The notes under the pieces are model-generated. The model worked only from the letters and a program-made list of their open reading frames with translations. It did no database searches and had not been told where the DNA came from. From Nitrospirales bacterium (GTDB lineage Bacteria; Nitrospirota; Nitrospiria; Nitrospirales; UBA8639), in NCBI GenBank assembly GCA_963422365.1, contig OY729426.1, positions 1,152,001 through 1,216,000 on the forward strand: a DNA stretch of 64,000 bases, written 5' to 3'. This document shows positions 1 to 64,000 of this stretch, piece by piece; the first letter of the stretch is position 1, and every line of letters starts with the position of its first letter. A program made the translations under genes and the position numbers.

Positions 1-74
1 GCAGCGTCTAGAAGGGTAACCTCTACGTCTCGATAGGGGGGCGGTCTCATAACGAAGAGGGAAAGGGGAGTCGT

Positions 75-1124
75 GTGGAAACCGAGCTCTGCCGGATCTT
101 AAAAACATCCATACGCACTGAAGGGCCTCTGTCTTTTCGGGAGTTTATGCAGCAGGCCTTATTTCATCCTGAGTTCGGTTTTTATACGAAGGGTCCCCAT
201 ATCGGCTCCCCTAGGGGCACCTTTAATACGAATGCCATGTATAGGCCCTTTGCCTTTTGTCTCGCCAGAGCCATCGAGCGCGCCGAGGCGTTGGTCGGAG
301 AGTCCTTACGGATTGTCGAGTTTGGAGGAGGAACAGGGGAATTAGCAAGCCGAATGGGTTTGTTTTTTCAGTGTCCTCATGAATATGTCGTGGTGGAACC
401 GAGTCCGGGACTTCGGAAAAAGCAACGGGCCGTGGGGTTGCACTCGGTGCCACACCCTTCCGAATTGAACCCGCGTCCTTCGTTCCTTCTAGCCAATGAG
501 GTGCTTGATGCTTTTCCCGTGCATCGGGTGATGGGGGATGGACGTGGTGGGATCCAAGAAATGTACGTGGGTTTGGATGGCCAAGGAGAGCTTGTGGAAT
601 GTTTTGATGCTCCCTCGACGCCGTTGCTAGCCGCGAGACTTGCTGCAGAAGGGATTAGGCTGGGCCGTGGACAGATCGGAGACATTAACCTAGATCTGGA
701 CTCATTTATGAGGGACGCGCGTTCCGTCTTGTCGGCCGGGTATTTCCTGGTGATTGATTATGGCATGATGTGTTCAGATCTGTACCACTACTCCCGAAGA
801 AATGGAGCCCTCCGTTGTTATTATCAGCAACAGCGAGTCCATGACCCATTCGATTTAGTCGGCGAGCAAGATCTGACAGCGGATCTCGATTTTACAGCGG
901 TCGAAAGAGCTGCTACGCAGGCCGGTCTTGAACCTGCCGGACGCCAATGGCAAGGAACGTGGCTCCAGGCTGTGGGGATTGATCGCTATCGGGAACAGAG
1001 CGTGGGTCCAGACGATTCAGAGCATGAGATTGAAAGAGTCACGAGTCTTTCCCAATTAGGAAGTACCTTTGACGTGCTGGGGTTCCAAACTCCGGGGCTT
1101 CCGACGGTTCCGGGGTTTTCGTAA
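75..1124 (+). CDS. SAM-dependent methyltransferase, MidA/NDUFAF7 family
   Basis: GPLSFREFMQQALFHPEFGFY N-terminus, EFGGGTGEL SAM motif, ANEVLDAFPVH, IDYG and GEQDLTADLDF motifs. Confidence 0.85.
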   Translation: METELCRILKTSIRTEGPLSFREFMQQALFHPEFGFYTKGPHIGSPRGTFNTNAMYRPFAFCLARAIERAEALVGESLRIVEFGGGTGELASRMGLFFQCPHEYVVVEPSPGLRKKQRAVGLHSVPHPSELNPRPSFLLANEVLDAFPVHRVMGDGRGGIQEMYVGLDGQGELVECFDAPSTPLLAARLAAEGIRLGRGQIGDINLDLDSFMRDARSVLSAGYFLVIDYGMMCSDLYHYSRRNGALRCYYQQQRVHDPFDLVGEQDLTADLDFTAVERAATQAGLEPAGRQWQGTWLQAVGIDRYREQSVGPDDSEHEIERVTSLSQLGSTFDVLGFQTPGLPTVPGFS

Positions 1125-1199
1125 CCTTCCGTATCGATTGTCTTGTTCGAATTCGGAAGACATCCCCGCAGCCTTTTCTTACGATTGAGCACGATGAAA

Positions 1200-1391
1200 A
1201 CAAGTAAAGTTCCTAACCATTCCATCCATTTGGACAGTAAAAAATGCCGCTCGTTCTTGGTGTGAGGCAGTACGCTCAACCGTATTCTGGTTGTGTCAGA
1301 TACCGAGTGTAAGGAGCGTAGCAATATTGTTATTGTCAGTGTTCGGGTCGCGTCATCAAAGGAGCGGAGGCAATATGAATCAGGAAGGTGA
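1200..1391 (+). pseudogene. BrnT-family toxin remnant
   Basis: Manual translation ...SFLV*GSTLNRILVVSDTE...IVIVSVRVASSKERRQYESGR* matches the BrnT C-terminal pattern (RLLVVxHTER...IRIISARxATxxERxxYE); in-frame TGA at 1263-1265; no start codon. Confidence 0.6.
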
Positions 1392-1399
1392 ACAAGCCA

Positions 1400-1580
1400 C
1401 TATGCGTGTTTTCAGGTCCCGTTCGGTGGTAAGCACTACGAAGCCTATCGTCAAGGGACAAATTTAGTCCTGTTGGAACCTGATGTCGCCGAAGTTTTCA
1501 AGGACTTCGCAACGGTCAACTCTGCGCTAAGAACGCTGGTCAAAATTGCCAGGGATCACGTGTCAAAACAAAACGCTAGC
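1400..1580 (+). pseudogene. BrnA-like antitoxin remnant
   Basis: GKHYEAYRQGTNLVLLEPDVAEVFKDFATVNSALRTLVKIA is the typical BrnT-partner antitoxin sequence; N-terminus damaged; the frame runs on antisense into grxD. Confidence 0.65.
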
Positions 1581-1631
1581 TGGCAACCTGGTGAAGTGGA
1601 CGTCGCCCGACAACTACCGGTCTTGTCAAAA

Positions 1632-1961
1632 CTAGGCTTCGGTCTGAAAGGCCTGTTCCAAGAGAGGCTTCAGTTCTCCTTTCGACTGCATAGGCCCCAA
1701 GACGTCGGTATCACCATAGAACTGGCCATTGATGAAGACTTTGGGCAGGGTTGGCCAATTGGTCATTTGCGTTAAGGCTTCTCGTTTTGCTGGATTTTCC
1801 AACACGTTAATCATTTCATAGGGATATCCGAATTGATCAAAAAACTCCATGGTTTCGACGGTGAAGCCGCATTGAGGAGCGGTTTTGGTCCCTTTCCCGT
1901 AAATGAGTATTCTGTGTTGTTTTAATTCCTGTTGAATTTCTTCTTCGATTGGAGGTGCCAT
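1632..1961 (-). CDS. grxD: Monothiol glutaredoxin (Grx4-like)
   Basis: KGTKTAPQCGFT and WPTLPKVFING motifs; next to bolA. Confidence 0.9.
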   Translation of the reverse strand: MAPPIEEEIQQELKQHRILIYGKGTKTAPQCGFTVETMEFFDQFGYPYEMINVLENPAKREALTQMTNWPTLPKVFINGQFYGDTDVLGPMQSKGELKPLLEQAFQTEA

Positions 1962-1975
1962 ACGGTGTTTCCTTC

Positions 1976-2215
1976 CTATGAGCCATCCGTTGTTTCAGTC
2001 GTCAGTTCAAGCGCATGGATCCGTCCATCTTTCAACGGCTTATCCAAGGCTTGATAAATGAGACGGTGGCGATCTAATAAGTTTTTCCCTTTGAACGTAT
2101 CTGAAATCACCCTGACGTTTAGGTGATCCATGGTTCCCGTTCGATCCGTGACGGTGACCCGAGCATCGGCTAAGACTTGCTGGACATATTCCGTTAAGAT
2201 TTGAGGAGTAATCAT
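1976..2215 (-). CDS. bolA: BolA family protein
   Basis: HLNVRVISDTFKGKNLLDRHRLIYQAL...IHALEL. Confidence 0.9.
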   Translation of the reverse strand: MITPQILTEYVQQVLADARVTVTDRTGTMDHLNVRVISDTFKGKNLLDRHRLIYQALDKPLKDGRIHALELTTETTDGS

Positions 2216-2233
2216 GACGCAACGTACCTCTTG

Positions 2234-2434
2234 TCAAGGATGAAGATGATGGGCCTCTAGCTTGGGAGCATGATACTGAAGACAACGAGTTTCTGCAATT
2301 ATTGATGGCAGTACGGGAATCCCACAGGCATACACCCCATCTCTTCCCTTTTCCCAGAGGCGTTTCTCGCCAAAATAGGGTTTTGTCACGGCATGGTGTC
2401 GGGAGACGCAATCCTTGAGCGGATGGTTGTCCAT
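2234..2434 (-). pseudogene. Possible degraded MsrB (methionine-R-sulfoxide reductase) fragment
   Basis: TKPYFGEKRLWEKGRDGVYACGIPVLPS weakly resembles MsrB GTERPFxGxYxxxKxxGxYxCxxCGxPLFxS; remainder absent. Confidence 0.3.
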
Positions 2435-2454
2435 GGTGAATCAGGCATTCTTCT

Positions 2455-3174
2455 TCAATTTGAACCGCTAGGGTTGCTGAGAAACGGGCCAAGGCGGTCT
2501 AGAACCGACAAGGGAATTTCATGCCCCCCTCGAAATTCATGCCAGGTCACGGGGAGCCCATGCCGGAGTAAGGAGTCCTTAAGTTGGGTGGCCGTTTCAT
2601 GAGGGAGTAAAGGGTCGTCCGTTCCATGACTCTGAAAAACAGGAAGGCCTTTTCGAGCAGGCCATCGTTCTTCCCATTCCTGTTTCGCAAGAATGCTCCC
2701 CGACAGAATGATGAGCCCTGCAAATGCGCGAGTGCTTCGAACCATCGTATCGCAGGCTAACATGGCTCCTTGAGAAAACCCACCGAGAAAGACGTGATCC
2801 GGAGGAAGACCCTCATGCCGGTCGAGATCATTCAGCATCGCGAGAAGTTGTTCGCGGGCCGCTGCTAACCCGTCAGGAACGACGTGCAGATCACGCCCAC
2901 GCGCCATATGCTGAGCGATTTGGTCCATGTCGAGCATCCACCACGCTCTTCCATCTGGAAGGCCATCCTCCAGCTTCAGAGGGGCAACAGGGAACACGAA
3001 CCGCACCGTGTCCGGTACCCGTAACATCCTCCACAGGGAGACCAGATCATAACCGGGCGCTCCAAACCCATGAAGGAGAATGACCACGGGTCCGTTCCCG
3101 CCGCCTTCACGATCCGGCCCTCCCACCATTTGGACATCGAGCCCCCCATACGTGTGTACGCGCATCAGAATCAA
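2455..3174 (-). CDS. Phospholipase/carboxylesterase (alpha/beta hydrolase)
   Basis: LLHGFG, GGFSQGAM nucleophile elbow, HGTDDP, GGHEI. Confidence 0.9.
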   Translation of the reverse strand: MILMRVHTYGGLDVQMVGGPDREGGGNGPVVILLHGFGAPGYDLVSLWRMLRVPDTVRFVFPVAPLKLEDGLPDGRAWWMLDMDQIAQHMARGRDLHVVPDGLAAAREQLLAMLNDLDRHEGLPPDHVFLGGFSQGAMLACDTMVRSTRAFAGLIILSGSILAKQEWEERWPARKGLPVFQSHGTDDPLLPHETATQLKDSLLRHGLPVTWHEFRGGHEIPLSVLDRLGPFLSNPSGSN

Positions 3175-3200
3175 CTCTTCAGCAATGTGAGAGGGACGTC

Positions 3201-3383
3201 TTAATGCCCCATCTTAGGAGCGCCGGCATTGGCGCCTTCGGTCACAAGCGGGATTCGCAGAATTTGCTGGCAGTGATTACAGGTGATCCGCAGGGTATTC
3301 CGATCTGCATAGTCGATGTCTTGTTCTTTGATCCAAAAGAGTTTTTCACATTTCGGACATTTTCTGACAAGCATGGGCATCAA
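3201..3383 (-). CDS. Small zinc-ribbon protein
   Basis: CPKC...CNHC pair in 60 aa; AGGA upstream; co-oriented with the esterase. Confidence 0.65.
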   Translation of the reverse strand: MMPMLVRKCPKCEKLFWIKEQDIDYADRNTLRITCNHCQQILRIPLVTEGANAGAPKMGH

Positions 3384-3550
3384 GGCTTTCCTGGCTAGTA
3401 ATTACGATTGATTTAGTGTAATACAAATGAACGGCCAGTCTCTAGCAGAATGTTGAAAAAGCCTGTCCTGCGAGCTATTCCGAAGCAGCCACTGCTCTTC
3501 TGGTGCGTGGGGCGATGGTGGCACAATGGGTTTTTACAGCCTACTCGCAT

Positions 3551-3982
3551 ATGATCACCTATACGGACCGTAAGGATTTTGATCCCGCCGTCTTGTTACC
3601 CCTGTTTGAACGAGCGCCTTGGGCTTGTGGGAGGACCCTGACCGAGACGACACAAATGGTTCTTCATACCGATCTGTTTGTCACAGCGTGGGACGATCGT
3701 TGGGTAATTGGGTGCGGGCGGGTCTTGACGGATTATGTGTATCGAGCCTCTATCTGGGATGTCATTGTGGATTCGGCTTACCAGGGACAAGATATCGGGA
3801 CGGAAATCATTCATCGGATTTTGACCCATCCGACCCTCCAACGCGTCGAACTCTTCTGGCTCTGTACTCGTGACAAACACACATTCTATGAAAATCTTGG
3901 CTTTAGTGCCAAGGAACAAACTGGCATGGTTTGGGATCGACAGAAACAGTCTTCCTCCCCCTGCCGAGACGAAACCTTGTGA
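3551..3982 (+). CDS. GNAT family N-acetyltransferase
   Basis: IWDVIVDSAYQGQDIG acetyl-CoA motif and FYENLGF; ATG 3551 preferred over GTG 3503. Confidence 0.9.
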   Translation: MITYTDRKDFDPAVLLPLFERAPWACGRTLTETTQMVLHTDLFVTAWDDRWVIGCGRVLTDYVYRASIWDVIVDSAYQGQDIGTEIIHRILTHPTLQRVELFWLCTRDKHTFYENLGFSAKEQTGMVWDRQKQSSSPCRDETL

Positions 3983-4056
3983 AGCGCAAGTTTACCACGT
4001 TGGCTCTATGAAGAAAAACGCGGCTCCCCAGTCTTTGGAAGGAGGCGACGCCATTC

Positions 4057-5232
4057 ATGAAATGCCTTGGATTAATGTCGGGGACCTCAATAGATGGCGT
4101 GGATTGTGCCATAATCGACATCAGGCCTAGTCGCTCCACATTCCACATCACGCTCCTCGCCCACCGGACTCGTCCTTACCCGCCAACGATTCGAGAACAC
4201 ATCCTGTCGCTCAGCCAAACCGTCACGATGGAAGCGGTGTGCCGGCTTCATGTCGCCGTTGGGGAGATGTTCGCCCGTACGGCAAGCCAGACCATCAAGC
4301 AGGCGAAACTATCGGCCAAGGATATCGCCGTTATTGGCTCTCATGGACAAACCGTGTGGCACAGCCCCAAGAGGGTGTTGATGCCAGGAGTTGGACCAAT
4401 CCGATCCTCACTTCAGATTGGAGATCCTTCAGTCATTGCTGAGCGAACGGGTATCATGACGGTCGCGGATTTCCGTGCCAGAGATTTGGCTGCAGGTGGG
4501 GAAGGCGCTCCGTTGACTCCCTATGTCCATCATCACTTGTTTCAGTCTCGGAAACAGTCTCGGCTGATCGTCAATCTTGGCGGGATTGCCAATGTGACCT
4601 ATTTGCCACGCGGAGGAGACCTGAAGGACCTTGTGGCCTTTGATACGGGTCCCTGTAATCTTCTGTTGGATGGGCTGATGGCAAAAGCCACGCAAGGACA
4701 ATGGCCGATTGATCGCAATGGGGCCTTGGCCTCTCACGGTTGCAAACGGGACTCTCTCACGAATGAACTCTTGCAACATTCGTTCTTTGCACGGCTACCC
4801 CCGAAATCCACGGGGCGTGAAGAATTCGGTGAACGCTATATCCAACGTGTTTGGCAAGCTGCGACGGAACACAACCTGTCTTTAGAAGATACATTGGCGT
4901 CGAGTTGTGCAAGTATTGCGCAAACGATTCGTCAGTCCGGGCAATGGGTCCCCTGGCCGGTTGATGAGGTGATCGTCGGGGGCGGCGGTGTGCGAAATCG
5001 AGGACTTCTGAGTGCCCTGAAACAGGCATTCTGGCCGAGTCCCGTCAAGTCCATGGATCAAATTGGTGTCAATAGTAAGGCGGTGGAAGCCCTGGCCTTT
5101 GCGGTGTTTGCCTATCAGACCATCAGGGGTGTGCCGACCAATCTGCCTTCGGTTACCGGCGCAAAGTCTCCCGTCGTGCTTGGCACGATTACTCCGGGAC
5201 GGAACCGGTCTCCATTCGCTGCTAAAAGATAG
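4057..5232 (+). CDS. anmK: Anhydro-N-acetylmuramic acid kinase
   Basis: GLMSGTSIDGVD, GSHGQT, GGEGAPL, NLGGIAN, FDTGP, PKSTGREEF. Confidence 0.95.
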   Translation: MKCLGLMSGTSIDGVDCAIIDIRPSRSTFHITLLAHRTRPYPPTIREHILSLSQTVTMEAVCRLHVAVGEMFARTASQTIKQAKLSAKDIAVIGSHGQTVWHSPKRVLMPGVGPIRSSLQIGDPSVIAERTGIMTVADFRARDLAAGGEGAPLTPYVHHHLFQSRKQSRLIVNLGGIANVTYLPRGGDLKDLVAFDTGPCNLLLDGLMAKATQGQWPIDRNGALASHGCKRDSLTNELLQHSFFARLPPKSTGREEFGERYIQRVWQAATEHNLSLEDTLASSCASIAQTIRQSGQWVPWPVDEVIVGGGGVRNRGLLSALKQAFWPSPVKSMDQIGVNSKAVEALAFAVFAYQTIRGVPTNLPSVTGAKSPVVLGTITPGRNRSPFAAKR

Positions 5233-5248
5233 GAGGTTCAGAGAGATC

Positions 5249-5827
5249 ATGGATTTTCCCAAGAGGCTTCTTGATTGGCTCCCCATTGCATCTCACCCCT
5301 CGCTCTCTCAGATGCTCGTGGTGGGGCTGATTATTGTGACAGGGATTGTGATGATCCGGTTGGTACGGCCACGGAGACCCCAACCTGTGCCGGCTTGTGG
5401 CGTGTGGGCTGACGGGCTCTCGGAGAACGTCGCGGTGCAGGCTCGACCACTCATGAATGGCTCGGAAGTCGCGATGTTCAACCTCCTGCTGTTCGCCCTA
5501 CGCGACCATTTTTTATTGCTGGCGAAAATTCCCTTGAGGAGCCTTGTGCGCCTACGCATCAATGGGGATGTTTATAAACGTATTTTGGGTCACGCCATTC
5601 GAAATATGACGGTTGATTTTGTTGTGGTGCATCCAGGAACCCAACTGCCCGTCAAAGCCATTTTCGTCAGAAAACCAGGCGACGATGTGCCTGCTTCGAG
5701 TTCGCAGAACCAATTGATAGATGCACTGTTGCAGACGGCTGAGATCGAAGTGATCCGCCTTGATCAGGAGGACCGGTATGGCGTGAAACAATTAACCGCG
5801 TTGTTGGGACTTCAAGAAGAGGCGTGA
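5249..5827 (+). CDS. DUF2726-like membrane-anchored protein
   Basis: N-terminal TM segment then RPLMNGSE...KIPLRSLV...VDFVVV pattern; AGGAGG upstream. Confidence 0.7.
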   Translation: MDFPKRLLDWLPIASHPSLSQMLVVGLIIVTGIVMIRLVRPRRPQPVPACGVWADGLSENVAVQARPLMNGSEVAMFNLLLFALRDHFLLLAKIPLRSLVRLRINGDVYKRILGHAIRNMTVDFVVVHPGTQLPVKAIFVRKPGDDVPASSSQNQLIDALLQTAEIEVIRLDQEDRYGVKQLTALLGLQEEA

Positions 5828-5852
5828 AGTGAGGGGCTCGAACAAAGAACGT

Positions 5853-6461
5853 CTATTCGGTAATCACAGGGAGCATGGCGCGAAGCGCTTGATGGGCAAG
5901 GCGGTGAACGTCGCCACTCTGGACGGAGGGGTCGGTAAACGGAACAAATCGAGCCAACTTAAAAAAAGACCGATGCGAGAGGACGGCCGCTACTTCAGAG
6001 TGTCGTCCCCGGGTGAGTTCCAGTGTGTAGCCGGGGCCCTGTTTCCACTCCCATAACGAATGGCTCAAACAGAGGCAGATATCACGGTCTGCGACGGAGG
6101 GAAAGCGGTTGATGAGGTTTTCTTTGTAACGCCGGAGGTGACCACCTTCGAGAATCAGGGCAAAGACCATATGGTGGCCCCACCAGACGAGTGAACGAAA
6201 GGAAAATTTGACGTCTCTGGTAAAAAAGCGGGGGTAATCCAGATATTGATAAGGGAAATCTTCTAAATGTTCTCCTTTGACGAATTGACGGGCGTCCGGG
6301 TCGAAGGGTTCCGGAGCCAGCAGTTGATGTGCCTTGAGTTCGTGTTGAAATGATTCAAGGGTCTGTTCCAACAGGTGACGGATTTTTTTGGAGATCTGTG
6401 CCTTGGCTGCAAAGAAGTCGGTGTCGGAAAGAAAGGAAATTTCTTGGGAGGTAAAATGCAT
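5853..6461 (-). CDS. Conserved hypothetical protein
   Basis: Long ORF with KGEHLEDFPYQYLDYPRFF...RSLVWWGH; function unknown. Confidence 0.7.
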   Translation of the reverse strand: MHFTSQEISFLSDTDFFAAKAQISKKIRHLLEQTLESFQHELKAHQLLAPEPFDPDARQFVKGEHLEDFPYQYLDYPRFFTRDVKFSFRSLVWWGHHMVFALILEGGHLRRYKENLINRFPSVADRDICLCLSHSLWEWKQGPGYTLELTRGRHSEVAAVLSHRSFFKLARFVPFTDPSVQSGDVHRLAHQALRAMLPVITE

Positions 6462-6550
6462 GAATCGCAATGTCACGCGGATGACGGTGAAACACAAACG
6501 CGGGCATCCTGACATGGTCTGGGAAAAGGCTGCAAGCTCGGAGATGTTTC

Positions 6551-7324
6551 ATGAAACTGGCAACATTTAATGTGAATTCAATTCGGAAGCGGTTACCCGT
6601 AGTGAAACGGTGGTTGAAAAACCACGCGCCGGATGTGCTCTGTCTTCAAGAAACGAAGGTGCAAGATTCAGAGTTCCCTGTCAAAGAACTTGCCGCCACG
6701 GGATATCATGTGAGGTTTTGTGGGATGAAAGGGTATAACGGGGTGGCCCTTTGCATCCGACGTGAGCCTGAATGGGTCTCGTATGGGTTGGGCAAGGGTC
6801 CCGGTGGAGAGGGGCCTCGTTTGATGCACGCCGTTGTAGACGGTATTTCCATCGTCAATACGTATATTCCGCAAGGTTTTAAGATCGACCATCCGAAGTA
6901 TCAATACAAATTAGATTGGTTGAAACGGTTACGCCGGTATTTTACTCGTCACCTGTCTCCCGATGAGCCCGCTATTTGGTGTGGGGACATGAACGTGGCT
7001 CCAGAACCTCTTGATGTGCATCACCCGGAAAAACATGAGACCCACGTCTGTTTTCATTATGAGGCTCGGAAAGCCTACCAGCATGCTGTCGATTGGGGGT
7101 TCGGAGATGTATTTCGGCGTCTCTATCCAGATCGGCAACAGTTTACCTTTTGGGATTACCGGCAACCCAATGCCCTCAGGGCAAACCGTGGCTGGCGAGT
7201 GGATCACATTCTCGCGACCGAATCATTGGCTCGGCGATGTACGTCCGTGGAAGTTGATATCAAGCCCAGGAAGGGAAAAACTCCGTCAGACCATACCGTG
7301 CTCTGGGCTGAATTCTCTGCGTAA
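6551..7324 (+). CDS. xth: Exodeoxyribonuclease III
   Basis: ATFNVNSIR, LCLQETK, GDMNVAP, GWRVDHIL, SDH. Confidence 0.95.
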   Translation: MKLATFNVNSIRKRLPVVKRWLKNHAPDVLCLQETKVQDSEFPVKELAATGYHVRFCGMKGYNGVALCIRREPEWVSYGLGKGPGGEGPRLMHAVVDGISIVNTYIPQGFKIDHPKYQYKLDWLKRLRRYFTRHLSPDEPAIWCGDMNVAPEPLDVHHPEKHETHVCFHYEARKAYQHAVDWGFGDVFRRLYPDRQQFTFWDYRQPNALRANRGWRVDHILATESLARRCTSVEVDIKPRKGKTPSDHTVLWAEFSA

Positions 7325-7387
7325 AAAAGTGGTGGTCTGATTCGACAAGGAACCGGTTGCGTCCTAGGCGAGGCGTTTGATGTTCAG

Positions 7388-7975
7388 CTACTTGCGGGTT
7401 CGTCGTTTTCTTGTGGGGTTGGGAATGTTTTCAGGTGGGATAAAGACCGCGAGAGCCACGACGGTGGTCCACACGCCGGGTTTGCCAATAGCCGACTGGG
7501 TGATGTTTTGCGTACGAACAATTTCTCCGCCCATTTTAAAGACTTGTTCTCGTTCCTTCCATGCGACATCAGGATTAAAATCAATCCCTAAGGTCGTGGC
7601 CAGCATTTGGGCGGCAAGATCTTCCGTGTACTCGCCGGCTTCTTCGTCGGTTTCCCCATACGCGTGATGTTCAGAGAGATAGCCATAGGTCTTATGTCGG
7701 CCCTGGGGGATTGCCACACCAATCGATGCAGAAATTAACCGATTGCGTTCATTCGTTTCACTCCTGGCCATGACGCAGTAGGTGATCTCACCGGGATTCA
7801 AAAGGCTTTCACCTCGCTTCCGTGGGATAATTTTGCAATTGGGCGGCAGAATAGATGAAACACTCACTAAATTGCAGTAGGCCACACCGGCGCCCCGCAA
7901 GGCTTCTTCAAACGAGGCCAGTTTTTCTCGATGAATGCCAACCCCTCGTGTCAGAAAAATATGCGTAGGAACCAT
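7388..7975 (-). CDS. Pyruvoyl-dependent arginine decarboxylase
   Basis: SFEEALRGAG, NLVSVSSILPP autocleavage (SS) motif, YGYLSEHH; start ATG 7975 after a G-rich RBS. Confidence 0.9.
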   Translation of the reverse strand: MVPTHIFLTRGVGIHREKLASFEEALRGAGVAYCNLVSVSSILPPNCKIIPRKRGESLLNPGEITYCVMARSETNERNRLISASIGVAIPQGRHKTYGYLSEHHAYGETDEEAGEYTEDLAAQMLATTLGIDFNPDVAWKEREQVFKMGGEIVRTQNITQSAIGKPGVWTTVVALAVFIPPENIPNPTRKRRTRK

Positions 7976-8227
7976 GTCCCCCCCCGTTCTCAAGGTAGGA
8001 CGCGCCACCATGGGCAGGCGGCACTTGAGGTTTACAACATTGCGTAGATTCTCAAGATTCTCTGAACCGACTTTGGCTCTCTCTTCGTCATGCGTGGAAG
8101 GATACAATGAGCGCTATAGTGACAAACTTTTGCAGGAAACCGCAAGACGAGTTTGTCAATCGTATGCTGGGTCTCACGAGATCAGGAGACGGCGTTGAAA
8201 AAAAACGTTGACGAACAGGGAAAAGAG

Positions 8228-9661
8228 TTATTGCGGTAGGTGTAAGACTAACAGCTTTTGTTCCGAGAGTTCTTGGACCGCATATTTGACGCCTTCACGT
8301 CCTAGTCCAGAATCTTTCATCCCGCCATATGGCATGTGATCGGCTCGAAACGTTGGAATTTCATTAGCCAACACCGTCCCGACGTCAAGGGTGTGATAGG
8401 CACGGAAAATCGAATTGACATCGCGTGTGAAAATGCCAGCCTGGAGTCCATAGGGGGAGTCATTCACCATATCGAAGGCCTGCTCAAGATGCTGATATCG
8501 AGAGAGGGTGATGACCGGACCAAAAACTTCTTCGCAAGAAATTTTCATGCGTTGGTCAACATCGGTCAAGACTGTGGGGTGCATCAAAGACCGATGACGA
8601 GTCCCGCCTGTCATGACTTGTGCCCCTTGCTGGACGGCTTCCTGGATCCAAGTCTCTACTCTGATGGCCGCGTGTTCATGAATCAAAGGACCAACGACCG
8701 TGGAATTGTCTGCCGGGTTCCCGATCGGGAGGGTCTCAACAAGAGGAAGTAACCGGTCGAGAAAGGCGTCATACACCTCGTCATGGATGTAAATGCGTTG
8801 GACGGAAATACAGGTCTGCCCGGAATACGAAAATCCACCCGTGACGCACCGTTGGGCGGCCATGTGAAGGTCGGCATCAGGTTCAATGATGACCGCCGCA
8901 TTTCCCCCCAGCTCAAGCAGGACACGTTTTTTTCCTGTTTTGCCTTTTAAGCTCCAGCCGACGCTGGCACTACCTGTAAAACTTAAGGCTTGAATTCTTG
9001 CATCGCGGACCATGGATTCTGCCAGGGAGTTTTCGCACGGCAGAATACTTAAGGTTCCTTCCGGGAGATCGAGTTCTTGAAAGAGCCGCCCTAACCGTAA
9101 CGCGGTTAACGGGGTTTGCGGAGCAGGCTTCAGCAGAATGGGATTGCCGACGGCCAGGCAAGGTGCAACTTTATGCGCAACTAAATTCAGGGGGAAATTA
9201 AAGGGCGTAATACACAGGACCGGTCCGATCGGCACTCGTTGCCACAGGCCCAGATGGCGTTCCATGCCGGGGCCGATATCCATCGGGATGACTTCTCCCG
9301 GTATCCGTTTGGCTTCCTCGCACGCGATCGAAAAGGTTTGAATCGCCCGGTCCACTTCACGTCGGGCATCGGTGATGGGCTTGCCCGCTTCCAGGCAGAT
9401 GGTTTGGGCAAAGGCTTCCTTTTGTTCTTTCAGCCTGCTGGCGAGGAGGTGAAGTGCTGTGGCACGGGTATGGGAAGAGGAGCGGGCAAGACGGGAAAAG
9501 GCTTTCAGGCTGAGGGTTACGGCCTCCTCGGTGTCTGCCGGTTGGGCAAGGCAAACATCTGCTATCGGGCTTTCGGTAAACGGGTTGCCCACGGCTTGAC
9601 GTGTCGGGGTTTCACGCCATTCAGAACCAACAAGGATAGGAGCAATGGTTTCCACAGACAC
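8228..9661 (-). CDS. NAD(P)-dependent aldehyde dehydrogenase
   Basis: ITPFNFP, FTGS, LELGGN, GQTCIS, EEVFGP, PYGGMKDSG. Confidence 0.95.
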   Translation of the reverse strand: MSVETIAPILVGSEWRETPTRQAVGNPFTESPIADVCLAQPADTEEAVTLSLKAFSRLARSSSHTRATALHLLASRLKEQKEAFAQTICLEAGKPITDARREVDRAIQTFSIACEEAKRIPGEVIPMDIGPGMERHLGLWQRVPIGPVLCITPFNFPLNLVAHKVAPCLAVGNPILLKPAPQTPLTALRLGRLFQELDLPEGTLSILPCENSLAESMVRDARIQALSFTGSASVGWSLKGKTGKKRVLLELGGNAAVIIEPDADLHMAAQRCVTGGFSYSGQTCISVQRIYIHDEVYDAFLDRLLPLVETLPIGNPADNSTVVGPLIHEHAAIRVETWIQEAVQQGAQVMTGGTRHRSLMHPTVLTDVDQRMKISCEEVFGPVITLSRYQHLEQAFDMVNDSPYGLQAGIFTRDVNSIFRAYHTLDVGTVLANEIPTFRADHMPYGGMKDSGLGREGVKYAVQELSEQKLLVLHLPQ

Positions 9662-9766
9662 TGGGATGGGAGGAACGTAGACAGAGAAATGAGAAGCTCA
9701 TTTATACCATAATATCTCTTCTGGAGAGCGTGCGACGAAGAACCTCAATCCTTCCTGCCGAGATCC

Positions 9767-9819
9767 GGAGGGCCGCATCTCATGCGGTCTAAAAAGGCGC
9801 GATACGATCGCGCGGCTAC
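9767..9819 (+). repeat. GTAG-type REP-like double-hairpin element, copy 1
   Basis: ggagggccgcatctcatgcggtct-aaaaaggcgcgat-acg-atcgcgcggctac; homologous to 14151-14191 and 37240-37335. Confidence 0.7.
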
Positions 9820-9874
9820 TTCTAGTTTGACCCGTGCAGCCAGACTTGTATGATCAAGAGGTTTCCCGCGCATC

Positions 9875-10579
9875 TTATAAGGGCTCGGAAGAAAGTTTGG
9901 GGGAAGATACCGTTTGGAGCAGCTTGTCGATCTCTTCCTTGAACACTTCGTAGGGAAATGCGCCGGGGATGGCGATAGCTTCTTGAGGACGATCCGTGAC
10001 ATACAAAATAAAATGAGGGGTACCTCGGATACCCAGTTGTCCTCCCTTCCTTCGATCTTCAAAAATGTCTTGTGTATATCGTGATTCCTCAAGGCATGAG
10101 GCAAATTGTCGGGCGTCGATCTGAAGCTCTTCAGCCTGCTGCTGAAGTTGTGTCGGCGAAAAGTTGTTGCGGCTTGAAAATAAACGGTCGTGCATCGCCC
10201 AATACTGTCCCTGTTCACCTGCGCATCGTGCAGCCAAGGCGGTATCCACACTCGGACCGCTGGGGGCCCGTGGGAAATCACGATACACTAGGCGCATCTT
10301 GCCGGTGTCAATGTATTCGGAAAACAGACTGGGCCAGGTTTCCCGGAAAAATTTTTCGCAATACCCGCACGTAAAATCTGAATATTCCAAAAGGGTGAGC
10401 GAAGCCTGAGGATTACCCCTGACCCGGTCATCTTCCTGGGTAAACATATTGTCGGCTTGGGTACTGGCAGAAAACATGAGCCCAAGGCTTAAAACCGCAA
10501 TCGTCAGCCACCCGACGATTTTCGAACGCCAGGATGGCGTTGGGGAAGGCCTATACGCCGATGGTGAAGAGGTATTCAT
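9875..10579 (-). CDS. DsbA-family thioredoxin-fold oxidoreductase
   Basis: Signal peptide, EYSDFTCGYC (CxxC), RDFP, GIRGTP. Confidence 0.9.
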   Translation of the reverse strand: MNTSSPSAYRPSPTPSWRSKIVGWLTIAVLSLGLMFSASTQADNMFTQEDDRVRGNPQASLTLLEYSDFTCGYCEKFFRETWPSLFSEYIDTGKMRLVYRDFPRAPSGPSVDTALAARCAGEQGQYWAMHDRLFSSRNNFSPTQLQQQAEELQIDARQFASCLEESRYTQDIFEDRRKGGQLGIRGTPHFILYVTDRPQEAIAIPGAFPYEVFKEEIDKLLQTVSSPKLSSEPL

Positions 10580-10784
10580 CGTGTTTCCCTTCTCATGAAG
10601 AAAACCATTTTTCATAGTGTGGGTTGACGGAAGCCATCTGTCAACCCGTGTGTCAGGTGCTGCCAGGAGTCGCTTCGTCAAAACTCTGTTGTCATGAGTC
10701 GTCCGACTCTTATTGTACATGAAAATGGGGTGGCTCTGCGAGAAAGACCAGAAGCCGGGGTGTTTACAACGCACTCGTGCGCTG

Positions 10785-11897
10785 TTATGGCTTGGCAGAT
10801 CCTGATTGAGAAGAGGAGGGCCCTTCAAGTAAGGCCATGAGCAAAAGCGGCCAGACCACTGTCGCGTCACTCAACACTTCTGCGAATCGTCCTCCTTCTT
10901 CAGGTGGAACAAATTTCCCCCAAGAGATGCCCTCCTGATAGGTGCAGCCACTGAGACCTCCCCAATAATCAGGCTCCGGGCAAATGCGGACGCCATAGTG
11001 GAATCGGGGCGGGGTGAGGGTGGTGCCTACCCGCATATTCAAAATTTCGATGTACGGAGGAACTTGTTGAGCCCAATTGCGGGGAACGCCGCCACCAATG
11101 GTAAAGATTCCCAGTCGCTTGGCGCCCAAGAGGTGGTGCGTATAACTATTGAGATCGAGAAACGGATTAAAGGCCGGGCGACGTTGTTGTAAGCGTTCCC
11201 AAGTCGCCTGGTCATCGTCCGGTTTGGGTTCTGCGCTCGATTGAGTCGGCCCCTGATCTTTCATGGACCAGATGGAAGTATCAAGGCCTAATTCGGAATC
11301 CGTAAATGCGGGAATGTAAACCGGGACCTGTTGCAGGAATGCACTTTTGAGGATACCCTGACCGGGAAATTGTTCCGTCAGCGTCCGACCCAGTTCCCGA
11401 GTCAGAAGTTCTGAAGAGAGCGGTTCGTCGGGATGGAGTCGATTCAGGGTGACAGCGGCCACTTGCTCGACGTGGTTCAGATTCAATTCCATTTCGAGTG
11501 TGTCATAGACCCGATTATACCCCTTTTCAAAGAGTTCAACGTCATTCATCGACGGCTGATATTTATAATGAGTTTGTCCAACGGCTTCGCTCATGCCATG
11601 GGCCATCAACGCACCGGTAGAGACGATGGCTTGGACCATCCCTCGATCAAGCATGGCACAGATCATTTTCCCCATTTTGGCAATGGTCATGGCACCTGAA
11701 AGCGTCATGACCACAAAACAGTCGGGATCCTGAATCATGGCTTTGAGAACTTCAAAGGCTTCCCCGAGCCGTCGGCCCCCAAAGGCGGTTTTTTTCATCG
11801 CGGTCAGAAGATCGGAGAAAGAATGAACGTGTGCAGGATCGAGGGCTTCCAACGCCTCGAGCCCATCGTCATCCCCATCATGAAAGGTTCGCATCAT
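10785..11897 (-). CDS. Deoxyhypusine synthase-like protein (probable polyamine/homospermidine synthesis)
   Basis: LSGAM, NRVYDT, PAFTDSELG, IGGGVPRNW, GGLSGCTYQEGISWGK with the catalytic Lys. Confidence 0.9.
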   Translation of the reverse strand: MMRTFHDGDDDGLEALEALDPAHVHSFSDLLTAMKKTAFGGRRLGEAFEVLKAMIQDPDCFVVMTLSGAMTIAKMGKMICAMLDRGMVQAIVSTGALMAHGMSEAVGQTHYKYQPSMNDVELFEKGYNRVYDTLEMELNLNHVEQVAAVTLNRLHPDEPLSSELLTRELGRTLTEQFPGQGILKSAFLQQVPVYIPAFTDSELGLDTSIWSMKDQGPTQSSAEPKPDDDQATWERLQQRRPAFNPFLDLNSYTHHLLGAKRLGIFTIGGGVPRNWAQQVPPYIEILNMRVGTTLTPPRFHYGVRICPEPDYWGGLSGCTYQEGISWGKFVPPEEGGRFAEVLSDATVVWPLLLMALLEGPSSSQSGSAKP

Positions 11898-12055
11898 CAG
11901 GTTCCCTGATTGTGACCGTGGCCAACACGAGTTGGGGCGTTGTGAAAAAAGACGAGATGGGATCAACAGGGGATCTTGCCCACCCTAAAAGACCCGACTG
12001 GCCGAAGAGATATTTCGTCATGAGGTAATGACTGATAAACGTTTGGGATGAGAAA

Positions 12056-12133
12056 TGGTGGTCCCAACGGGATTTGAACCCGTGTCTGCACCTTGAGAGG
12101 GTGCCGTCCTGGGCCAAGCTAGACGATGGGACC
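12056..12133 (-). tRNA. tRNA-Glu (CTC)
   Basis: Reverse complement GGTCCCATCGTCTAGC...GCACC-CTCTCAA-GGTGC...GGTTCAAATCC...GGGACCACCA; cloverleaf with encoded CCA. Confidence 0.95.
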
Positions 12134-12223
12134 GCCTATAGGGTTACGGTGTGTATGCTCGGTACGTCCTGAAAAACCTGTAAGCCCATCAATCAAGCAT
12201 GATCGATGCGTTGAAACCACAAA

Positions 12224-12253
12224 ACTCTACCATTACCGAAACGCGCCGTGCAA
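12224..12253 (-). promoter_or_regulatory. Putative sigma70 promoter upstream of tRNA-Glu
   Basis: TTGCAC-18 nt-TAGAGT with an upstream TG on the minus strand. Confidence 0.45.
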
Positions 12254-12302
12254 TCGAAGAGAGCAGATTCCGGTGGATGGGAGGTGAGAGGGGTTGGCTG
12301 TT

Positions 12303-13040
12303 TCAGGAATCTTGCAACGTTGAAGACGGTGAGGAAGAAGCATGGTGTTTGATGTGAACGCCGTCTGGCGATCCAATGATTAACGTCGAGGTCCGGTTGA
12401 CAAAGAGCCCGTTTTCCACGACTCCCGGTATGAGATTGAGACGCGCTTCGAGTTGAACGGGGTTCTTGATTGAGTCCACCAGAAAATCAAGAATATAATG
12501 GCCTCCGTCAGTCTGAAACGCCCTTCCCTGTTTTTTCCTAAGCATCGGGACACCTCCCAAGGTTTGAAGCTGTTTGGCGGACTGTGGCCATCCGAACGGG
12601 GTCACTTCCACGGGAACAGGTATGGGCTTGCCCAACACCGGGGCGCATTTCGTGTGATCGACCAGGACAATAAACGTGCGCGCGGCGGCAGCCACGATTT
12701 TTTCTCGTAGCAAGGCCCCTCCACCACCCTTAATCAAGTGAAACTGGGAATCAACTTGATCCGCCCCATCAACCACCACGTCTAAGTCCCATTCTCCTTC
12801 TTCGGGAAGTAGAGGAATGTGTAATTGTTTCGCCAATGCAGCGGTTTCGGGCGATGTGGGTACGCCTTGAATCCGTAGTCCGGCTTGCACTCGTGTGCCG
12901 AGGGCCAGAAGAAAATATTTCACAGTGGAGCCGGTGCCTAGACCCACGAGAGCACCCTCGTGGATCAAGTCCACGGCGGCTTCGCCCGCGGCGCGTTTCC
13001 CGGTTTCTTGCGGATCGGGAGATGGTGGGGAAACCATCAT
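12303..13040 (-). CDS. rpiA: Ribose-5-phosphate isomerase A
   Basis: GLGTGST, DGADQV, IKGGGGALLREK, GVVENGLF. Confidence 0.95.
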   Translation of the reverse strand: MMVSPPSPDPQETGKRAAGEAAVDLIHEGALVGLGTGSTVKYFLLALGTRVQAGLRIQGVPTSPETAALAKQLHIPLLPEEGEWDLDVVVDGADQVDSQFHLIKGGGGALLREKIVAAAARTFIVLVDHTKCAPVLGKPIPVPVEVTPFGWPQSAKQLQTLGGVPMLRKKQGRAFQTDGGHYILDFLVDSIKNPVQLEARLNLIPGVVENGLFVNRTSTLIIGSPDGVHIKHHASSSPSSTLQDS

Positions 13041-13047
13041 GGATGGC

Positions 13048-14103
13048 TTACGAATCCGTGCCCATGCTCGCGGCCACAGAAGCCGCGCCGAGAAGGGCGG
13101 CTTTGTCGTTCATGATGACGTGGATTGGAATCGATGAGAGCAGCCGTTTATACCGTCCTTTGTTGACGAAGGCTTGCGCAAAGCGCTGCTCGCGGATCTT
13201 ATCGAGAATTTGGGGAACAATACCGCCGCCAAGATACACTCCGCCCTGTGCCAACGTTTTCAGGGCGCAATTCCCGGCTTCCCCAGCCAGAATGGAAACG
13301 AAGACCTCCAAAGCCTGTACGCAAATATCAGGCTTGCCGGCGAGCCCGGCTTCAGCGATCAGAGCCGGGGGGTCTCCGGTGGGAAGGCGTTCGGCAAACC
13401 AGGTCGGCTCATTTTTCTTGGTATCACGGAGAAACTGATAGATGGCATGCAGGCCATTTCCAGATAAAACCCGTTCGAAACTGATGTGCAGAAAACTCGT
13501 GCGAAGGTACCGAAGGAGGTCGATCTCAAGATCGCTTGTCGGGGCAAAGCTGGCATGTCCGCCTTCGGACGGCAACACATGATAACGCTTCCCATCCCAA
13601 TAAAGAATGGCCTCTCCCAATCCGGTCCCCGGAGCGATCAGGACTTTTGTGCCGCCTTCCTGCCTTTCGCCGTGGACCACTTCGGTTTCTTCCGGTTCAA
13701 GGGCCAGCACGCCGTAGGCCATGGCTTCGACGTCATTAAGTAAGCGCACGCATGAGGTATTTAAGGTGTCGGTCAAGGCGTGACCATCGATCGTCCACGG
13801 GAGATTTGTGGTGCGGCAGCGGTTGTCGACGATTGGGCCGGCCACGCCGAAACAGGCCGCTTGAAGAGGCAGAGTCGGGGAAATCCGGACGGGTTCCTCC
13901 TCAACGTCCGTGTCTTCTGATCCTTCTTCATCGTCTTTCTCAGGGGGGGCGGGGGGCTGTAAAAATTCTTCGAGGATTTCCTCAAAAGATTCGAAGTCTG
14001 CATTCCAGAACTTCTCCTCCCGAATAGGGGCTACGCGCGTCTCTTGCCAATCAAACAATCCAAGGTAGGTTTTGGTTCCGCCAATGTCTCCCGCTACAAT
14101 CAT
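13048..14103 (-). CDS. glk: Glucokinase
   Basis: GDIGGTKT, TNLPW, LLND, GTGLG, SEGGH, ERVLSG. Confidence 0.95.
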   Translation of the reverse strand: MIVAGDIGGTKTYLGLFDWQETRVAPIREEKFWNADFESFEEILEEFLQPPAPPEKDDEEGSEDTDVEEEPVRISPTLPLQAACFGVAGPIVDNRCRTTNLPWTIDGHALTDTLNTSCVRLLNDVEAMAYGVLALEPEETEVVHGERQEGGTKVLIAPGTGLGEAILYWDGKRYHVLPSEGGHASFAPTSDLEIDLLRYLRTSFLHISFERVLSGNGLHAIYQFLRDTKKNEPTWFAERLPTGDPPALIAEAGLAGKPDICVQALEVFVSILAGEAGNCALKTLAQGGVYLGGGIVPQILDKIREQRFAQAFVNKGRYKRLLSSIPIHVIMNDKAALLGAASVAASMGTDS

Positions 14104-14150
14104 GATGCTCCTTTTTTGTCATCCTTCGCTCAAGGCAGGTTCTCTGTATT

Positions 14151-14191
14151 TGTAGCGGCTTCAAAAGGCGCCATACGCTGGCGCAGCTACA
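14151..14191 (+). repeat. GTAG-type REP-like element, copy 2 (first hairpin deleted)
   Basis: tgtag-cggcttcaaaaggcgcca-tacgc-tggcgcagctaca. Confidence 0.65.
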
Positions 14192-14349
14192 GATATTGGG
14201 AAACCGGCTCCGATACGGGGGATGGTTCCACGACCATTTGATTTTTTCGGTAGCCTGAAACTCGATGGATCAATCACCATGTTCGACAACAGCCACCATA
14301 AAAGAAGCATATGACGGTTTGCAACGAGGTGGGACTCGGGTGATAACTG

Positions 14350-14832
14350 TTAACCCTGAATGAGCGGCGTCCATCGTGAAAAACGGGCGGCTTGTCCTTG
14401 TGTGGTCCCGTGATCGTCCAGGATAGTCCATACCGTGGCCTGTTTCACGAGAAAACGTCGGCCCGTTCGTGAAATGCGTACCCCCTGGTAATCGGTGAGA
14501 CATCCGTGCGTGGCTGTCTGCTCGAGCATTCGAGCCCGCTCAGTTTGATTCACGGGTTCCGCGGTGAATCGTGAAGGGGTTGCGATAAATTCCTGCCAAG
14601 TCATTTCCCACAAGGCGAGCGCCTGTTGATTGCCGTAATTGAGGATGGGGTCTTCCGCATTGGTGTGAGAGGCCACCACAAAAGGGGAAAAATAGAGCCG
14701 TTTGCTTTGTTCCTCCATCGTGCCCATTCGGTCGATGAGTTCGTGTTTCAACCAGAACGCATAGCTCTCCAGGAGCCAGCGAATCCAGGTGAGGTCGAAA
14801 GGAGGCAATGTCTCAGAGAAACCTGGATTCAT
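14350..14832 (-). CDS. Stand-alone MEKHLA domain protein
   Basis: SPFVVASH...DPILNYGNQQALALWEM...PSRFTAEP...YQGVRISRTGRRF. Confidence 0.9.
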   Translation of the reverse strand: MNPGFSETLPPFDLTWIRWLLESYAFWLKHELIDRMGTMEEQSKRLYFSPFVVASHTNAEDPILNYGNQQALALWEMTWQEFIATPSRFTAEPVNQTERARMLEQTATHGCLTDYQGVRISRTGRRFLVKQATVWTILDDHGTTQGQAARFSRWTPLIQG

Positions 14833-15347
14833 GGGTCACCAATCCGGTGGCACGTGGTCAAAATCTGAGAGGCGATGTCCTCTGGTGAAGCGTGATCGGT
14901 CGCAATGACGTGATCGGTCGCAGCCTGATATTTCGGAGTTCGTTCGGTCAGGACGTCTTGAATTTCCTCGAGAAACGTCTTCCCTGTGGTGAGCGAAGGG
15001 CGTTGCGTATCCTCTGAGATGCGCTGCGCAATCGTCGCAACCGTCGCGGTCAGCCAAAACACCAGGCCATTGGGCTTGAGGATATCCATATTGTTCGTTC
15101 TGAGAATAATCCCGCCGCCGGTATCAATGACCAAATGATCCTGTTCTTTGAGTGCTGAGCATACCTCGGTTTCGAGGTCTCGAAAATGGTCCCAGCCTTC
15201 TTGTGCGACAATGTCCGGAATGGTCTTCTGCGCCTGCTCGACAACGTGGGCATCCGTGGAAACCATCTGCCACCCGAGTTCTGCGGCGAGGATCTTGGCG
15301 ACGGTGCTTTTCCCAGTTCCTCGATAACCAATCAGCACGAGATTCAT
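14829..15347 (-). CDS. aroK: Shikimate kinase
   Basis: LIGYRGTGKST P-loop, FRDLE, DTGGG, RPSL; start overlaps the aroE stop. Confidence 0.95.
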   Translation of the reverse strand: MNLVLIGYRGTGKSTVAKILAAELGWQMVSTDAHVVEQAQKTIPDIVAQEGWDHFRDLETEVCSALKEQDHLVIDTGGGIILRTNNMDILKPNGLVFWLTATVATIAQRISEDTQRPSLTTGKTFLEEIQDVLTERTPKYQAATDHVIATDHASPEDIASQILTTCHRIGDP

Positions 15348-16198
15348 GAAAAGGAAGACTCCAAGACCCGTCGCATGACGGTGATCGGCGCCTGTTGGCC
15401 CGTCCACAACTCGAATTGTGCAACGGCCTGATGCAGGAACATTTCTAATCCGCGAATGGTCCGGCATCCGGCTTCCCGAGCGTCCTTCAGCAATCGCGTG
15501 TCTAATGGGTTGTAGACAATGTCCATGACCGTCAGATTTGGATTCAAAAGGTGCGTGGGTACACAGGTATTGTCAATGTGGGGGGTCATGCCCACGGGCG
15601 TGCAGTGGATCATGAGTTGAGATTGAGCCAAGAGCGGCTCCAAGGTTTCCGCAGTAAGCGGTCGGTCGTCAATGGGAAGCCTCGTGCCTTCACGAAGATC
15701 GTTGGCCAGCAGTTGGCGTTCCTCTTCTTCCACCCCTAGGATGGTGAGTTGCCTGATGGGCGTGTTCAGGGCCAGTCCGAACGCAATGGCCCGGGCAGCT
15801 CCGCCGGATCCAAGAATGACCGCCTGTGTCTCCGCGAGTTCGACCCCAGCATGGTGCAAGGCCTGGAGAGCCCCGGAGGCGTCGGTATTACATCCCGACA
15901 GCGTGTGCCCCGATTTGACGATGGTATTCATGGCGCCGATGTGTTGCGCCGTGGGGTCAATGGTATCAAGCAGCGGCATGACCGAGACTTTATGAGGAAT
16001 CGTCACGCTGAACCCTCTCAGGTTCCCCAAGGCGCGGATGCCTTGAATGGCCTGAGGGAGGTCTTCCACGGGAAACGCCATGTACACGTAGTTCAGTCCC
16101 AAGTGTTGAAACGCCGCATTATGAATGGCTGGCGAAAGCGAATGCTTCACCGGATGGCCAAGAACTCCACACAATTGCGTGTCGGTATCGATGTCCAT
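15344..16198 (-). CDS. aroE: Shikimate dehydrogenase
   Basis: HSLSPAIHN, VTIPHK, NTD, GSGGAARA, DIVYNP, QAVAQFELW. Confidence 0.95.
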   Translation of the reverse strand: MDIDTDTQLCGVLGHPVKHSLSPAIHNAAFQHLGLNYVYMAFPVEDLPQAIQGIRALGNLRGFSVTIPHKVSVMPLLDTIDPTAQHIGAMNTIVKSGHTLSGCNTDASGALQALHHAGVELAETQAVILGSGGAARAIAFGLALNTPIRQLTILGVEEEERQLLANDLREGTRLPIDDRPLTAETLEPLLAQSQLMIHCTPVGMTPHIDNTCVPTHLLNPNLTVMDIVYNPLDTRLLKDAREAGCRTIRGLEMFLHQAVAQFELWTGQQAPITVMRRVLESSFS

Positions 16199-16421
16199 GA
16201 AGGCTCCTGCGTGTGAATTTGGAGTAACCCCACGATTGGGGTCAACAGGTTCCGGAAGTGGTAATTATCACACAATGATTGTCACAAACTCAACGCCCCC
16301 AAATGGCTGAGAAGATCGCTGATACCCCTGTTCAACATTTCGATGGCAAGCAAACAATGGAGTTCATGAAACAGGGAAGAGAAAGCTGGAACCAAGAGGA
16401 AAGGAGAAACGAGAAGAGAAG

Positions 16422-17876
16422 TCAGAATGACCGAGGGACGTCGAAATTCACGCGGAGATTCAGTGACCCCACATGGATAGTGGTATCCCATACTCCATGG
16501 ACCCGAGGATTCTCATTGTTAAAAATTCCACGGGATTGGTAGAAAATGCCCTGATAGGCCACATCGAATCCTATGGCGGTCACACCCAGACCATCCTGAC
16601 GGGTCCCGCAAGGGATCACGCCCAGAAAGACTCCGCCGCGCTGACATAGAAACCCGATTCCGGCAGAGTACGAATGAGAATTGGACCCGGGAATGTCCGG
16701 CCTGAACGTTCGTTCCGGCACCGGGCTGTCGGCAAATACGTAACCGCCCCGAATGGCCACGTCCCAAGACGGCAACAGGGCAGGCTTGACGAATTTGTAT
16801 TCGGTGCCGACCATCACGACATACGAACTTTGCCAGTTTCGTGGGCTGGGAATAACTAGGCCATTGGCCAGGGTCACATCAAGGTGGTCGAACGAGGTCC
16901 AATCCACGTAATCCAAATCAATTTCCACCTTCCACTCGCGTTGGGCATCCCGTATGGGCCACACCGCAAGACCGGCAGTGACAACTTGTGGCAGATTCAG
17001 TTCAGTTTTCGCTCCCAACACAACCCCTTGACTCTTGTTCAAAAACTGTCCGGTCAAGTTCAATGTCGCCCGGCTTCGAAAGACAAACGCGAAATTGACC
17101 AGGGGTTGCTCTTGCTCATTACGAAAAGGCGTAAACAGAAGACCAACGTGATACCCAACGGCCGTATCCCGGCCATTCAGTTCGAGTTCGTCGTCGGGGC
17201 CAACAGGGAAACCGGCTTGAGCGAGGTCTGCACCGGTTTGTTGCATCTCTATGTGGCCCTCGCCGAATAAGTCGGAGAACGTATAAAGATCCAACCCGGC
17301 TCCAAGCGCGAACAAAGGATGCACCCTGAACGCCACGGTCGGGGTAATGTCTACAATCGGGGCAGCCGAGCTTGTGAGGACGGGAGCGAGGCTTGAATCA
17401 CGGGGATAGTGCGTGAGATTGCCAAAGGCCGAATAGACCCCCAGTCCCAGCGTCAAAGAATCGAACGAAGGAACACCCAAATCACTGAGCCTGGCGGTTA
17501 CGAAGAAACTGCTCGGCGGAGGGTTGGCAAAGGGACTGCCAACGTCACCTTCAATGGGCGGTCCTGAGGGGGGGCTGACATCAATGTCCCCATTCACGAG
17601 AAGCGTCCCAGCCGTCATTTGAAGGCCCCGTAGGTCTGTCATGGCTGCCGGGTTGAAATGCACGGCTGACGGGTCATCGGCTTGGGCGGCAAAGGCTCCG
17701 CCTTGAGCCGTGGCCGCTGCGCTTTGGTCTAGAATTCTGAAGCCTTCGCCAAGGGCCGGGAAAGAAGAGCCTGCTGCCAGGATAAGTGCCAACAGTGCCC
17801 CAAGAAGCGTGGCCAACAAAGAAGGGCAGGGATGGGTTCTCTGCTGAATCATGGTGAATGGTGGCGAGCTGATCAC
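16422..17876 (-). CDS. OmpP1/FadL family outer-membrane transporter
   Basis: Signal peptide, AQADDPSAVHFNPAAM hatch motif, beta-barrel composition. Confidence 0.85.
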   Translation of the reverse strand: MISSPPFTMIQQRTHPCPSLLATLLGALLALILAAGSSFPALGEGFRILDQSAAATAQGGAFAAQADDPSAVHFNPAAMTDLRGLQMTAGTLLVNGDIDVSPPSGPPIEGDVGSPFANPPPSSFFVTARLSDLGVPSFDSLTLGLGVYSAFGNLTHYPRDSSLAPVLTSSAAPIVDITPTVAFRVHPLFALGAGLDLYTFSDLFGEGHIEMQQTGADLAQAGFPVGPDDELELNGRDTAVGYHVGLLFTPFRNEQEQPLVNFAFVFRSRATLNLTGQFLNKSQGVVLGAKTELNLPQVVTAGLAVWPIRDAQREWKVEIDLDYVDWTSFDHLDVTLANGLVIPSPRNWQSSYVVMVGTEYKFVKPALLPSWDVAIRGGYVFADSPVPERTFRPDIPGSNSHSYSAGIGFLCQRGGVFLGVIPCGTRQDGLGVTAIGFDVAYQGIFYQSRGIFNNENPRVHGVWDTTIHVGSLNLRVNFDVPRSF

Positions 17877-18002
17877 TCGGGAGGAACATTTTACTCTACG
17901 TCAATGGGGTAGGGAAGGCAAGACAAGACAAGATGCTGAAATCGAAATCGACGGAAGGCAAAAAACACGGCTGTATTGTTGGAAGATGTGGGGTTCAGTA
18001 CA

Positions 18003-18437
18003 ATGAGGGTAACCCTTTGTGGGGAGGACTCCTACGATAATCGTCAAAAATTGCTGCACACACGAGTGCGCGCCGCCAGTGATATGGAGACAACCATCGC
18101 GTTTTATCGAGACGTGCTGGGACTGGAAGTGTTGGAACGAAAGGTCCTGCCATGTGGTTCGCATTTAGCCTTTCTGGCGGTTCCTCACAGCGATGAACTC
18201 ATTGAACGGTGTCGTTTCCCGGCGAGTGGTCTCGTCAGCGTGCAGGACGATCTGATTCATCTCGTGTTTGAAATCGAAGACCTTGATCAGGCGATGGATC
18301 AGTTGAAGGCCAAGCATGGCCCCATCACGGATGGCCCGACTCGAACGTCTTCTGGCAGCTGGTTTATTTTTATCGATGCTCAGGATGGCTACGAAGTGGA
18401 GTTGATTGAACGAGCGCCAGGTACGGTGATTGCGTAG
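18003..18437 (+). CDS. VOC/glyoxalase family protein (native start possibly damaged)
   Basis: LLHTRVR...FYRDVLGLE...HLVFEIEDL...FIDAQDGYEVELIE; the GGAGG RBS at 18023 is followed by ACG, out of frame by 1 nt. Confidence 0.8.
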   Translation: MRVTLCGEDSYDNRQKLLHTRVRAASDMETTIAFYRDVLGLEVLERKVLPCGSHLAFLAVPHSDELIERCRFPASGLVSVQDDLIHLVFEIEDLDQAMDQLKAKHGPITDGPTRTSSGSWFIFIDAQDGYEVELIERAPGTVIA

Positions 18438-18457
18438 CAGGCTTCGGATTACACCAC

Positions 18458-20158
18458 ATGACTCATCCGACTTCTTTACTTGAATCGACGTTGGCGCATC
18501 TACCCAACCAGCCCGGCGTGTACCTGATGAAAAGCAAGGGTGGCGAAATGCTCTACATCGGGAAAGCCCGGGTGTTAGCGGACCGGGTTCGTTCGTATTT
18601 TCAAAAAGGAAGCGACCTGAGCCCCAAAACTCGCGTCTTAACGGCGTTGATTCATGACATTGAGACGATCATCACCAAATCTGAATTAGAGGCCCTCTTG
18701 CTCGAAAGCAATCTGGTGAAACGCCATCGTCCTCGGTTCAACGTGGTGCTCCGCGACGATAAGCACTATCCTTACCTCCGTCTGCCGGTGAAGGAACAGT
18801 TTCCCCGTCTCTCGATTGTGCGTCGCGTGAAGAACGATGGGGCGCTGTATTTTGGTCCCTATGTGCCGGCAGGAGCGCTTCGAGCAACCCTCAAAGTCAT
18901 CAAAAAAGTTTTTCCGCTGGCGACATGCACGATCGACATTGATGGGACAGCCGACCGGGCCTGTTTGGAATTTGAAATCAAGCGCTGCATGGCGCCCTGT
19001 ACCGGCAATCAATCGAAGGAAGACTATCATCGCATCGTCAAACAGGTTCGATGTTTTTTGGAGGGGCGGGATAAGGAATTGCTGGATGGATTACGAAAGG
19101 ATATGGAAACGGCTTCTGACCACCAAGCATTTGAAGAAGCGGCCCGACTGCGGGATCGTATGGTGAGCATCTCCAAGACGTTGGAAAAACAGCGTGTGGC
19201 TCAAATCGGGCCAGTGGATCAAGATGTTCTGGGCTTGGCCAGAATGGGACCGGCGGCGGATTTGCAACTGTTGTTTGTGCGCGGCGGCTTATTGATCGGC
19301 CGCAAGGATTTTTTTTGGGCTGATACGAAGGAGGCTTCCGATGAGGAGTTGATTCGATCGGCCATTGAACAATTTTATAATAGAGAAACGAAGCCCCCCA
19401 AGGAACTGTTAGTGTCCGAAGTGCTGTCCGACCGGGAATTGATTCAACGCTGGCTCAGTCAAAAGAAAGGCCGGCGGGTACGGATACGGATTCCCGAACG
19501 AGGAACAAAATGTCAACTGCTCCAATTGGCCCAAGAAAATGCCGCCGCGGCCCTTGGAGAGCATGTGCATAACACTGCGGTGGAACACAAGGAAGCCGAA
19601 GACCTGCAGTGCTTGCTTAGGCTGCCGAAGCTGCCGAGTCGGGTGGAGGGATTTGATATTTCCAATACCATGGGTACCCATTCCGTGGCCTCGATGGTGG
19701 TGTGGGAAGATGGAAAAATGAAGAAATCGGATTACCGGCGGTTTCGTATCAAGACAGTCGAGGGGGCAAATGACTTCGCGAGTATGCAAGAAGTCGTCAA
19801 ACGCCGGTATGGCCGAGGAACCCTCGGCACCCGGAACGAGAAGGCGTTGCCTCTTCCCGATCTCATCCTGATCGACGGGGGAATGGGACAATTGGGTGCG
19901 GCGGTGGAGGCCTTACGGTCTCTCGGTCTTGGCCACCTTCCCCTGATCGGATTAGCCAAAGCCAAAGGCGAGAAAGAAGAACGAATATATGCACTCGGGC
20001 ATCGCGACCCGCTCATTCTGTCTCCCATGTCGCACGTTTCTCGATTACTCCAGCGCATCCGGGACGAAGCGCATCGCTTTGCCATCACCTACCATCGAAA
20101 ACTTCGAGGCCAAGCCTTTGTCGTGCCTTCCTCGAAATTAGCCAAAACGCGCAAATAA
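18458..20158 (+). CDS. uvrC: Excinuclease ABC subunit C (no C-terminal HhH domain)
   Basis: GVY...YIGKA GIY-YIG, FEEAARLRD, GFDISN, LIDGG, RDEAHRFA; ends about 24 aa later. Confidence 0.95.
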   Translation: MTHPTSLLESTLAHLPNQPGVYLMKSKGGEMLYIGKARVLADRVRSYFQKGSDLSPKTRVLTALIHDIETIITKSELEALLLESNLVKRHRPRFNVVLRDDKHYPYLRLPVKEQFPRLSIVRRVKNDGALYFGPYVPAGALRATLKVIKKVFPLATCTIDIDGTADRACLEFEIKRCMAPCTGNQSKEDYHRIVKQVRCFLEGRDKELLDGLRKDMETASDHQAFEEAARLRDRMVSISKTLEKQRVAQIGPVDQDVLGLARMGPAADLQLLFVRGGLLIGRKDFFWADTKEASDEELIRSAIEQFYNRETKPPKELLVSEVLSDRELIQRWLSQKKGRRVRIRIPERGTKCQLLQLAQENAAAALGEHVHNTAVEHKEAEDLQCLLRLPKLPSRVEGFDISNTMGTHSVASMVVWEDGKMKKSDYRRFRIKTVEGANDFASMQEVVKRRYGRGTLGTRNEKALPLPDLILIDGGMGQLGAAVEALRSLGLGHLPLIGLAKAKGEKEERIYALGHRDPLILSPMSHVSRLLQRIRDEAHRFAITYHRKLRGQAFVVPSSKLAKTRK

Positions 20159-20369
20159 GTCGAAGGTTCTCCCGTACTTTTTGGTCTTTTGACTGAAAGA
20201 GCCTTTCTCACTGTCTCTTGTTGAATTGCCAAATTGGTAACGGCTTATTTGAAGCCGTATGCACCAACCAAGGTCGTCAGCCGTGCCTTTCGTTCCGGCG
20301 GGAACGTTCCGGTGCGTGGGTACGAAGTCGGTTGAGTGCTGAAGCTGTCAATGATGGCATAATGCATTC

Positions 20370-20606
20370 ATGGCCATACAGATCACAATCAGAGGTGTGT
20401 CCGAAGAAGTCCGTGATGAACTCGCGGTGCGCGTGGCACTTCAACGCCAGTCCATGCAGGAATTCCTCCGCTGCGAATTGGAGCGTATCGCGTCATGGCC
20501 CTCCGTTGGCGCGTGGCTGCAAGAAGTTCGCAACCGCAAGGCAGAAACAGAAACGCGGGTCCCACCGTCCCGTATCCTGCGTGCCCGTGCCCCGGATCGG
20601 CCGTGA
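20370..20606 (+). CDS. FitA/VapB-like ribbon-helix-helix antitoxin
   Basis: QITIRGVSEEVRDELAVRVALQRQSMQEFLR RHH pattern; GTGA overlap with the PIN gene. Confidence 0.85.
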   Translation: MAIQITIRGVSEEVRDELAVRVALQRQSMQEFLRCELERIASWPSVGAWLQEVRNRKAETETRVPPSRILRARAPDRP

Positions 20607-21007
20607 CGACCGTCGTCGACGGATCCGTGCTGGTTGCGGCCTTGGTCGACTCAGGGCGTGAAGGGAGGTGGGCGGAATCCGTGCTTGCCGAAGGCTTGCT
20701 GGCCAGTCCGGAAGAGGCCTTGGCTGCGGCCAGCAACATCCTGCGTCGGGTGGAACGGATTGTCCGGATCTCACGCATAGAGTCCGAAAGCGCGCACGTT
20801 GACCTGCTGCGACTCGATGTGGAGTGGTTCCCCTTCGCGCGGCCCTTCGCCGAGCGGGTATGGGCATTGCGCGGCAACCTGACCAGCTACGATGCCTGGT
20901 ACGTGGCGCTGGCCGAGGCACTTGATTGCCCGCCGGTGACACTTGACCGGAAGCTCAGCCGTGCCATCGGCCCCATGTGCAAGGTCATCACTCTGCCCCG
21001 TTCGTAG
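20603..21007 (+). CDS. vapC: VapC PIN-domain ribonuclease toxin
   Basis: VVDGSVLV, NLTSYDAWYVALAEAL, VTLDRKL. Confidence 0.9.
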   Translation: MTTVVDGSVLVAALVDSGREGRWAESVLAEGLLASPEEALAAASNILRRVERIVRISRIESESAHVDLLRLDVEWFPFARPFAERVWALRGNLTSYDAWYVALAEALDCPPVTLDRKLSRAIGPMCKVITLPRS

Positions 21008-21074
21008 ACAAGAAAGAAGAACGAATAATTCCCAAAGAATGCAAGCGGCTGGCTGAGGATGACTTCTCGGTGGC

Positions 21075-21250
21075 CGAAGTCTTGAAGCACAAGGAAAGTG
21101 GAAAGGGTTCCATTCCATCAGGATGAATGACCAGTGGCGATTGGTGTTTCGATGGAGTGGGGGTCATGCCTATGGCGTGCAAATCATCGACTATCACGAA
21201 AGGAGGCAAAACGCAGTGAATAAACAACCGAAGAATCCTTTTCATCCCTA
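21075..21250 (+). pseudogene. HigBA remnant (HigB C-terminus plus first residues of HigA)
   Basis: GKWKGFHSIRMNDQWRLVFRWSGGHAYGVQIIDYH; then AGGAGG-GTG NKQPKNPFHP, which breaks off. Confidence 0.75.
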
Positions 21251-21404
21251 CCTGCTCGACAGCTTGGGTCACTGGAACGCGACGAAACTCCTACGTGAAT
21301 GTGTTTCGCGGTGTTACCCTCTGCCATGGGTTAAACGGGAACCATGGCAGGCTGCCGATCCGGATTTCGCCTCCAAGCCCGATGGAATGGAACCACCGGT
21401 GAGG

Positions 21405-21538
21405 TGTAATCGTGCGGCGACCGTGACTTCCATGTCCGCGCCGCCGTGGTCCTAGCCAAGTTCGTGAATGAACAAGGGTTGGAAATCGAAGTTCTCCAGA
21501 TAGTTTCTGATCTTATCTCTGCCGAGGATCGTCGGCAT
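21405..21538 (-). pseudogene. N-terminal remnant of a paralogue of the 29 kb methyltransferase gene
   Basis: MPTILGRDKIRNYLENFDFQPLFIHELG*DHGGADMEVTVA versus MPSNLDRNRVRNHLENFDLRLLFIEELGWDHGGTDTEATVA; TGG>TAG at 21452-21454. Confidence 0.85.
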
Positions 21539-21656
21539 TCGGAATGTCCTGGGTTGGTTGTCAGTTTTTTTTCGTTCTCAATCCACAATCTTCAGTCCAC
21601 AATCCTTTGCCTACAGATGCCACACATCGGACAAGGCGGCCATCTTACGGCAAAAA

Positions 21657-21789
21657 CAAATAGTATACTATATTTGCAATAATACACTATTTTTGCGAAT
21701 TATCATATTTATTATATAGAGATCAGTTGACTCCTTCTGGAGGTAAAATTAAAATTATATTTTAAATAATTCTCGTAAATAGTGAAATT
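21657..21789 (+). promoter_or_regulatory. AT-rich abiE promoter region with inverted repeats (candidate operator)
   Basis: 12-bp palindrome atagtatactat (21660-21671); 19-bp inverted repeat 21685-21703 / 21766-21784 (16/19 match). Confidence 0.6.
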
Positions 21790-22617
21790 ATGAATATAGA
21801 ATATACTTATTCGGCAGATAGCTCACTACCAATCGGCCGGCGCAAACTTGCAGCCGTGATACGGGCCGCCAACGACGTCATCGAAATTGATGATGTCGTA
21901 GCAACGCTTACTACCGGCAGAATTGAAGCCTCCAAGCTGCTGTCCCGATGGGCCGGTCAGGGCTGGTTGCGGCGTGTTGGTGGAGGTGCCTATGTCCCTG
22001 TGCCTCTGGATTCGCTTGACAGCCAACATGTGCTTGAAGACCCCTGGGTGCTTGTTCCTGCCCTTTATACCCCGGCCTATATTGGAGGCTGGACGGCAGG
22101 GGAATACTGGGATCTTACGGAGCAGTTATTCCGCGACGTCATCATCATGACGGCACAGCCGGTTCGCGAAAAGAGTCAGGTCCGTCACGGGGCACGGTTT
22201 AGGCTATACCACATTCAGGAACGTAAAATCTTCGGCATGAGGCCCGTCTGGCGCGGTTGTTCCAAAGTGCTGCTGTCGGATGTTCACCGGACCGTGATCG
22301 ACATGTTGGACAATCCTGCCCTGGGCGGCGGGATTCAACACGTATCCGATTGCCTGGGTGCTTATCTGAAACGCTCCGATCGTAGCGATGATACGCTCAT
22401 TGCCTATGCCGAGAGGCTTGGTAACGGAGCAGTATTCAAGCGCCTCGGCTTTTTGGCCGACCAACGTTCTGACACTTCCCATTTGACTGATGTTTGCCTG
22501 GCACATCTGACGGCAGGCAACGCCAAGCTCGATACCACCCTCAGATGCTCCCGCCTGATTTCCAAATGGCGCCTCTGGATCCCGCCAACTTGGATGGGAG
22601 AAATGCCGCATGATTGA
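21790..22617 (+). CDS. AbiEi-family (type IV TA) antitoxin/regulator
   Basis: N-terminal wHTH (LLSRWAGQGWLRRVGGGAY), YIGGWTAGEYWDLTEQ, SDVHRTVIDMLDNP, KRLGFL; overlaps the toxin start. Confidence 0.85.
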   Translation: MNIEYTYSADSSLPIGRRKLAAVIRAANDVIEIDDVVATLTTGRIEASKLLSRWAGQGWLRRVGGGAYVPVPLDSLDSQHVLEDPWVLVPALYTPAYIGGWTAGEYWDLTEQLFRDVIIMTAQPVREKSQVRHGARFRLYHIQERKIFGMRPVWRGCSKVLLSDVHRTVIDMLDNPALGGGIQHVSDCLGAYLKRSDRSDDTLIAYAERLGNGAVFKRLGFLADQRSDTSHLTDVCLAHLTAGNAKLDTTLRCSRLISKWRLWIPPTWMGEMPHD

Positions 22618-23995
22618 CCAGCGCGAGATTATCGACGCTGCGACTGAGCTTGGTCTCAATCCCCATGTGATTGAGAAGGACTACGTCCTGGGTTGGGTAC
22701 TCTGGGGTATCTACGGTCACGACAAGTTGGCCGGAAGCTGGATATTCAAAGGCGGCACCTGCCTGAAGAAGTGCTTTTTTGAAACCTATCAATTTTCGGA
22801 AGACCTGGATTTTACGCTCACCGATTCTTCACATGTAGATGCCATGTTTCTCAAAACGGTATTCGCCGAAATCGGCGAACGCATATACGAAGAGACTGGT
22901 ATCGAGGTGCCGACAGACTTTCAGCAATTTGAAATCTACGCAAATCCGCGTGGCTTGGAATCCTGCCAGGGGCGGATCGGCTATCAGGGGCCAATATCGC
23001 CGCCGCGTGGCAAGAACATGCCACGGATCAAAGTTGACCTGACCGCGGATGAATGCGTCGTCTTGCCTCCGGTTCGGGCTCTTGTCTTTCATCCATACGG
23101 CGATATCCCAGCCAGCGGGATCGTCGTACAGTCCTATGCCTATGAGGAGGCTTTCGCCGAAAAAATCCGTGCGCTTGCTGAGCGAGCGCGGCCCCGTGAC
23201 CTTTACGATGTCATTAACCTGTTCCGGAACGCTGAAGCACGGCCAGCTGCCTCTGTGCTTCTCGACGTGCTTCGTCAGAAATGTGATTTCAAGGGCATCG
23301 GTCTCCCTGTTCTCAACGCACTTGAGTTGCACAAGTCCGATTTAGAGGGTGCTTGGGGCACGATGCTCGCCCATCAACTCCCCGCTCTGCCGCCTTTCGA
23401 GTGGTTCTGGCATAAGTTGTTGGAATTCTTTGCGTGGCTTGAGGGCGGGGCGGCACCGGCCATCCCTGCTGCCTACAAGAGAGCTATCGGCGAAGAGCTT
23501 ATCAGAGAACGTACTTTACGTCTGCCGGTCTCAAGGGCCGTCCGATCCTATCTGGAGATCACCCGATTCGCTGCTTCCAACCGGCTTTGCGTTGAACTCG
23601 ACTACCGGAGTTCGACCAGGCTGATCGAACCGTATTCGCTACGCCGCACCAAAGAAGGTAACATTATTCTTCATGCTCACAACGTGGATAGGAATGAACA
23701 CAGGAGCTATCGCGTAGACCGCATTCAGGGGGCTCGAGTGACCGACAAGATTTTTACACCACGTTTTGAGATCGAACTGACACCAACTGGCCCGGTTGTC
23801 ATAGCGCCGACAGCCGCATGTGAAACCTCAGGCTCCTTGCGAAGCGCCAGCGGTCCAACCTACGTTTATGAGTGTTCGTTTTGCGGAAAACATTTCAACC
23901 GCGGACAGCAAACAACGTTCCTCAATCCACACAAGGACACGAGTGGTTATCCTTGTCCTGGCAGATATGCCCAGTGGATAGATGCACGGTATTAG
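22610..23995 (+). CDS. AbiEii/DUF1814 nucleotidyltransferase toxin fused to a WYL domain and C-terminal Zn-finger
   Basis: IEKDYVL, FKGGTCLKK, FSEDLDF, EKIRAL...RPRDLYD; C-terminal VELDY...RLIEPYSL...RSYRVDRI (WYL); CSFC...H...C. Confidence 0.85.
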   Translation: MIDQREIIDAATELGLNPHVIEKDYVLGWVLWGIYGHDKLAGSWIFKGGTCLKKCFFETYQFSEDLDFTLTDSSHVDAMFLKTVFAEIGERIYEETGIEVPTDFQQFEIYANPRGLESCQGRIGYQGPISPPRGKNMPRIKVDLTADECVVLPPVRALVFHPYGDIPASGIVVQSYAYEEAFAEKIRALAERARPRDLYDVINLFRNAEARPAASVLLDVLRQKCDFKGIGLPVLNALELHKSDLEGAWGTMLAHQLPALPPFEWFWHKLLEFFAWLEGGAAPAIPAAYKRAIGEELIRERTLRLPVSRAVRSYLEITRFAASNRLCVELDYRSSTRLIEPYSLRRTKEGNIILHAHNVDRNEHRSYRVDRIQGARVTDKIFTPRFEIELTPTGPVVIAPTAACETSGSLRSASGPTYVYECSFCGKHFNRGQQTTFLNPHKDTSGYPCPGRYAQWIDARY

Positions 23996-24199
23996 AGGTA
24001 GTGGGCGATTACTTTGATGTACCGGAAAAACTAAAAATCCTGATGAGAACGGACGTGTCAATCCCGAAGTGTCGGGTCATAGGGCTGATCAAAGAAGCAA
24101 GGTCAAGCTTAGAGCAACCGGACCCTTCTGGCAGGGTGTTGTGAAGTAAGGATTGTCGTAATATGCCTACATTCGCGAGAAGAAACGGAGGCCCAGCGT

Positions 24200-24456
24200 A
24201 TGGGTATCACAGTCGTTACCAGCAGAGCGTTTAATCAAGATGTGAGTACAGCCAAGAGGGACGCTTTGAAGGGGCCGGTTTTATCACTGATCACGGCGGT
24301 ACGGCGTATGTCTTATTGACCATTGAGGACCATCAAAAGATCACGGAGAAGGAAGCAAGCATCGTTGAATTGTTGGCCATGCCGGAAGCCACCGATGTTG
24401 ATTTTGAGCCACTCCGCTTGAACCGCGAAATGCATAGAACGGCAGACCTGTCCTGA
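24200..24456 (+). pseudogene. Phd/YefM-family antitoxin, frameshifted; followed by a 6-codon VapC stub
   Basis: MGITVVTSRAFNQDVSTAKRDALKGPV / ITDHGGTAYVLLTIED...DFEP; one T missing near 24280; TGATG then MYLLDV. Confidence 0.8.
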
Positions 24457-24707
24457 TGTATCTGCTTGATGTCTTTTCTATGACTGACAGCAACAATTAT
24501 CACGTCTTCTCCGGTGACTTCATAGACAATGCGATAGTCGCCAACACGGATACGATACAGCCGTTCGTATCCCTTCAACTTTTCAACTCCTTGCGAAGAA
24601 GGCAACGCAGCCAGTTCGAGTATCGAGAGTGCGGCATGCCTCTGAATATCTTTCGGCAGCGAACGCAAGTCTTTCAAAACACTGCGTTTAATCGTCAGCT
24701 TCGACAT
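24333..24707 (-). CDS. RelE/ParE family toxin with an aberrant C-terminal extension
   Basis: KLKGYERLYRIRVGDYRIVYEV...VSHRKDI; native stop lost at about 24468. Confidence 0.8.
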   Translation of the reverse strand: MSKLTIKRSVLKDLRSLPKDIQRHAALSILELAALPSSQGVEKLKGYERLYRIRVGDYRIVYEVTGEDVIIVAVSHRKDIKQIHQDRSAVLCISRFKRSGSKSTSVASGMANNSTMLASFSVIF

Positions 24708-24884
24708 AGGCTAGAAGGTCCCTCAAGGAGGAAATGGGAATGCTCGGCTCGTTTTTTCGCTCTTCGATGATCCGGAGGTCTTCCAACTCTTCCAAACGCT
24801 CGACCAAGGCCAGGAAGTCTTGAAGCGGCAAAACACGGCGGTCCTTTGCCCGTTCGCATCAACAAGAAATTGTGTGGTCATCAT
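24688..24884 (-). pseudogene. RelE-partner antitoxin, frameshifted
   Basis: MMTTQFLVDANGQRTAV / LPLQDFLALVERLEELEDLRIIEERKNEPSIP; 1-nt deletion near 24832; overlaps the relE start. Confidence 0.75.
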
Positions 24885-25015
24885 AGTTCCTTACGATTTT
24901 TGCTTATACACCGATCACTGGCTGTCAGCCTCACCCCGTAGCCTACAGAGCCCCACTGTGCGTCAACCGGAGACAGATGAGATGAGGCTATCGACTTGCA
25001 CTCCGCTCATTCAAC

Positions 25016-25711
25016 CTACGACCTGTTAGCTGCAAAGACTGGACGGTCTATTCTGTCCACAATCAACGGCGACGGGTCTTGAGCCGAAACCGGCACAACG
25101 CCAAGCTCTACGAGGTGCGCGTTGTCCGGAGAGTCCAGGGTAAACACTGGTTTTTCGTGGGTGAGGGTGGCCTTGCAGAGTTGTTCGATCTTGCCGCCTT
25201 TTTCGGCGTGGGTGATGAGGAGGCGGTCGGCGAGAGAGGCGACGTAGGCGTTGCGTCTGGCTGCCATGGCTGTGGTTGGGCGATGGATGTTGTCGTCGAA
25301 AAAGGAGAGGAGCAGCAGGCGGCCTTCGGCTAAGGGCTTCTTCCAGCCTTTTGGAATCCGCATGTGGCCGAGTCCCAGTGCCGGGCAGACCACGATGGAT
25401 GCCCTGCCACGCAACAGGAGATTCAGGCACTCCTTTTCCATCGGTGATTGGAAACCGCCGATGATCGTCATATCCACGTCTCGGAGCGCCCGTGCGAGAT
25501 CATAGGTCTTGAGAATCGTGTCGCCGGGAGAGCGAACGGAACAGAAAACGGCAATCGGCGCAGTATCGAGGATGCCGAGGTCGCCTTTCGTCGTAACTGT
25601 CAACGGACAGCCGTCATCAGAGCAGCGTCGCAACGCTGATGGATAGTCAATTGCGTCCGGCGATCGCCGACAAAGGTCAGCAGTCACAACTGTGCCGTGG
25701 TTACGTAGCAT
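25016..25711 (-). CDS. DprA/Smf-like SLOG-fold protein
   Basis: YPSAL...GDLGIL...IAVFCS, IIGGFQSPMEKE, GRLLLLS, ARRNAYVASLAD; no C-terminal wHTH evident. Confidence 0.8.
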   Translation of the reverse strand: MLRNHGTVVTADLCRRSPDAIDYPSALRRCSDDGCPLTVTTKGDLGILDTAPIAVFCSVRSPGDTILKTYDLARALRDVDMTIIGGFQSPMEKECLNLLLRGRASIVVCPALGLGHMRIPKGWKKPLAEGRLLLLSFFDDNIHRPTTAMAARRNAYVASLADRLLITHAEKGGKIEQLCKATLTHEKPVFTLDSPDNAHLVELGVVPVSAQDPSPLIVDRIDRPVFAANRS

Positions 25712-25718
25712 TCCGCTG

Positions 25719-28700
25719 TCATGTTTTACTCAATCCTACGCGGTACTTGATGTCGTAGTTGACGATGAAATCCAGTTCCTCGTCGGTGAAGCCGTAGTGT
25801 TCGTCCAACACGCGGTCGATCTCGTCGATGATTCCTTTAGATTTCCGAGGATAAAATTCATCGTACTTGACCTTGCCTGTTGTCTTGTAACTTGCGATCT
25901 TTTGTTTACATCGCAGTTTGTAATCGTTCATTAGTCGATTTGCTAGGACCTCAAGGTTTCTACAAATCTCGGTTTTCATCTCACCAATGCTAATTGGAAA
26001 AGAGAAAATCTCGTGACGACCGCAGTGGTATCCTTCGAACAGCGAATACCACCACCAGAAGAAAAGATTCGAATTGAGCACGGCTAACAAAGAACCATTC
26101 GCTTCCGATGGTTCCAACTGATAGGCCTTATAGTCCTCAGATTTTTTCTGGCCGTCAACTTCACTCCAAAAGTAAGGTATGAAATTAAACGCTTTAATGT
26201 AGTTATATGGAATACGATGAACGTAGAATGAGGGAGAAGTCGGACGTTGTTTATATGATGCCGGACTAAATCGACTAAGTTTTCGCAGGATCTGCTCGGC
26301 AATCCTGTCTCCGAGTTTGGGAACCAGACAAAGATCTTGGTCGAGATATGACTTGTGATAACGAAGGTTCGAAAATAAATCGCTTCTTTCTTCCGGTTTC
26401 CAACGATTATAGAACGTAGCGCAAAATCTCGATTTATTGATACGTTCGGATAGTATCAGTAGACAGAGTCTCTGTTTTGCGCCCTCGAACAGCTTGCTGG
26501 GATAGACGTCGAACGTGCTTAGATAAGTATGTCGTTTCTCATCAACAAGAAGCCGTTGCAGGGTGTTCATTCTGGCTGTTGTTTGCAAGCTGAGGGGAAT
26601 GATAAAACTAAATCTAGCCCGTGGGTGTAACAACGTAAGTGCGCGCTCGGTACAAAAAGCGTAGATATTTCCACACTGCTCGGTTTTTAGGCCATTCAAT
26701 TGATAGATTGATTTGATCTGAGAATACTCCACATACGGCGGGTTGCCGATTGCCACGTCGAAGCCGCCCTTGTGCATAATGCCCTTGTGCATAATGCCGT
26801 AGAACTCGACGAACCAGTGGAAGGGCTGGTGGCTGCCCCGCCATTTTTGGTATGCCTTTCCGTCATCGGTTTTGACGCCGTAATCACCGGCTAAATACTC
26901 ATCTAATTCGTCGCGCAGGTCATTGAGTCGTTCCCGCAATTCCACCTTGGTGCTGGCAAACTTGCTGGCATCCATGCCGTGCTCGGTCTGCATTTCGCGA
27001 AATGTACGAAAAGCGCGGTCGGCGATTTCGGCGCGTTCCTCTATCTGAGGAAGCGACAATTGCTTTATCAGGTCGGCGCGCAGCACCCTTTTTACTTCGT
27101 CCAGCGACGTGAAACCGACAAGTGTGTTGCCGGCGCGGATGTTGAAGTCGATGTCCGGCAACGGCTCGATCTGGTCGTAGGATTCGAGCTGGGCCACCAG
27201 TTTCAAGAAGAGTCGCAGCTTACAGATTTCGACGGCCTCTTCCATGATGTCCACGCCGTAAAGGTTGTCGACGACGATGGACTTGAGAATGAAGTAGCGC
27301 TCGCTCGCGTGCTTGTCCACGTTTGCCAGCGCCTTACGGAAGTCGCTCAGATACTCCGGGCGGCGGCGCTGCGAACGCTCCAGGTCGTCGAGGAAGCCGC
27401 GCATGGCTTCCAGACAGGCCGTGTACAGCGGCCTCCAGAATATTGAGCGCCGCGAACAGGAACGCCCCTGAGCCGCACGTTGGGTCAAGGACGGAAACCG
27501 CGTTGAGCGCCTTCCAGAAGGCACGCACCGGCTCCGGCCCTTCGCTGCCGGCGATGACATCCAGAGCGAATTTCTCAATGTCCAGATTGTAGGTGATGAG
27601 GTCGTTGATTGACGTCACCTCGCCGGCGGTAAGTTTGGCGCGGACTTGCTCGTAACGCCGGCGGCGGGCGACGTGCTCGCGCCATGTCTCGGTCGGCAGG
27701 GCAAAATCGCGCGGAGCGGGTTTGTTCCAGCTGCTGCGTTTGGATACGTCGTTCAGACCGGCGGCTATCTCAGCCGGCAGTTCGCATTTTTCCGCCAACC
27801 GTTCTTTTTTGTGGATGTCATACGTGATGCCGTGGCGGACCGCCTCGTAAAAATAGCGGTCAGGGTTGTCCGAGAGCAGCCGCCACACCCCGCCGTCGGG
27901 CTTGAAGGCAATGGCATACGCCTGTTTCGCCCGGTCGAACAGGAACGGGATGACCGTGTTGCGGGCGATGTAGCCGGTGATATCCTCCTTGGTGTAGTAG
28001 GCGCCTATCTGCTTCTGGTTGATGTACTTCTCGAAGATGCAGCCCAGAATGTCGGGGTTGATCTCGTTGTCGCCGCGCAGCGGCCGGTCGTCGAGATGCC
28101 ATTGGTAGGCGTCGAAAAAATCGAAAATCTTCGCAAACGCTTCATCGGGAATCTCGATCTGCGGGTTGTTCCGCTCCAGGTCGTGCTTCTCGAACAAGCC
28201 GCCGTTGAGGTACGGCACCTTGCCCAGCAGTTTCGCCAAGTCGGGATCGCGTTTGGTCTCGGGCAGTCCCAGCCCCTCGTGGAACAGCCGCAAGAGGAAC
28301 AGCCGGTAGAAACTGAGGAAGTTGCCGTCTCCCCGCTGCTGTCGCACGCTTTTCAGACGGTTGTGCAGGTAGTCCGTGTTGTTGTCCAGGAAGCCGCGCT
28401 TCTGGATGAAGTAGATGAACATCATCCGGTTCAGCATCAGCGAGGCGTACCATTCCCGGTCGGCCACGTTCTCGATACCCTCGATGAATCCCAGAAAGGC
28501 GTGATGCTCCTTCTTGAAACGGTCGTAGAACCGCTTGGTGACTCTCTCGATATCAAAGGCCTCGTGTACCCGGCCAGACACGTCAACAATGGTGAGATCG
28601 TCTTCCTCGTCCAGCGTGAAGACAAGCTGCTCCAGCTTCTGGATCAGCGCTTCGCCTGATTGTTGCAGGTGGTAGATGTGCTGACGCGGCCTGTCGGGCT

Positions 28701-29034
28701 GGCCGGGCTCGCGTTTCACCCATTGCCAATAGTGGGTACTCCGGTCGGGCGGGGCGTACACGATGATGTGTTCGCGGACGGACTTGGCGACGGCTTTCTC
28801 GATCTTCTGGCGGACGGGATGAGCGGGAAACGCTTTGTCCGTCTCTGCAACGCATTGATAGGCAACCATGCCGCGCTTGTGGGCGATGGCTTCGAGAACG
28901 AACGTCGTGCCTGCGACTGTAGCCTCCGTGTCCGTGCCCCCGTGGTCCCAGCCAAGTTCCTCGATGAACAGCAAGCGGAGGTCGAAGTTCTCCAGATGGT
29001 TTCGGACTCTATTTCTGTCAAGATTACTTGGCAT
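25719..29034 (-). pseudogene. Large N6-adenine DNA methyltransferase/specificity protein (Eco57I-like), split by a +1 frameshift at about 27432
   Basis: VPYLNGGLF, GAYYT, LDPTCGSGAFL in ORF 27334-29055; LYGVDI, GNTL, FDVAIGNPPY in ORF 25719-27578; junction ctg gag G ccg ctg tac. Confidence 0.85.
26766..26798. repeat. 15-bp perfect tandem duplication (GIMHK-GIMHK)
   Basis: gcccttgtgcataat x2 plus gcc. Confidence 0.95.
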
Positions 29035-29047
29035 TTCATCTGCCGTC

Positions 29048-32000
29048 CTATCCAATCAAACCCATTGAGCAGATGATACTTGGTTCCTGACGTTCGTCTT
29101 CTTCATGTACGATGCAAAGCCGGTCTTCATCTCTAAGCGCGACGACCAACCCGGCAAGGGCCTGGTCGGAGATGCCGCTACGCAATTGCCGGTTCAGCGT
29201 ATCCACCGCGGCCTGACTCAACGGATAGCGATAGATGTCGTCAATTGCGCGGCGTAGCGGCGTACTGTCGAACAGTGTGCCCTTGACGCTTTCGGCATAG
29301 CTCTTCAGCTGCTCGTAGGTACGAAACCGCGCCCCAGAGGGGCGACCGAGCTGTCCTCCGACCTGTTTTTCCTCGCCGGCAATGCGCTCCGCAGCTCTGC
29401 TTACCAAATCGTGATGGGTCTCATGACGCGGCAAGGCCGGCGTGTCGGGCGGGCATTCCGCAGCCCGCAAAATCTCGAACTGGCTCTTGGTCACACTTTT
29501 GCCGTCGCGGTCAATCCAGGCTAGCGCATCGTATCCCTGGGCGGTCCGCATGTACACCAGCGCTCCTGCCGGTCGCTCCGGTCGTTCATGGTAGGCTTTT
29601 GAGGAATAGACCACAGACGGCAAGTCCTCGATCTTCTTCCTGAGCGTCGGATTATCCGCAGTTGCGTTCCGCCAAATCTGATACGCGTATGAGGACAGGT
29701 CGACGTCCGTCTCGTCGTCGTTGTCGAGAATCCCTGCCTTTTCGTTATAGAGGTCAAGCACGGTCTGTTTGGCCTCGTCCTCGAAGAACGCCTCGTCGGT
29801 CCCGACCACTTCTGCGTTCTCGTGGAGGCGTGTCCGCACGCAGGCGCGAAGCCGGATCAGACGTTCAACCCCCTCGGCTGGAAGAAAGGAATAGCACAGG
29901 ATGTCGTGCGCCTGTTGGCCGATGCGGTCAATACGGCCAGCCCGTTGAATCAGGCGCATGATGGCCCATGGCAGGTCGTAGTTCACCACAACGGCACAGT
30001 CCTGCAAATTCTGTCCTTCGCTGAGCACGTCTGTGGCGATCAGCGCGCGCAGTTCCTCGTCCGTGGGGATGCGCCCCTCTCTGCCGTTGCTCTTTGGGCT
30101 GAAGCGCCAAGCTATTGCCGTGGGATCGGGAGAGTCCCCCGTGACGGCGGCCATGTTTGTCACGCCGCGTGCGGCCAATTGCTCGTACAGGTAACGCGCC
30201 GTATCCGCGAACTGAGTAAAAACGAGCGCTTTTTGGCCGGAATGCTTTTCCGTGAGCAGCCGTTGCAGAGCGTCGAGCTTAGCGTCGGCTCCGGGTTTCC
30301 AGCCGCCGCCGCGAATCAGCAGCCCGCGTAGGGCAGCGGCATCCGCCTGCAGGTCTTTACGCAGTTGCGCAACGAAAAGATGCGCGCCCAGCCAGCGGAA
30401 CCGCCGCTTGTATTTTTCGACGTACAGCTTGTAAACCTCGGCGGCGCGGGTGCGGAAATCCTCCTCCGTGCGCAGCGGTACGGATACGGGCGCGGCCGGC
30501 TGCTCGGCGTTTTCCGCGTCTTCGTCGTCAAACGCGCTGCCGCCGGCGTCTTCCGCGTCCTCATCGAAGGACCCCGCGTCCAGCAGTCCCGCGTCGAGCG
30601 TCCCGATCGGCAGCGGCAGGCCGTGCTCGATGGCGTGGAGAAAGACGAAGTTCCTGAGCGCGTGCCGCTCGACCGACAGCAGGAAGACATGGCCGCTGCT
30701 TTCCAGGCGCTTGAACAAATTGGTGCGGCAGAAGCCCATCAGCCGTTTGCCCGCGTGCGACAAGTCTTTCAGGATCTTCGCCTCGGCCTGCGTGGGCGGT
30801 GCGGGTAGCGACTCTATGACGTAATTGCCAAGACCGTAACGCGGGAGTTCCAACCCGTTTATGGCGTCAACCATGTTGTCCGCGAACAGCCGGGCATACT
30901 GACCGTCGATGTCGAACCGGAGCGTCTTCGGGACCCGCGTCGGGAAATAGGAGCGCGTACCGTCTTCGAACGTGAGATATTTGCGACCGTTGGCCGAGTC
31001 CGTAGCGGCGTAGTTATCTTGAACGAAGCTGCGCGTGCGGCGGACAAGATACAGGCGCATCAATTCTCGCCAGTCGTCGGCGTGCTCGGATTTCTCAAAC
31101 GCGGCCAGGGAACGAACAGGAGCCTGATGTTGCCGGATGAACTCGGTCTCGCCGATCTCGCGCAACAGCCGCTTGGGCCGAATCCCCAGATCTTCGTCCT
31201 CGGGCACGAACAGCAGAAGTTGGCCGGCAAGATCCGCATAGGTCTTGTTGTAGGGCGTCGCCGACAGCAGGATGCATTTGCTGTCATTTTTCTGGATATA
31301 TTCCCGGATGGCCCGATACCGCTTCCCTTCGCGGTTCCTCAGATTATGGCTTTCGTCTATGATGACGAGCCGGTAGCGGCGCATGTCGGATAACTCCCCG
31401 ATGACGCGGCTGATCGACAGCACCCGCGCCCGCAGGCGGTACTGTTCGCGATGGTCCTCCCACATGGGAACGAGATTTTTCGGACAAACGATCAGCGTTT
31501 CCAGACCGTGATCGTCCTCGAACACGCGCGCCAGCGCCGTTGCCATGAGCGTCTTGCCCAGTCCGACCACGTCGCCGATGATGACGCCGCCCCGCCGGTT
31601 CAGATGATGCGCCGCGATCCGGACGGCGGCGGTCTGGAAATCGAGGAGCTTGTTTCCGAAATCCGTCGGGATACGAAATTCGGTCAGGCCGGCCCGTGCT
31701 TCCTGCGACAGGTGGTACGCGATTTTGATGTAGATATGGTGCGGCGAGATCAGTTCTTCTCGCGCCCAGCTCTCATCGATGATGCGGGCCAATTCGTCGG
31801 AAATATCGATGCACCGGTGGTCGCTCCAGCGATCATTGAACCACGCCGCGAGCTTTCGGCAGGCATCATGATCCAGCACGTCGACGTTCAATTCTCCCTG
31901 CAGGGAAAGGCCGGACAGCGTGAGATTGCTGCTGCCCAGGTAGGCAGTGCAGGGATTGATCGGGTCAGGGCGGAATAGCAGGTAGAGCTTGGCGTGCAGC

Positions 32001-32413
32001 GGATGTCTGAGAAAGAGCTTGACGACGACTTTTTGACTCTTGATTTGCCGCGCCAATCTTCGCAGACCTGCCTCGTCTTCATTGGTGGGAGCACCGATGG
32101 TCAATTGATCGCGGAATTCCTGGGCCAGCCTGTTTTTCAAACGCAGCGCCGTCTGGTTGTCTAAGGGCTCTTCATGTGCCGCAAGACTTCTTGCAGTCCT
32201 CAATTCTTCTTGGGGTAGCCGTGGCATGCCGACGAGGAGACGGCAGCCATGACCGTCTCCACCATCCCATTTTTCGATGTGTTCGTCGATTGATCGCCAG
32301 CCGCGCAGGTTGAAGTATCCCACGCAGAAGTCCGCCCGGTCGGAAACCTTCATGGTTTCGGCCAGGGCCGGTCGGAGATGCTGTTCGATGTTATCGAAAA
32401 TGCGGGGCATCAA
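29048..32413 (-). CDS. PLD-family nuclease fused to an SNF2-like SF2 helicase
   Basis: HAKLY...GSSNLT (PLD); GDVVGLGKT, DESH, SATP, FTQFADT, SEGQNLQ, QRAGRIDRIGQ. Confidence 0.9.
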   Translation of the reverse strand: MMPRIFDNIEQHLRPALAETMKVSDRADFCVGYFNLRGWRSIDEHIEKWDGGDGHGCRLLVGMPRLPQEELRTARSLAAHEEPLDNQTALRLKNRLAQEFRDQLTIGAPTNEDEAGLRRLARQIKSQKVVVKLFLRHPLHAKLYLLFRPDPINPCTAYLGSSNLTLSGLSLQGELNVDVLDHDACRKLAAWFNDRWSDHRCIDISDELARIIDESWAREELISPHHIYIKIAYHLSQEARAGLTEFRIPTDFGNKLLDFQTAAVRIAAHHLNRRGGVIIGDVVGLGKTLMATALARVFEDDHGLETLIVCPKNLVPMWEDHREQYRLRARVLSISRVIGELSDMRRYRLVIIDESHNLRNREGKRYRAIREYIQKNDSKCILLSATPYNKTYADLAGQLLLFVPEDEDLGIRPKRLLREIGETEFIRQHQAPVRSLAAFEKSEHADDWRELMRLYLVRRTRSFVQDNYAATDSANGRKYLTFEDGTRSYFPTRVPKTLRFDIDGQYARLFADNMVDAINGLELPRYGLGNYVIESLPAPPTQAEAKILKDLSHAGKRLMGFCRTNLFKRLESSGHVFLLSVERHALRNFVFLHAIEHGLPLPIGTLDAGLLDAGSFDEDAEDAGGSAFDDEDAENAEQPAAPVSVPLRTEEDFRTRAAEVYKLYVEKYKRRFRWLGAHLFVAQLRKDLQADAAALRGLLIRGGGWKPGADAKLDALQRLLTEKHSGQKALVFTQFADTARYLYEQLAARGVTNMAAVTGDSPDPTAIAWRFSPKSNGREGRIPTDEELRALIATDVLSEGQNLQDCAVVVNYDLPWAIMRLIQRAGRIDRIGQQAHDILCYSFLPAEGVERLIRLRACVRTRLHENAEVVGTDEAFFEDEAKQTVLDLYNEKAGILDNDDETDVDLSSYAYQIWRNATADNPTLRKKIEDLPSVVYSSKAYHERPERPAGALVYMRTAQGYDALAWIDRDGKSVTKSQFEILRAAECPPDTPALPRHETHHDLVSRAAERIAGEEKQVGGQLGRPSGARFRTYEQLKSYAESVKGTLFDSTPLRRAIDDIYRYPLSQAAVDTLNRQLRSGISDQALAGLVVALRDEDRLCIVHEEDERQEPSIICSMGLIG

Positions 32414-32544
32414 TCCGTCTTTATTCTACCTTGGCAAATTTTGCTGCTAAACATGGTGTCTTAAATAAGACCAATACCGCATAACCATCTCAGCACTGAA
32501 TAGGGTGGTTGCCTCTGCCTGGCCTTATGAGAACGGATTGTTCA

Positions 32545-32588
32545 CTGGATACCTGGTCAAGCCCGGTATGACGACGCCGTCATTCCAG
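32545..32588. repeat. Degenerate CGTC/RPE-like palindromic repeat
   Basis: ctggatacctggtcaagcccggtatgacg hairpin followed by cgtcattcc. Confidence 0.4.
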
Positions 32589-32809
32589 TATCTGATTTGC
32601 AAGGTCTTGTCTGGTTGTCATGCGGCGGCAATGGCGCCCGTTCGACTCAAGGGGTGGACCATAATACAAAATCGGCAATCTGCCAAGAGCCGATGACGGC
32701 TCCGGTTGCGAGCAGCTAGTCTCTTGTCGCCTGCCTGGTGCTGTGGTACATTTTTCTTTTGTCTTGTTCATCCTAAACGAACAGTGCCCCAACCGCGTTC
32801 ATCCGGCCC

Positions 32810-35452
32810 ATGTCCACACTCTACGATCACCAAGCCATTGAACAGAAATGGCAAGCCTACTGGCGTGAGCATCAGCCCTTTCGTTCTGAAAGAGACCCCG
32901 ACAAACCAAAATTTTACGTTCTTGATATGTTCCCTTATCCATCGGGCTCTGGACTCCACGTGGGCCATCCCAAAGGCTATATCGCGACGGATATCATCTC
33001 TCGCTATAAACGGATGCGTGGCTTTAACGTCCTGCACCCCATGGGGTGGGATGCCTTCGGCCTGCCGGCCGAGCAATACGCGATTGAAACCGGAACTCAC
33101 CCGCGAGAAACCACCAAACGGAATATTGAAAATTTCAGACGGCAATTCCAAGCCTTGGGCATGGATTACGACTGGTCGCGGGAAATTGATACCACGGACC
33201 CCGCGTATGTGCGGTGGACGCAATGGATCTTTCGTCAACTCTATGAAAAGGGGCTGGCGTATCTGGCCGAAGTTCCGGTGAATTGGTGCCCGGCGCTGGG
33301 CACCGTACTGGCCAACGAAGAAGTGATCGACGGCAAGAGCGAGCGAGGAGGGCATCCGGTTGTGCGGGTGCCCATGCGGCAGTGGATGCTGCGCATCACG
33401 GCCTATGCCGATCGGTTGATTGATGACTTGGCATTAGTGGATTGGCCTGAATCCATCAAGCGGATGCAGCGGGAGTGGGTCGGCCGTTCGGAAGGCGCCA
33501 AAATTTTTTTTGAGGTCGTGGGGCATGAGCAACAATCGATTGAGGTGTTTACCACTCGTCCCGATACTCTATTCGGGGCTACCTATATGGTCCTGGCCCC
33601 GGATCATGCATTCGTGACGGCCATCACGACCCCCGAGCAACGTTCGGCGGTGGAGGCCTATGTTGAAGAAGTGTCCCGTCGGAGCGAACGGGCGCGTGTA
33701 GCTGAACTGGGTGAGAAGACAGGGGTTTTCACCGGAGCGTTTGCCGTGCATCCGGTTACAGGCAAGCCTCTTCCGATTTGGATTGCGGATTACGTGTTGG
33801 CGACCTACGGAACCGGAGCGATCATGGCGGTTCCGGCTCATGATACGCGGGATTATGCCTTTGCGAACCACATGCACTTGCCGATGGTCGAAGTCGTCTC
33901 TGGAGGTGATATTTCCATTGACGCGTTTACGGGTGACGGCACAAACGTGAATTCCGATTTTTTAAACGGATTAGCCTCTTCCGATGCCAAACTACGCATG
34001 TGCGACTGGCTGGCGCAACACGGGAAAGGTGAGCGAACCGTGTACTATAAATTGCGTGATTGGCTCTTCAGCCGACAGCGGTATTGGGGAGAGCCGTTTC
34101 CCGTGCTGCATTTTGAAGACGGCACGACGAAACTCATTCCGGAATCAGAGTTGCCGGTTATGCTTCCCGAGTTAGAAAATTTTCGCCCGAGCGGGGAGTT
34201 TGAAACACCCCTGGCTCGCGTCCGCGATTGGGTCGAGGTGACGGACCCCGAGACCCGACAAAAGGCTCTGCGTGATACCAATACCATGCCACAGTGGGCC
34301 GGAAGTTGTTGGTATTACCTTCGCTTTTGTGACCCCCGCAATACCCAAGAGCCGTGGTCCAAAGAAGCCGAACGGTATTGGATGCCCGTCGACTTGTACG
34401 TGGGAGGAGCCGAGCATGCCGTCTTGCATCTGCTCTATGCACGGTTTTGGCATAAGGTGCTGTATGACCTTGGGCTGGTGCATACGCCCGAACCCTTTCA
34501 GAAATTGCTGAACCCCGGCATGATCCTGGGATATAGTTATCGCTATTTTGATGACAATCTCTCCGATGATCCATCCTTTGTGGCGCAGTCGTACTCCACA
34601 TCGGCAGTGCGTTTTGACCATGACACCCCGCTTCACCAACAGACGGGAGGGGAAGTCAAGGCTCGATGGGTGGCTTCACAAGATGTGCGGTGGTCAGAGG
34701 AAGGGACGCCATTGCATCCGACGATTGACGGGTTGGTGTTGGAAGAAGTCACAGAGAAAATGTCAAAGAGTCGAGGCAACGTGGTCAATCCGGATGAGGT
34801 CATTGCCGACTATGGGACCGATGCGCTCCGGTTGCATGAAATGTTCATGGGGCCGTTGGGAAAAGGTGCCCCCTGGGCCCCCGAATCCATCCCCGGCGTG
34901 GTGCGGTTTCTGCAGCGAGCCTATCGTCTTGTCCTTGGTGAAAAGGAACAGGAGGGTTCGGGTGTGCTGGCCGTCGAGGGGAGTGGAACTCCCAATCAAG
35001 CACGACTGACGGCCCGGACGATTCAGGGCGTGACGCAGGACCTTGAGGAGATGAGTTTTAATACGGCCATTTCGAAACTGATGGTCTTTGTGCGGGATAT
35101 TACGAAAGATGGCCCTCTGCCGCGCGCTTCAGCCGAACCCTTTGTCTTGTTACTGTCGCCGTTTGCTCCACATTTGGCGGAAGAATTGTGGGAAGGGTTG
35201 GGATACACGCCGAGTCTTGCGCATCAGGCATGGCCGCCGTTTGATCCCGCCTTCGTGGTGCACGAGGAATTGACGATACCCCTTCAGGTTAATGGTAAGC
35301 TGCGAAGCAAGATTCAGGTACCGGCCGATGCAAAGAAAGAGGAAATTCTCGAGCTCGCGCAAAGCGATAAAAAATTGGTGGAATGGTTGCAGGGAACGAC
35401 GACTCGAAAAGTGATTTACGTCGAAAATAAGTTAGTCAATTTTGTGGTCTAA
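32810..35452 (+). CDS. leuS: Leucine--tRNA ligase
   Basis: [41 protein letters not shown]. Confidence 0.98.
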
Positions 35453-35468
35453 AGGGGGACCCCACTTG

Positions 35469-36149
35469 ATGAACAGATTCGTCTCATCTCTCATTGTCGT
35501 TTTGATGTTACTCGTGTTTCTCCCAGGATGCGGCTACCAATTTTCCGTGGAAGGACCCGGCCCACGAATCGGGGAAGGTCCGGACCGTGAAAAGGAGGGA
35601 CCTTTGGTCCGGTTGGTCATTCGAGACCTGCTCAACCGCACGTTCCAGAGCAATTTGGAATTCGTGTATACCAGATACATGCGGCAGGAATTTGCCGTCA
35701 GCGGCGGGGCGCAAGTCGTGGCGGAGGATACGCAAGCCGATTATGTCATGACGGGAGAGATCGTCTCGGTGACGATTCCGTCACTCACGTTTTCGGCCGG
35801 CCAAACCCGAGAACGCCGCGTGAAGGTGGTTGTGCGCGTCATGGTGGCACATCGACAGACTGGCAAGGGGCTCTGGACGGAAACGGCCACAGGCACCGGA
35901 GAGTTTTTTGTGAATCGTGCTCCCGATCTCGAAGCCAGGCAGGATCAAATTCAGTTTAACCGAGTCCTGCAAGACCGGGCATTAGAGCAGGCAGGCCAAG
36001 AGGCCGCGCAAATTTTAGCGGCAGCATTCTGGGATGCGAGCGACCAAGGGATTTTTTCTCAGGCTCAAGCCCCGTCCCCTTCTCATTTTTCTTCAACCAG
36101 CCTTGGGCTACGTGGACGCTCGGCGGCCCTTGTTGCGTCGCATGCCTAG
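35469..36149 (+). CDS. lptE: LPS-assembly lipoprotein LptE family
   Basis: Lipobox LPGCGY; position between leuS and holA. Confidence 0.75.
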   Translation: MNRFVSSLIVVLMLLVFLPGCGYQFSVEGPGPRIGEGPDREKEGPLVRLVIRDLLNRTFQSNLEFVYTRYMRQEFAVSGGAQVVAEDTQADYVMTGEIVSVTIPSLTFSAGQTRERRVKVVVRVMVAHRQTGKGLWTETATGTGEFFVNRAPDLEARQDQIQFNRVLQDRALEQAGQEAAQILAAAFWDASDQGIFSQAQAPSPSHFSSTSLGLRGRSAALVASHA

Positions 36150-36172
36150 GCACGCGTTCCGGAGAAGAAACA

Positions 36173-37237
36173 GTGATCACACCTGCCGAACTCGGTCCGT
36201 CCTTACACAAGAAGCGGTTGTTTGTGGCCCTTGGAGAAGAAGACTGCTTGCGCGATCAAACCATCGAGATGATTCGAACCCATGGCTCCTCGCGTTCGAA
36301 GGGCGTGAGTGCAGGTGACGTACGGAACAACCCTGACGATCGTGATGTTTTTTCCTGTGATATCCTGTATGGCGACGAAACGAATGCACAGGAAGTTTTG
36401 GCCCGTGCCCAAGAAATTCCCTTCTTTTCAAACCACCAAGTGGTTCTTCTGAAATGGGCGGACAAGTTTCCTGCCCGAGAGGGGGAAGCCCTTATTCCCT
36501 ATTTTTCCGCACCGTCCGATTCAACAACCCTGATCGTCTCTGCGGGGAAACTGGACGGTCGGCTGAAATGGGTCCAAGTCTTGAAGAAACAGTCGGTGGT
36601 GGTGAATTGTGCGCCCTTGTACCCCAATCAACGATTGGGGTGGGTTCGTCAGGAGGCCGCGCGTTTAGGGCTTCGGCTCGATGCCGAAGCAGCAGGGTTA
36701 CTCAAAGACTTGGTGAGCGAAGGGTTGTATAGGGTACGGCGGGAATTGGAGAAGTTGTCTCTCTATGTCTCAACAAAGGAAACGGTCAAAGCCTATGATG
36801 TTGTTGCTGTCCAGGGAGCGGAACCTGGAGCGTCGGTGTTTGACCTGTCGGGAGCCATCATACAAGGCAATGCGCCCCAAGCCCTCCTCATTTTGGAGAA
36901 AAACTTAGAGTCAGGTGAAGCCCCACTTCGGATGCTTGGGGCGTTGCTGTGGCAGTACCGTCGTCTGTGGAAAGCCAAAGATGGGTTGAGTCGTGGAGTC
37001 GGTGAGGCCGCGGTCGCGAAGCCCCTAGGGCTTCCTCCTTTTCGGCAGGGCGAGTTTTTTGCCATGGTCAAACGCATTCCCTTGTCGCATTTTCCTGAGG
37101 CGTTTCAAGCCTTTTCGGGAACGGATCGTGCGCTGAAAGGTGGATCTGCAGGTTCCCCGCACCGGATCCTGCATGCATTGATCATTGCCTTGTGCCAATC
37201 GGCACAATCGCTGTCTCGGACGCAGTTGCGAACTTAA
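36173..37237 (+). CDS. holA: DNA polymerase III delta subunit
   Basis: LGEE, IPFF, ELEKLSLY, SVFDL, DRALKGG; leuS-lptE-holA-rpsT synteny. Confidence 0.9.
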   Translation: MITPAELGPSLHKKRLFVALGEEDCLRDQTIEMIRTHGSSRSKGVSAGDVRNNPDDRDVFSCDILYGDETNAQEVLARAQEIPFFSNHQVVLLKWADKFPAREGEALIPYFSAPSDSTTLIVSAGKLDGRLKWVQVLKKQSVVVNCAPLYPNQRLGWVRQEAARLGLRLDAEAAGLLKDLVSEGLYRVRRELEKLSLYVSTKETVKAYDVVAVQGAEPGASVFDLSGAIIQGNAPQALLILEKNLESGEAPLRMLGALLWQYRRLWKAKDGLSRGVGEAAVAKPLGLPPFRQGEFFAMVKRIPLSHFPEAFQAFSGTDRALKGGSAGSPHRILHALIIALCQSAQSLSRTQLRT

Positions 37238-37239
37238 CA

Positions 37240-37335
37240 TGTAGGGCCAAATCTCATGTGGCCTGGAGAAGGTACCATCAGATGGCGCTGCGACGGATAG
37301 AGAAAGAAGGAGGGATAAAAGATCCCGCAGCTACA
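37240..37335 (+). repeat. GTAG-type REP-like element, copy 3 plus an extra half copy
   Basis: tgtagggccaaatctcatgtggcct...aaggtaccatcagatggcgctgcgac and aaggagggataaaagatcccgcagctaca between convergent holA and rpsT. Confidence 0.7.
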
Positions 37336-37349
37336 ACTTTGAGGTTGGG

Positions 37350-37622
37350 TTAGTGGGATTTGAGGACGTTGAACTGAGTCGAGAGTTGAGAAATACGTCG
37401 GGAAGCGGTATTCCGATGGAGCGCTCCTTTGGCCACGGCTTTGTGAAGGGCGGAGGTGGCTTCCTGGAGAAGGGGGTGAGCCGATTGTGTATCGTGTTGT
37501 TGGAGAGCAGTTTTAAATTTTTTCACGGCCGTATTGGTTCGATGCAAGATCGCGTGTTTCCGCACATGACGTTTCTCGGCTTGACGGGCACGTTTGATAG
37601 CTGATTTATGAACAACCGGCAT
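37350..37622 (-). CDS. rpsT: 30S ribosomal protein S20
   Basis: HKSAIKRARQAEKR...KGALHRNTASRRIS; GGAG RBS before ATG 37622. Confidence 0.95.
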   Translation of the reverse strand: MPVVHKSAIKRARQAEKRHVRKHAILHRTNTAVKKFKTALQQHDTQSAHPLLQEATSALHKAVAKGALHRNTASRRISQLSTQFNVLKSH

Positions 37623-37706
37623 AAGACTCCTTTTTACTTCATTAAGGCTTTGAACTTTAAAAACTAACATAGCCCCTTCTTAATGGTCAATGGAAAAGAT
37701 ACAAGA

Positions 37707-38335
37707 ATGAGTCAAAACACAGGAGGAGGGGGATTCAAGCCAAAGAGCGACTTGTGTTTTGCCTTGGATGTACCAACGGTGCAGCCGAAGCAATGCTGGA
37801 TGGCGTCCAAGAGTCGGTTGGGGTGATAAAAATTGGGTTGGAACTCTTTGTGAGCAAAGGCCCTGCGGTTATTCGGATGGTGCAGAAGTATAGAAAACCT
37901 GTATTCCTCGACTTGAAAGTATTGGATGTTGCGGAGACGGTGCAACGGACCACCGCGCGGGTCGCTGACATGGAGGTATCTTTCCTTACCGTGCATGCCG
38001 AGCGAAAAGCCGCTGGCGGCTTTCGTGAAGGGACGGACAGGCAATCCTGGGATGAAAATTCCGGCGGTGACGGTGTTGACGAATGTCGAGCGTGCGGATT
38101 TTCGGAAATGGGGATACGACGGGGCCACTGAACAAGTGGTGGTAGCTCTTGCACGAGTGGCTACCGACGTAGGGTGTGATGGGGCATTGCCTCGGGAAAG
38201 GAGCTCATGGCCATTCGATCCGCAATCGACTCTCTGTTTTTAATTATGATGTCTGGAGTACGGCCTGCCCGGCAAGGAGGTGGATGATCATGCTCGTCCC
38301 ACGACGCCTCACCACGCCATTCAAGCAGGCCCACC
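37707..38335 (+). pseudogene. pyrF: Orotidine-5'-phosphate decarboxylase pseudogene
   Basis: FALDVP, KIGLELF, VFLDLKVLD, FLTVHA, AVTVLT, GCDG, GVRP, DDHARPTTP spread over different frames; at least 4 frameshifts; C-terminal VGR motif not found. Confidence 0.9.
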
Positions 38336-38417
38336 GCGTTTGTCTTGCGTCGCGTCTGGTCTTTTCAGTAAGATCTGGCTACGTTCATGAAACGGTCTTT
38401 GTCACGATTCGTTGGGT

Positions 38418-38495
38418 GGTGGGTGTAGCTCAGTTGGTTAGAGCGCCGGATTGTGGATCCGGAGGTCGCGGGTTCAATTCCCGTCACTCACCCCA
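38418..38495 (+). tRNA. tRNA-His (GTG)
   Basis: G-1, GTGGGTG/CACTCAC acceptor stem, CCGGA-TTGTGGA-TCCGG anticodon arm, GGTTCAATTCC, C73, CCA. Confidence 0.95.
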
Positions 38496-38820
38496 TTTTT
38501 CATCTTTCAATGTCCAGCCTTCTGCGCTGTTCAGTTTTCTCAATCCAGTGGTGATCCACTGGTCAGTTGACTCGGATAATCGTGTCATGCTTCTGAACAT
38601 ACAGCCTGCCTCCGAGCCGAGCTCGGTGGAGTGACAATCGTCTCGCTGTATTTGTAGCGGTTGCATTTCATGCGGTCCAGAGGGGGTCGAATGAGAGCCC
38701 GCAACTACGCAACTACATAAGAGGGAAAAGAGGGTGCCGTGAAGTAAGGTGCGGGCCTGCAAGAACGAGAGGACGATTTTCGCGTTGCCTGGGATTGCGA
38801 GGCTGGGTATTGTTCTTTGA

Positions 38821-41076
38821 ATGGAGTGGCGTGAACAGAAATATTGGTCGGCAGTGATGCCATCTCGTTCATGGGTCCGTAGTGGAAGCCTCCTCGTCAT
38901 TTTTCTCTTGACGAGTGTCTCTTTATTGCCCCAGTCCGATGCTCGGGACATCGTCTGTGAATCGGCAGAAGAAGGTTTTCGAACTGCCGAGTCTTTTTCC
39001 GACACGCATCCCGATCAAGTGCTTCTGCAGGTCGAACATTTTCTCTGCGTGCAAGAGGCGCAGCCAGGAACCGTACTGGCCCGGCGCGCAGGATTCAGGA
39101 TAGGATGGGCTCTTCTCGAACATGATCCGGCCCGGGCCCTTGACTATCTACGTGCGGCACGCAAGGATTTTCCACTCCTTGAAGACTATGTGTTATTGAA
39201 GCTCGGTCAAGCATTGGGGCGTATGGGTTCATCCCATGAATCTGCACTGATGCTTGAAGCGGCACTGGATCTGTCCGCCCCTTCCGCCTTGAGAAACGAA
39301 ACGTCGTATGAAGCGGGATTCGCCCGGTTTGAGAACGGGCAATGTCAGCGTGCCATTGCTCACCTGCGCCATGCCACTTCCCGTGATCGGGATTCTCCGT
39401 ATGCTCCCCGAGCCTTCTCTGTTCTTGCCGATTGTGCTGCGCGATTGCAACAGGTGACCCAGGCGAAACAAGCGCTACGCGAAATTTGGCGGAACTATCC
39501 AGAATCTCCCGAAGCTCAAGTTGTCAAGCAAATCGTGCAGTCAGGTCAGCCGACGGTGCTACAGTGGAAACCTTCGTTAGAAGATTATTATCAACGCGGC
39601 CACGTGTTGTATGAATTGGCGCGCTTTGAAGCCGCCATTCAGGATTTGCAGAAATTTTTGGCTGGTCGACCGCGTAGCCCAAGTTATGAGCAGGGGCTCT
39701 TTCGGTTGGGGATGGCCCATGTGCGGTTGAAACAGTATCCCCAGGCCGCGCAAAGTTTTCGCCAACTGGTCGCGACCTCTTCCGCGTATGCCGGCAAAGC
39801 CACAGTGTGGTTGGCCAAGGTGTACTTACGACAAGATCAAGGTCGGCTTCTTCTGAAGTTTCGCGATTCGCTCCCTCACGGCTTAAGTGTGAATGAACGG
39901 GGCCGGATCCGGTGGCTGAGTGGCGTATGGGCTGAAGGGGAGAACATGCTTCAGCAAGCTATCACGGCCTATGAGGACGCCTATCGTGTCGCTGATCTTC
40001 CTGCAATCAAAATGGATGCCTTGTGGCGTTTGGGATGGCTGCATTATCAACAAGGCGCGTGGGAAAACTCGGTTGAATCCTTTCACTCTCTTGCGGCTAC
40101 TGCTCCCGATCTGAGTTGGCAAAATCGGGCTCGATATTGGAAAGCGCGGGCGCTTGAACGGATGGGACGAGACGATGAGGCCCAAACGTTGTATCTGCAG
40201 ATCTCTACGGAGTGGCCCATGACCTATTATGGGCAATTATCTCAGTCTCGTCTGCAGCGTCCACTCCGCGCGGGACGCGGTCAACGTGAAAACCAGCCGA
40301 ACCCGGCGCTAAACGTTTCCGCATCGTCTGCACTCCAAACCAATACGCATTTCCAAAAAGCAGGGGAACTGTTGACGCTGGGTCTCCGCCAGGAAGCAGC
40401 AGAAGAATTGTTATGGGTCAAGGAAGACTATCGTAATCAGCCGGAAATCCTCTATGCTGTCGCGCTGCAGATGATGGAAGTTGGAGATTATGAATCAGCG
40501 ATATTGATAGCCAACCGGTACTTTCGGGAACCCCTGGAGCGTCGCCGGATTCCCTCCGATTCTCCGTTATGGCGTATGGCGTATCCAACGGGATATTTAA
40601 CAAAGATCCGGCAATATGCCGACCCGCATGTGGATCCCTTCTTGGTTGCGGGGATTATCCGTGAAGAAAGTTTGTATAATGCCAAGGCCTTGTCACCCGT
40701 CGGCGCTATGGGACTGATGCAATTAATGCCGAAGACAGCGACCCGCGTCGCCCGCCGCTTAGGCGTCGGATCCGTCGATCGGGAGGATTTGTTGGAAGGA
40801 GATTTGAATGTTCGGCTAGGGGTTCATTATGTTGGTGAATTGTTACGTGAATATAAGGGAAATCTCATTCAAGCCGTAGCAGCGTATAATGCCGGTCCCC
40901 ATGCCGTGAAACGTTGGATTGCCAAGTTTGGTGATCGAGAGCCGGATGAATTTGTCGAACTGATTTCCTATAGGGAAACCCGTCGGTATGTGAAACGGGT
41001 TATTACAAGTTATCGTATATATCACTCCCTTCATTCCACAACCTGTAGTGTTCTTCCTCTTGACAAGACCTGCTAA
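38821..41076 (+). CDS. Soluble lytic murein transglycosylase (TPR + SLT domain)
   Basis: TPR-like repeats; IIREES, GAMGLMQLMP, AAYNAG, ETRRYV. Confidence 0.9.
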   Translation: MEWREQKYWSAVMPSRSWVRSGSLLVIFLLTSVSLLPQSDARDIVCESAEEGFRTAESFSDTHPDQVLLQVEHFLCVQEAQPGTVLARRAGFRIGWALLEHDPARALDYLRAARKDFPLLEDYVLLKLGQALGRMGSSHESALMLEAALDLSAPSALRNETSYEAGFARFENGQCQRAIAHLRHATSRDRDSPYAPRAFSVLADCAARLQQVTQAKQALREIWRNYPESPEAQVVKQIVQSGQPTVLQWKPSLEDYYQRGHVLYELARFEAAIQDLQKFLAGRPRSPSYEQGLFRLGMAHVRLKQYPQAAQSFRQLVATSSAYAGKATVWLAKVYLRQDQGRLLLKFRDSLPHGLSVNERGRIRWLSGVWAEGENMLQQAITAYEDAYRVADLPAIKMDALWRLGWLHYQQGAWENSVESFHSLAATAPDLSWQNRARYWKARALERMGRDDEAQTLYLQISTEWPMTYYGQLSQSRLQRPLRAGRGQRENQPNPALNVSASSALQTNTHFQKAGELLTLGLRQEAAEELLWVKEDYRNQPEILYAVALQMMEVGDYESAILIANRYFREPLERRRIPSDSPLWRMAYPTGYLTKIRQYADPHVDPFLVAGIIREESLYNAKALSPVGAMGLMQLMPKTATRVARRLGVGSVDREDLLEGDLNVRLGVHYVGELLREYKGNLIQAVAAYNAGPHAVKRWIAKFGDREPDEFVELISYRETRRYVKRVITSYRIYHSLHSTTCSVLPLDKTC

Positions 41077-41088
41077 AGATTTTATTTT
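41060..41088 (+). promoter_or_regulatory. sigma70 promoter for zapB-zapA
   Basis: TTGACA-17 nt-TATTTT. Confidence 0.6.
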
Positions 41089-41126
41089 AACTGTATCTTT
41101 CTGATTGTAAGTAAGGAGTTTGTCCT

Positions 41127-41393
41127 ATGAGTCTTGAAAAAATGGAAACATTAGAGGTCCGAGTGCGGGGATTAGTGGAGTTGGTCCAAAAATTAAGGCA
41201 GGCCAATGGATCCCTTCAGCAACAATTACACTTGGTTCAAGAGGAACTGGTGAAGCAAGAAGCCTTTTCACGCGAGTGGGAAGAAGAACGAACGACGATT
41301 AAGGTGCGAATTGAAAAGGTGCTGGGACAGCTGGATAGCCTGGAATCTTCAGAGACTGACCTACAGGGAATTGTCCATGACCAAGAGCATTGA
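41127..41393 (+). CDS. ZapB-like coiled-coil cell division protein
   Basis: Short coiled coil (LEVRVRGLVELVQKL...WEEER...RIEKVL) upstream of zapA; AAGGAG RBS. Confidence 0.75.
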   Translation: MSLEKMETLEVRVRGLVELVQKLRQANGSLQQQLHLVQEELVKQEAFSREWEEERTTIKVRIEKVLGQLDSLESSETDLQGIVHDQEH

Positions 41394-41673
41394 AGTTAAC
41401 GTCTATGGACAGAGATTGGCCTTGCAGCCTGTTGAAGATGAAGGCTATGTCCAGGAACTTGCCCGATACGTTGAAGGACAAATGCATACCATTGCACAAG
41501 GGGTGACGATCTCCACGCCCACAAAAATTGCTATTCTGGCCGCGATGAATATTGCGGATCAACTGTTTCGGCAAGAACGCCGTCGGCAGGCTGGAGAGGC
41601 CGAACTTGAGCGTCGAGCCGAGGTGTTGCTGGAGTGCATTGACTCCCATTTTGAGGCAAATAGCACCTTATAG
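41377..41673 (+). CDS. zapA: Cell division protein ZapA
   Basis: IEVNVYGQ, LARYVEGQM, AILAAMNIADQL. Confidence 0.9.
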   Translation: MTKSIEVNVYGQRLALQPVEDEGYVQELARYVEGQMHTIAQGVTISTPTKIAILAAMNIADQLFRQERRRQAGEAELERRAEVLLECIDSHFEANSTL

Positions 41674-41722
41674 GGCTATTTTCTTGCATGAAGCGCAACT
41701 CTCTGATAACGTTCTGAAGATA

Positions 41723-42023
41723 GACACGTGATTAAGAAATTCTAACCTTTGAGAGAGGGATAAACTCTTTGCTCAGGAACAACGAGTGAGTAATAGTGCA
41801 GGACATGGAATGAATCGAGTTTTATAAAATTGAGGGTGCGAGTAACTGACACGCAATCGCAATGAGGTTTGTAGTTGAGGGATGGCTTGCCTGCTTGGCT
41901 TAAGAGGTCTTCTGAGGTAGCAAGAGGCATCCATGGACATAGTTTGTGAGAGAGTCACGAGCTTGCCTGGTAATGGATTCAAGCTAATGGCGGATAGAAT
42001 TTCAATGTAGAAATTTAGGTGTC
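41723..42023 (+). ncRNA. ssrS: Probable 6S RNA (unusually long rod-like RNA)
   Basis: Canonical position between zapA and rny; nested pairings 41736-44/41995-42003, 41811-16/41976-81, 41880-84/41928-32; upstream TTGCAT promoter candidate. Confidence 0.6.
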
Positions 42024-42275
42024 AGCAGATTGCTGCCTTTTGCGATATTTTTCACACACCTTGGCATCTCGTAGAGCCGTTCTTCGCTCTCGCGTCGTTT
42101 CATTCCCTGACCTTTTTCCCAAGCTTTCTCCTCGTTTCCTTCAGCACGAGTCCACCTTCGAGGAATGGTCTTACCAGATTTGTTGTAAAACGCTGTTGGC
42201 GCCATGGCAACACAAAAGAGTCAACGATGACAAAGGCTTCTGTGAGCACCTTTGTATGAGCGAATAGAGAAGGGG

Positions 42276-43853
42276 GTGATAACCATTTTTACAGATATCA
42301 TCATCATGGTGGTCGTTGGCGGTATGGGCCTTGGTGCGGGGTTTGTATTGAGTGGAGTGATTCAACGGAGGCGCTTCACCACGCAACGCCGTAAAGCCGA
42401 AGACCAGCTTCGTCAGTTCACCCAATCAGCGGAACGCGAAGCCGAGCATACGATTAAGGAAGCGAAAATTGAAGCGAAGGATCTGCTGTTCCAAGCCAAA
42501 GCTCAAATAGAAAAGACGGAAAAAGAAAAACGTGGTGAGCTGCAGTGGCTGGAAAAACGAATGAAGCAACGTGAAGAAGGGTTGGAAAGAAAAGTCACGA
42601 ATTTTGAGCGTCGCGAGGAGGAATTTCGCAAGAGAGAGCAGGCCGTCTCGGATCGAGAAGTCTCGTTGGGGAAGCAAGAATTGTTCTGTGAGCAAACGAT
42701 ACGAGAACATCGGGAGGCCTTGGAGCGTGTGGCTGGATTGACCACGGAGGAAAGCAAGCGGCAACTGTTGGCCAAGATTGAAGGGGAGGTTCGTTTGGAA
42801 GCCACAGGACTGACGAAACGGATCCTTGATGAAGCTCGGGAAAATGCGGACCGAGAAGCCCAGCACATTGTGACCAACTCGATTCAACGGATCACCCGTG
42901 ATTATGTCAATGAAGCGACCATCTCGGTGGTGGCCCTAGCCAGTGATGGGATGAAGGGTCGAATCATTGGACGAGAAGGCCGAAACATTCGATCTCTGGA
43001 AGCGGCTACGGGCGTGGATTTAATCGTCGATGAAACACCGGAAGCCGTGATTGTCTCCGGGTTCGATCCCTTGCGACGCGAGATTGCCAAAATCGCGCTT
43101 GAACGGCTGATACAAGATGGTCGAATCCATCCGACACGGATTGAAGAGGTCGTGGAAAAAGTCAAAGGCGATATCGAGAAGGTGATGCGAGAAGAGGCTG
43201 AAAAAGTGATCTTCGAGGTTGGGCTTTCGGAGTTTCATCCAGAGATTGTGAAACTCTTAGGCCGGTTACGCTACCGAACCAGCTACGGACAAAACAATTT
43301 GTATCATGCCCGTGAGGCATCGTATATATGCGGCATTATGGCCGCGGAATTAGGCTTGGATATTAAATTGGCCAAACGTGGTGCGCTGTTGCACGACATC
43401 GGGAAAGTGGTGAGTCATGAAGAAGAAGGCACCCATGCGATGTTAGGCGCCGAAATCGCGAAGAAGTACGGCGAGTCGGAAAAAGTGGTGAATGCCATTG
43501 CCGCGCACCATGAACAGGTTGAACCTCTGTGCCCTGAATCCGTGTTGGTGGCGGCGGCAGAAGCCTTATCCGCTGCCAGGCCTGGTGCCCGACGTGAAAC
43601 GCTGGAAGCCTATGTGAAACGATTGGAAAAATTGGAAGGCTTGGCTGTGAGCTATGAGGGGGTGGATAAAGCCTATGCTATTCAGGCTGGGCGAGAAGTG
43701 CGTGTGATTGTTCGACAGGAAAAACTGTCCGATAATGAAGCCCTTTTTCTCTCTCGTGACTTATCCAAGAAAATTGAGCAAGAAATGACGTACCCCGGCC
43801 AAATTAAAGTGACGGTTATTCGGGAAAGTCGATTTGTCGAATTCGCCAAATAG
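42276..43853 (+). CDS. rny: Ribonuclease Y
   Basis: N-terminal TM, coiled coil, KGRIIGREGRNIR (KH), LLHDIGK (HD), SAARPGAR. Confidence 0.97.
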   Translation: MITIFTDIIIMVVVGGMGLGAGFVLSGVIQRRRFTTQRRKAEDQLRQFTQSAEREAEHTIKEAKIEAKDLLFQAKAQIEKTEKEKRGELQWLEKRMKQREEGLERKVTNFERREEEFRKREQAVSDREVSLGKQELFCEQTIREHREALERVAGLTTEESKRQLLAKIEGEVRLEATGLTKRILDEARENADREAQHIVTNSIQRITRDYVNEATISVVALASDGMKGRIIGREGRNIRSLEAATGVDLIVDETPEAVIVSGFDPLRREIAKIALERLIQDGRIHPTRIEEVVEKVKGDIEKVMREEAEKVIFEVGLSEFHPEIVKLLGRLRYRTSYGQNNLYHAREASYICGIMAAELGLDIKLAKRGALLHDIGKVVSHEEEGTHAMLGAEIAKKYGESEKVVNAIAAHHEQVEPLCPESVLVAAAEALSAARPGARRETLEAYVKRLEKLEGLAVSYEGVDKAYAIQAGREVRVIVRQEKLSDNEALFLSRDLSKKIEQEMTYPGQIKVTVIRESRFVEFAK

Positions 43854-43883
43854 AAAAGACAGCAACAGGAAGCGATTGAATTT

Positions 43884-44663
43884 GTGGTAGTGTTGTTTAT
43901 CGGTGATATTGTTGGTGAACCGGGACGACGTATCATCACCAATAGCCTCCATCGGGTGAGCGAAAAGTATCATGTCGATATTGTGGTCGGGAACGGCGAG
44001 AATGTGGCCGGTGGGTTTGGCATTACGGCTGACCTGGCCAATGATTTATTTGACCTGGGGCTTTCGGTCCTCACGACAGGCAATCATGTCTGGGATAAAA
44101 AAGAAATGGTGGACTATATTCGCAAAGACCCTAGAATCTTGCGCCCGGCTAATTATCCCGACGGGACTCCCGGGCAAGGATCATTCGTCATTGATCGGCC
44201 GAATGGCGAGAAAGTTGGTCTGATCCAGGTCATGGGGCGAGCGTTTATGCCGGCGCTTGATTGTCCCTTTCAAGTGGTCAAACGCGAAGTCGAAAAACTG
44301 CGATCGCAGACCCCCTGCATTATTGTGGATGTGCATGCAGAAACGACGTCGGAGAAGATGGCCATGGGGCATTTTTTAGACGGCCGGGTGACGGCTGTCG
44401 TGGGCACGCATACGCATGTCCAAACCGCGGATGAGCAGATCCTTCCCCAAGGGACTGCCTATTTGACGGATATTGGGATGACCGGTCCTGTCAATTCCGT
44501 GATTGGAGTTAAAAAAGAACTGGTGATCGATAAATTTCTTACGCAGATGCCCAGACGGTTTGAAGTCGCCTCCGGCCCGGCGGTTCTGGGTGCCACCGTG
44601 ATTGAATTCGATCCCGCAACCGGAAAAGCCACTAGCATTCAACGCGTTCGAGAAATCGAATAA
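43884..44663 (+). CDS. YmdB/TIGR00282 metallophosphoesterase
   Basis: GDIVG, NGEN, GNH, DVHAETTSEK, GTHTHV, DIGMTG. Confidence 0.95.
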   Translation: MVVLFIGDIVGEPGRRIITNSLHRVSEKYHVDIVVGNGENVAGGFGITADLANDLFDLGLSVLTTGNHVWDKKEMVDYIRKDPRILRPANYPDGTPGQGSFVIDRPNGEKVGLIQVMGRAFMPALDCPFQVVKREVEKLRSQTPCIIVDVHAETTSEKMAMGHFLDGRVTAVVGTHTHVQTADEQILPQGTAYLTDIGMTGPVNSVIGVKKELVIDKFLTQMPRRFEVASGPAVLGATVIEFDPATGKATSIQRVREIE

Positions 44664-44680
44664 CTCTACGTTCCTGACTC

Positions 44681-46021
44681 GTGTCTGTCGTTCCACCGAT
44701 TTATACGGTCACCCAACTGACGACGAGCATTCGTGCGACCCTTGAACCCGCTTTTCCGGAGGTCTGGGTCGAAGGAGAAATTTCCAATCTTCGCATGTCC
44801 TCCGCTGGGCACATCTATTTTTCCCTGAACGATCAAGACAGCCAAATACGAGCGGTCCTCTTTCGTCGTATGGCTGCGTTGCTCCCGTTTAATGTAGAAA
44901 ACGGTCTCACGGTGTTGGCGAAGGGCTGCGTCAGCGTCTATGAACCGAGAGGTGAATACCAGATCCTTCTAGAGTCTCTCGACCCCAAAGGAATCGGTGC
45001 GCTGCAGATTGCCTTTGAACAACTCAAGAAACGGCTCGATCAAGAAGGGCTGTTTGATCCTGTGCGCAAGCGCCCCCTTCCATTTTTTCCTCGCCATGTT
45101 GGCGTGATCACGTCCAGCACGGGAGCCGCGCTGCACGATATTGTGACGGTTGTCCACCGGCGGTGCCCGGTGATCCGCCTGCGACTGTTTCCTGTGGCGG
45201 TGCAGGGGCCTGGGGCTGCGCAACAAATTACGGAGGCCCTTCGACTGGCCAATCAACAAGATGATCTTGATGTCCTCATTGTGGGGAGAGGTGGAGGCTC
45301 CTGGGAAGATTTATGGAGCTTTAATGAAGAGGTCGTCGTCCGTGCCATTGCGGACTCCCGCATTCCGGTTATTTCAGCGGTGGGCCATGAAATCGATGTC
45401 ACCTTGTCCGATTTTGCCGCGGATTATCGAGCCCCTACTCCCTCGGCAGCGGCAGAATCTCTCTCTCCTGTTCTTGTTGACGTGATAGGCGGTATCCAAG
45501 AAAAAAACACGAGACTGGCCCAAGCCCTGCGCGGCAGACTTCTGTTTCACCGGAATCAGGTTGAGTTGGCCGCTCACGTTCTTCCCGTTCCTTCGCAAAT
45601 CCTCCAACGTCACGTGCAACGGATTGATGAACTCAGTTTCCGTCTTGGGAGAGGCATACGAGCCATGCTTTCCGAGGTGCGGCCGAGACTGACCTCGTTA
45701 GTCACCGGTCTGGAAAGAGTCGGGCAGGGGCAATCGTGGCAACGGGGAAGCCTGATGCTGCCTCAGATGCTTCGACGACTCGCTAGAGCCATGCCGTGGG
45801 TGCTCACGGAAAAGAAACATCAATTACGAAACGTGGCGAGCACCCTTGACACCTTAAGCCCTCTCGCGATTTTGTCTCGCGGGTATAGCATTCTTGAGAC
45901 CAGTCCTCGGGGAGAGATTGTGAAGGACGCTCAATCAGTCCAAGTCGGCGACCGGATTCGGGCTCGGCTGGCTACAGGGAGGCTGGCTTGTCTTATTGAG
46001 CAAATAGACCGACAGTCTTGA
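44681..46021 (+). CDS. xseA: Exodeoxyribonuclease VII large subunit
   Basis: VEGEISN, GHIYFSL, RGGGS, SAVGHE, APTPSAAAE, LSRGYS. Confidence 0.97.
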   Translation: MSVVPPIYTVTQLTTSIRATLEPAFPEVWVEGEISNLRMSSAGHIYFSLNDQDSQIRAVLFRRMAALLPFNVENGLTVLAKGCVSVYEPRGEYQILLESLDPKGIGALQIAFEQLKKRLDQEGLFDPVRKRPLPFFPRHVGVITSSTGAALHDIVTVVHRRCPVIRLRLFPVAVQGPGAAQQITEALRLANQQDDLDVLIVGRGGGSWEDLWSFNEEVVVRAIADSRIPVISAVGHEIDVTLSDFAADYRAPTPSAAAESLSPVLVDVIGGIQEKNTRLAQALRGRLLFHRNQVELAAHVLPVPSQILQRHVQRIDELSFRLGRGIRAMLSEVRPRLTSLVTGLERVGQGQSWQRGSLMLPQMLRRLARAMPWVLTEKKHQLRNVASTLDTLSPLAILSRGYSILETSPRGEIVKDAQSVQVGDRIRARLATGRLACLIEQIDRQS

Positions 46022-46045
46022 CGCCCCAGGAACGCCGCGTATAAT
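46018..46045 (+). promoter_or_regulatory. Near-consensus sigma70 promoter between xseA and xseB
   Basis: TTGACG-16 nt-TATAAT. Confidence 0.65.
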
Positions 46046-46209
46046 GCGATTCACCGCGTTGTTGCATTCCGTATGGTGTGCAGGACGCCAATTTTCTGTG
46101 AAAGCGAAAGGTTGTCAAAACCACAAAAGACGCACCATGCGATGGTCACAGAGACAAGGACTTTGGCAGCCAGATTGATCTCACGTCGATGTCCGTAGGT
46201 AAGTAAAGT

Positions 46210-46452
46210 ATGGCAGCCTTAAAATTTGAAGATGCCTTAGCCCGGCTTGAGACAATAGTCACCGAGCTAGAAAGAGGGGATCTCCCCCTGAATGATTCCT
46301 TGAAGATGTTTGAAGAGGGGATCAAGCTCTCTAAAACCTGTCTCAAGATGCTGGATGATGCGGAACGGAAAGTGGAAATTATGGTGCAAGATAAAGATGG
46401 GAAAAAGCGAGTAGAAGCCTATTCCGTCGAGGAAGAAGGAGGACGAAGCTGA
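46210..46452 (+). CDS. xseB: Exodeoxyribonuclease VII small subunit
   Basis: FEDALARLETIVTELERGDLPL...FEEG...LDDAERKV. Confidence 0.97.
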   Translation: MAALKFEDALARLETIVTELERGDLPLNDSLKMFEEGIKLSKTCLKMLDDAERKVEIMVQDKDGKKRVEAYSVEEEGGRS

Positions 46453-46534
46453 ACGCCAACCTGTCAGCCTGTAGCCTTGTAAAAGTAAACGGCCTTTCCC
46501 GACACGCCGACCGGCCAGAGACGTCATCCCTGAA

Positions 46535-47335
46535 TTGATGACGCACCATCAAAAAATTCCCAAACAGCGACTTGACGAAGTGCTGGTCAGGCGTCAGTTG
46601 GCCGGCAGCCGGGAACAGGCTCATCGGATGATATTGGCTGGATCAGTCAAAGTCGATGGGATGCGCGTGGAAAAACGGGCGACACTTGTTTCAGGGCAGG
46701 TTTCCATTGAAGTGGAAGGGCAGGCGAGCCCTTTTGTGAGTCGGGGAGGAGCAAAACTCTCGGCAGCGTTAGACGCCTTTTCCCTCCACGTTTCGGACCG
46801 TATGGCCTTGGATGTTGGTGCGTCGACAGGCGGGTTTACGGATTGTCTCCTCCAGCACGGGGCCCGTCGGGTCTATGCTGTGGATGTGGGATATGGGCAA
46901 TTGGACTGGAGCCTCAGAAATGATCAGCGAGTCGTCGTCCTTGAACGATGTAATATTCGGCATCTCGATCCCGCGGCCATTCCTGAGCCCATCCAACTAG
47001 CCGTCATTGATGTCTCCTTCATTTCGCTGCGTTTGGTTTTGCCCTGTGTGATCAAATTTCTGGCTCCTGAGGCGACGGCCGTTGCCCTTGTCAAGCCACA
47101 ATTTGAAGCTGGCATTAAGCAGGTGGGGCGAGGCGGCGTGGTTCGGGATGATGAGATCCGCCAGGAGGTGGCGCAGCGTATCCAAGGCATGGCTCAACAG
47201 TTGGGATTTGATTGCCTCGGGCTTTTCGATTCCCCCGTGCAAGGGAAAAAGGGGAATCGTGAAATTCTTTTGGGTCTGCGATGGACCGTGTCGGCTTCAG
47301 TGAACTCATGTCCACGACCTAAGGAGGGGGTATGA
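46535..47335 (+). CDS. tlyA: TlyA family rRNA methyltransferase
   Basis: S4 domain, VSRGGAKL, DVGASTGGFTD, DVSFISL, KPQFE, GNRE. Confidence 0.95.
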   Translation: MMTHHQKIPKQRLDEVLVRRQLAGSREQAHRMILAGSVKVDGMRVEKRATLVSGQVSIEVEGQASPFVSRGGAKLSAALDAFSLHVSDRMALDVGASTGGFTDCLLQHGARRVYAVDVGYGQLDWSLRNDQRVVVLERCNIRHLDPAAIPEPIQLAVIDVSFISLRLVLPCVIKFLAPEATAVALVKPQFEAGIKQVGRGGVVRDDEIRQEVAQRIQGMAQQLGFDCLGLFDSPVQGKKGNREILLGLRWTVSASVNSCPRPKEGV

Positions 47336-48255
47336 ATATTTTAGTAACGGGCGGTGCAGGCTTTATCGGGTCTCATATCGTAGACCAGTTCGTCCAAGAG
47401 TGTCATCGCGTCTCCGTGATTGATAATCTCTCCACCGGGAAACGAAAGCAAGTTCACCGCGAAGCTGTCTTCTACAAATTGGATGTGTGCAGTAGACGAG
47501 TGGAACAGGTGTTTAAAAAAGAACATCCTGCGATGATCGTCCATATGGCCGCTCAAATGAATGTCCGGAAGTCTACGGAGGATCCTGTATTCGATGCGGA
47601 CGTGAACATTCTGGGAACCCTTAGGCTCTTAGAGTTGGCCGTTCGATACGGCGCCAGAAAAATTCTTTTTGCCTCTTCCGGCGGCGCGGTGTATGGCGAA
47701 CAAGAGACGTTTCCGGCTTCAGAATCTCATCCCACTCGACCCCTGTCCCCCTATGGGATCAGTAAATTAACCTGCGAATACTATCTCGAGTACTATCGCC
47801 ACGTTGCCGGGCTGAAGTCCGTGGCCCTCCGGTTCGCCAATGTTTATGGCCCGAGACAAAATTCAGCCGGCGAAGCCGGCGTCGTCGCGATTTTCACGCA
47901 AAACCTGCTTACAGGTGAACAAGCCAGGATTAACGGCACTGGGTTCCAGACGCGGGATTATGTTTACGTTGGAGACGTGGTGGAAGCGGTGCGGGCGGTA
48001 TTCGCCCCACACGTAGAGGGAATTTTCAATGTTGGAACCGGCGTAGAAACATCTGTGAATGAGATGTTCACCCAGCTAAAAAAAATGACAAACTCAACGT
48101 GTCACGCAATTCACGGCCCCGCGAAAAAAGGCGAACAAATGCGGAGCGTGCTCGATGCGAGTAAACTGGAGAAAGAGACAGAGTGGGCACCGAACGTGTT
48201 CCTCTCGGAAGGATTAAATGAAACGGTGACATTTTTTCAGCAGCAGAAGTCTTAG
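47332..48255 (+). CDS. NAD-dependent epimerase/dehydratase (UDP-glucose 4-epimerase-like)
   Basis: TGGAGFIG, YGISK, NVYGPRQ, RDYVYV. Confidence 0.9.
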   Translation: MNILVTGGAGFIGSHIVDQFVQECHRVSVIDNLSTGKRKQVHREAVFYKLDVCSRRVEQVFKKEHPAMIVHMAAQMNVRKSTEDPVFDADVNILGTLRLLELAVRYGARKILFASSGGAVYGEQETFPASESHPTRPLSPYGISKLTCEYYLEYYRHVAGLKSVALRFANVYGPRQNSAGEAGVVAIFTQNLLTGEQARINGTGFQTRDYVYVGDVVEAVRAVFAPHVEGIFNVGTGVETSVNEMFTQLKKMTNSTCHAIHGPAKKGEQMRSVLDASKLEKETEWAPNVFLSEGLNETVTFFQQQKS

Positions 48256-48261
48256 CAAATC

Positions 48262-48295
48262 GTGAAGCGCGCAACGCTTCCCATCGGCGCTTCAC
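48262..48295. terminator. Inverted repeat between convergent genes
   Basis: gtgaagcgc ... gcgcttcac 9-bp stem; no U-tract. Confidence 0.4.
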
Positions 48296-48301
48296 TGATG
48301 G

Positions 48302-48622
48302 TCAATAGCGCGGAATCGATTGGTCAATTTGGACAGACCAGGCGTCAATGCCCCCGATCAGGTTTTTGACATTGGAAAATCCTTGCTGGAGGAGAAATCC
48401 CACGGCATCGGCACTTCGCATGCCTTTATGACACAAGGCCACGATTTCATCAGTCGGGTCTAGCTGATTGAGCGATTGGGGCAAAGTGCCCAATGGAATT
48501 AATGTTGCCCCTTCGATTCTGGCCATAGAAAATTCATGCGGTTCTCGAACATCCAATAAAAACACCTTGTCCCCTTTATCCATACGATCTTTTAGTTCTT
48601 GAACTGTCATGGTGTCACTCAT
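48302..48622 (-). CDS. Rhodanese-like sulfurtransferase
   Basis: LLDVREPHE, CHKGMRS, NLIGGIDAW. Confidence 0.9.
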   Translation of the reverse strand: MSDTMTVQELKDRMDKGDKVFLLDVREPHEFSMARIEGATLIPLGTLPQSLNQLDPTDEIVALCHKGMRSADAVGFLLQQGFSNVKNLIGGIDAWSVQIDQSIPRY

Positions 48623-48800
48623 GTGCGGACCTCCTTTAAGAAAAGATGATAGTCTTGGCAGGGCGCTGATGTCAATTCACGTTCGCGGGACATGGTGCCA
48701 ATCGCAGGGGTATGCTCTCAACTTGCTCTCCTTGTAAGAGTGGCGTTTTCGCAGAGGGTATCGTGTTTTTCAATTTCTTGATGAAGGCGTACCTGTTGGT

Positions 48801-50102
48801 ATGAGTGTTCCCCCAATCGTCTCTATCTCTCATATTGCTGAAATGGTTGGGCAGGAGGTTCGCCTCCAAGGGTGGGTACGGCATCATCGATCAAGCGGCA
48901 AACTGCAGTTTCTCACACTTCGGGATGGGTCGGGGGATATACAGGCCATTTTGAGCAAAGCGACATTAGGGGAGGAACAATTCGGCCTCGCGAATCAATT
49001 CACTCAAGAATCCTCTTTGGCAGTCACTGGAGTTCCTCGTGCGGAGGCACGGGCTCCGGGTGGGTATGAAATAGAAGTGACCGCCTTCGAAATTCTTCAC
49101 ATCGCCGAGTCTTTTCCCGTTCAACCCAAAGAGCATGGCGTTGGGTTTTTGATGGACCACCGCCATCTCTGGCTTCGTTCAACACGGCAACAGGCCATCC
49201 TGAAAATTCGGCATGCACTGATTAAGGCCTGTCGAGACTTTTTCGACGAACGGGAGTTTGTCTTGATTGATGCCCCCATTTTTACGCCAAACGCGTGCGA
49301 AGGCACGACCACCCTCTTTCAAACGCAATATTTTGAGGAAACAGCCTACCTGACTCAAAGCGCACAGTTGTATGGAGAAGCGGCTGCCGCAGCCTTTGGA
49401 AAAGTGTATTGCTTTGGCCCGGCGTTTCGGGCGGAGCAATCCAAAACTCGTCGGCACTTGATGGAATTTTGGATGGTGGAGCCTGAAATGGCGTTTGCGG
49501 AATTGCCCGATGTGATGGACGTCGCCGAGGCGTTTGTGGTGAGGGTAGTAGAACGGGTCTTAGAAAAATGTCGGAACGAATTACAGGTGTTGGAACGAGA
49601 TATTTCCAAATTGGAAGCGATTGTTCCACCTTTTCCGCGACTCACCTATGATGAAGCGATTCTGCGTCTGCAGCGCCTGGGGTCGTCGCTACAAGAAGGA
49701 GATGATTTTGGGGCGGATGATGAAACCGTCTTGTCCAATCAATTTGAGAAACCCATTCTGGTGCATCGGTATCCCGCGACGGTCAAGGCCTTTTATATGC
49801 AACCCGACCCTGAAAATCCTGCCAGAGCGCTGTGCATGGACGTGTTGGCTCCAGAAGGATACGGCGAAATCATCGGGGGGGGGCAACGCATTCATGATTA
49901 CGAGACATTAGCCGCACGATTGCAGGACCATCAACTTGCTGCAGATGCCTTCCGGTGGTATTTGGACCTGCGCCGATATGGATCGGTTCCCCATGCTGGT
50001 TTTGGAATGGGGATTGAGCGAGCCGTGGCCTGGATTTGTGGTATTGCCCACGTTCGTGAAACCATCCCCTTTCCGCGTATGCTCTCTCGACTGTACCCCT
50101 AG
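48801..50102 (+). CDS. asnS: Asparagine--tRNA ligase
   Basis: OB fold, [51 protein letters not shown]. Confidence 0.95.
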
Positions 50103-50249
50103 CCATATGAGGCCTGTCCCGGGCTGTGAACCGGGAGGCGGCTCTACATTTTCCAGGCCCCTTCCACAACCTACATCCGTGTAAATTTTTTGTGTAGAAA
50201 GCGCTCCCCACGTCTTGGCTTGCCGATAGCAATAAGTGTTTGAATTCCC

Positions 50250-50325
50250 TTGACAAAATTCTGAATATGAGTATATTCGCCCATTAAATGGAATAAAGTG
50301 GTAATAAGTGGGAGGCATGTGGGGA
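50250..50325 (+). promoter_or_regulatory. dcw promoter with MraZ-type (A/G)TGG boxes
   Basis: TTGACA-16 nt-TATATT, then ATGG/GTGG at 50288, 50298, 50308, 50319. Confidence 0.75.
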
Positions 50326-51267
50326 TCGTTGGATCATTCGATTCATGTTCCGGTTTTATTAGAGGAGGTCGTGGCTTGGTTACGGCCACGCGCACAAGGA
50401 TGTTACCTGGATTGTACGATAGGCTTAGGTGGGATGGCCGAGCATATTCTGAAGGCAAGCGAGCCCGATGGCATTCTCATTGGGATTGACCAGGATCCTC
50501 AGGCGATTGCTTATACACAGACAAGGCTTCAAGCCTACCAGTCCAGGATCCACCTGTTTTGCGAAAACTTTCAAGAGGTGCAGTCGGTGATGAGCTTGGC
50601 CAACAGAGAACGCGTGGACGGCATTCTATTCGATTTAGGGGTGTCTTCGGCTCAATTGGATCAGCCCGAGCGAGGGTTGAGTTTTCAGCATGATGGGCCC
50701 TTGGATATGCGCATGAATCCTACTCGTGGTCAATCAGTGGAAGACCTTGTCAATACGCTGCCTGAAACGCAACTTGCCGATATGATTTATGCGTTAGGGG
50801 ACGAACGATATTCACGACGAATTGCACGGGCCATCGTGGATGCTCGCCGCCGAGCCCCCCTTCGGACCACAATGGACTTATCTCGGCTGATTCAACAATC
50901 CGTGCCCCGGTCTTATCGTTACGGGCGACTTCATCCTGCGACGCGGACCTTTCAGGCGTTTCGTCTAGCGGTCAATAACGAATTAGGTGCGTTGAAAACC
51001 GGGCTCGACAAGGTCATTGGTGTCTTGGCCCCCGAAGGACGTCTGTGTGTCATTGCTTTTCACTCCCTGGAAGATCGTTTAGTGAAACAGGCGTTTCGGC
51101 GTCTGGCCCAGGAGGCTCCGGACCAATGGGATGTTTTGACGAAGAAACCCGTTTCCCCTTCCGAGGAGGAACGTCGAACCAATCCCCGTGCACGCAGTGC
51201 GAAGTTGCGAGTCATGGCACGAAAGCCGGGGGGTAAAGACACGCAAGTCGGAAAGGGCCATGCATGA
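50317..51267 (+). CDS. rsmH: 16S rRNA m4C1402 methyltransferase (start uncertain)
   Basis: HVPVLLEE, DLGVSS, GPLDMRM, HPATRTFQA, FHSLEDR, NPRARSAKLR. Confidence 0.97.
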   Translation: MWGSLDHSIHVPVLLEEVVAWLRPRAQGCYLDCTIGLGGMAEHILKASEPDGILIGIDQDPQAIAYTQTRLQAYQSRIHLFCENFQEVQSVMSLANRERVDGILFDLGVSSAQLDQPERGLSFQHDGPLDMRMNPTRGQSVEDLVNTLPETQLADMIYALGDERYSRRIARAIVDARRRAPLRTTMDLSRLIQQSVPRSYRYGRLHPATRTFQAFRLAVNNELGALKTGLDKVIGVLAPEGRLCVIAFHSLEDRLVKQAFRRLAQEAPDQWDVLTKKPVSPSEEERRTNPRARSAKLRVMARKPGGKDTQVGKGHA

Positions 51268-51596
51268 AATTATTTCTCTCGCTGTTGCTGACGGTGAGCT
51301 TGAGTGGGGTGCTCCTCTTGTATGTGTGGGAAAAAGTCGATGTCGTACGAGTGGGATATGAGTTAGACGCCTTATTGAAACAGAAAGCGGCATTAGCGCG
51401 GGAGCATGACCGGTTACAGATCCGATTCTCTCGGTTAACGGCATCTGACCGCATTGCCTCAGAGGCCAACAAGAAGCTGGGGATGAAACTTCCACGCCCG
51501 AGGCAGGTGGTCCTGGTTCCGAGCGGTACGGAGAACGGGAGGCCAGGCGACGGTCTTGCTCCTCCGCTTCGTTTAGCCCAGCAAACAGGATATTGA
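51264..51596 (+). CDS. ftsL: Cell division protein FtsL
   Basis: TM plus leucine zipper, RIASEANKKLGM; between rsmH and ftsI. Confidence 0.85.
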   Translation: MKLFLSLLLTVSLSGVLLLYVWEKVDVVRVGYELDALLKQKAALAREHDRLQIRFSRLTASDRIASEANKKLGMKLPRPRQVVLVPSGTENGRPGDGLAPPLRLAQQTGY

Positions 51597-53320
51597 CAAT
51601 GAATCGGTCATTCATGAAGCAGGAATTCAATTTAGAGAAGGAGGGGGGCGGACGACGAGCCTTACTGGGCCTGTGTTTTCTCGTTGGATTCACCATTCTC
51701 CTCTTTCGTTTTTTTGATCTTCAGGTGCTTCAAGCAGAAATGATGACGAAAAAAGCTCGCCGTCAGCATGAGAAGACGATCACCCTTGATGCGAGCCGCG
51801 GTGCCATTTTCGATCGACAAGGGGAACCGTTGGCGTTAAATCTGGATGTGCCGTCAGTGTATGCCACTCCATCTTCCATTGACAGCCCGACACTCGTCGC
51901 TCGCCAACTCGCACAGGTGCTGGATATTCCTCGAGGATCTTTGGAAAAGCGATTACGGGCCAAACGAGAATTTGTTTGGATTAAACGGAAAATTGATGAC
52001 TCCCTTGTCGAACGTGTGAATGACCTTGCTCTCTCTGGGGTTGACACCCTCATTGAGGCACGTCGATTTTATCCCAAGGGGACATTGTTAGCGCACGTCC
52101 TTGGATTTGCGGGAATCGACAGTCAGGGCCTTGAGGGGCTCGAAAATGGATATGACGAACACCTTCGGGGCCAGGTGCGTCAGGTGGTGTTGCATCGAGA
52201 TGCGCTGGGTCGAGGCATCATTCCCGAAGGCCGGCGAAAGTCTCAGCCCCTTTCCGGAGATGCCATCTCTCTGACCATCGATGAAGTCATTCAATATATC
52301 GCGGAGCAAGCCCTGGAACAGGTCGTACAGGACACCAAGGCACAAGGTGGGGCCATTCTTGTCATGGATCCCAAAACTGGCGAGATGTTGGCTTGGGCCC
52401 TTCACCCCACGTTTGACCCGAATCATATCCAACAGGCGTCACCCGAGCAGTGGAGAAATCGGGCCGTGACCGATCCCTACGAGCCAGGATCGACCCTCAA
52501 AGTGGTGCTGGCCGCTGCTGCCTTGGAATTGAATTCTGTGCGCCCCGATACCCGTATTTATGCTGGGGATGGCGAGGTGCCGATTAGCGACACCGTTATT
52601 CATGACCACGAAAAAGCCGGATGGGTGACGTTTCGTGAAGCCATGCAACAATCCAGTAATGTGGTCTTCGTCAAAACGGCGGTGGCGTTGGGCAAGGAAC
52701 CGGTCTATCGGTTTTTGCAGGCATTCGGCTTTGGCGAAAGAACGGGCATCGATCTTCCTGGGGAATCGATTGGCATCTTGAAAAGACCGGATCAATGGAG
52801 TCAACGCAGCCTCCCCTCTTTGGCTATAGGGCAGGAAATTGCGGTCACGCCGTTGCAGCTTGTGACGGCCATGTCGGCTGTTGCCAACCAAGGATGGCTC
52901 ATGAGGCCGTTTCTGGTACGGGAAATTTTCGACCACCAGGGAAGAAGCGTCAGGGAGTACACTCCTCATATTCGTCGCCGTCCCATTAGTGCCGAGACGG
53001 CACAAACCCTCACGGATCTCTTGGTCAATGTGGTGGAACGAGGGACGGGAATGCGCGCGGCTATACCGGGCTATCGGGTGGCGGGTAAGACTGGAACGGC
53101 TCAGAAGTTTGATCCTGCAATAGGCACGTATTCATCCACCAAATCAGTGGGATCGTTTGTTGGATTTGTCCCGGCAGAGAATCCGCAATTAACCATATTG
53201 GTGATGATTGATGAACCGCAAGCCCCAGCTTGGGGAGGGGTGGTCGCGGCTCCGGTGTTTCGGCAGGTGGCGGAACAGGCGCTCCGATATTTAAACGTGG
53301 CTCCTGGCAAAGAAGCCTGA
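51593..53320 (+). CDS. ftsI: Division transpeptidase PBP3
   Basis: RGAIFDR, EPGSTLK, SSN, KTGTAQK. Confidence 0.95.
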   Translation: MTMNRSFMKQEFNLEKEGGGRRALLGLCFLVGFTILLFRFFDLQVLQAEMMTKKARRQHEKTITLDASRGAIFDRQGEPLALNLDVPSVYATPSSIDSPTLVARQLAQVLDIPRGSLEKRLRAKREFVWIKRKIDDSLVERVNDLALSGVDTLIEARRFYPKGTLLAHVLGFAGIDSQGLEGLENGYDEHLRGQVRQVVLHRDALGRGIIPEGRRKSQPLSGDAISLTIDEVIQYIAEQALEQVVQDTKAQGGAILVMDPKTGEMLAWALHPTFDPNHIQQASPEQWRNRAVTDPYEPGSTLKVVLAAAALELNSVRPDTRIYAGDGEVPISDTVIHDHEKAGWVTFREAMQQSSNVVFVKTAVALGKEPVYRFLQAFGFGERTGIDLPGESIGILKRPDQWSQRSLPSLAIGQEIAVTPLQLVTAMSAVANQGWLMRPFLVREIFDHQGRSVREYTPHIRRRPISAETAQTLTDLLVNVVERGTGMRAAIPGYRVAGKTGTAQKFDPAIGTYSSTKSVGSFVGFVPAENPQLTILVMIDEPQAPAWGGVVAAPVFRQVAEQALRYLNVAPGKEA

Positions 53321-53403
53321 ATGGCAGCGTCAGGTTCAAGGCTTGCACTCGACGTTGACAATCGGGGGGGGGCTGACTTCGACGGGTCTCAGCCAAACAG
53401 GGA

Positions 53404-54924
53404 ATGACGTTAGCGAAATTACTGCTGCCTCTGGAAATCGTCAGCACGACGGGCAACCTTGATGTGGAACTGTCCGGCATTACGGATGATTCGCGGGAAG
53501 TTGTCGAAGGGAGGTTGTTTGTGGCTGTCAAAGGGCAGCAGGTCGATGGGCATTCTTTTGTCGCCCAGGTATGTCGGCAACAGGTAGGGGGTGTTCTGGT
53601 TCAAGCTCCATTTCAGGCTCCGTCCTACGTCAAGAAAAAAGCCAGACCGGCTTGGGTTGAGGTCAGAGATTCAAGGAAGGCCCTCGGTCAGTTAGCCGCG
53701 CGGTTTTTTCAGAACCCCTCGCAGGCCTTAACCATGGTGGGAGTCACGGGGACTAATGGGAAAACCACGGTGGCGCATATGAGCCAGGCTGTCCTGGAAT
53801 ATGGCGGCTACCGAACGGGCCTCATGGGCACGGTGGGATACCGCGTTGGTGCCGAGTATCAGGCGGCCAGTCACACGACGCCGGGCGCCATTCCTCTGCA
53901 GGCGTTCTTGCATCGTATGGCGGAGGCGGAGATGGAGGCAGCGGTCTTGGAAGTCTCCTCGCACGCCCTCGCGTTGGACCGGGTCGAAGGCTGTGAATTT
54001 GACATTGTGGTCTTTACGAATTTGACCCAAGACCATTTGGATTTCCACGACACGATGGAGTCCTACTATCACGCGAAATTACGCCTCTTTCAAGAGTTTG
54101 CTGTCCCAACATCCAAAGCACAACCCAAACGAGCGATCATCAATGTCGACGATGCATGGGGTGTCCGATTGAAAGCCGAGACCTCGGTGCCGGTATGGAC
54201 CTATTCCCTTCTCCAGCGCGCGGACATTCACGCGACGGACATTGCGCTCTCTCTGGATGGCACCCGGTTTACCGCCCATACCCCACATGGTTCATTGGCT
54301 ATCCAGAGTCCCTTGGTCGGGAAACACAATGTGTCGAACCTCTTGGCGAGCATAGGCGTCGGTCTCGCGCGCGGAATGTCTCTGGATGCCGTTCGGCAGG
54401 GTATCCGGGGCTGTCAACCGGTGCCAGGGCGGTTTGAGCGCGTGGAGGCAGGACAAGACTTTTCGGTGATTGTGGATTATGCCCATACAGAAGATGCGTT
54501 GGTCCAACTCTTGGCCGCCGCACATGAACTTCGACGAGAGCGGATTCTTACGGTTTTTGGTTGCGGGGGGGATCGTGATCCTGGGAAGCGACCGAAAATG
54601 GGGCGGGTGGCTGCACAACACAGTGACGCAGTCTTTCTGACCTCGGATAACCCTCGTACCGAAGATCCTGAGGCGATTCTGCGCGATATTGAACAAGGGG
54701 TGCTGAGTCTTTCGGCGTCAGAACGCGGAGTGTCGCACATCATCCCTGATCGTCGAGCGGCCATTCGGGCGGCGCTTCTTGAAGCTCGGCCAGGCGACAT
54801 GGTGTTGATCGCCGGAAAAGGGCATGAAGATTATCAAGTCATTGGCGAGACGCGGCACCATTTTGATGATCGAAAAGCGGCTCGTGAACTGTTGGCGGGC
54901 TTGCCGAACAGTCGGAGGCGATAG
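53404..54924 (+). CDS. murE: UDP-MurNAc-tripeptide synthetase (DAP type)
   Basis: GTNGKTT, EVSSH, DHLDFH, DYAHT, DNPR, GKGHE. Confidence 0.97.
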   Translation: MTLAKLLLPLEIVSTTGNLDVELSGITDDSREVVEGRLFVAVKGQQVDGHSFVAQVCRQQVGGVLVQAPFQAPSYVKKKARPAWVEVRDSRKALGQLAARFFQNPSQALTMVGVTGTNGKTTVAHMSQAVLEYGGYRTGLMGTVGYRVGAEYQAASHTTPGAIPLQAFLHRMAEAEMEAAVLEVSSHALALDRVEGCEFDIVVFTNLTQDHLDFHDTMESYYHAKLRLFQEFAVPTSKAQPKRAIINVDDAWGVRLKAETSVPVWTYSLLQRADIHATDIALSLDGTRFTAHTPHGSLAIQSPLVGKHNVSNLLASIGVGLARGMSLDAVRQGIRGCQPVPGRFERVEAGQDFSVIVDYAHTEDALVQLLAAAHELRRERILTVFGCGGDRDPGKRPKMGRVAAQHSDAVFLTSDNPRTEDPEAILRDIEQGVLSLSASERGVSHIIPDRRAAIRAALLEARPGDMVLIAGKGHEDYQVIGETRHHFDDRKAARELLAGLPNSRRR

Positions 54925-54935
54925 GTTCCACGACG

Positions 54936-56378
54936 ATGTCGATGTTTACAGGAGAGGAAGTGCTGGCTGCAACGGGGGGAACAGTACTGAGAGGCACGAC
55001 GGGTTGTCGGATCCGACGGATTTGTACTGATTCCCGAAGGGTGCGCAAAGGTGATTTGTTTGTCGCATTGAAAGGCGCACGGTTTGATGGGCATCAGTTT
55101 ATTGAGGAGGTCGTAACTTGTGGGTCGAGGGGGGTCATTCTTGAAGCTCTTCCGCACAATGTGAAGGTCGGGAAAACAATCTCTGCGCGCCGGTCCACCC
55201 TCTCCGAACCCTTAGTTGTCAAGGTCAAAGATTCGTTGAGAGCGTATCAGGACCTTGCGACCTTTCACCGAAAGCGTTTTGACATTCCGGTCATTGCGGT
55301 GACGGGGAGTAATGGCAAAACCACCACAAAGGAGATGGTCGCAAAAATGCTTTCGCAGCGCTGGCGTCTTAGGAAAACACCCGGCAATTTGAACAATCGA
55401 ATCGGGCTGCCGCACACGGTTCTTGGGTTGACCGCATCCCACCAAGTGGCGGTGCTGGAATTCGGGGTGGATGCCGAAGGTCAAACCACACGGTTGGCGG
55501 AAATCGCCCAGCCGACTGTCGGTCTCATTACGAACGTCGGAAATGACCATTTAGAATTCTTTGGAAATGTGGACGGATCTGTTCGTGCAAAAGCCGAATT
55601 GTTGGCCAATCTTCTTCATGATGGCACCATCATTTTGAATGCCGATGACCCGTATTACGATTTTTTTCGACGCCGGGCCCGCTGTTCAGTGGTCTCTTTC
55701 GGATTACAGGATCACGCGGATATTCGCGGGAGTCATATTCGGCAGCAGGGGGCACGAACCGAATTTCGTCTCCATATGACTGGACGGCAACGATCTCATC
55801 GGCTGTCTCTCCATGCGCCTGGGACCCATAATGTGTTGAATGCCCTGGCCGCGATTGCGGTGGGTCACGTCTTGGGGCTGTCGGTCGCAAAAATGGCAAC
55901 CGGCTTGAGACGATTTCGTCCAGTGGCTATGAGGTCTCACGTCTCTTTTTGGCAGGGTATCAGCGTGATTCAGGATTGCTATAACGCCAACCCGGATTCC
56001 ATGAAAGCGGCCGTGACGCTGTTAACGGAATTCGGTGCCGGCCACCGGACCATTGCCGTGCTTGGGGATATGTTGGAGTTGGGAACGGAGACGCAGAAAC
56101 TTCACAGAGAAGTCGGCGCCTTTATCGCCGACAGCCACATTTCATTTTTGATTGCTTGTGGGGCATTCGGCAAGGAGTTGGCTCACGGGGCCTCTGCGGA
56201 GGGTATGCCCCCATCACGGATTTTCGAAGTTCAACGTGTCGGCGATGCGGCACGGGTCCTCAAGAAGCTGGTGGAACCTGGAGATGTCGTGTTACTCAAA
56301 GCCTCCAGAGCCATGCGGTTCGAGGGCCTGGTGGAGGAACTCGCACGCCGCTATCAGCCAACAAACAGACAGCGATAG
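54936..56378 (+). CDS. murF: UDP-MurNAc-pentapeptide synthetase
   Basis: GSNGKTTTKE, NNRIG, DCYNANP, LGDMLELG, KASR. Confidence 0.97.
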   Translation: MSMFTGEEVLAATGGTVLRGTTGCRIRRICTDSRRVRKGDLFVALKGARFDGHQFIEEVVTCGSRGVILEALPHNVKVGKTISARRSTLSEPLVVKVKDSLRAYQDLATFHRKRFDIPVIAVTGSNGKTTTKEMVAKMLSQRWRLRKTPGNLNNRIGLPHTVLGLTASHQVAVLEFGVDAEGQTTRLAEIAQPTVGLITNVGNDHLEFFGNVDGSVRAKAELLANLLHDGTIILNADDPYYDFFRRRARCSVVSFGLQDHADIRGSHIRQQGARTEFRLHMTGRQRSHRLSLHAPGTHNVLNALAAIAVGHVLGLSVAKMATGLRRFRPVAMRSHVSFWQGISVIQDCYNANPDSMKAAVTLLTEFGAGHRTIAVLGDMLELGTETQKLHREVGAFIADSHISFLIACGAFGKELAHGASAEGMPPSRIFEVQRVGDAARVLKKLVEPGDVVLLKASRAMRFEGLVEELARRYQPTNRQR

Positions 56379-56388
56379 GACAAGGCGT

Positions 56389-57465
56389 ATGTTGTATCTG
56401 TGGCTCTACCCGCTACACACGGACATCGCGATCTTCAATGTGTTTCGGTATTTGAGCTTTCGCATCATTTACGCGGCCCTGACTGCTTTTGTCATCGCGT
56501 TTGTCCTGGCTCCACCCATGATTAAAAAATTGCAAGATCTCCGATTGGGACAACGGATCCGAGAAGAGGGGCCGCGCCACCATCTGGCTAAAAAAGGAAC
56601 CCCTACCATGGGGGGTATTCTCATTATTTTTGCCGTGTTGCTGTCAACGCTGTTGTGGGCGGATGTGAGCAATCTCTACGTTTGGCTCGTCATATTGTCC
56701 ATCGTGGGGTTTGGGCTTGTCGGGTTTATCGATGACTACATGAAAATTTTTCGGGGACGCTCGGAGGGGTTGACCGTTATCCAAAAGCTCGTGGCGCAAA
56801 CAGGCATTGCCTTAGGAATCGGTCTGTTTTTTTATGCCTCTCCCGGGTATTCGACAGAACTCAACGTTCCGTTTTTCAAAGCGCTTATGCCCGACTTAGG
56901 GATGCTCTATATTCCGTTCGCCGTCTTGGTGATTGTGGGCTGCTCCAATGCCGTGAATTTGACGGACGGGTTGGATGGGTTGGCGATTGGCCCGGTCATG
57001 GTGGCGTCGATGGTGTATGCCGTGGTGGCCTATGCCGCCGGGAATACCGTGGTGTCGGACTATTTGTTGATTCCGTACATCGAAGGGGCCGGGGAATTAG
57101 CCGTCCTGATGGCGGCCGTCTTTGGATCCAGCCTCGGGTTCCTTTGGTTCAATACGTACCCTGCGTCGGTGTTCATGGGGGATGTCGGTTCCTTACCCCT
57201 TGGCGCGGCCTTGGGAACGGTCGCCGTGGTCAGTAAGCATGAGTTATTGCTGGTCTTGGTTGGCGGTGTGTTTGTCATGGAGGCGGGGTCTGTCCTCTTT
57301 CAGGTGCTGTTGTTTAAGACGCGAAGGAAACGAATTTTTTTGATGGCGCCCATTCATCATCATTTTGAGATGAAAGGATGGGAGGAACCCAAAGTCGTGG
57401 TTCGATTATGGATTATGGCTATTCTCCTCAGTCTCTTAAGCCTCAGCACCTTAAAGCTTCGTTAG
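56389..57465 (+). CDS. mraY: Phospho-N-acetylmuramoyl-pentapeptide transferase
   Basis: KGTPTMGG, DDYMK, NAVNLTDGLDG, FMGDVGS, APIHHHFE. Confidence 0.97.
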   Translation: MLYLWLYPLHTDIAIFNVFRYLSFRIIYAALTAFVIAFVLAPPMIKKLQDLRLGQRIREEGPRHHLAKKGTPTMGGILIIFAVLLSTLLWADVSNLYVWLVILSIVGFGLVGFIDDYMKIFRGRSEGLTVIQKLVAQTGIALGIGLFFYASPGYSTELNVPFFKALMPDLGMLYIPFAVLVIVGCSNAVNLTDGLDGLAIGPVMVASMVYAVVAYAAGNTVVSDYLLIPYIEGAGELAVLMAAVFGSSLGFLWFNTYPASVFMGDVGSLPLGAALGTVAVVSKHELLLVLVGGVFVMEAGSVLFQVLLFKTRRKRIFLMAPIHHHFEMKGWEEPKVVVRLWIMAILLSLLSLSTLKLR

Positions 57466-57469
57466 TCCT

Positions 57470-58927
57470 ATGCTTCTGATGTTGGAGGAAATGTCTCAAC
57501 GGATGCATCGCACGTCAAGGGATCCACGCACCTGGATACAAAATCTTCCAGGGCACTCCGTGGCTGTGGTCGGGGCCGGCAACAGCGGCGTGGCCGCGGT
57601 GCAGTTGCTGGTCGCGCTCGGAGCTGAGGTGGCGTTGGTCGATCATAAGCCTGAAACGGAATGGGCAACGAGGGTTTCAGATTTGCAAACGGCGCGCGTG
57701 CGCCTGTTTGGCGGAGAACGATTTGAGAAGGGCCTGGAAGCCGTTGATCTGGTGATTGTGAGTCCTGGAGTACCTTTGGTCCTGAAGGCGTTCGACGCCG
57801 TGCGTCAGCGAGGCGTTCCCATTGTCGGAGAAGTCGAATTGGCCTCATGGCTATTTTCCATCCCTGTCATTGGCGTCACCGGAACGAATGGAAAAAGCAC
57901 CGTCGTGTCACTGATTGGAAAACTCTTGCAGGAATGCGGGTCCACGCCTTTTGTCGGCGGAAACCTGGGGCCACCATTAACGAAAGCTGCCTTAGCCATC
58001 CGCCAACACGCCTGTTTGGGCCTGAAGGATCCTGCTCCCTTTCATGAGATTGTCGCAGAGTTGTCGAGTTTTCAATTAGAAACGATTGCGTGGTTTCATC
58101 CGCACGTCGCGGTGATGCTCAATATCACCCCAGATCACCTGGATCGCCATCCAAGTTTTGCTGAATACGCAAGGGCCAAGGCCAAGATTTTTCAAAATCA
58201 GACCGCAGAGGACTTTGCCGTTCTGAATGCCGATGAGTCGCAACTCTGGAACGTTCGAGATTCGCGGCGAGGGCAGCTCATCGAATTTAGCATGATGAAG
58301 GAAGTGCCCAATGGAGTGTGGATGGCTGGTGAAACGATTGTGAGTCGATGGAAGGGGCAGCAAGAAGACCTGATGCCGGTGAACGAAATTCCTCTTGTGG
58401 GGGATCACAATGTGTCCAATGTCCTCGCCGCCCTTGCCGTTGGCTTGGTCAGTGGCTGTTCTCGGGACGGCATGAGACGGGCCGTCCGATCGTTTCGGGG
58501 GTTAGCCCACGTCTGTGAAGTCGTGCGTGAGCGACGAGGCGTGACGTTTATCAATGATTCCAAGGGGACGAATGTCGATGCCACGCTGAAAGCCATCAAC
58601 AGTCTTCGGCAGCCTTTTGTCATTATTCTGGGTGGAAAAGATAAGGGAAGGAGCGATTTTCGTCGCTTGAAAGACCCGCTCAAGCCGGGGGTCAAACACT
58701 GTATCGTGTTGGGCGAGTCGGCAGAAACCATTGCTCAAGCCATTGAAGGCGTGGGGTCGATCAGCCGCACGTCCTCCTTGGCTGAGGGGGTGACTCTCTC
58801 TGCGGACATCGCAACACCGGGTGATGCCGTGTTGTTTTCCCCTGCCTGTGCCAGTTTTGACATGTTTCAGGATTCTCGCGATCGCGGTCAACAATTTTGT
58901 GATCTTGTGAATGCCTTAGTTGACTGA
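57470..58927 (+). CDS. murD: UDP-MurNAc-L-Ala--D-Glu ligase (start uncertain)
   Basis: SPGVP, GTNGKST, ELSSFQL, DHLDRH, NDSKGTN, SPACASFD. Confidence 0.97.
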   Translation: MLLMLEEMSQRMHRTSRDPRTWIQNLPGHSVAVVGAGNSGVAAVQLLVALGAEVALVDHKPETEWATRVSDLQTARVRLFGGERFEKGLEAVDLVIVSPGVPLVLKAFDAVRQRGVPIVGEVELASWLFSIPVIGVTGTNGKSTVVSLIGKLLQECGSTPFVGGNLGPPLTKAALAIRQHACLGLKDPAPFHEIVAELSSFQLETIAWFHPHVAVMLNITPDHLDRHPSFAEYARAKAKIFQNQTAEDFAVLNADESQLWNVRDSRRGQLIEFSMMKEVPNGVWMAGETIVSRWKGQQEDLMPVNEIPLVGDHNVSNVLAALAVGLVSGCSRDGMRRAVRSFRGLAHVCEVVRERRGVTFINDSKGTNVDATLKAINSLRQPFVIILGGKDKGRSDFRRLKDPLKPGVKHCIVLGESAETIAQAIEGVGSISRTSSLAEGVTLSADIATPGDAVLFSPACASFDMFQDSRDRGQQFCDLVNALVD

Positions 58928-58945
58928 CGCAGAAGGGAATCTACT

Positions 58946-60133
58946 ATGCGGCACGCTCGTGGTAACAAATTACAGCTCTCATTAGAATTGAGTACCGACG
59001 CCGACAGGCCCGCTTCTCGTCCCATGGATCGGACTGTCCTGATCGTGACGTACGTGTTGGCCATCATTGGGCTGATTATCATGTTTAGCGCAAGTGGCGT
59101 GATGGCGGAAACACGTTACGGAGATTCAACTTTTTTTCTGAAACGTCAAAGCCTGTGGCTTCTGCTGGGGCTCGGGGCCCTGCATTGGGTAGCCCAACGG
59201 GATTACAACATGTGGAAAACCCTCACACCGTATGTCTTGGTACTGGTCTTCGTGCTGTTGGTCGTCGTGCTGATCCCCCTGCTGGGCACTCAAGTGAATG
59301 GTGCGCGTCGGTGGCTTCGCCTTTCGTGGGTCTCCATTCAACCTGGAGAACTCGCCAAACTGTCCATCGTGTTGTACCTGTCTTCGTTTCTCGTCAGGAA
59401 AAAGCGGGACATCACCACCTTCAGTCGTGGAGTGCTGCCTCCTGTTACGGTCGTCGGGATGTTTGCGGGGTTGGCCTTGCTCGAACCCGATATGGGAACG
59501 GCCGTGGTGCTGACATTGCTTTTGTTCGGTCTGCTGTTTTTAGGCGGTGCCAGGCTTCCTCATCTTTTTGGCACAGGCGTGATCCTCCTCGCCGCGTGGT
59601 ACATGTTGATCATGCAGTCCGGTTATCGTCGTCGTCGGCTGTTGAATTTTTTAGACCCCTGGCAAGATCCGGCCGATGCCGGGTTTCAACTCACTCAATC
59701 GTTTGTCGCATTAGGGCATGGCGGGTTCTTCGGCGTGGGGTTGGGCGAAGGATGGCAAAAACGGCTTTTTCTCCCTGAAGTGCATACGGATTTTGTTCTG
59801 GCGCTGGTTGGGGAAGAGCTCGGGTTTGCCGGTACGGGGTCACTGATCGGATTATTTGCGGTCCTTATCGTCAAAGGGTTCCAAATTGCAGGACGGGCAC
59901 CTGATGCCCTTGGGTACCATTTGGCCTGTGGGGTGACCTTGTTGGTGGGGATCCAGGTGCTCATCAATATGAGCGTGGTGTCCGGTCTGCTGCCGACTAA
60001 AGGGTTAACGCTGCCTTTCGTGAGTTATGGGGGGTCTTCGTTAATCGTGAATCTGGTGGGCATTGGCATTCTGTTGAGCATTTCTCGGGCAGCCCCTAGA
60101 GGCCGGCCCGCTTCTTCGTTCGGGATGGCATGA
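58946..60133 (+). CDS. ftsW: Peptidoglycan polymerase FtsW
   Basis: GARRW, QPGELAK, EPDMGT, LPEVHTDF, LPFVSYGGSS. Confidence 0.97.
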   Translation: MRHARGNKLQLSLELSTDADRPASRPMDRTVLIVTYVLAIIGLIIMFSASGVMAETRYGDSTFFLKRQSLWLLLGLGALHWVAQRDYNMWKTLTPYVLVLVFVLLVVVLIPLLGTQVNGARRWLRLSWVSIQPGELAKLSIVLYLSSFLVRKKRDITTFSRGVLPPVTVVGMFAGLALLEPDMGTAVVLTLLLFGLLFLGGARLPHLFGTGVILLAAWYMLIMQSGYRRRRLLNFLDPWQDPADAGFQLTQSFVALGHGGFFGVGLGEGWQKRLFLPEVHTDFVLALVGEELGFAGTGSLIGLFAVLIVKGFQIAGRAPDALGYHLACGVTLLVGIQVLINMSVVSGLLPTKGLTLPFVSYGGSSLIVNLVGIGILLSISRAAPRGRPASSFGMA

Positions 60134-61230
60134 ACGTGGTGATCGCAGCAGGTGGCACGGGAGGACATTTTTATCCGGCGCTCGCATTAGCCGAAGAGTT
60201 TTGTCGTCAAGCGTCCGATACGTCTGTGACGTTGGTGGGGACGGGTCGCGCTCTCGAGCACACGATGATGGCTGACGCACAATGGCAGATGGAAACCCTG
60301 CGAGTGCAGGGGGTAGTGGGGCGAGGCATGCCGTCTTCGGTCAAGGCGCTTCTGTTAATCCCCGTGGCGGTTTGGCGATGCCTCCGCTTGTTGCGTGCCT
60401 CCAAAGCGGATCTCGTCGTGGGAACCGGTGGCTATACGAGTCCGCCAGTGGTCTTCGCGGCTTCGCTGTTGGGAATTCCACGAGCCCTCCTGGAACTGAA
60501 CGCGATCCCGGGAATGGCGAACCGCGTGTTAGGGCCCTTGGCCAATCGGATTTTTCTCTCGTTCGAACGTGCCGCGCCGTATTTTCATGCCGACAAGGTC
60601 GCTGTTGTGGGAACCCCGCTGCGAAGGGCCTTTGTTGCTCCGCCACCGTGCCTTGGATCAGGCCGGATCAACACCATGTTGGTCTGTGGCGGTAGTCAAG
60701 GAGCCCAAGTCATGAACTCCATTGTTCTCGAAGCGGTTCAGGCCTCTTCGCTCATTCGGAGCCAAGTCAACGTGATTCATCAGTCAGGGGTGAACGACTT
60801 CGATCGTGTTTCTCAAGCGTATCGCAACATGGCGGTGAAGGCGGAAGTGGTTCCTTTTATCAAGGATATGCCACAGACGCTTCGCCAAGCGGATTTTGTG
60901 ATTTGTCGATGTGGATCCTTGACATTGGCAGAAATCGCCGCCTGTGCCAAACCCTCGATCCTCATTCCTTTTCCTCAGGCGGCGCACCATCATCAAGAAT
61001 CCAATGCCCGAGTCGTGGAGCAAGCGGGGGCAGGGATTGTGTTGCTTCAGCCTGCTCTCACCGGAGCCAGGTTGGCTGAAGCAATTGAGGGGGTGATTCA
61101 CCACCCAGACCGTGTTCGACATATGGCAGAACAGAGTCTGCGTTTGCGAAACAGGGATTCGGCCGAGGCCATGGTGCACGAATGCTATCGGTTATTGAGG
61201 AAAAGTCCCTCTGAACGTTCACGGGCATGA
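60130..61230 (+). CDS. murG: Lipid II GlcNAc transferase
   Basis: GGTGGH, GGY, GGSQGA, HQESNA. Confidence 0.97.
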   Translation: MNVVIAAGGTGGHFYPALALAEEFCRQASDTSVTLVGTGRALEHTMMADAQWQMETLRVQGVVGRGMPSSVKALLLIPVAVWRCLRLLRASKADLVVGTGGYTSPPVVFAASLLGIPRALLELNAIPGMANRVLGPLANRIFLSFERAAPYFHADKVAVVGTPLRRAFVAPPPCLGSGRINTMLVCGGSQGAQVMNSIVLEAVQASSLIRSQVNVIHQSGVNDFDRVSQAYRNMAVKAEVVPFIKDMPQTLRQADFVICRCGSLTLAEIAACAKPSILIPFPQAAHHHQESNARVVEQAGAGIVLLQPALTGARLAEAIEGVIHHPDRVRHMAEQSLRLRNRDSAEAMVHECYRLLRKSPSERSRA

Positions 61231-61239
61231 TGACAAACG

Positions 61240-62619
61240 GTGTTTAGAAAGATTCAGCATATCCATCTCGTGGGGATTGGCGGGAGTGGGATGAGCGGGA
61301 TTGCCGAGGTCTTGTTAACGCTGGGCTATCATGTCACGGGATCTGATGTTGCCCCGTCGGACAATACGCGTCGGTTGGAAACCTTAGGGGGAATCATTTC
61401 CATTGGGCATGATGCCTCTCATGTGGAAGGTGCGCAGGTGGTGGTGATCTCCTCAGCCGTTCAGGCGTCAAATCCTGAAGTGGTGGAGGCGAAAAAGAAC
61501 GTCGTGCCGGTGATTCCTCGAGCCGAAATGCTGGCTGAACTCATGCGGCTCAAGTTCGGCGTGGCGATTGCCGGTGCTCATGGCAAAACCACGACGACTT
61601 CTATTGTCGCGTCGGTGTTGGCTCATGCCGGCCTCGATCCGACTTTCGTGGTTGGAGGGAAGGTGAATGCCATGGGCACCCATGCCAGATTGGGGCGAAG
61701 TGATTTGCTCATTGCCGAGGCTGATGAAAGTGACGGGTCGTTCCTTCGACTGTCCCCTGCGATTGCGGTGGTGACGAATATCGATCGAGAGCATATCGAC
61801 CACTATCAATCCATGGATCGGCTGAAAGCGGCCTTTGTGGAATTCGTCAATAAAATTCCTTTTTATGGGGTGGCCATTCTGTGCGCGGATGACGTGCATC
61901 TTCGAGCGATGCTGCCTCAGATCCAGAAGCGATATGTGACCTATGGCCGTGAAGGGTCCTCCGACGCCTCTCTCCCTGACTTGCGTGCGACGGATATCGT
62001 CATCAAGGGACGGACCACGAATTTTCGCGTTCAATTTCGCGGACAGAAATTAGGCCCCTTTCGACTCAAGATTCCTGGCGTCCACAACGTGTCCAATGCG
62101 TTGGCCGCAATCGGGGTTGGCTTGGAACTCGATGTCTCGCTGGATTTGATTCGCACTGGCGTTGCCTCGTTTTCTGGCGTCGAACGACGATTTCATATCC
62201 GGGGAGAAAAAGGGGGTATGGTGGTCGTGGACGATTACGGCCATCACCCGACGGAAATCCGTTTGACCCTGGCGGCGGCCAGGGCCGTCTGGTCGGGGCG
62301 ATTGGTGGTGATCTTTCAGCCTCATCGGTATAGCCGCACACACGATCTTTTGGATGACTTTGCGAAAGCATTTAAGCAAGCGGATATCGTGTACGTGACG
62401 CCGATTTATGCGGCGGGAGAAGATGCGATTGAAGGCGTGTCCGGTGAAATCCTGGCTGAACGCATTCGGGCGACGGGACATCCGGCGGTCCATTGGGTGG
62501 AGAAAAAAGACGCGTTGATCAGTCGACTGATCGCGGAACTTCTATCAGAGGATACGGTGTTCACTCTGGGTGCCGGAGACATTTGGAAGGTGGGCGTCGA
62601 ACTGTTGGAGTCCTTGTGA
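61240..62619 (+). CDS. murC: UDP-MurNAc--L-Ala ligase
   Basis: GIGGSGMSGIA, HGKTTT, EADESD, DDYGHHP, FQPHRYSR. Confidence 0.97.
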   Translation: MFRKIQHIHLVGIGGSGMSGIAEVLLTLGYHVTGSDVAPSDNTRRLETLGGIISIGHDASHVEGAQVVVISSAVQASNPEVVEAKKNVVPVIPRAEMLAELMRLKFGVAIAGAHGKTTTTSIVASVLAHAGLDPTFVVGGKVNAMGTHARLGRSDLLIAEADESDGSFLRLSPAIAVVTNIDREHIDHYQSMDRLKAAFVEFVNKIPFYGVAILCADDVHLRAMLPQIQKRYVTYGREGSSDASLPDLRATDIVIKGRTTNFRVQFRGQKLGPFRLKIPGVHNVSNALAAIGVGLELDVSLDLIRTGVASFSGVERRFHIRGEKGGMVVVDDYGHHPTEIRLTLAAARAVWSGRLVVIFQPHRYSRTHDLLDDFAKAFKQADIVYVTPIYAAGEDAIEGVSGEILAERIRATGHPAVHWVEKKDALISRLIAELLSEDTVFTLGAGDIWKVGVELLESL

Positions 62620-63563
62620 GCCTGTGGAGCAGACTGCCAGGGGCGGGAGACGTGCTGACCGTGTCGAACCATCATGATTTGAAAACGGCTCTCTTGGGGA
62701 TCCGGGGAGAGGTCGTGTTTGATGCGCCGTTGGCAGAATTGACCTCGCTTCGCATTGGGGGCCCCGCCGATGTGGTGGTCAATCCGGAAGACGTCCATGA
62801 TCTGTGTCAGATCGTTCGTCAATCGTATGTGGCTCAGGTGCCTATCATGGCGTTGGGGGGGACGAACCTGTTGGTGCAAGACGGTGGCATTCGAGGCGTG
62901 GTCTTGAGTTTATCCAAATTGGCAGCCATTGAAAAAGAAGACGACCAACTCGTGTTCGCCGAAGCCGGCGTGCGGATGCCGACCCTGCTGGGGTTTGCCG
63001 TGCATCATGCCTTGTCAGGGATCGAATGGGCAGCCGGCATCCCTGGGACCGTCGGCGGCGCGGTTGTGATGAACGCCGGGACCAAGCTGGGAGAAATGAA
63101 ACACTGTGTCGACGCCATTCAAATGGTGAATCCCGAGGGCCGATTAATCACCTATCCTGCGGAGGACCTCTCTTTTGCCTATCGTTCCGTCAGCCTGCCT
63201 AAAGGCATTGTGGTGGGGGTATGGCTTCGTTTTATCTCAGCCTCCAGAGACAACATCAAGTCCCGCACCAAGTCCTATTTGCAGTATCGAAAACAATCGC
63301 AACCCCTCTCTCAACCCAATGCCGGATCGGTGTTTAAAAATCCCCAGGGGACAACGGCGGGACGACTCATTGAAGAAGTCGGCCTGAAAGGTTGCCGAGT
63401 GGGTGACGCGCAAGTGTCGACGAAACATGCCAATTTTATCGTCAATCTCGGACATGCACGCTCCACGGATGTGCTGCGGCTCATAGAGACGATCCAACAA
63501 GAAGTCTTGCGCCGAACGGGCATCAGGTTGGAGTTGGAATGGAAAGTGGTGGGAGAGGACTAA
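62616..63563 (+). CDS. murB: UDP-N-acetylenolpyruvoylglucosamine reductase (start uncertain)
   Basis: RIGGPAD, GIPGTVGGAVVMNAG, AGSVFKNP, KHANFIVN, LELE. Confidence 0.95.
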   Translation: MSLWSRLPGAGDVLTVSNHHDLKTALLGIRGEVVFDAPLAELTSLRIGGPADVVVNPEDVHDLCQIVRQSYVAQVPIMALGGTNLLVQDGGIRGVVLSLSKLAAIEKEDDQLVFAEAGVRMPTLLGFAVHHALSGIEWAAGIPGTVGGAVVMNAGTKLGEMKHCVDAIQMVNPEGRLITYPAEDLSFAYRSVSLPKGIVVGVWLRFISASRDNIKSRTKSYLQYRKQSQPLSQPNAGSVFKNPQGTTAGRLIEEVGLKGCRVGDAQVSTKHANFIVNLGHARSTDVLRLIETIQQEVLRRTGIRLELEWKVVGED

Positions 63564-63599
63564 CCGGTATCCGAAGCATGCAGATACCCTGAAGGGCCT

Positions 63600-64000
63600 A
63601 TGCCATTAACTTCAGCTCACATCGGAGTACTCATGGGAGGGCGGTCGGCGGAACGTGAGATTTCCTTAAAGACCGGACAGGCGGTGTATGCCGCGTTGAT
63701 TCGAAAAGGGTATGGCGCGACACGCATTGATGTCGACGCCTCATTGCCGTTCAAGCTACGGGCGCGCAACGTTCAGCTAGCCTTCCTTGCCCTGCATGGT
63801 CGGGGCGGAGAGGATGGAACGGTGCAGGGCCTCTTGGAGGTCATGGGTCTTCCTTATACCGGCTCAGGAGTCCAAACGAGCGCAATGGGCATGAATAAAC
63901 CGGTGACCAAGGCGATCGTTCAGATGCATGGCGTTCCCATTGCCCCCGGTGTGGTTATGCAGCGGGCCGGCAAGAGGGCCATGCCGACGCAATTTTCATG
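63600..64000 (+). CDS. ddl: D-alanine--D-alanine ligase (partial, runs off the window)
   Basis: Manual translation GVLMGGRSAEREISL...ALHGRGGEDGTVQG...PYTGSG...MNK. Confidence 0.95.
   Translation, partial: MPLTSAHIGVLMGGRSAEREISLKTGQAVYAALIRKGYGATRIDVDASLPFKLRARNVQLAFLALHGRGGEDGTVQGLLEVMGLPYTGSGVQTSAMGMNKPVTKAIVQMHGVPIAPGVVMQRAGKRAMPTQFS

Follow-up and report, generated by a model that had tools for sequence, protein, structure and literature searches.

The AbiE systems of Streptococcus agalactiae and Lactococcus lactis have recently been reclassified as type VII toxin–antitoxin (TA) systems (bioRxiv 10.64898/2026.01.19.700257). AbiEi has been reported to bind inverted repeats upstream, its loop D85/E86/I87 is required for antitoxicity, and residue R63 is reported to be essential in AbiEii. 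When S. agalactiae AbiE was challenged with 32 coliphages, it protected against none of them, which counts against a defence reading. A serine and an AbiEi-type partner do not guarantee phosphorylation of the toxin, since MenT4 is not phosphorylated by MenA4. Among proteins with a WYL domain, DriD and CapW bind ssDNA through conserved arginines, and in both the WCX domain helps to form the ssDNA pocket; in PafB the double arginine and a phenylalanine are required, while the WYL triplet's tyrosine is required in PafBC and contacts ssDNA in DriD. An architecture joining the two kinds of domain, finger included, has been listed in silico as 'AbiGII-like-nucleotidyltransferase+WYL+C2H2' in supplementary file 7 of Makarova et al. 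(2014; PMC4012209). Here we describe a locus of this architecture in a window of 64,000 nt, the whole stretch of Nitrospirales DNA that was analysed, and the family to which it belongs.

The gene pair and its upstream region

The abiEi gene (21790..22617, + strand), encoding a 275 aa predicted antitoxin and autorepressor, shares an 8 nt overlap with the AbiEii toxin gene (22610..23995, + strand; 461 aa). The antitoxin matches the PADLOC AbiEi model PDLC02271 (E 3.5e-121) and has no Pfam or NCBIfam match. A gene of the AbiEi family lies directly upstream of the toxin in 78 of 80 loci, and the remaining two loci start no more than 114 nt from a contig end. Clustering of the ORFs of the 80 loci found no third conserved gene, the top clusters beyond the pair being shadow ORFs or genes common to related hosts. 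Each residue of an antitoxin loop, T110-E111-Q112 (22117–22125, + strand), is invariant (78/78), and we regard this loop as the candidate equivalent of AbiEi D85/E86/I87; the equivalence rests on the motif, because the antitoxin profile found 0 matches among PDB sequences.

Two operator-like palindromes, both predicted AbiEi sites of the inverted-repeat kind found upstream of AbiE operons, precede the pair on the + strand: AATAC-N11-GAATT at 21681..21701 and AATTC-N11-GAAAT at 21768..21788, the latter directly 5' of the abiEi start codon. The family motif AATTC-N11-GAATT, with at most one mismatch, is present in 55 of the 78 regions 5' of abiEi, as against a mean of 1.1 (maximum 4) in 100 shuffles, the motif having been derived from the same loci in which it was counted; any other spacer from 7 to 15 was found in 0–8 regions. 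Between the palindromes lies a sigma-70-like promoter, TTGACT-17-TAAAAT (21727..21755, + strand; 10/12 in a consensus scan), a call that is weak on its own since the scan returned three sites against 1.6 expected.

The nucleotidyltransferase domain

The AbiEii/DUF1814 nucleotidyltransferase (NTase) domain spans aa 1–282 (22610..23455, + strand) and contains KGGT, S63-x-D65-x-D67, K185 and D200, that is, the GGT, D-x-D, Lys and Asp motifs of the fold. Residues 35–267 match Pfam AbiEii (PF08843, E 3.4e-33). In an AlphaFold model of the full toxin (pLDDT 85.9, pTM 0.78), aa 1–282 resemble MenT3/TglT (Z 20.5, rmsd 3.5, 261 residues aligned) and MenT4 (Z 20.1), and Foldseek agrees with these structural matches. 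S63, D65, D67 and D200 are each present in 154 of 155 family members and K185 in all 155. Placed by motif, S63 lies within R-x-S/T-x-D-x-D at the position of the phosphoacceptors T65 of AbiEii and S78 of MenT3. Taken together, the near-invariant Ser63 and the antitoxin TEQ loop, whose equivalence is by motif, are type VII features legible in the sequence, and they point to auto-phosphorylation control of the AbiE/MenAT type.

The preliminary description had called this NTase core normal. Its fold and motifs are indeed those of AbiEii/MenT toxins, but the active-site arginine of R-x-S/T-x-D-x-D, kept in the family, is missing from the window copy: codon 61 (22790..22792, + strand) is CAA. Position 61 is Arg in 152 of 155 members and Gln in the window copy alone, and close relatives have CGN. 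Contigs of three sequencing runs (X3, X4 and X5, from two studies, one of which may be the source sample) carry no other letters across this codon. Assembly error was ruled out for Gln61, and likewise for a frameshift that splits the neighbouring methyltransferase (MTase) gene in the window, the same contigs being free of variants or gaps there. Gln61, which lowers the case for an active toxin but not for homology, is likely to leave the window toxin inactive or weakened, and the model proposed below therefore concerns the family; the window copy itself would be a poor experimental choice.

The WYL domain

A WYL domain at the C-terminal side of the toxin, proposed in the preliminary description from sequence patterns, was borne out by profile and by structure. 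This Sm-like domain (aa ~304–387; 23519..23770, + strand), delimited by Pfam, fold, PafB alignment and conservation, matches Pfam WYL (PF13280) over aa 315–377 (E 1e-7, 32.3 bits, cut-off 21.8), and its modelled five-stranded fold (aa ~300–389) superposes on PafBC, CapW, BrxR and DriD with Z 9.6–11.1 and rmsd 1.8–3.0, Foldseek again agreeing. Neither an N-terminal HTH nor a C-terminal WCX is present; the NTase domain precedes the WYL domain, and a disordered linker and a beta-rich finger follow it. The conserved residues are Y332, R337, Y342, R345, R365, Y367, R368 and R371, of which R365-x-Y367-R368-x-x-R371 and R337 align with R-x-F-R-x-x-R and R-x-V-E-P of PafB; residue equivalence is by alignment for PafB and by motif spacing for DriD. 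The loop arginines, the loop aromatic and the beta1 tyrosine are retained, and the WYL-triplet tyrosine is replaced by Ile/Val.

Mean column conservation is 0.80 for the WYL domain and 0.79 for the NTase domain, and across seven independent finger-bearing pairs pN/pS is 0.128 and 0.165, respectively. On these comparisons, the basic face of the WYL domain is under purifying selection. In one clade of seven genomes, the finger and R365/R368/R371 have been lost from all seven, and pN/pS is 0.157 for the NTase domain, 0.242 for AbiEi and 0.461 for the WYL domain (Fisher p 0.004, three pairs). Since the WYL domain erodes here while the enzyme is still constrained, it looks accessory and not catalytic. 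The clade represents a single evolutionary event, which would also fit a changed substrate, and a toxin that stays useful with no strict need of its WYL domain argues against an obligatory on-switch. A toxin with no WYL domain, 38% identical, is paired with AbiEi in Thermococcus; another WYL-less relative (L084) was left out, its gene not having been recovered in the ORF check.

The linker and the C-terminal finger

A disordered linker (aa 396–413; 23795..23848, + strand; pLDDT <50), which in most relatives is longer and rich in Arg and Ser, flexibly tethers a C-terminal putative zinc finger, CxxC-x15-H-x7-C (23852..23995, + strand). The pattern, already remarked upon in the preliminary description, recurs in 129 of 155 proteins, and C422, C425, H441 and C449 are individually kept in 129–131 of the 155; the finger may bind zinc. 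Residues 416–433 gave a sub-threshold match to a Zn-ribbon profile. The finger is not a classical C2H2 (CxxC..H..H, beta-beta-alpha), as the fourth ligand is Cys and the model is all-beta at this point (pTM 0.55 for WYL domain plus finger); sequence matches to C2H2 proteins were weak. Foldseek with the C-terminal model, in which the finger forms part of a longer chain, gave matches covering the WYL part and none for the finger. A search with the finger returned 37 proteins, in which AbiEii and WYL were the only Pfam domains seen. Matches of the finger in an atlas all scored below 0.9 and were to unnamed small viral proteins, which we record as a lead only. Repeated losses have left the finger absent from 24 of 71 loci, and it is optional, or dispensable, in the family.

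Genomic neighbourhood and spread

The suggestion that the toxin backs up a nearby PLD-helicase/MTase operon did not survive comparison across loci. That pair flanks 2 of the 47 loci examined, with remnants in L001, so that a family-wide link is ruled out, and the MTase gene in the window is the frameshifted one noted above. What is left of a type IIG-like MTase gene, from its 5' end, lies at 21419..21569 (− strand). This remnant has 77–78% nucleotide identity to L041:6901–7050 and L063:6945–7098, matches aa 1–40 of the L041 MTase at 65%, and is the scar of the layout seen in L041 and L063. As raw counts without a control set, 12 of the 47 loci have a known or candidate defence gene no more than two ORFs away, and 14 have a mobile-element gene; most of the neighbourhoods contain no recognised defence gene.

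The fusion family is widespread and mobile, with 1,543 protein matches. Among the best 120 matches to the NTase domain alone, 116 were at least 392 aa, long enough to include a WYL domain. The fusion is patchily distributed (2 of 25 genomes of the genus, 3 of 151 of the class), and the family tree is incongruent with host phyla. No second copy was found in the source genome, nor any match in a phage collection of 50,697 records, and no RNA data set was listed as containing the locus. Broken copies occur among the nearest relatives, and intact copies are present in the cultured and harmless Hyphomonas polymorpha PS728, Novosphingobium sp. MW5 and Rhizobium sullae WSM1592 (WP_051336852.1, with a partner gene upstream).

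The preliminary description had supposed that the fusion might already be listed in domain surveys and knew of no functional characterisation. Besides the 2014 catalogue entry, the PADLOC AbiEii model PDLC02317 covers NTase and WYL domains together (aa 1–398, E 5e-195), and literature searches found no published functional study of the family (ligand, substrate, toxicity or anti-phage activity). The terms AbiEii, PF08843, DUF1814 and nucleotidyl are all absent from the supplements of the PafBC paper. What is new here is the invariance of Ser63 and TEQ, the operator palindrome, the pattern of selection on the WYL domain and of its erosion, and Gln61 in the window copy.

Discussion

Our current working hypothesis, to which we give about an even chance, is that the operon is an AbiE TA system in which a tRNA-directed toxin is held by auto-phosphorylation of Ser63 and gated by nucleic acid, likely ssDNA, bound to the WYL domain. 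By analogy with homologues, AbiEi would repress the operon at the two palindromes, insert its TEQ loop and drive auto-phosphorylation of Ser63, holding the toxin off; free toxin would add nucleotides to tRNA 3' ends, blocking tRNA charging and arresting translation. The WYL domain would bind nucleic acid, likely ssDNA arising from phage, mobile-element or repair activity, and so turn the toxin on. The evolutionary pattern suggests that the WYL domain is a regulatory add-on with catalysis independent of it, that ligand binding probably displaces AbiEi or prevents phosphorylation, and that the finger probably adds affinity. Coupling of sensor and effector in one chain is our best hypothesis, the WYL domain appearing to retain its basic ligand face under selection. 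Against the model count the Ile/Val that stands for the WYL-triplet tyrosine, the missing WCX domain and the lack of a recognised defence gene in most of the 47 neighbourhoods. The sharper proposal, that ssDNA on the WYL domain acts directly to cancel the auto-phosphorylation induced by the antitoxin and sets tRNA nucleotidylation free across this widespread toxin family, is more tentative, and we would place it somewhat short of an even chance.

It is unlikely, in our judgement, that the WYL domain and finger instead bind tRNA or a different RNA and determine how specific or efficient the NTase is, with no switching. The WYL domain does have an Hfq/Sm-like fold (Hfq matches, Z 5.8–6.2), the chain lacks both WCX and the tyrosine that stacks on ssDNA, and the pTM of the full chain suggests that the WYL domain packs against the enzyme; but purifying selection still acts on the NTase in the clade that has lost the WYL arginines, MenT and AbiEii toxins of a single domain need no help to modify tRNA, and DriD prefers ssDNA far over ssRNA. 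We think it improbable that the toxin acts with AbiEi as a co-repressor on the palindromes, ssDNA on the WYL domain releasing or remodelling the complex much as in one-chain CapW/BrxR. The tandem operators are conserved, S. agalactiae AbiEi and AbiEii form a stable heterodimer, and regulation of transcription under ligand control is the role of most WYL proteins, yet the operators persist in the eroded-WYL clade (6/7 within one mismatch) and AbiEii is reported to make few contacts with the DNA-binding domain of AbiEi. Very improbable is a role for the WYL domain in delivering DNA, nucleotides being added to ssDNA or phage ends and not to host tRNA in a direct, non-abortive defence: an enzyme and an ssDNA-type binding fold do share one chain, and 12–18% identity to MenT3/MenT4 does not fix the substrate of this clade by homology, but the DUF1814 toxins characterised in the published work compared here act on tRNA, retention of the antitoxin in nearly all loci implies self-toxicity, and conservation of the enzyme persists where the WYL domain is no longer intact. 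A plain addiction module carried on mobile DNA, with C-terminal domains that do little, would suit the patchy spread, the incongruent tree, the mobile-element neighbours, the broken copies and the repeated loss of the finger, but is highly doubtful given a WYL domain as conserved as the enzyme across many phyla.

If the sensor–effector hypothesis is correct, an activating trigger, ssDNA, would for the first time be defined for an AbiE system, a WYL domain would be seen gating a toxin enzyme instead of a transcription factor, and work on ssDNA-sensing WYL proteins would be joined with that on tRNA-targeting NTase toxins, both of them active fields. With the candidate sensor fused to the toxin, the question of activation becomes directly testable with point mutants.

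The locus resembles AbiE of S. agalactiae and L. lactis in gene order, in a DUF1814 NTase toxin of the R-x-S/T-x-D-x-D type, in an antitoxin with a conserved acidic loop and in upstream inverted repeats. It differs in the ~180 additional toxin residues (WYL domain, linker and finger), in an antitoxin of 275 as against ~196 aa and, for the window copy, in Gln at the position of the essential R63. MenAT3 (TglT–TakA) and MenAT4 of Mycobacterium tuberculosis provide the best structural matches to the enzyme domain, share a serine at the phosphoacceptor position and suggest a tRNA 3'-end target, whereas the MenT toxins have no WYL domain and are distant in sequence. The class of Makarova et al. (2014), as entered in the supplementary file (PMC4012209), agrees in architecture and length range (five proteins, 333–486 aa, two with zf-C2H2); that entry lists the class and gives neither an antitoxin partner nor an operator, a mechanism or an experiment, and its C2H2 label does not fit the CxxC-H-C finger described here, in which Cys takes the place of the second His. 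With DriD, PafBC, CapW and BrxR the toxin shares the Sm-like fold and the ligand-binding arginines of the beta4/beta5 loop, but it lacks their HTH and WCX dimerisation domain, has Ile/Val for the WYL-triplet tyrosine, and has an enzyme and not transcription as its predicted output. It is not, on its domain content, an HTH-WYL-WCX regulator, and has the WYL domain alone in common with that group.

Domain anatomy and distribution

The abiE-WYL pair of the window comprises an antitoxin gene, abiEi (21790-22617, + strand; 275 aa; PADLOC AbiEi, E 3.5e-121), and an overlapping toxin gene (22610-23995, + strand; 461 aa), and it represents a genuine, widespread variant of AbiE. Pfam places AbiEii at aa 35-267 and WYL at aa 315-377 of the toxin, both over cut-off. 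Structure searches with an AlphaFold model of the toxin (alignment of 96 rows; pLDDT 85.9, pTM 0.78), Foldseek included, showed that aa 1-282 resemble MenT3/TglT (Z 20.5) and MenT4 (Z 20.1), and that aa ~300-389 resemble the WYL domains of PafBC, CapW, BrxR and DriD (Z 9.6-11.1). In the model, residues 396-413 are disordered and the C-terminal 47 residues form a small beta-rich module with the pattern CxxC-x15-H-x7-C; this finger takes no fixed placement on the WYL domain when both are modelled together (pTM 0.55). The nucleotidyltransferase-WYL-finger anatomy proposed in the preliminary description, including a WYL fold in the C-terminal region, is thus correct.

As that description also suspected, the fusion is already present in domain surveys: the available text of Makarova et al. 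2014 (PMC4012209) names WYL fusions to AbiGII-like nucleotidyltransferase (DUF1814) and catalogues five 'DUF1814+WYL(+zf-C2H2)' proteins. The PADLOC model PDLC02317 likewise spans enzyme and WYL. A functional study was not found in the literature covered, with most subscription papers and bioRxiv supplements outside its scope. The accessible portions of PMC11375011, PMC11662680, PMC9186387, PMC7725324 and of bioRxiv 10.64898/2025.12.11.693706 and 10.1101/2023.08.12.553040 do not describe the fusion, 'WYL' does not occur in the accessible portion of bioRxiv 10.64898/2026.01.19.700257, and the supplements of PMC6789036 gave no match.

With the C-terminal 182 aa of the toxin as query, 1,543 proteins were matched among 1,969 candidates. 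With the full toxin, the genome collection gave 412 pattern matches, of which 369 were relatives; the best 80 of these 369, from many phyla, formed the locus set. abiEi lies directly upstream of the toxin gene in 78 of the 80 loci, the remaining two beginning at a contig edge. When the enzyme domain alone was the query, 116 of the best 120 matches were at least 392 aa long, and the four short ones stop just past the enzyme or enter a shifted frame. The fusion is patchily distributed: it occurs in 2/25 genomes of the genus (the window's counted), in 3/151 of the class and, at full length, four times in 72,556 plasmid records; none was found among 50,697 phage records. Host phyla are intermixed on the tree, as mobile DNA would give.

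State and surroundings of the window's copy

The window's own toxin is, judged from its sequence, likely inactive. Codon 61 is CAA (Gln), a residue found at this position in no other of 155 proteins, 152 of which have Arg, one Lys and one a gap. The equivalent residue of AbiEii, R63, is reported to be essential for toxicity, and MenT3 R76 to contact the phosphates of the NTP in simulation. Positions 20300-25769 are identical in contigs of three sequencing runs from two studies, one of which runs may be the source sample; a fourth run (X6) gave scattered short pieces only. The other enzyme changes specific to the window lineage number 2 non-synonymous vs 23 synonymous, so the change to Gln61 probably arose recently. 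The genus has just one more copy (L048, in genome G014), which occupies the same place after uvrC and is frameshifted, with GGN replacing GGT. The toxin of L063, a relative discussed below, has an internal deletion.

The pair is flanked by a PIN-domain gene (20495-21007, + strand) and a RelE/ParE-type toxin gene (24333-24707, - strand), which make up a small TA-rich island after uvrC. The wider island adds a PLD+SNF2 helicase, a type IIG-like MTase and a short DprA-like gene (PADLOC PsyrA, E 9e-15), together at 25016-32413 on the - strand. The MTase is split into two ORFs (25722-29055, - strand) by a frameshift near 27410-27430, present in runs X3-X5 too; both halves match PADLOC PDLC03628, and locus L041 has an intact 1,101-aa version. 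The trio recurs in L041 and L063. It reached no curated NCBIfam cut-off, matches to DISARM DrmD and DpdE falling far under, and may be an undescribed restriction-like system. In L041 (3715-12778) and L063 (4817-12235) the abiE pair lies on the opposite strand, exactly between the genes for helicase and MTase; fragments of this layout are retained in L001 and in the window, where a 5' remnant of the MTase (21419-21569) lies just upstream of abiEi.

The neighbour survey drew on the long loci among the 80, thinned for redundancy by eye to 47, and took two ORFs per side (188 ORFs by Pfam, 53 of these also by PADLOC). As raw counts and not enrichment, helicase/MTase genes occurred in 2/47, a known or candidate defence gene in 12/47 and mobile-element genes in 14/47. 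Defence genes adjoining further members of the family are Hachiman (L051:9628-13017), a PARIS-like AriAB (L022:10720-12789), an Mrr-type gene (L058:9716-11101) and a TIR-domain gene (L071:9545-10759). The helicase/MTase link is local, shared history of the nearest relatives only, and backing up of this operon by the toxin would not be a family trait.

Proposed mechanism

Our working hypothesis, to which we give about an even chance, is that of an AbiEi-restrained tRNA toxin shifted to its active state by nucleic acid at the WYL domain; past the anatomy, each step is one that we infer. AbiEi would repress the operon and induce auto-phosphorylation of toxin Ser63, free toxin would extend the 3' ends of tRNA and so halt translation, and nucleic acid, likely ssDNA, bound at WYL would tip the balance toward active toxin.

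The WYL domain is as conserved as the enzyme (mean column conservation 0.80 vs 0.79), with Y332, R337, Y342, R345, R365, Y367, R368 and R371 each conserved in 137-154 of the 155 proteins. In a PafB profile alignment R365-x-Y367-R368-x-x-R371 falls on R-x-F-R-x-x-R and I352-I353-L354 occupies the W-Y-L position, so the loop arginines and aromatic reported as required in PafBC are retained and the WYL tyrosine is lost. The finger is missing in 24 of 71 loci (toxin ORF of at least 390 aa, 9/80 with shorter or broken ORFs excluded; the window is one row); for at least 10 of these losses the tree shows a sister that carries the finger, and five retain a remnant in another frame. A seven-genome Thermodesulfobacteriota/Dadabacteria clade has lost the finger, R365, R368 and R371 in 7/7 and retains all six scored enzyme residues. 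For enzyme, AbiEi and WYL respectively, pN/pS in this clade (three independent pairs, uncorrected) is 0.157, 0.242 and 0.461 (enzyme vs WYL, Fisher p 0.004), and in finger-bearing members (seven pairs picked from the tree, uncorrected) it is 0.165, 0.182 and 0.128. The clade, though a single evolutionary event, indicates that an intact WYL face is not needed for the enzyme to stay useful and dangerous. Because this clade keeps its enzyme, and because a WYL-less sister pair (38% identity) exists in Thermococcus, the preferred reading of WYL is that of an accessory module added to a working AbiE. WYL and finger might instead form a module that binds the substrate, which we regard as unlikely, though the foremost of the alternatives. 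The clade's pairs (L052-L057, L061) are set among housekeeping genes, hisD, a hisC-like aminotransferase, lnt and lgt in L052, and are possibly a domesticated form, with enzyme and antitoxin constrained, finger lost and WYL eroding. The WYL model also matched stand-alone phage WYL proteins of 76-90 aa in BFVD (A0A6J5RNM4, A0A2H5BPX9, A0A7S5R543); that these are ligand sponges against WYL sensors is speculation.

As to restraint by AbiEi, toxin S63, D65 and D67 are present in 154/155 proteins of at least 385 aa, K185 in 155/155 and D200 in 154/155. By motif, S63 would be the counterpart of AbiEii T65 and MenT3 S78, reported phosphoacceptors. Antitoxin T110-E111-Q112, present in 78/78, is the likely counterpart of the AbiEi loop D85/E86/I87, reported as required for antitoxicity; we infer this equivalence because the antitoxin profile had no match among PDB sequences. 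Upstream of abiEi, AATTC-N11-GAATT with at most one mismatch occurs in 55/78 regions against a shuffle mean of 1.1, a contrast somewhat inflated by taking the motif from the same loci and by non-independent kin. The signal is specific to the 11-nt spacer and often doubled, with copies ~77-88 nt apart. The window has two such operator-like sites (21681-21701 and 21768-21788) with a promoter match, TTGACT-17-TAAAAT, between them. Both lie in a sharp AT-rich patch (21640-21810) that contains a further inverted repeat at 21658-21692. That the WYL toxin serves at such sites as a transcriptional co-repressor switch seems to us improbable, and DNA as the enzyme's substrate or a plain addiction module are each more improbable still.

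A defence reading of the ligand-activated toxin is weakened by reports that AbiE of S. agalactiae left E. coli unprotected from 32 phages and that MenT4 escapes phosphorylation control. The sensor idea is reasonable and touches an open question. DriD and CapW are reported to bind ssDNA via such arginines in a pocket completed by WCX, whereas the abiE-WYL toxin, by Pfam and in the AlphaFold model, carries its WYL arginines on a chain without WCX.
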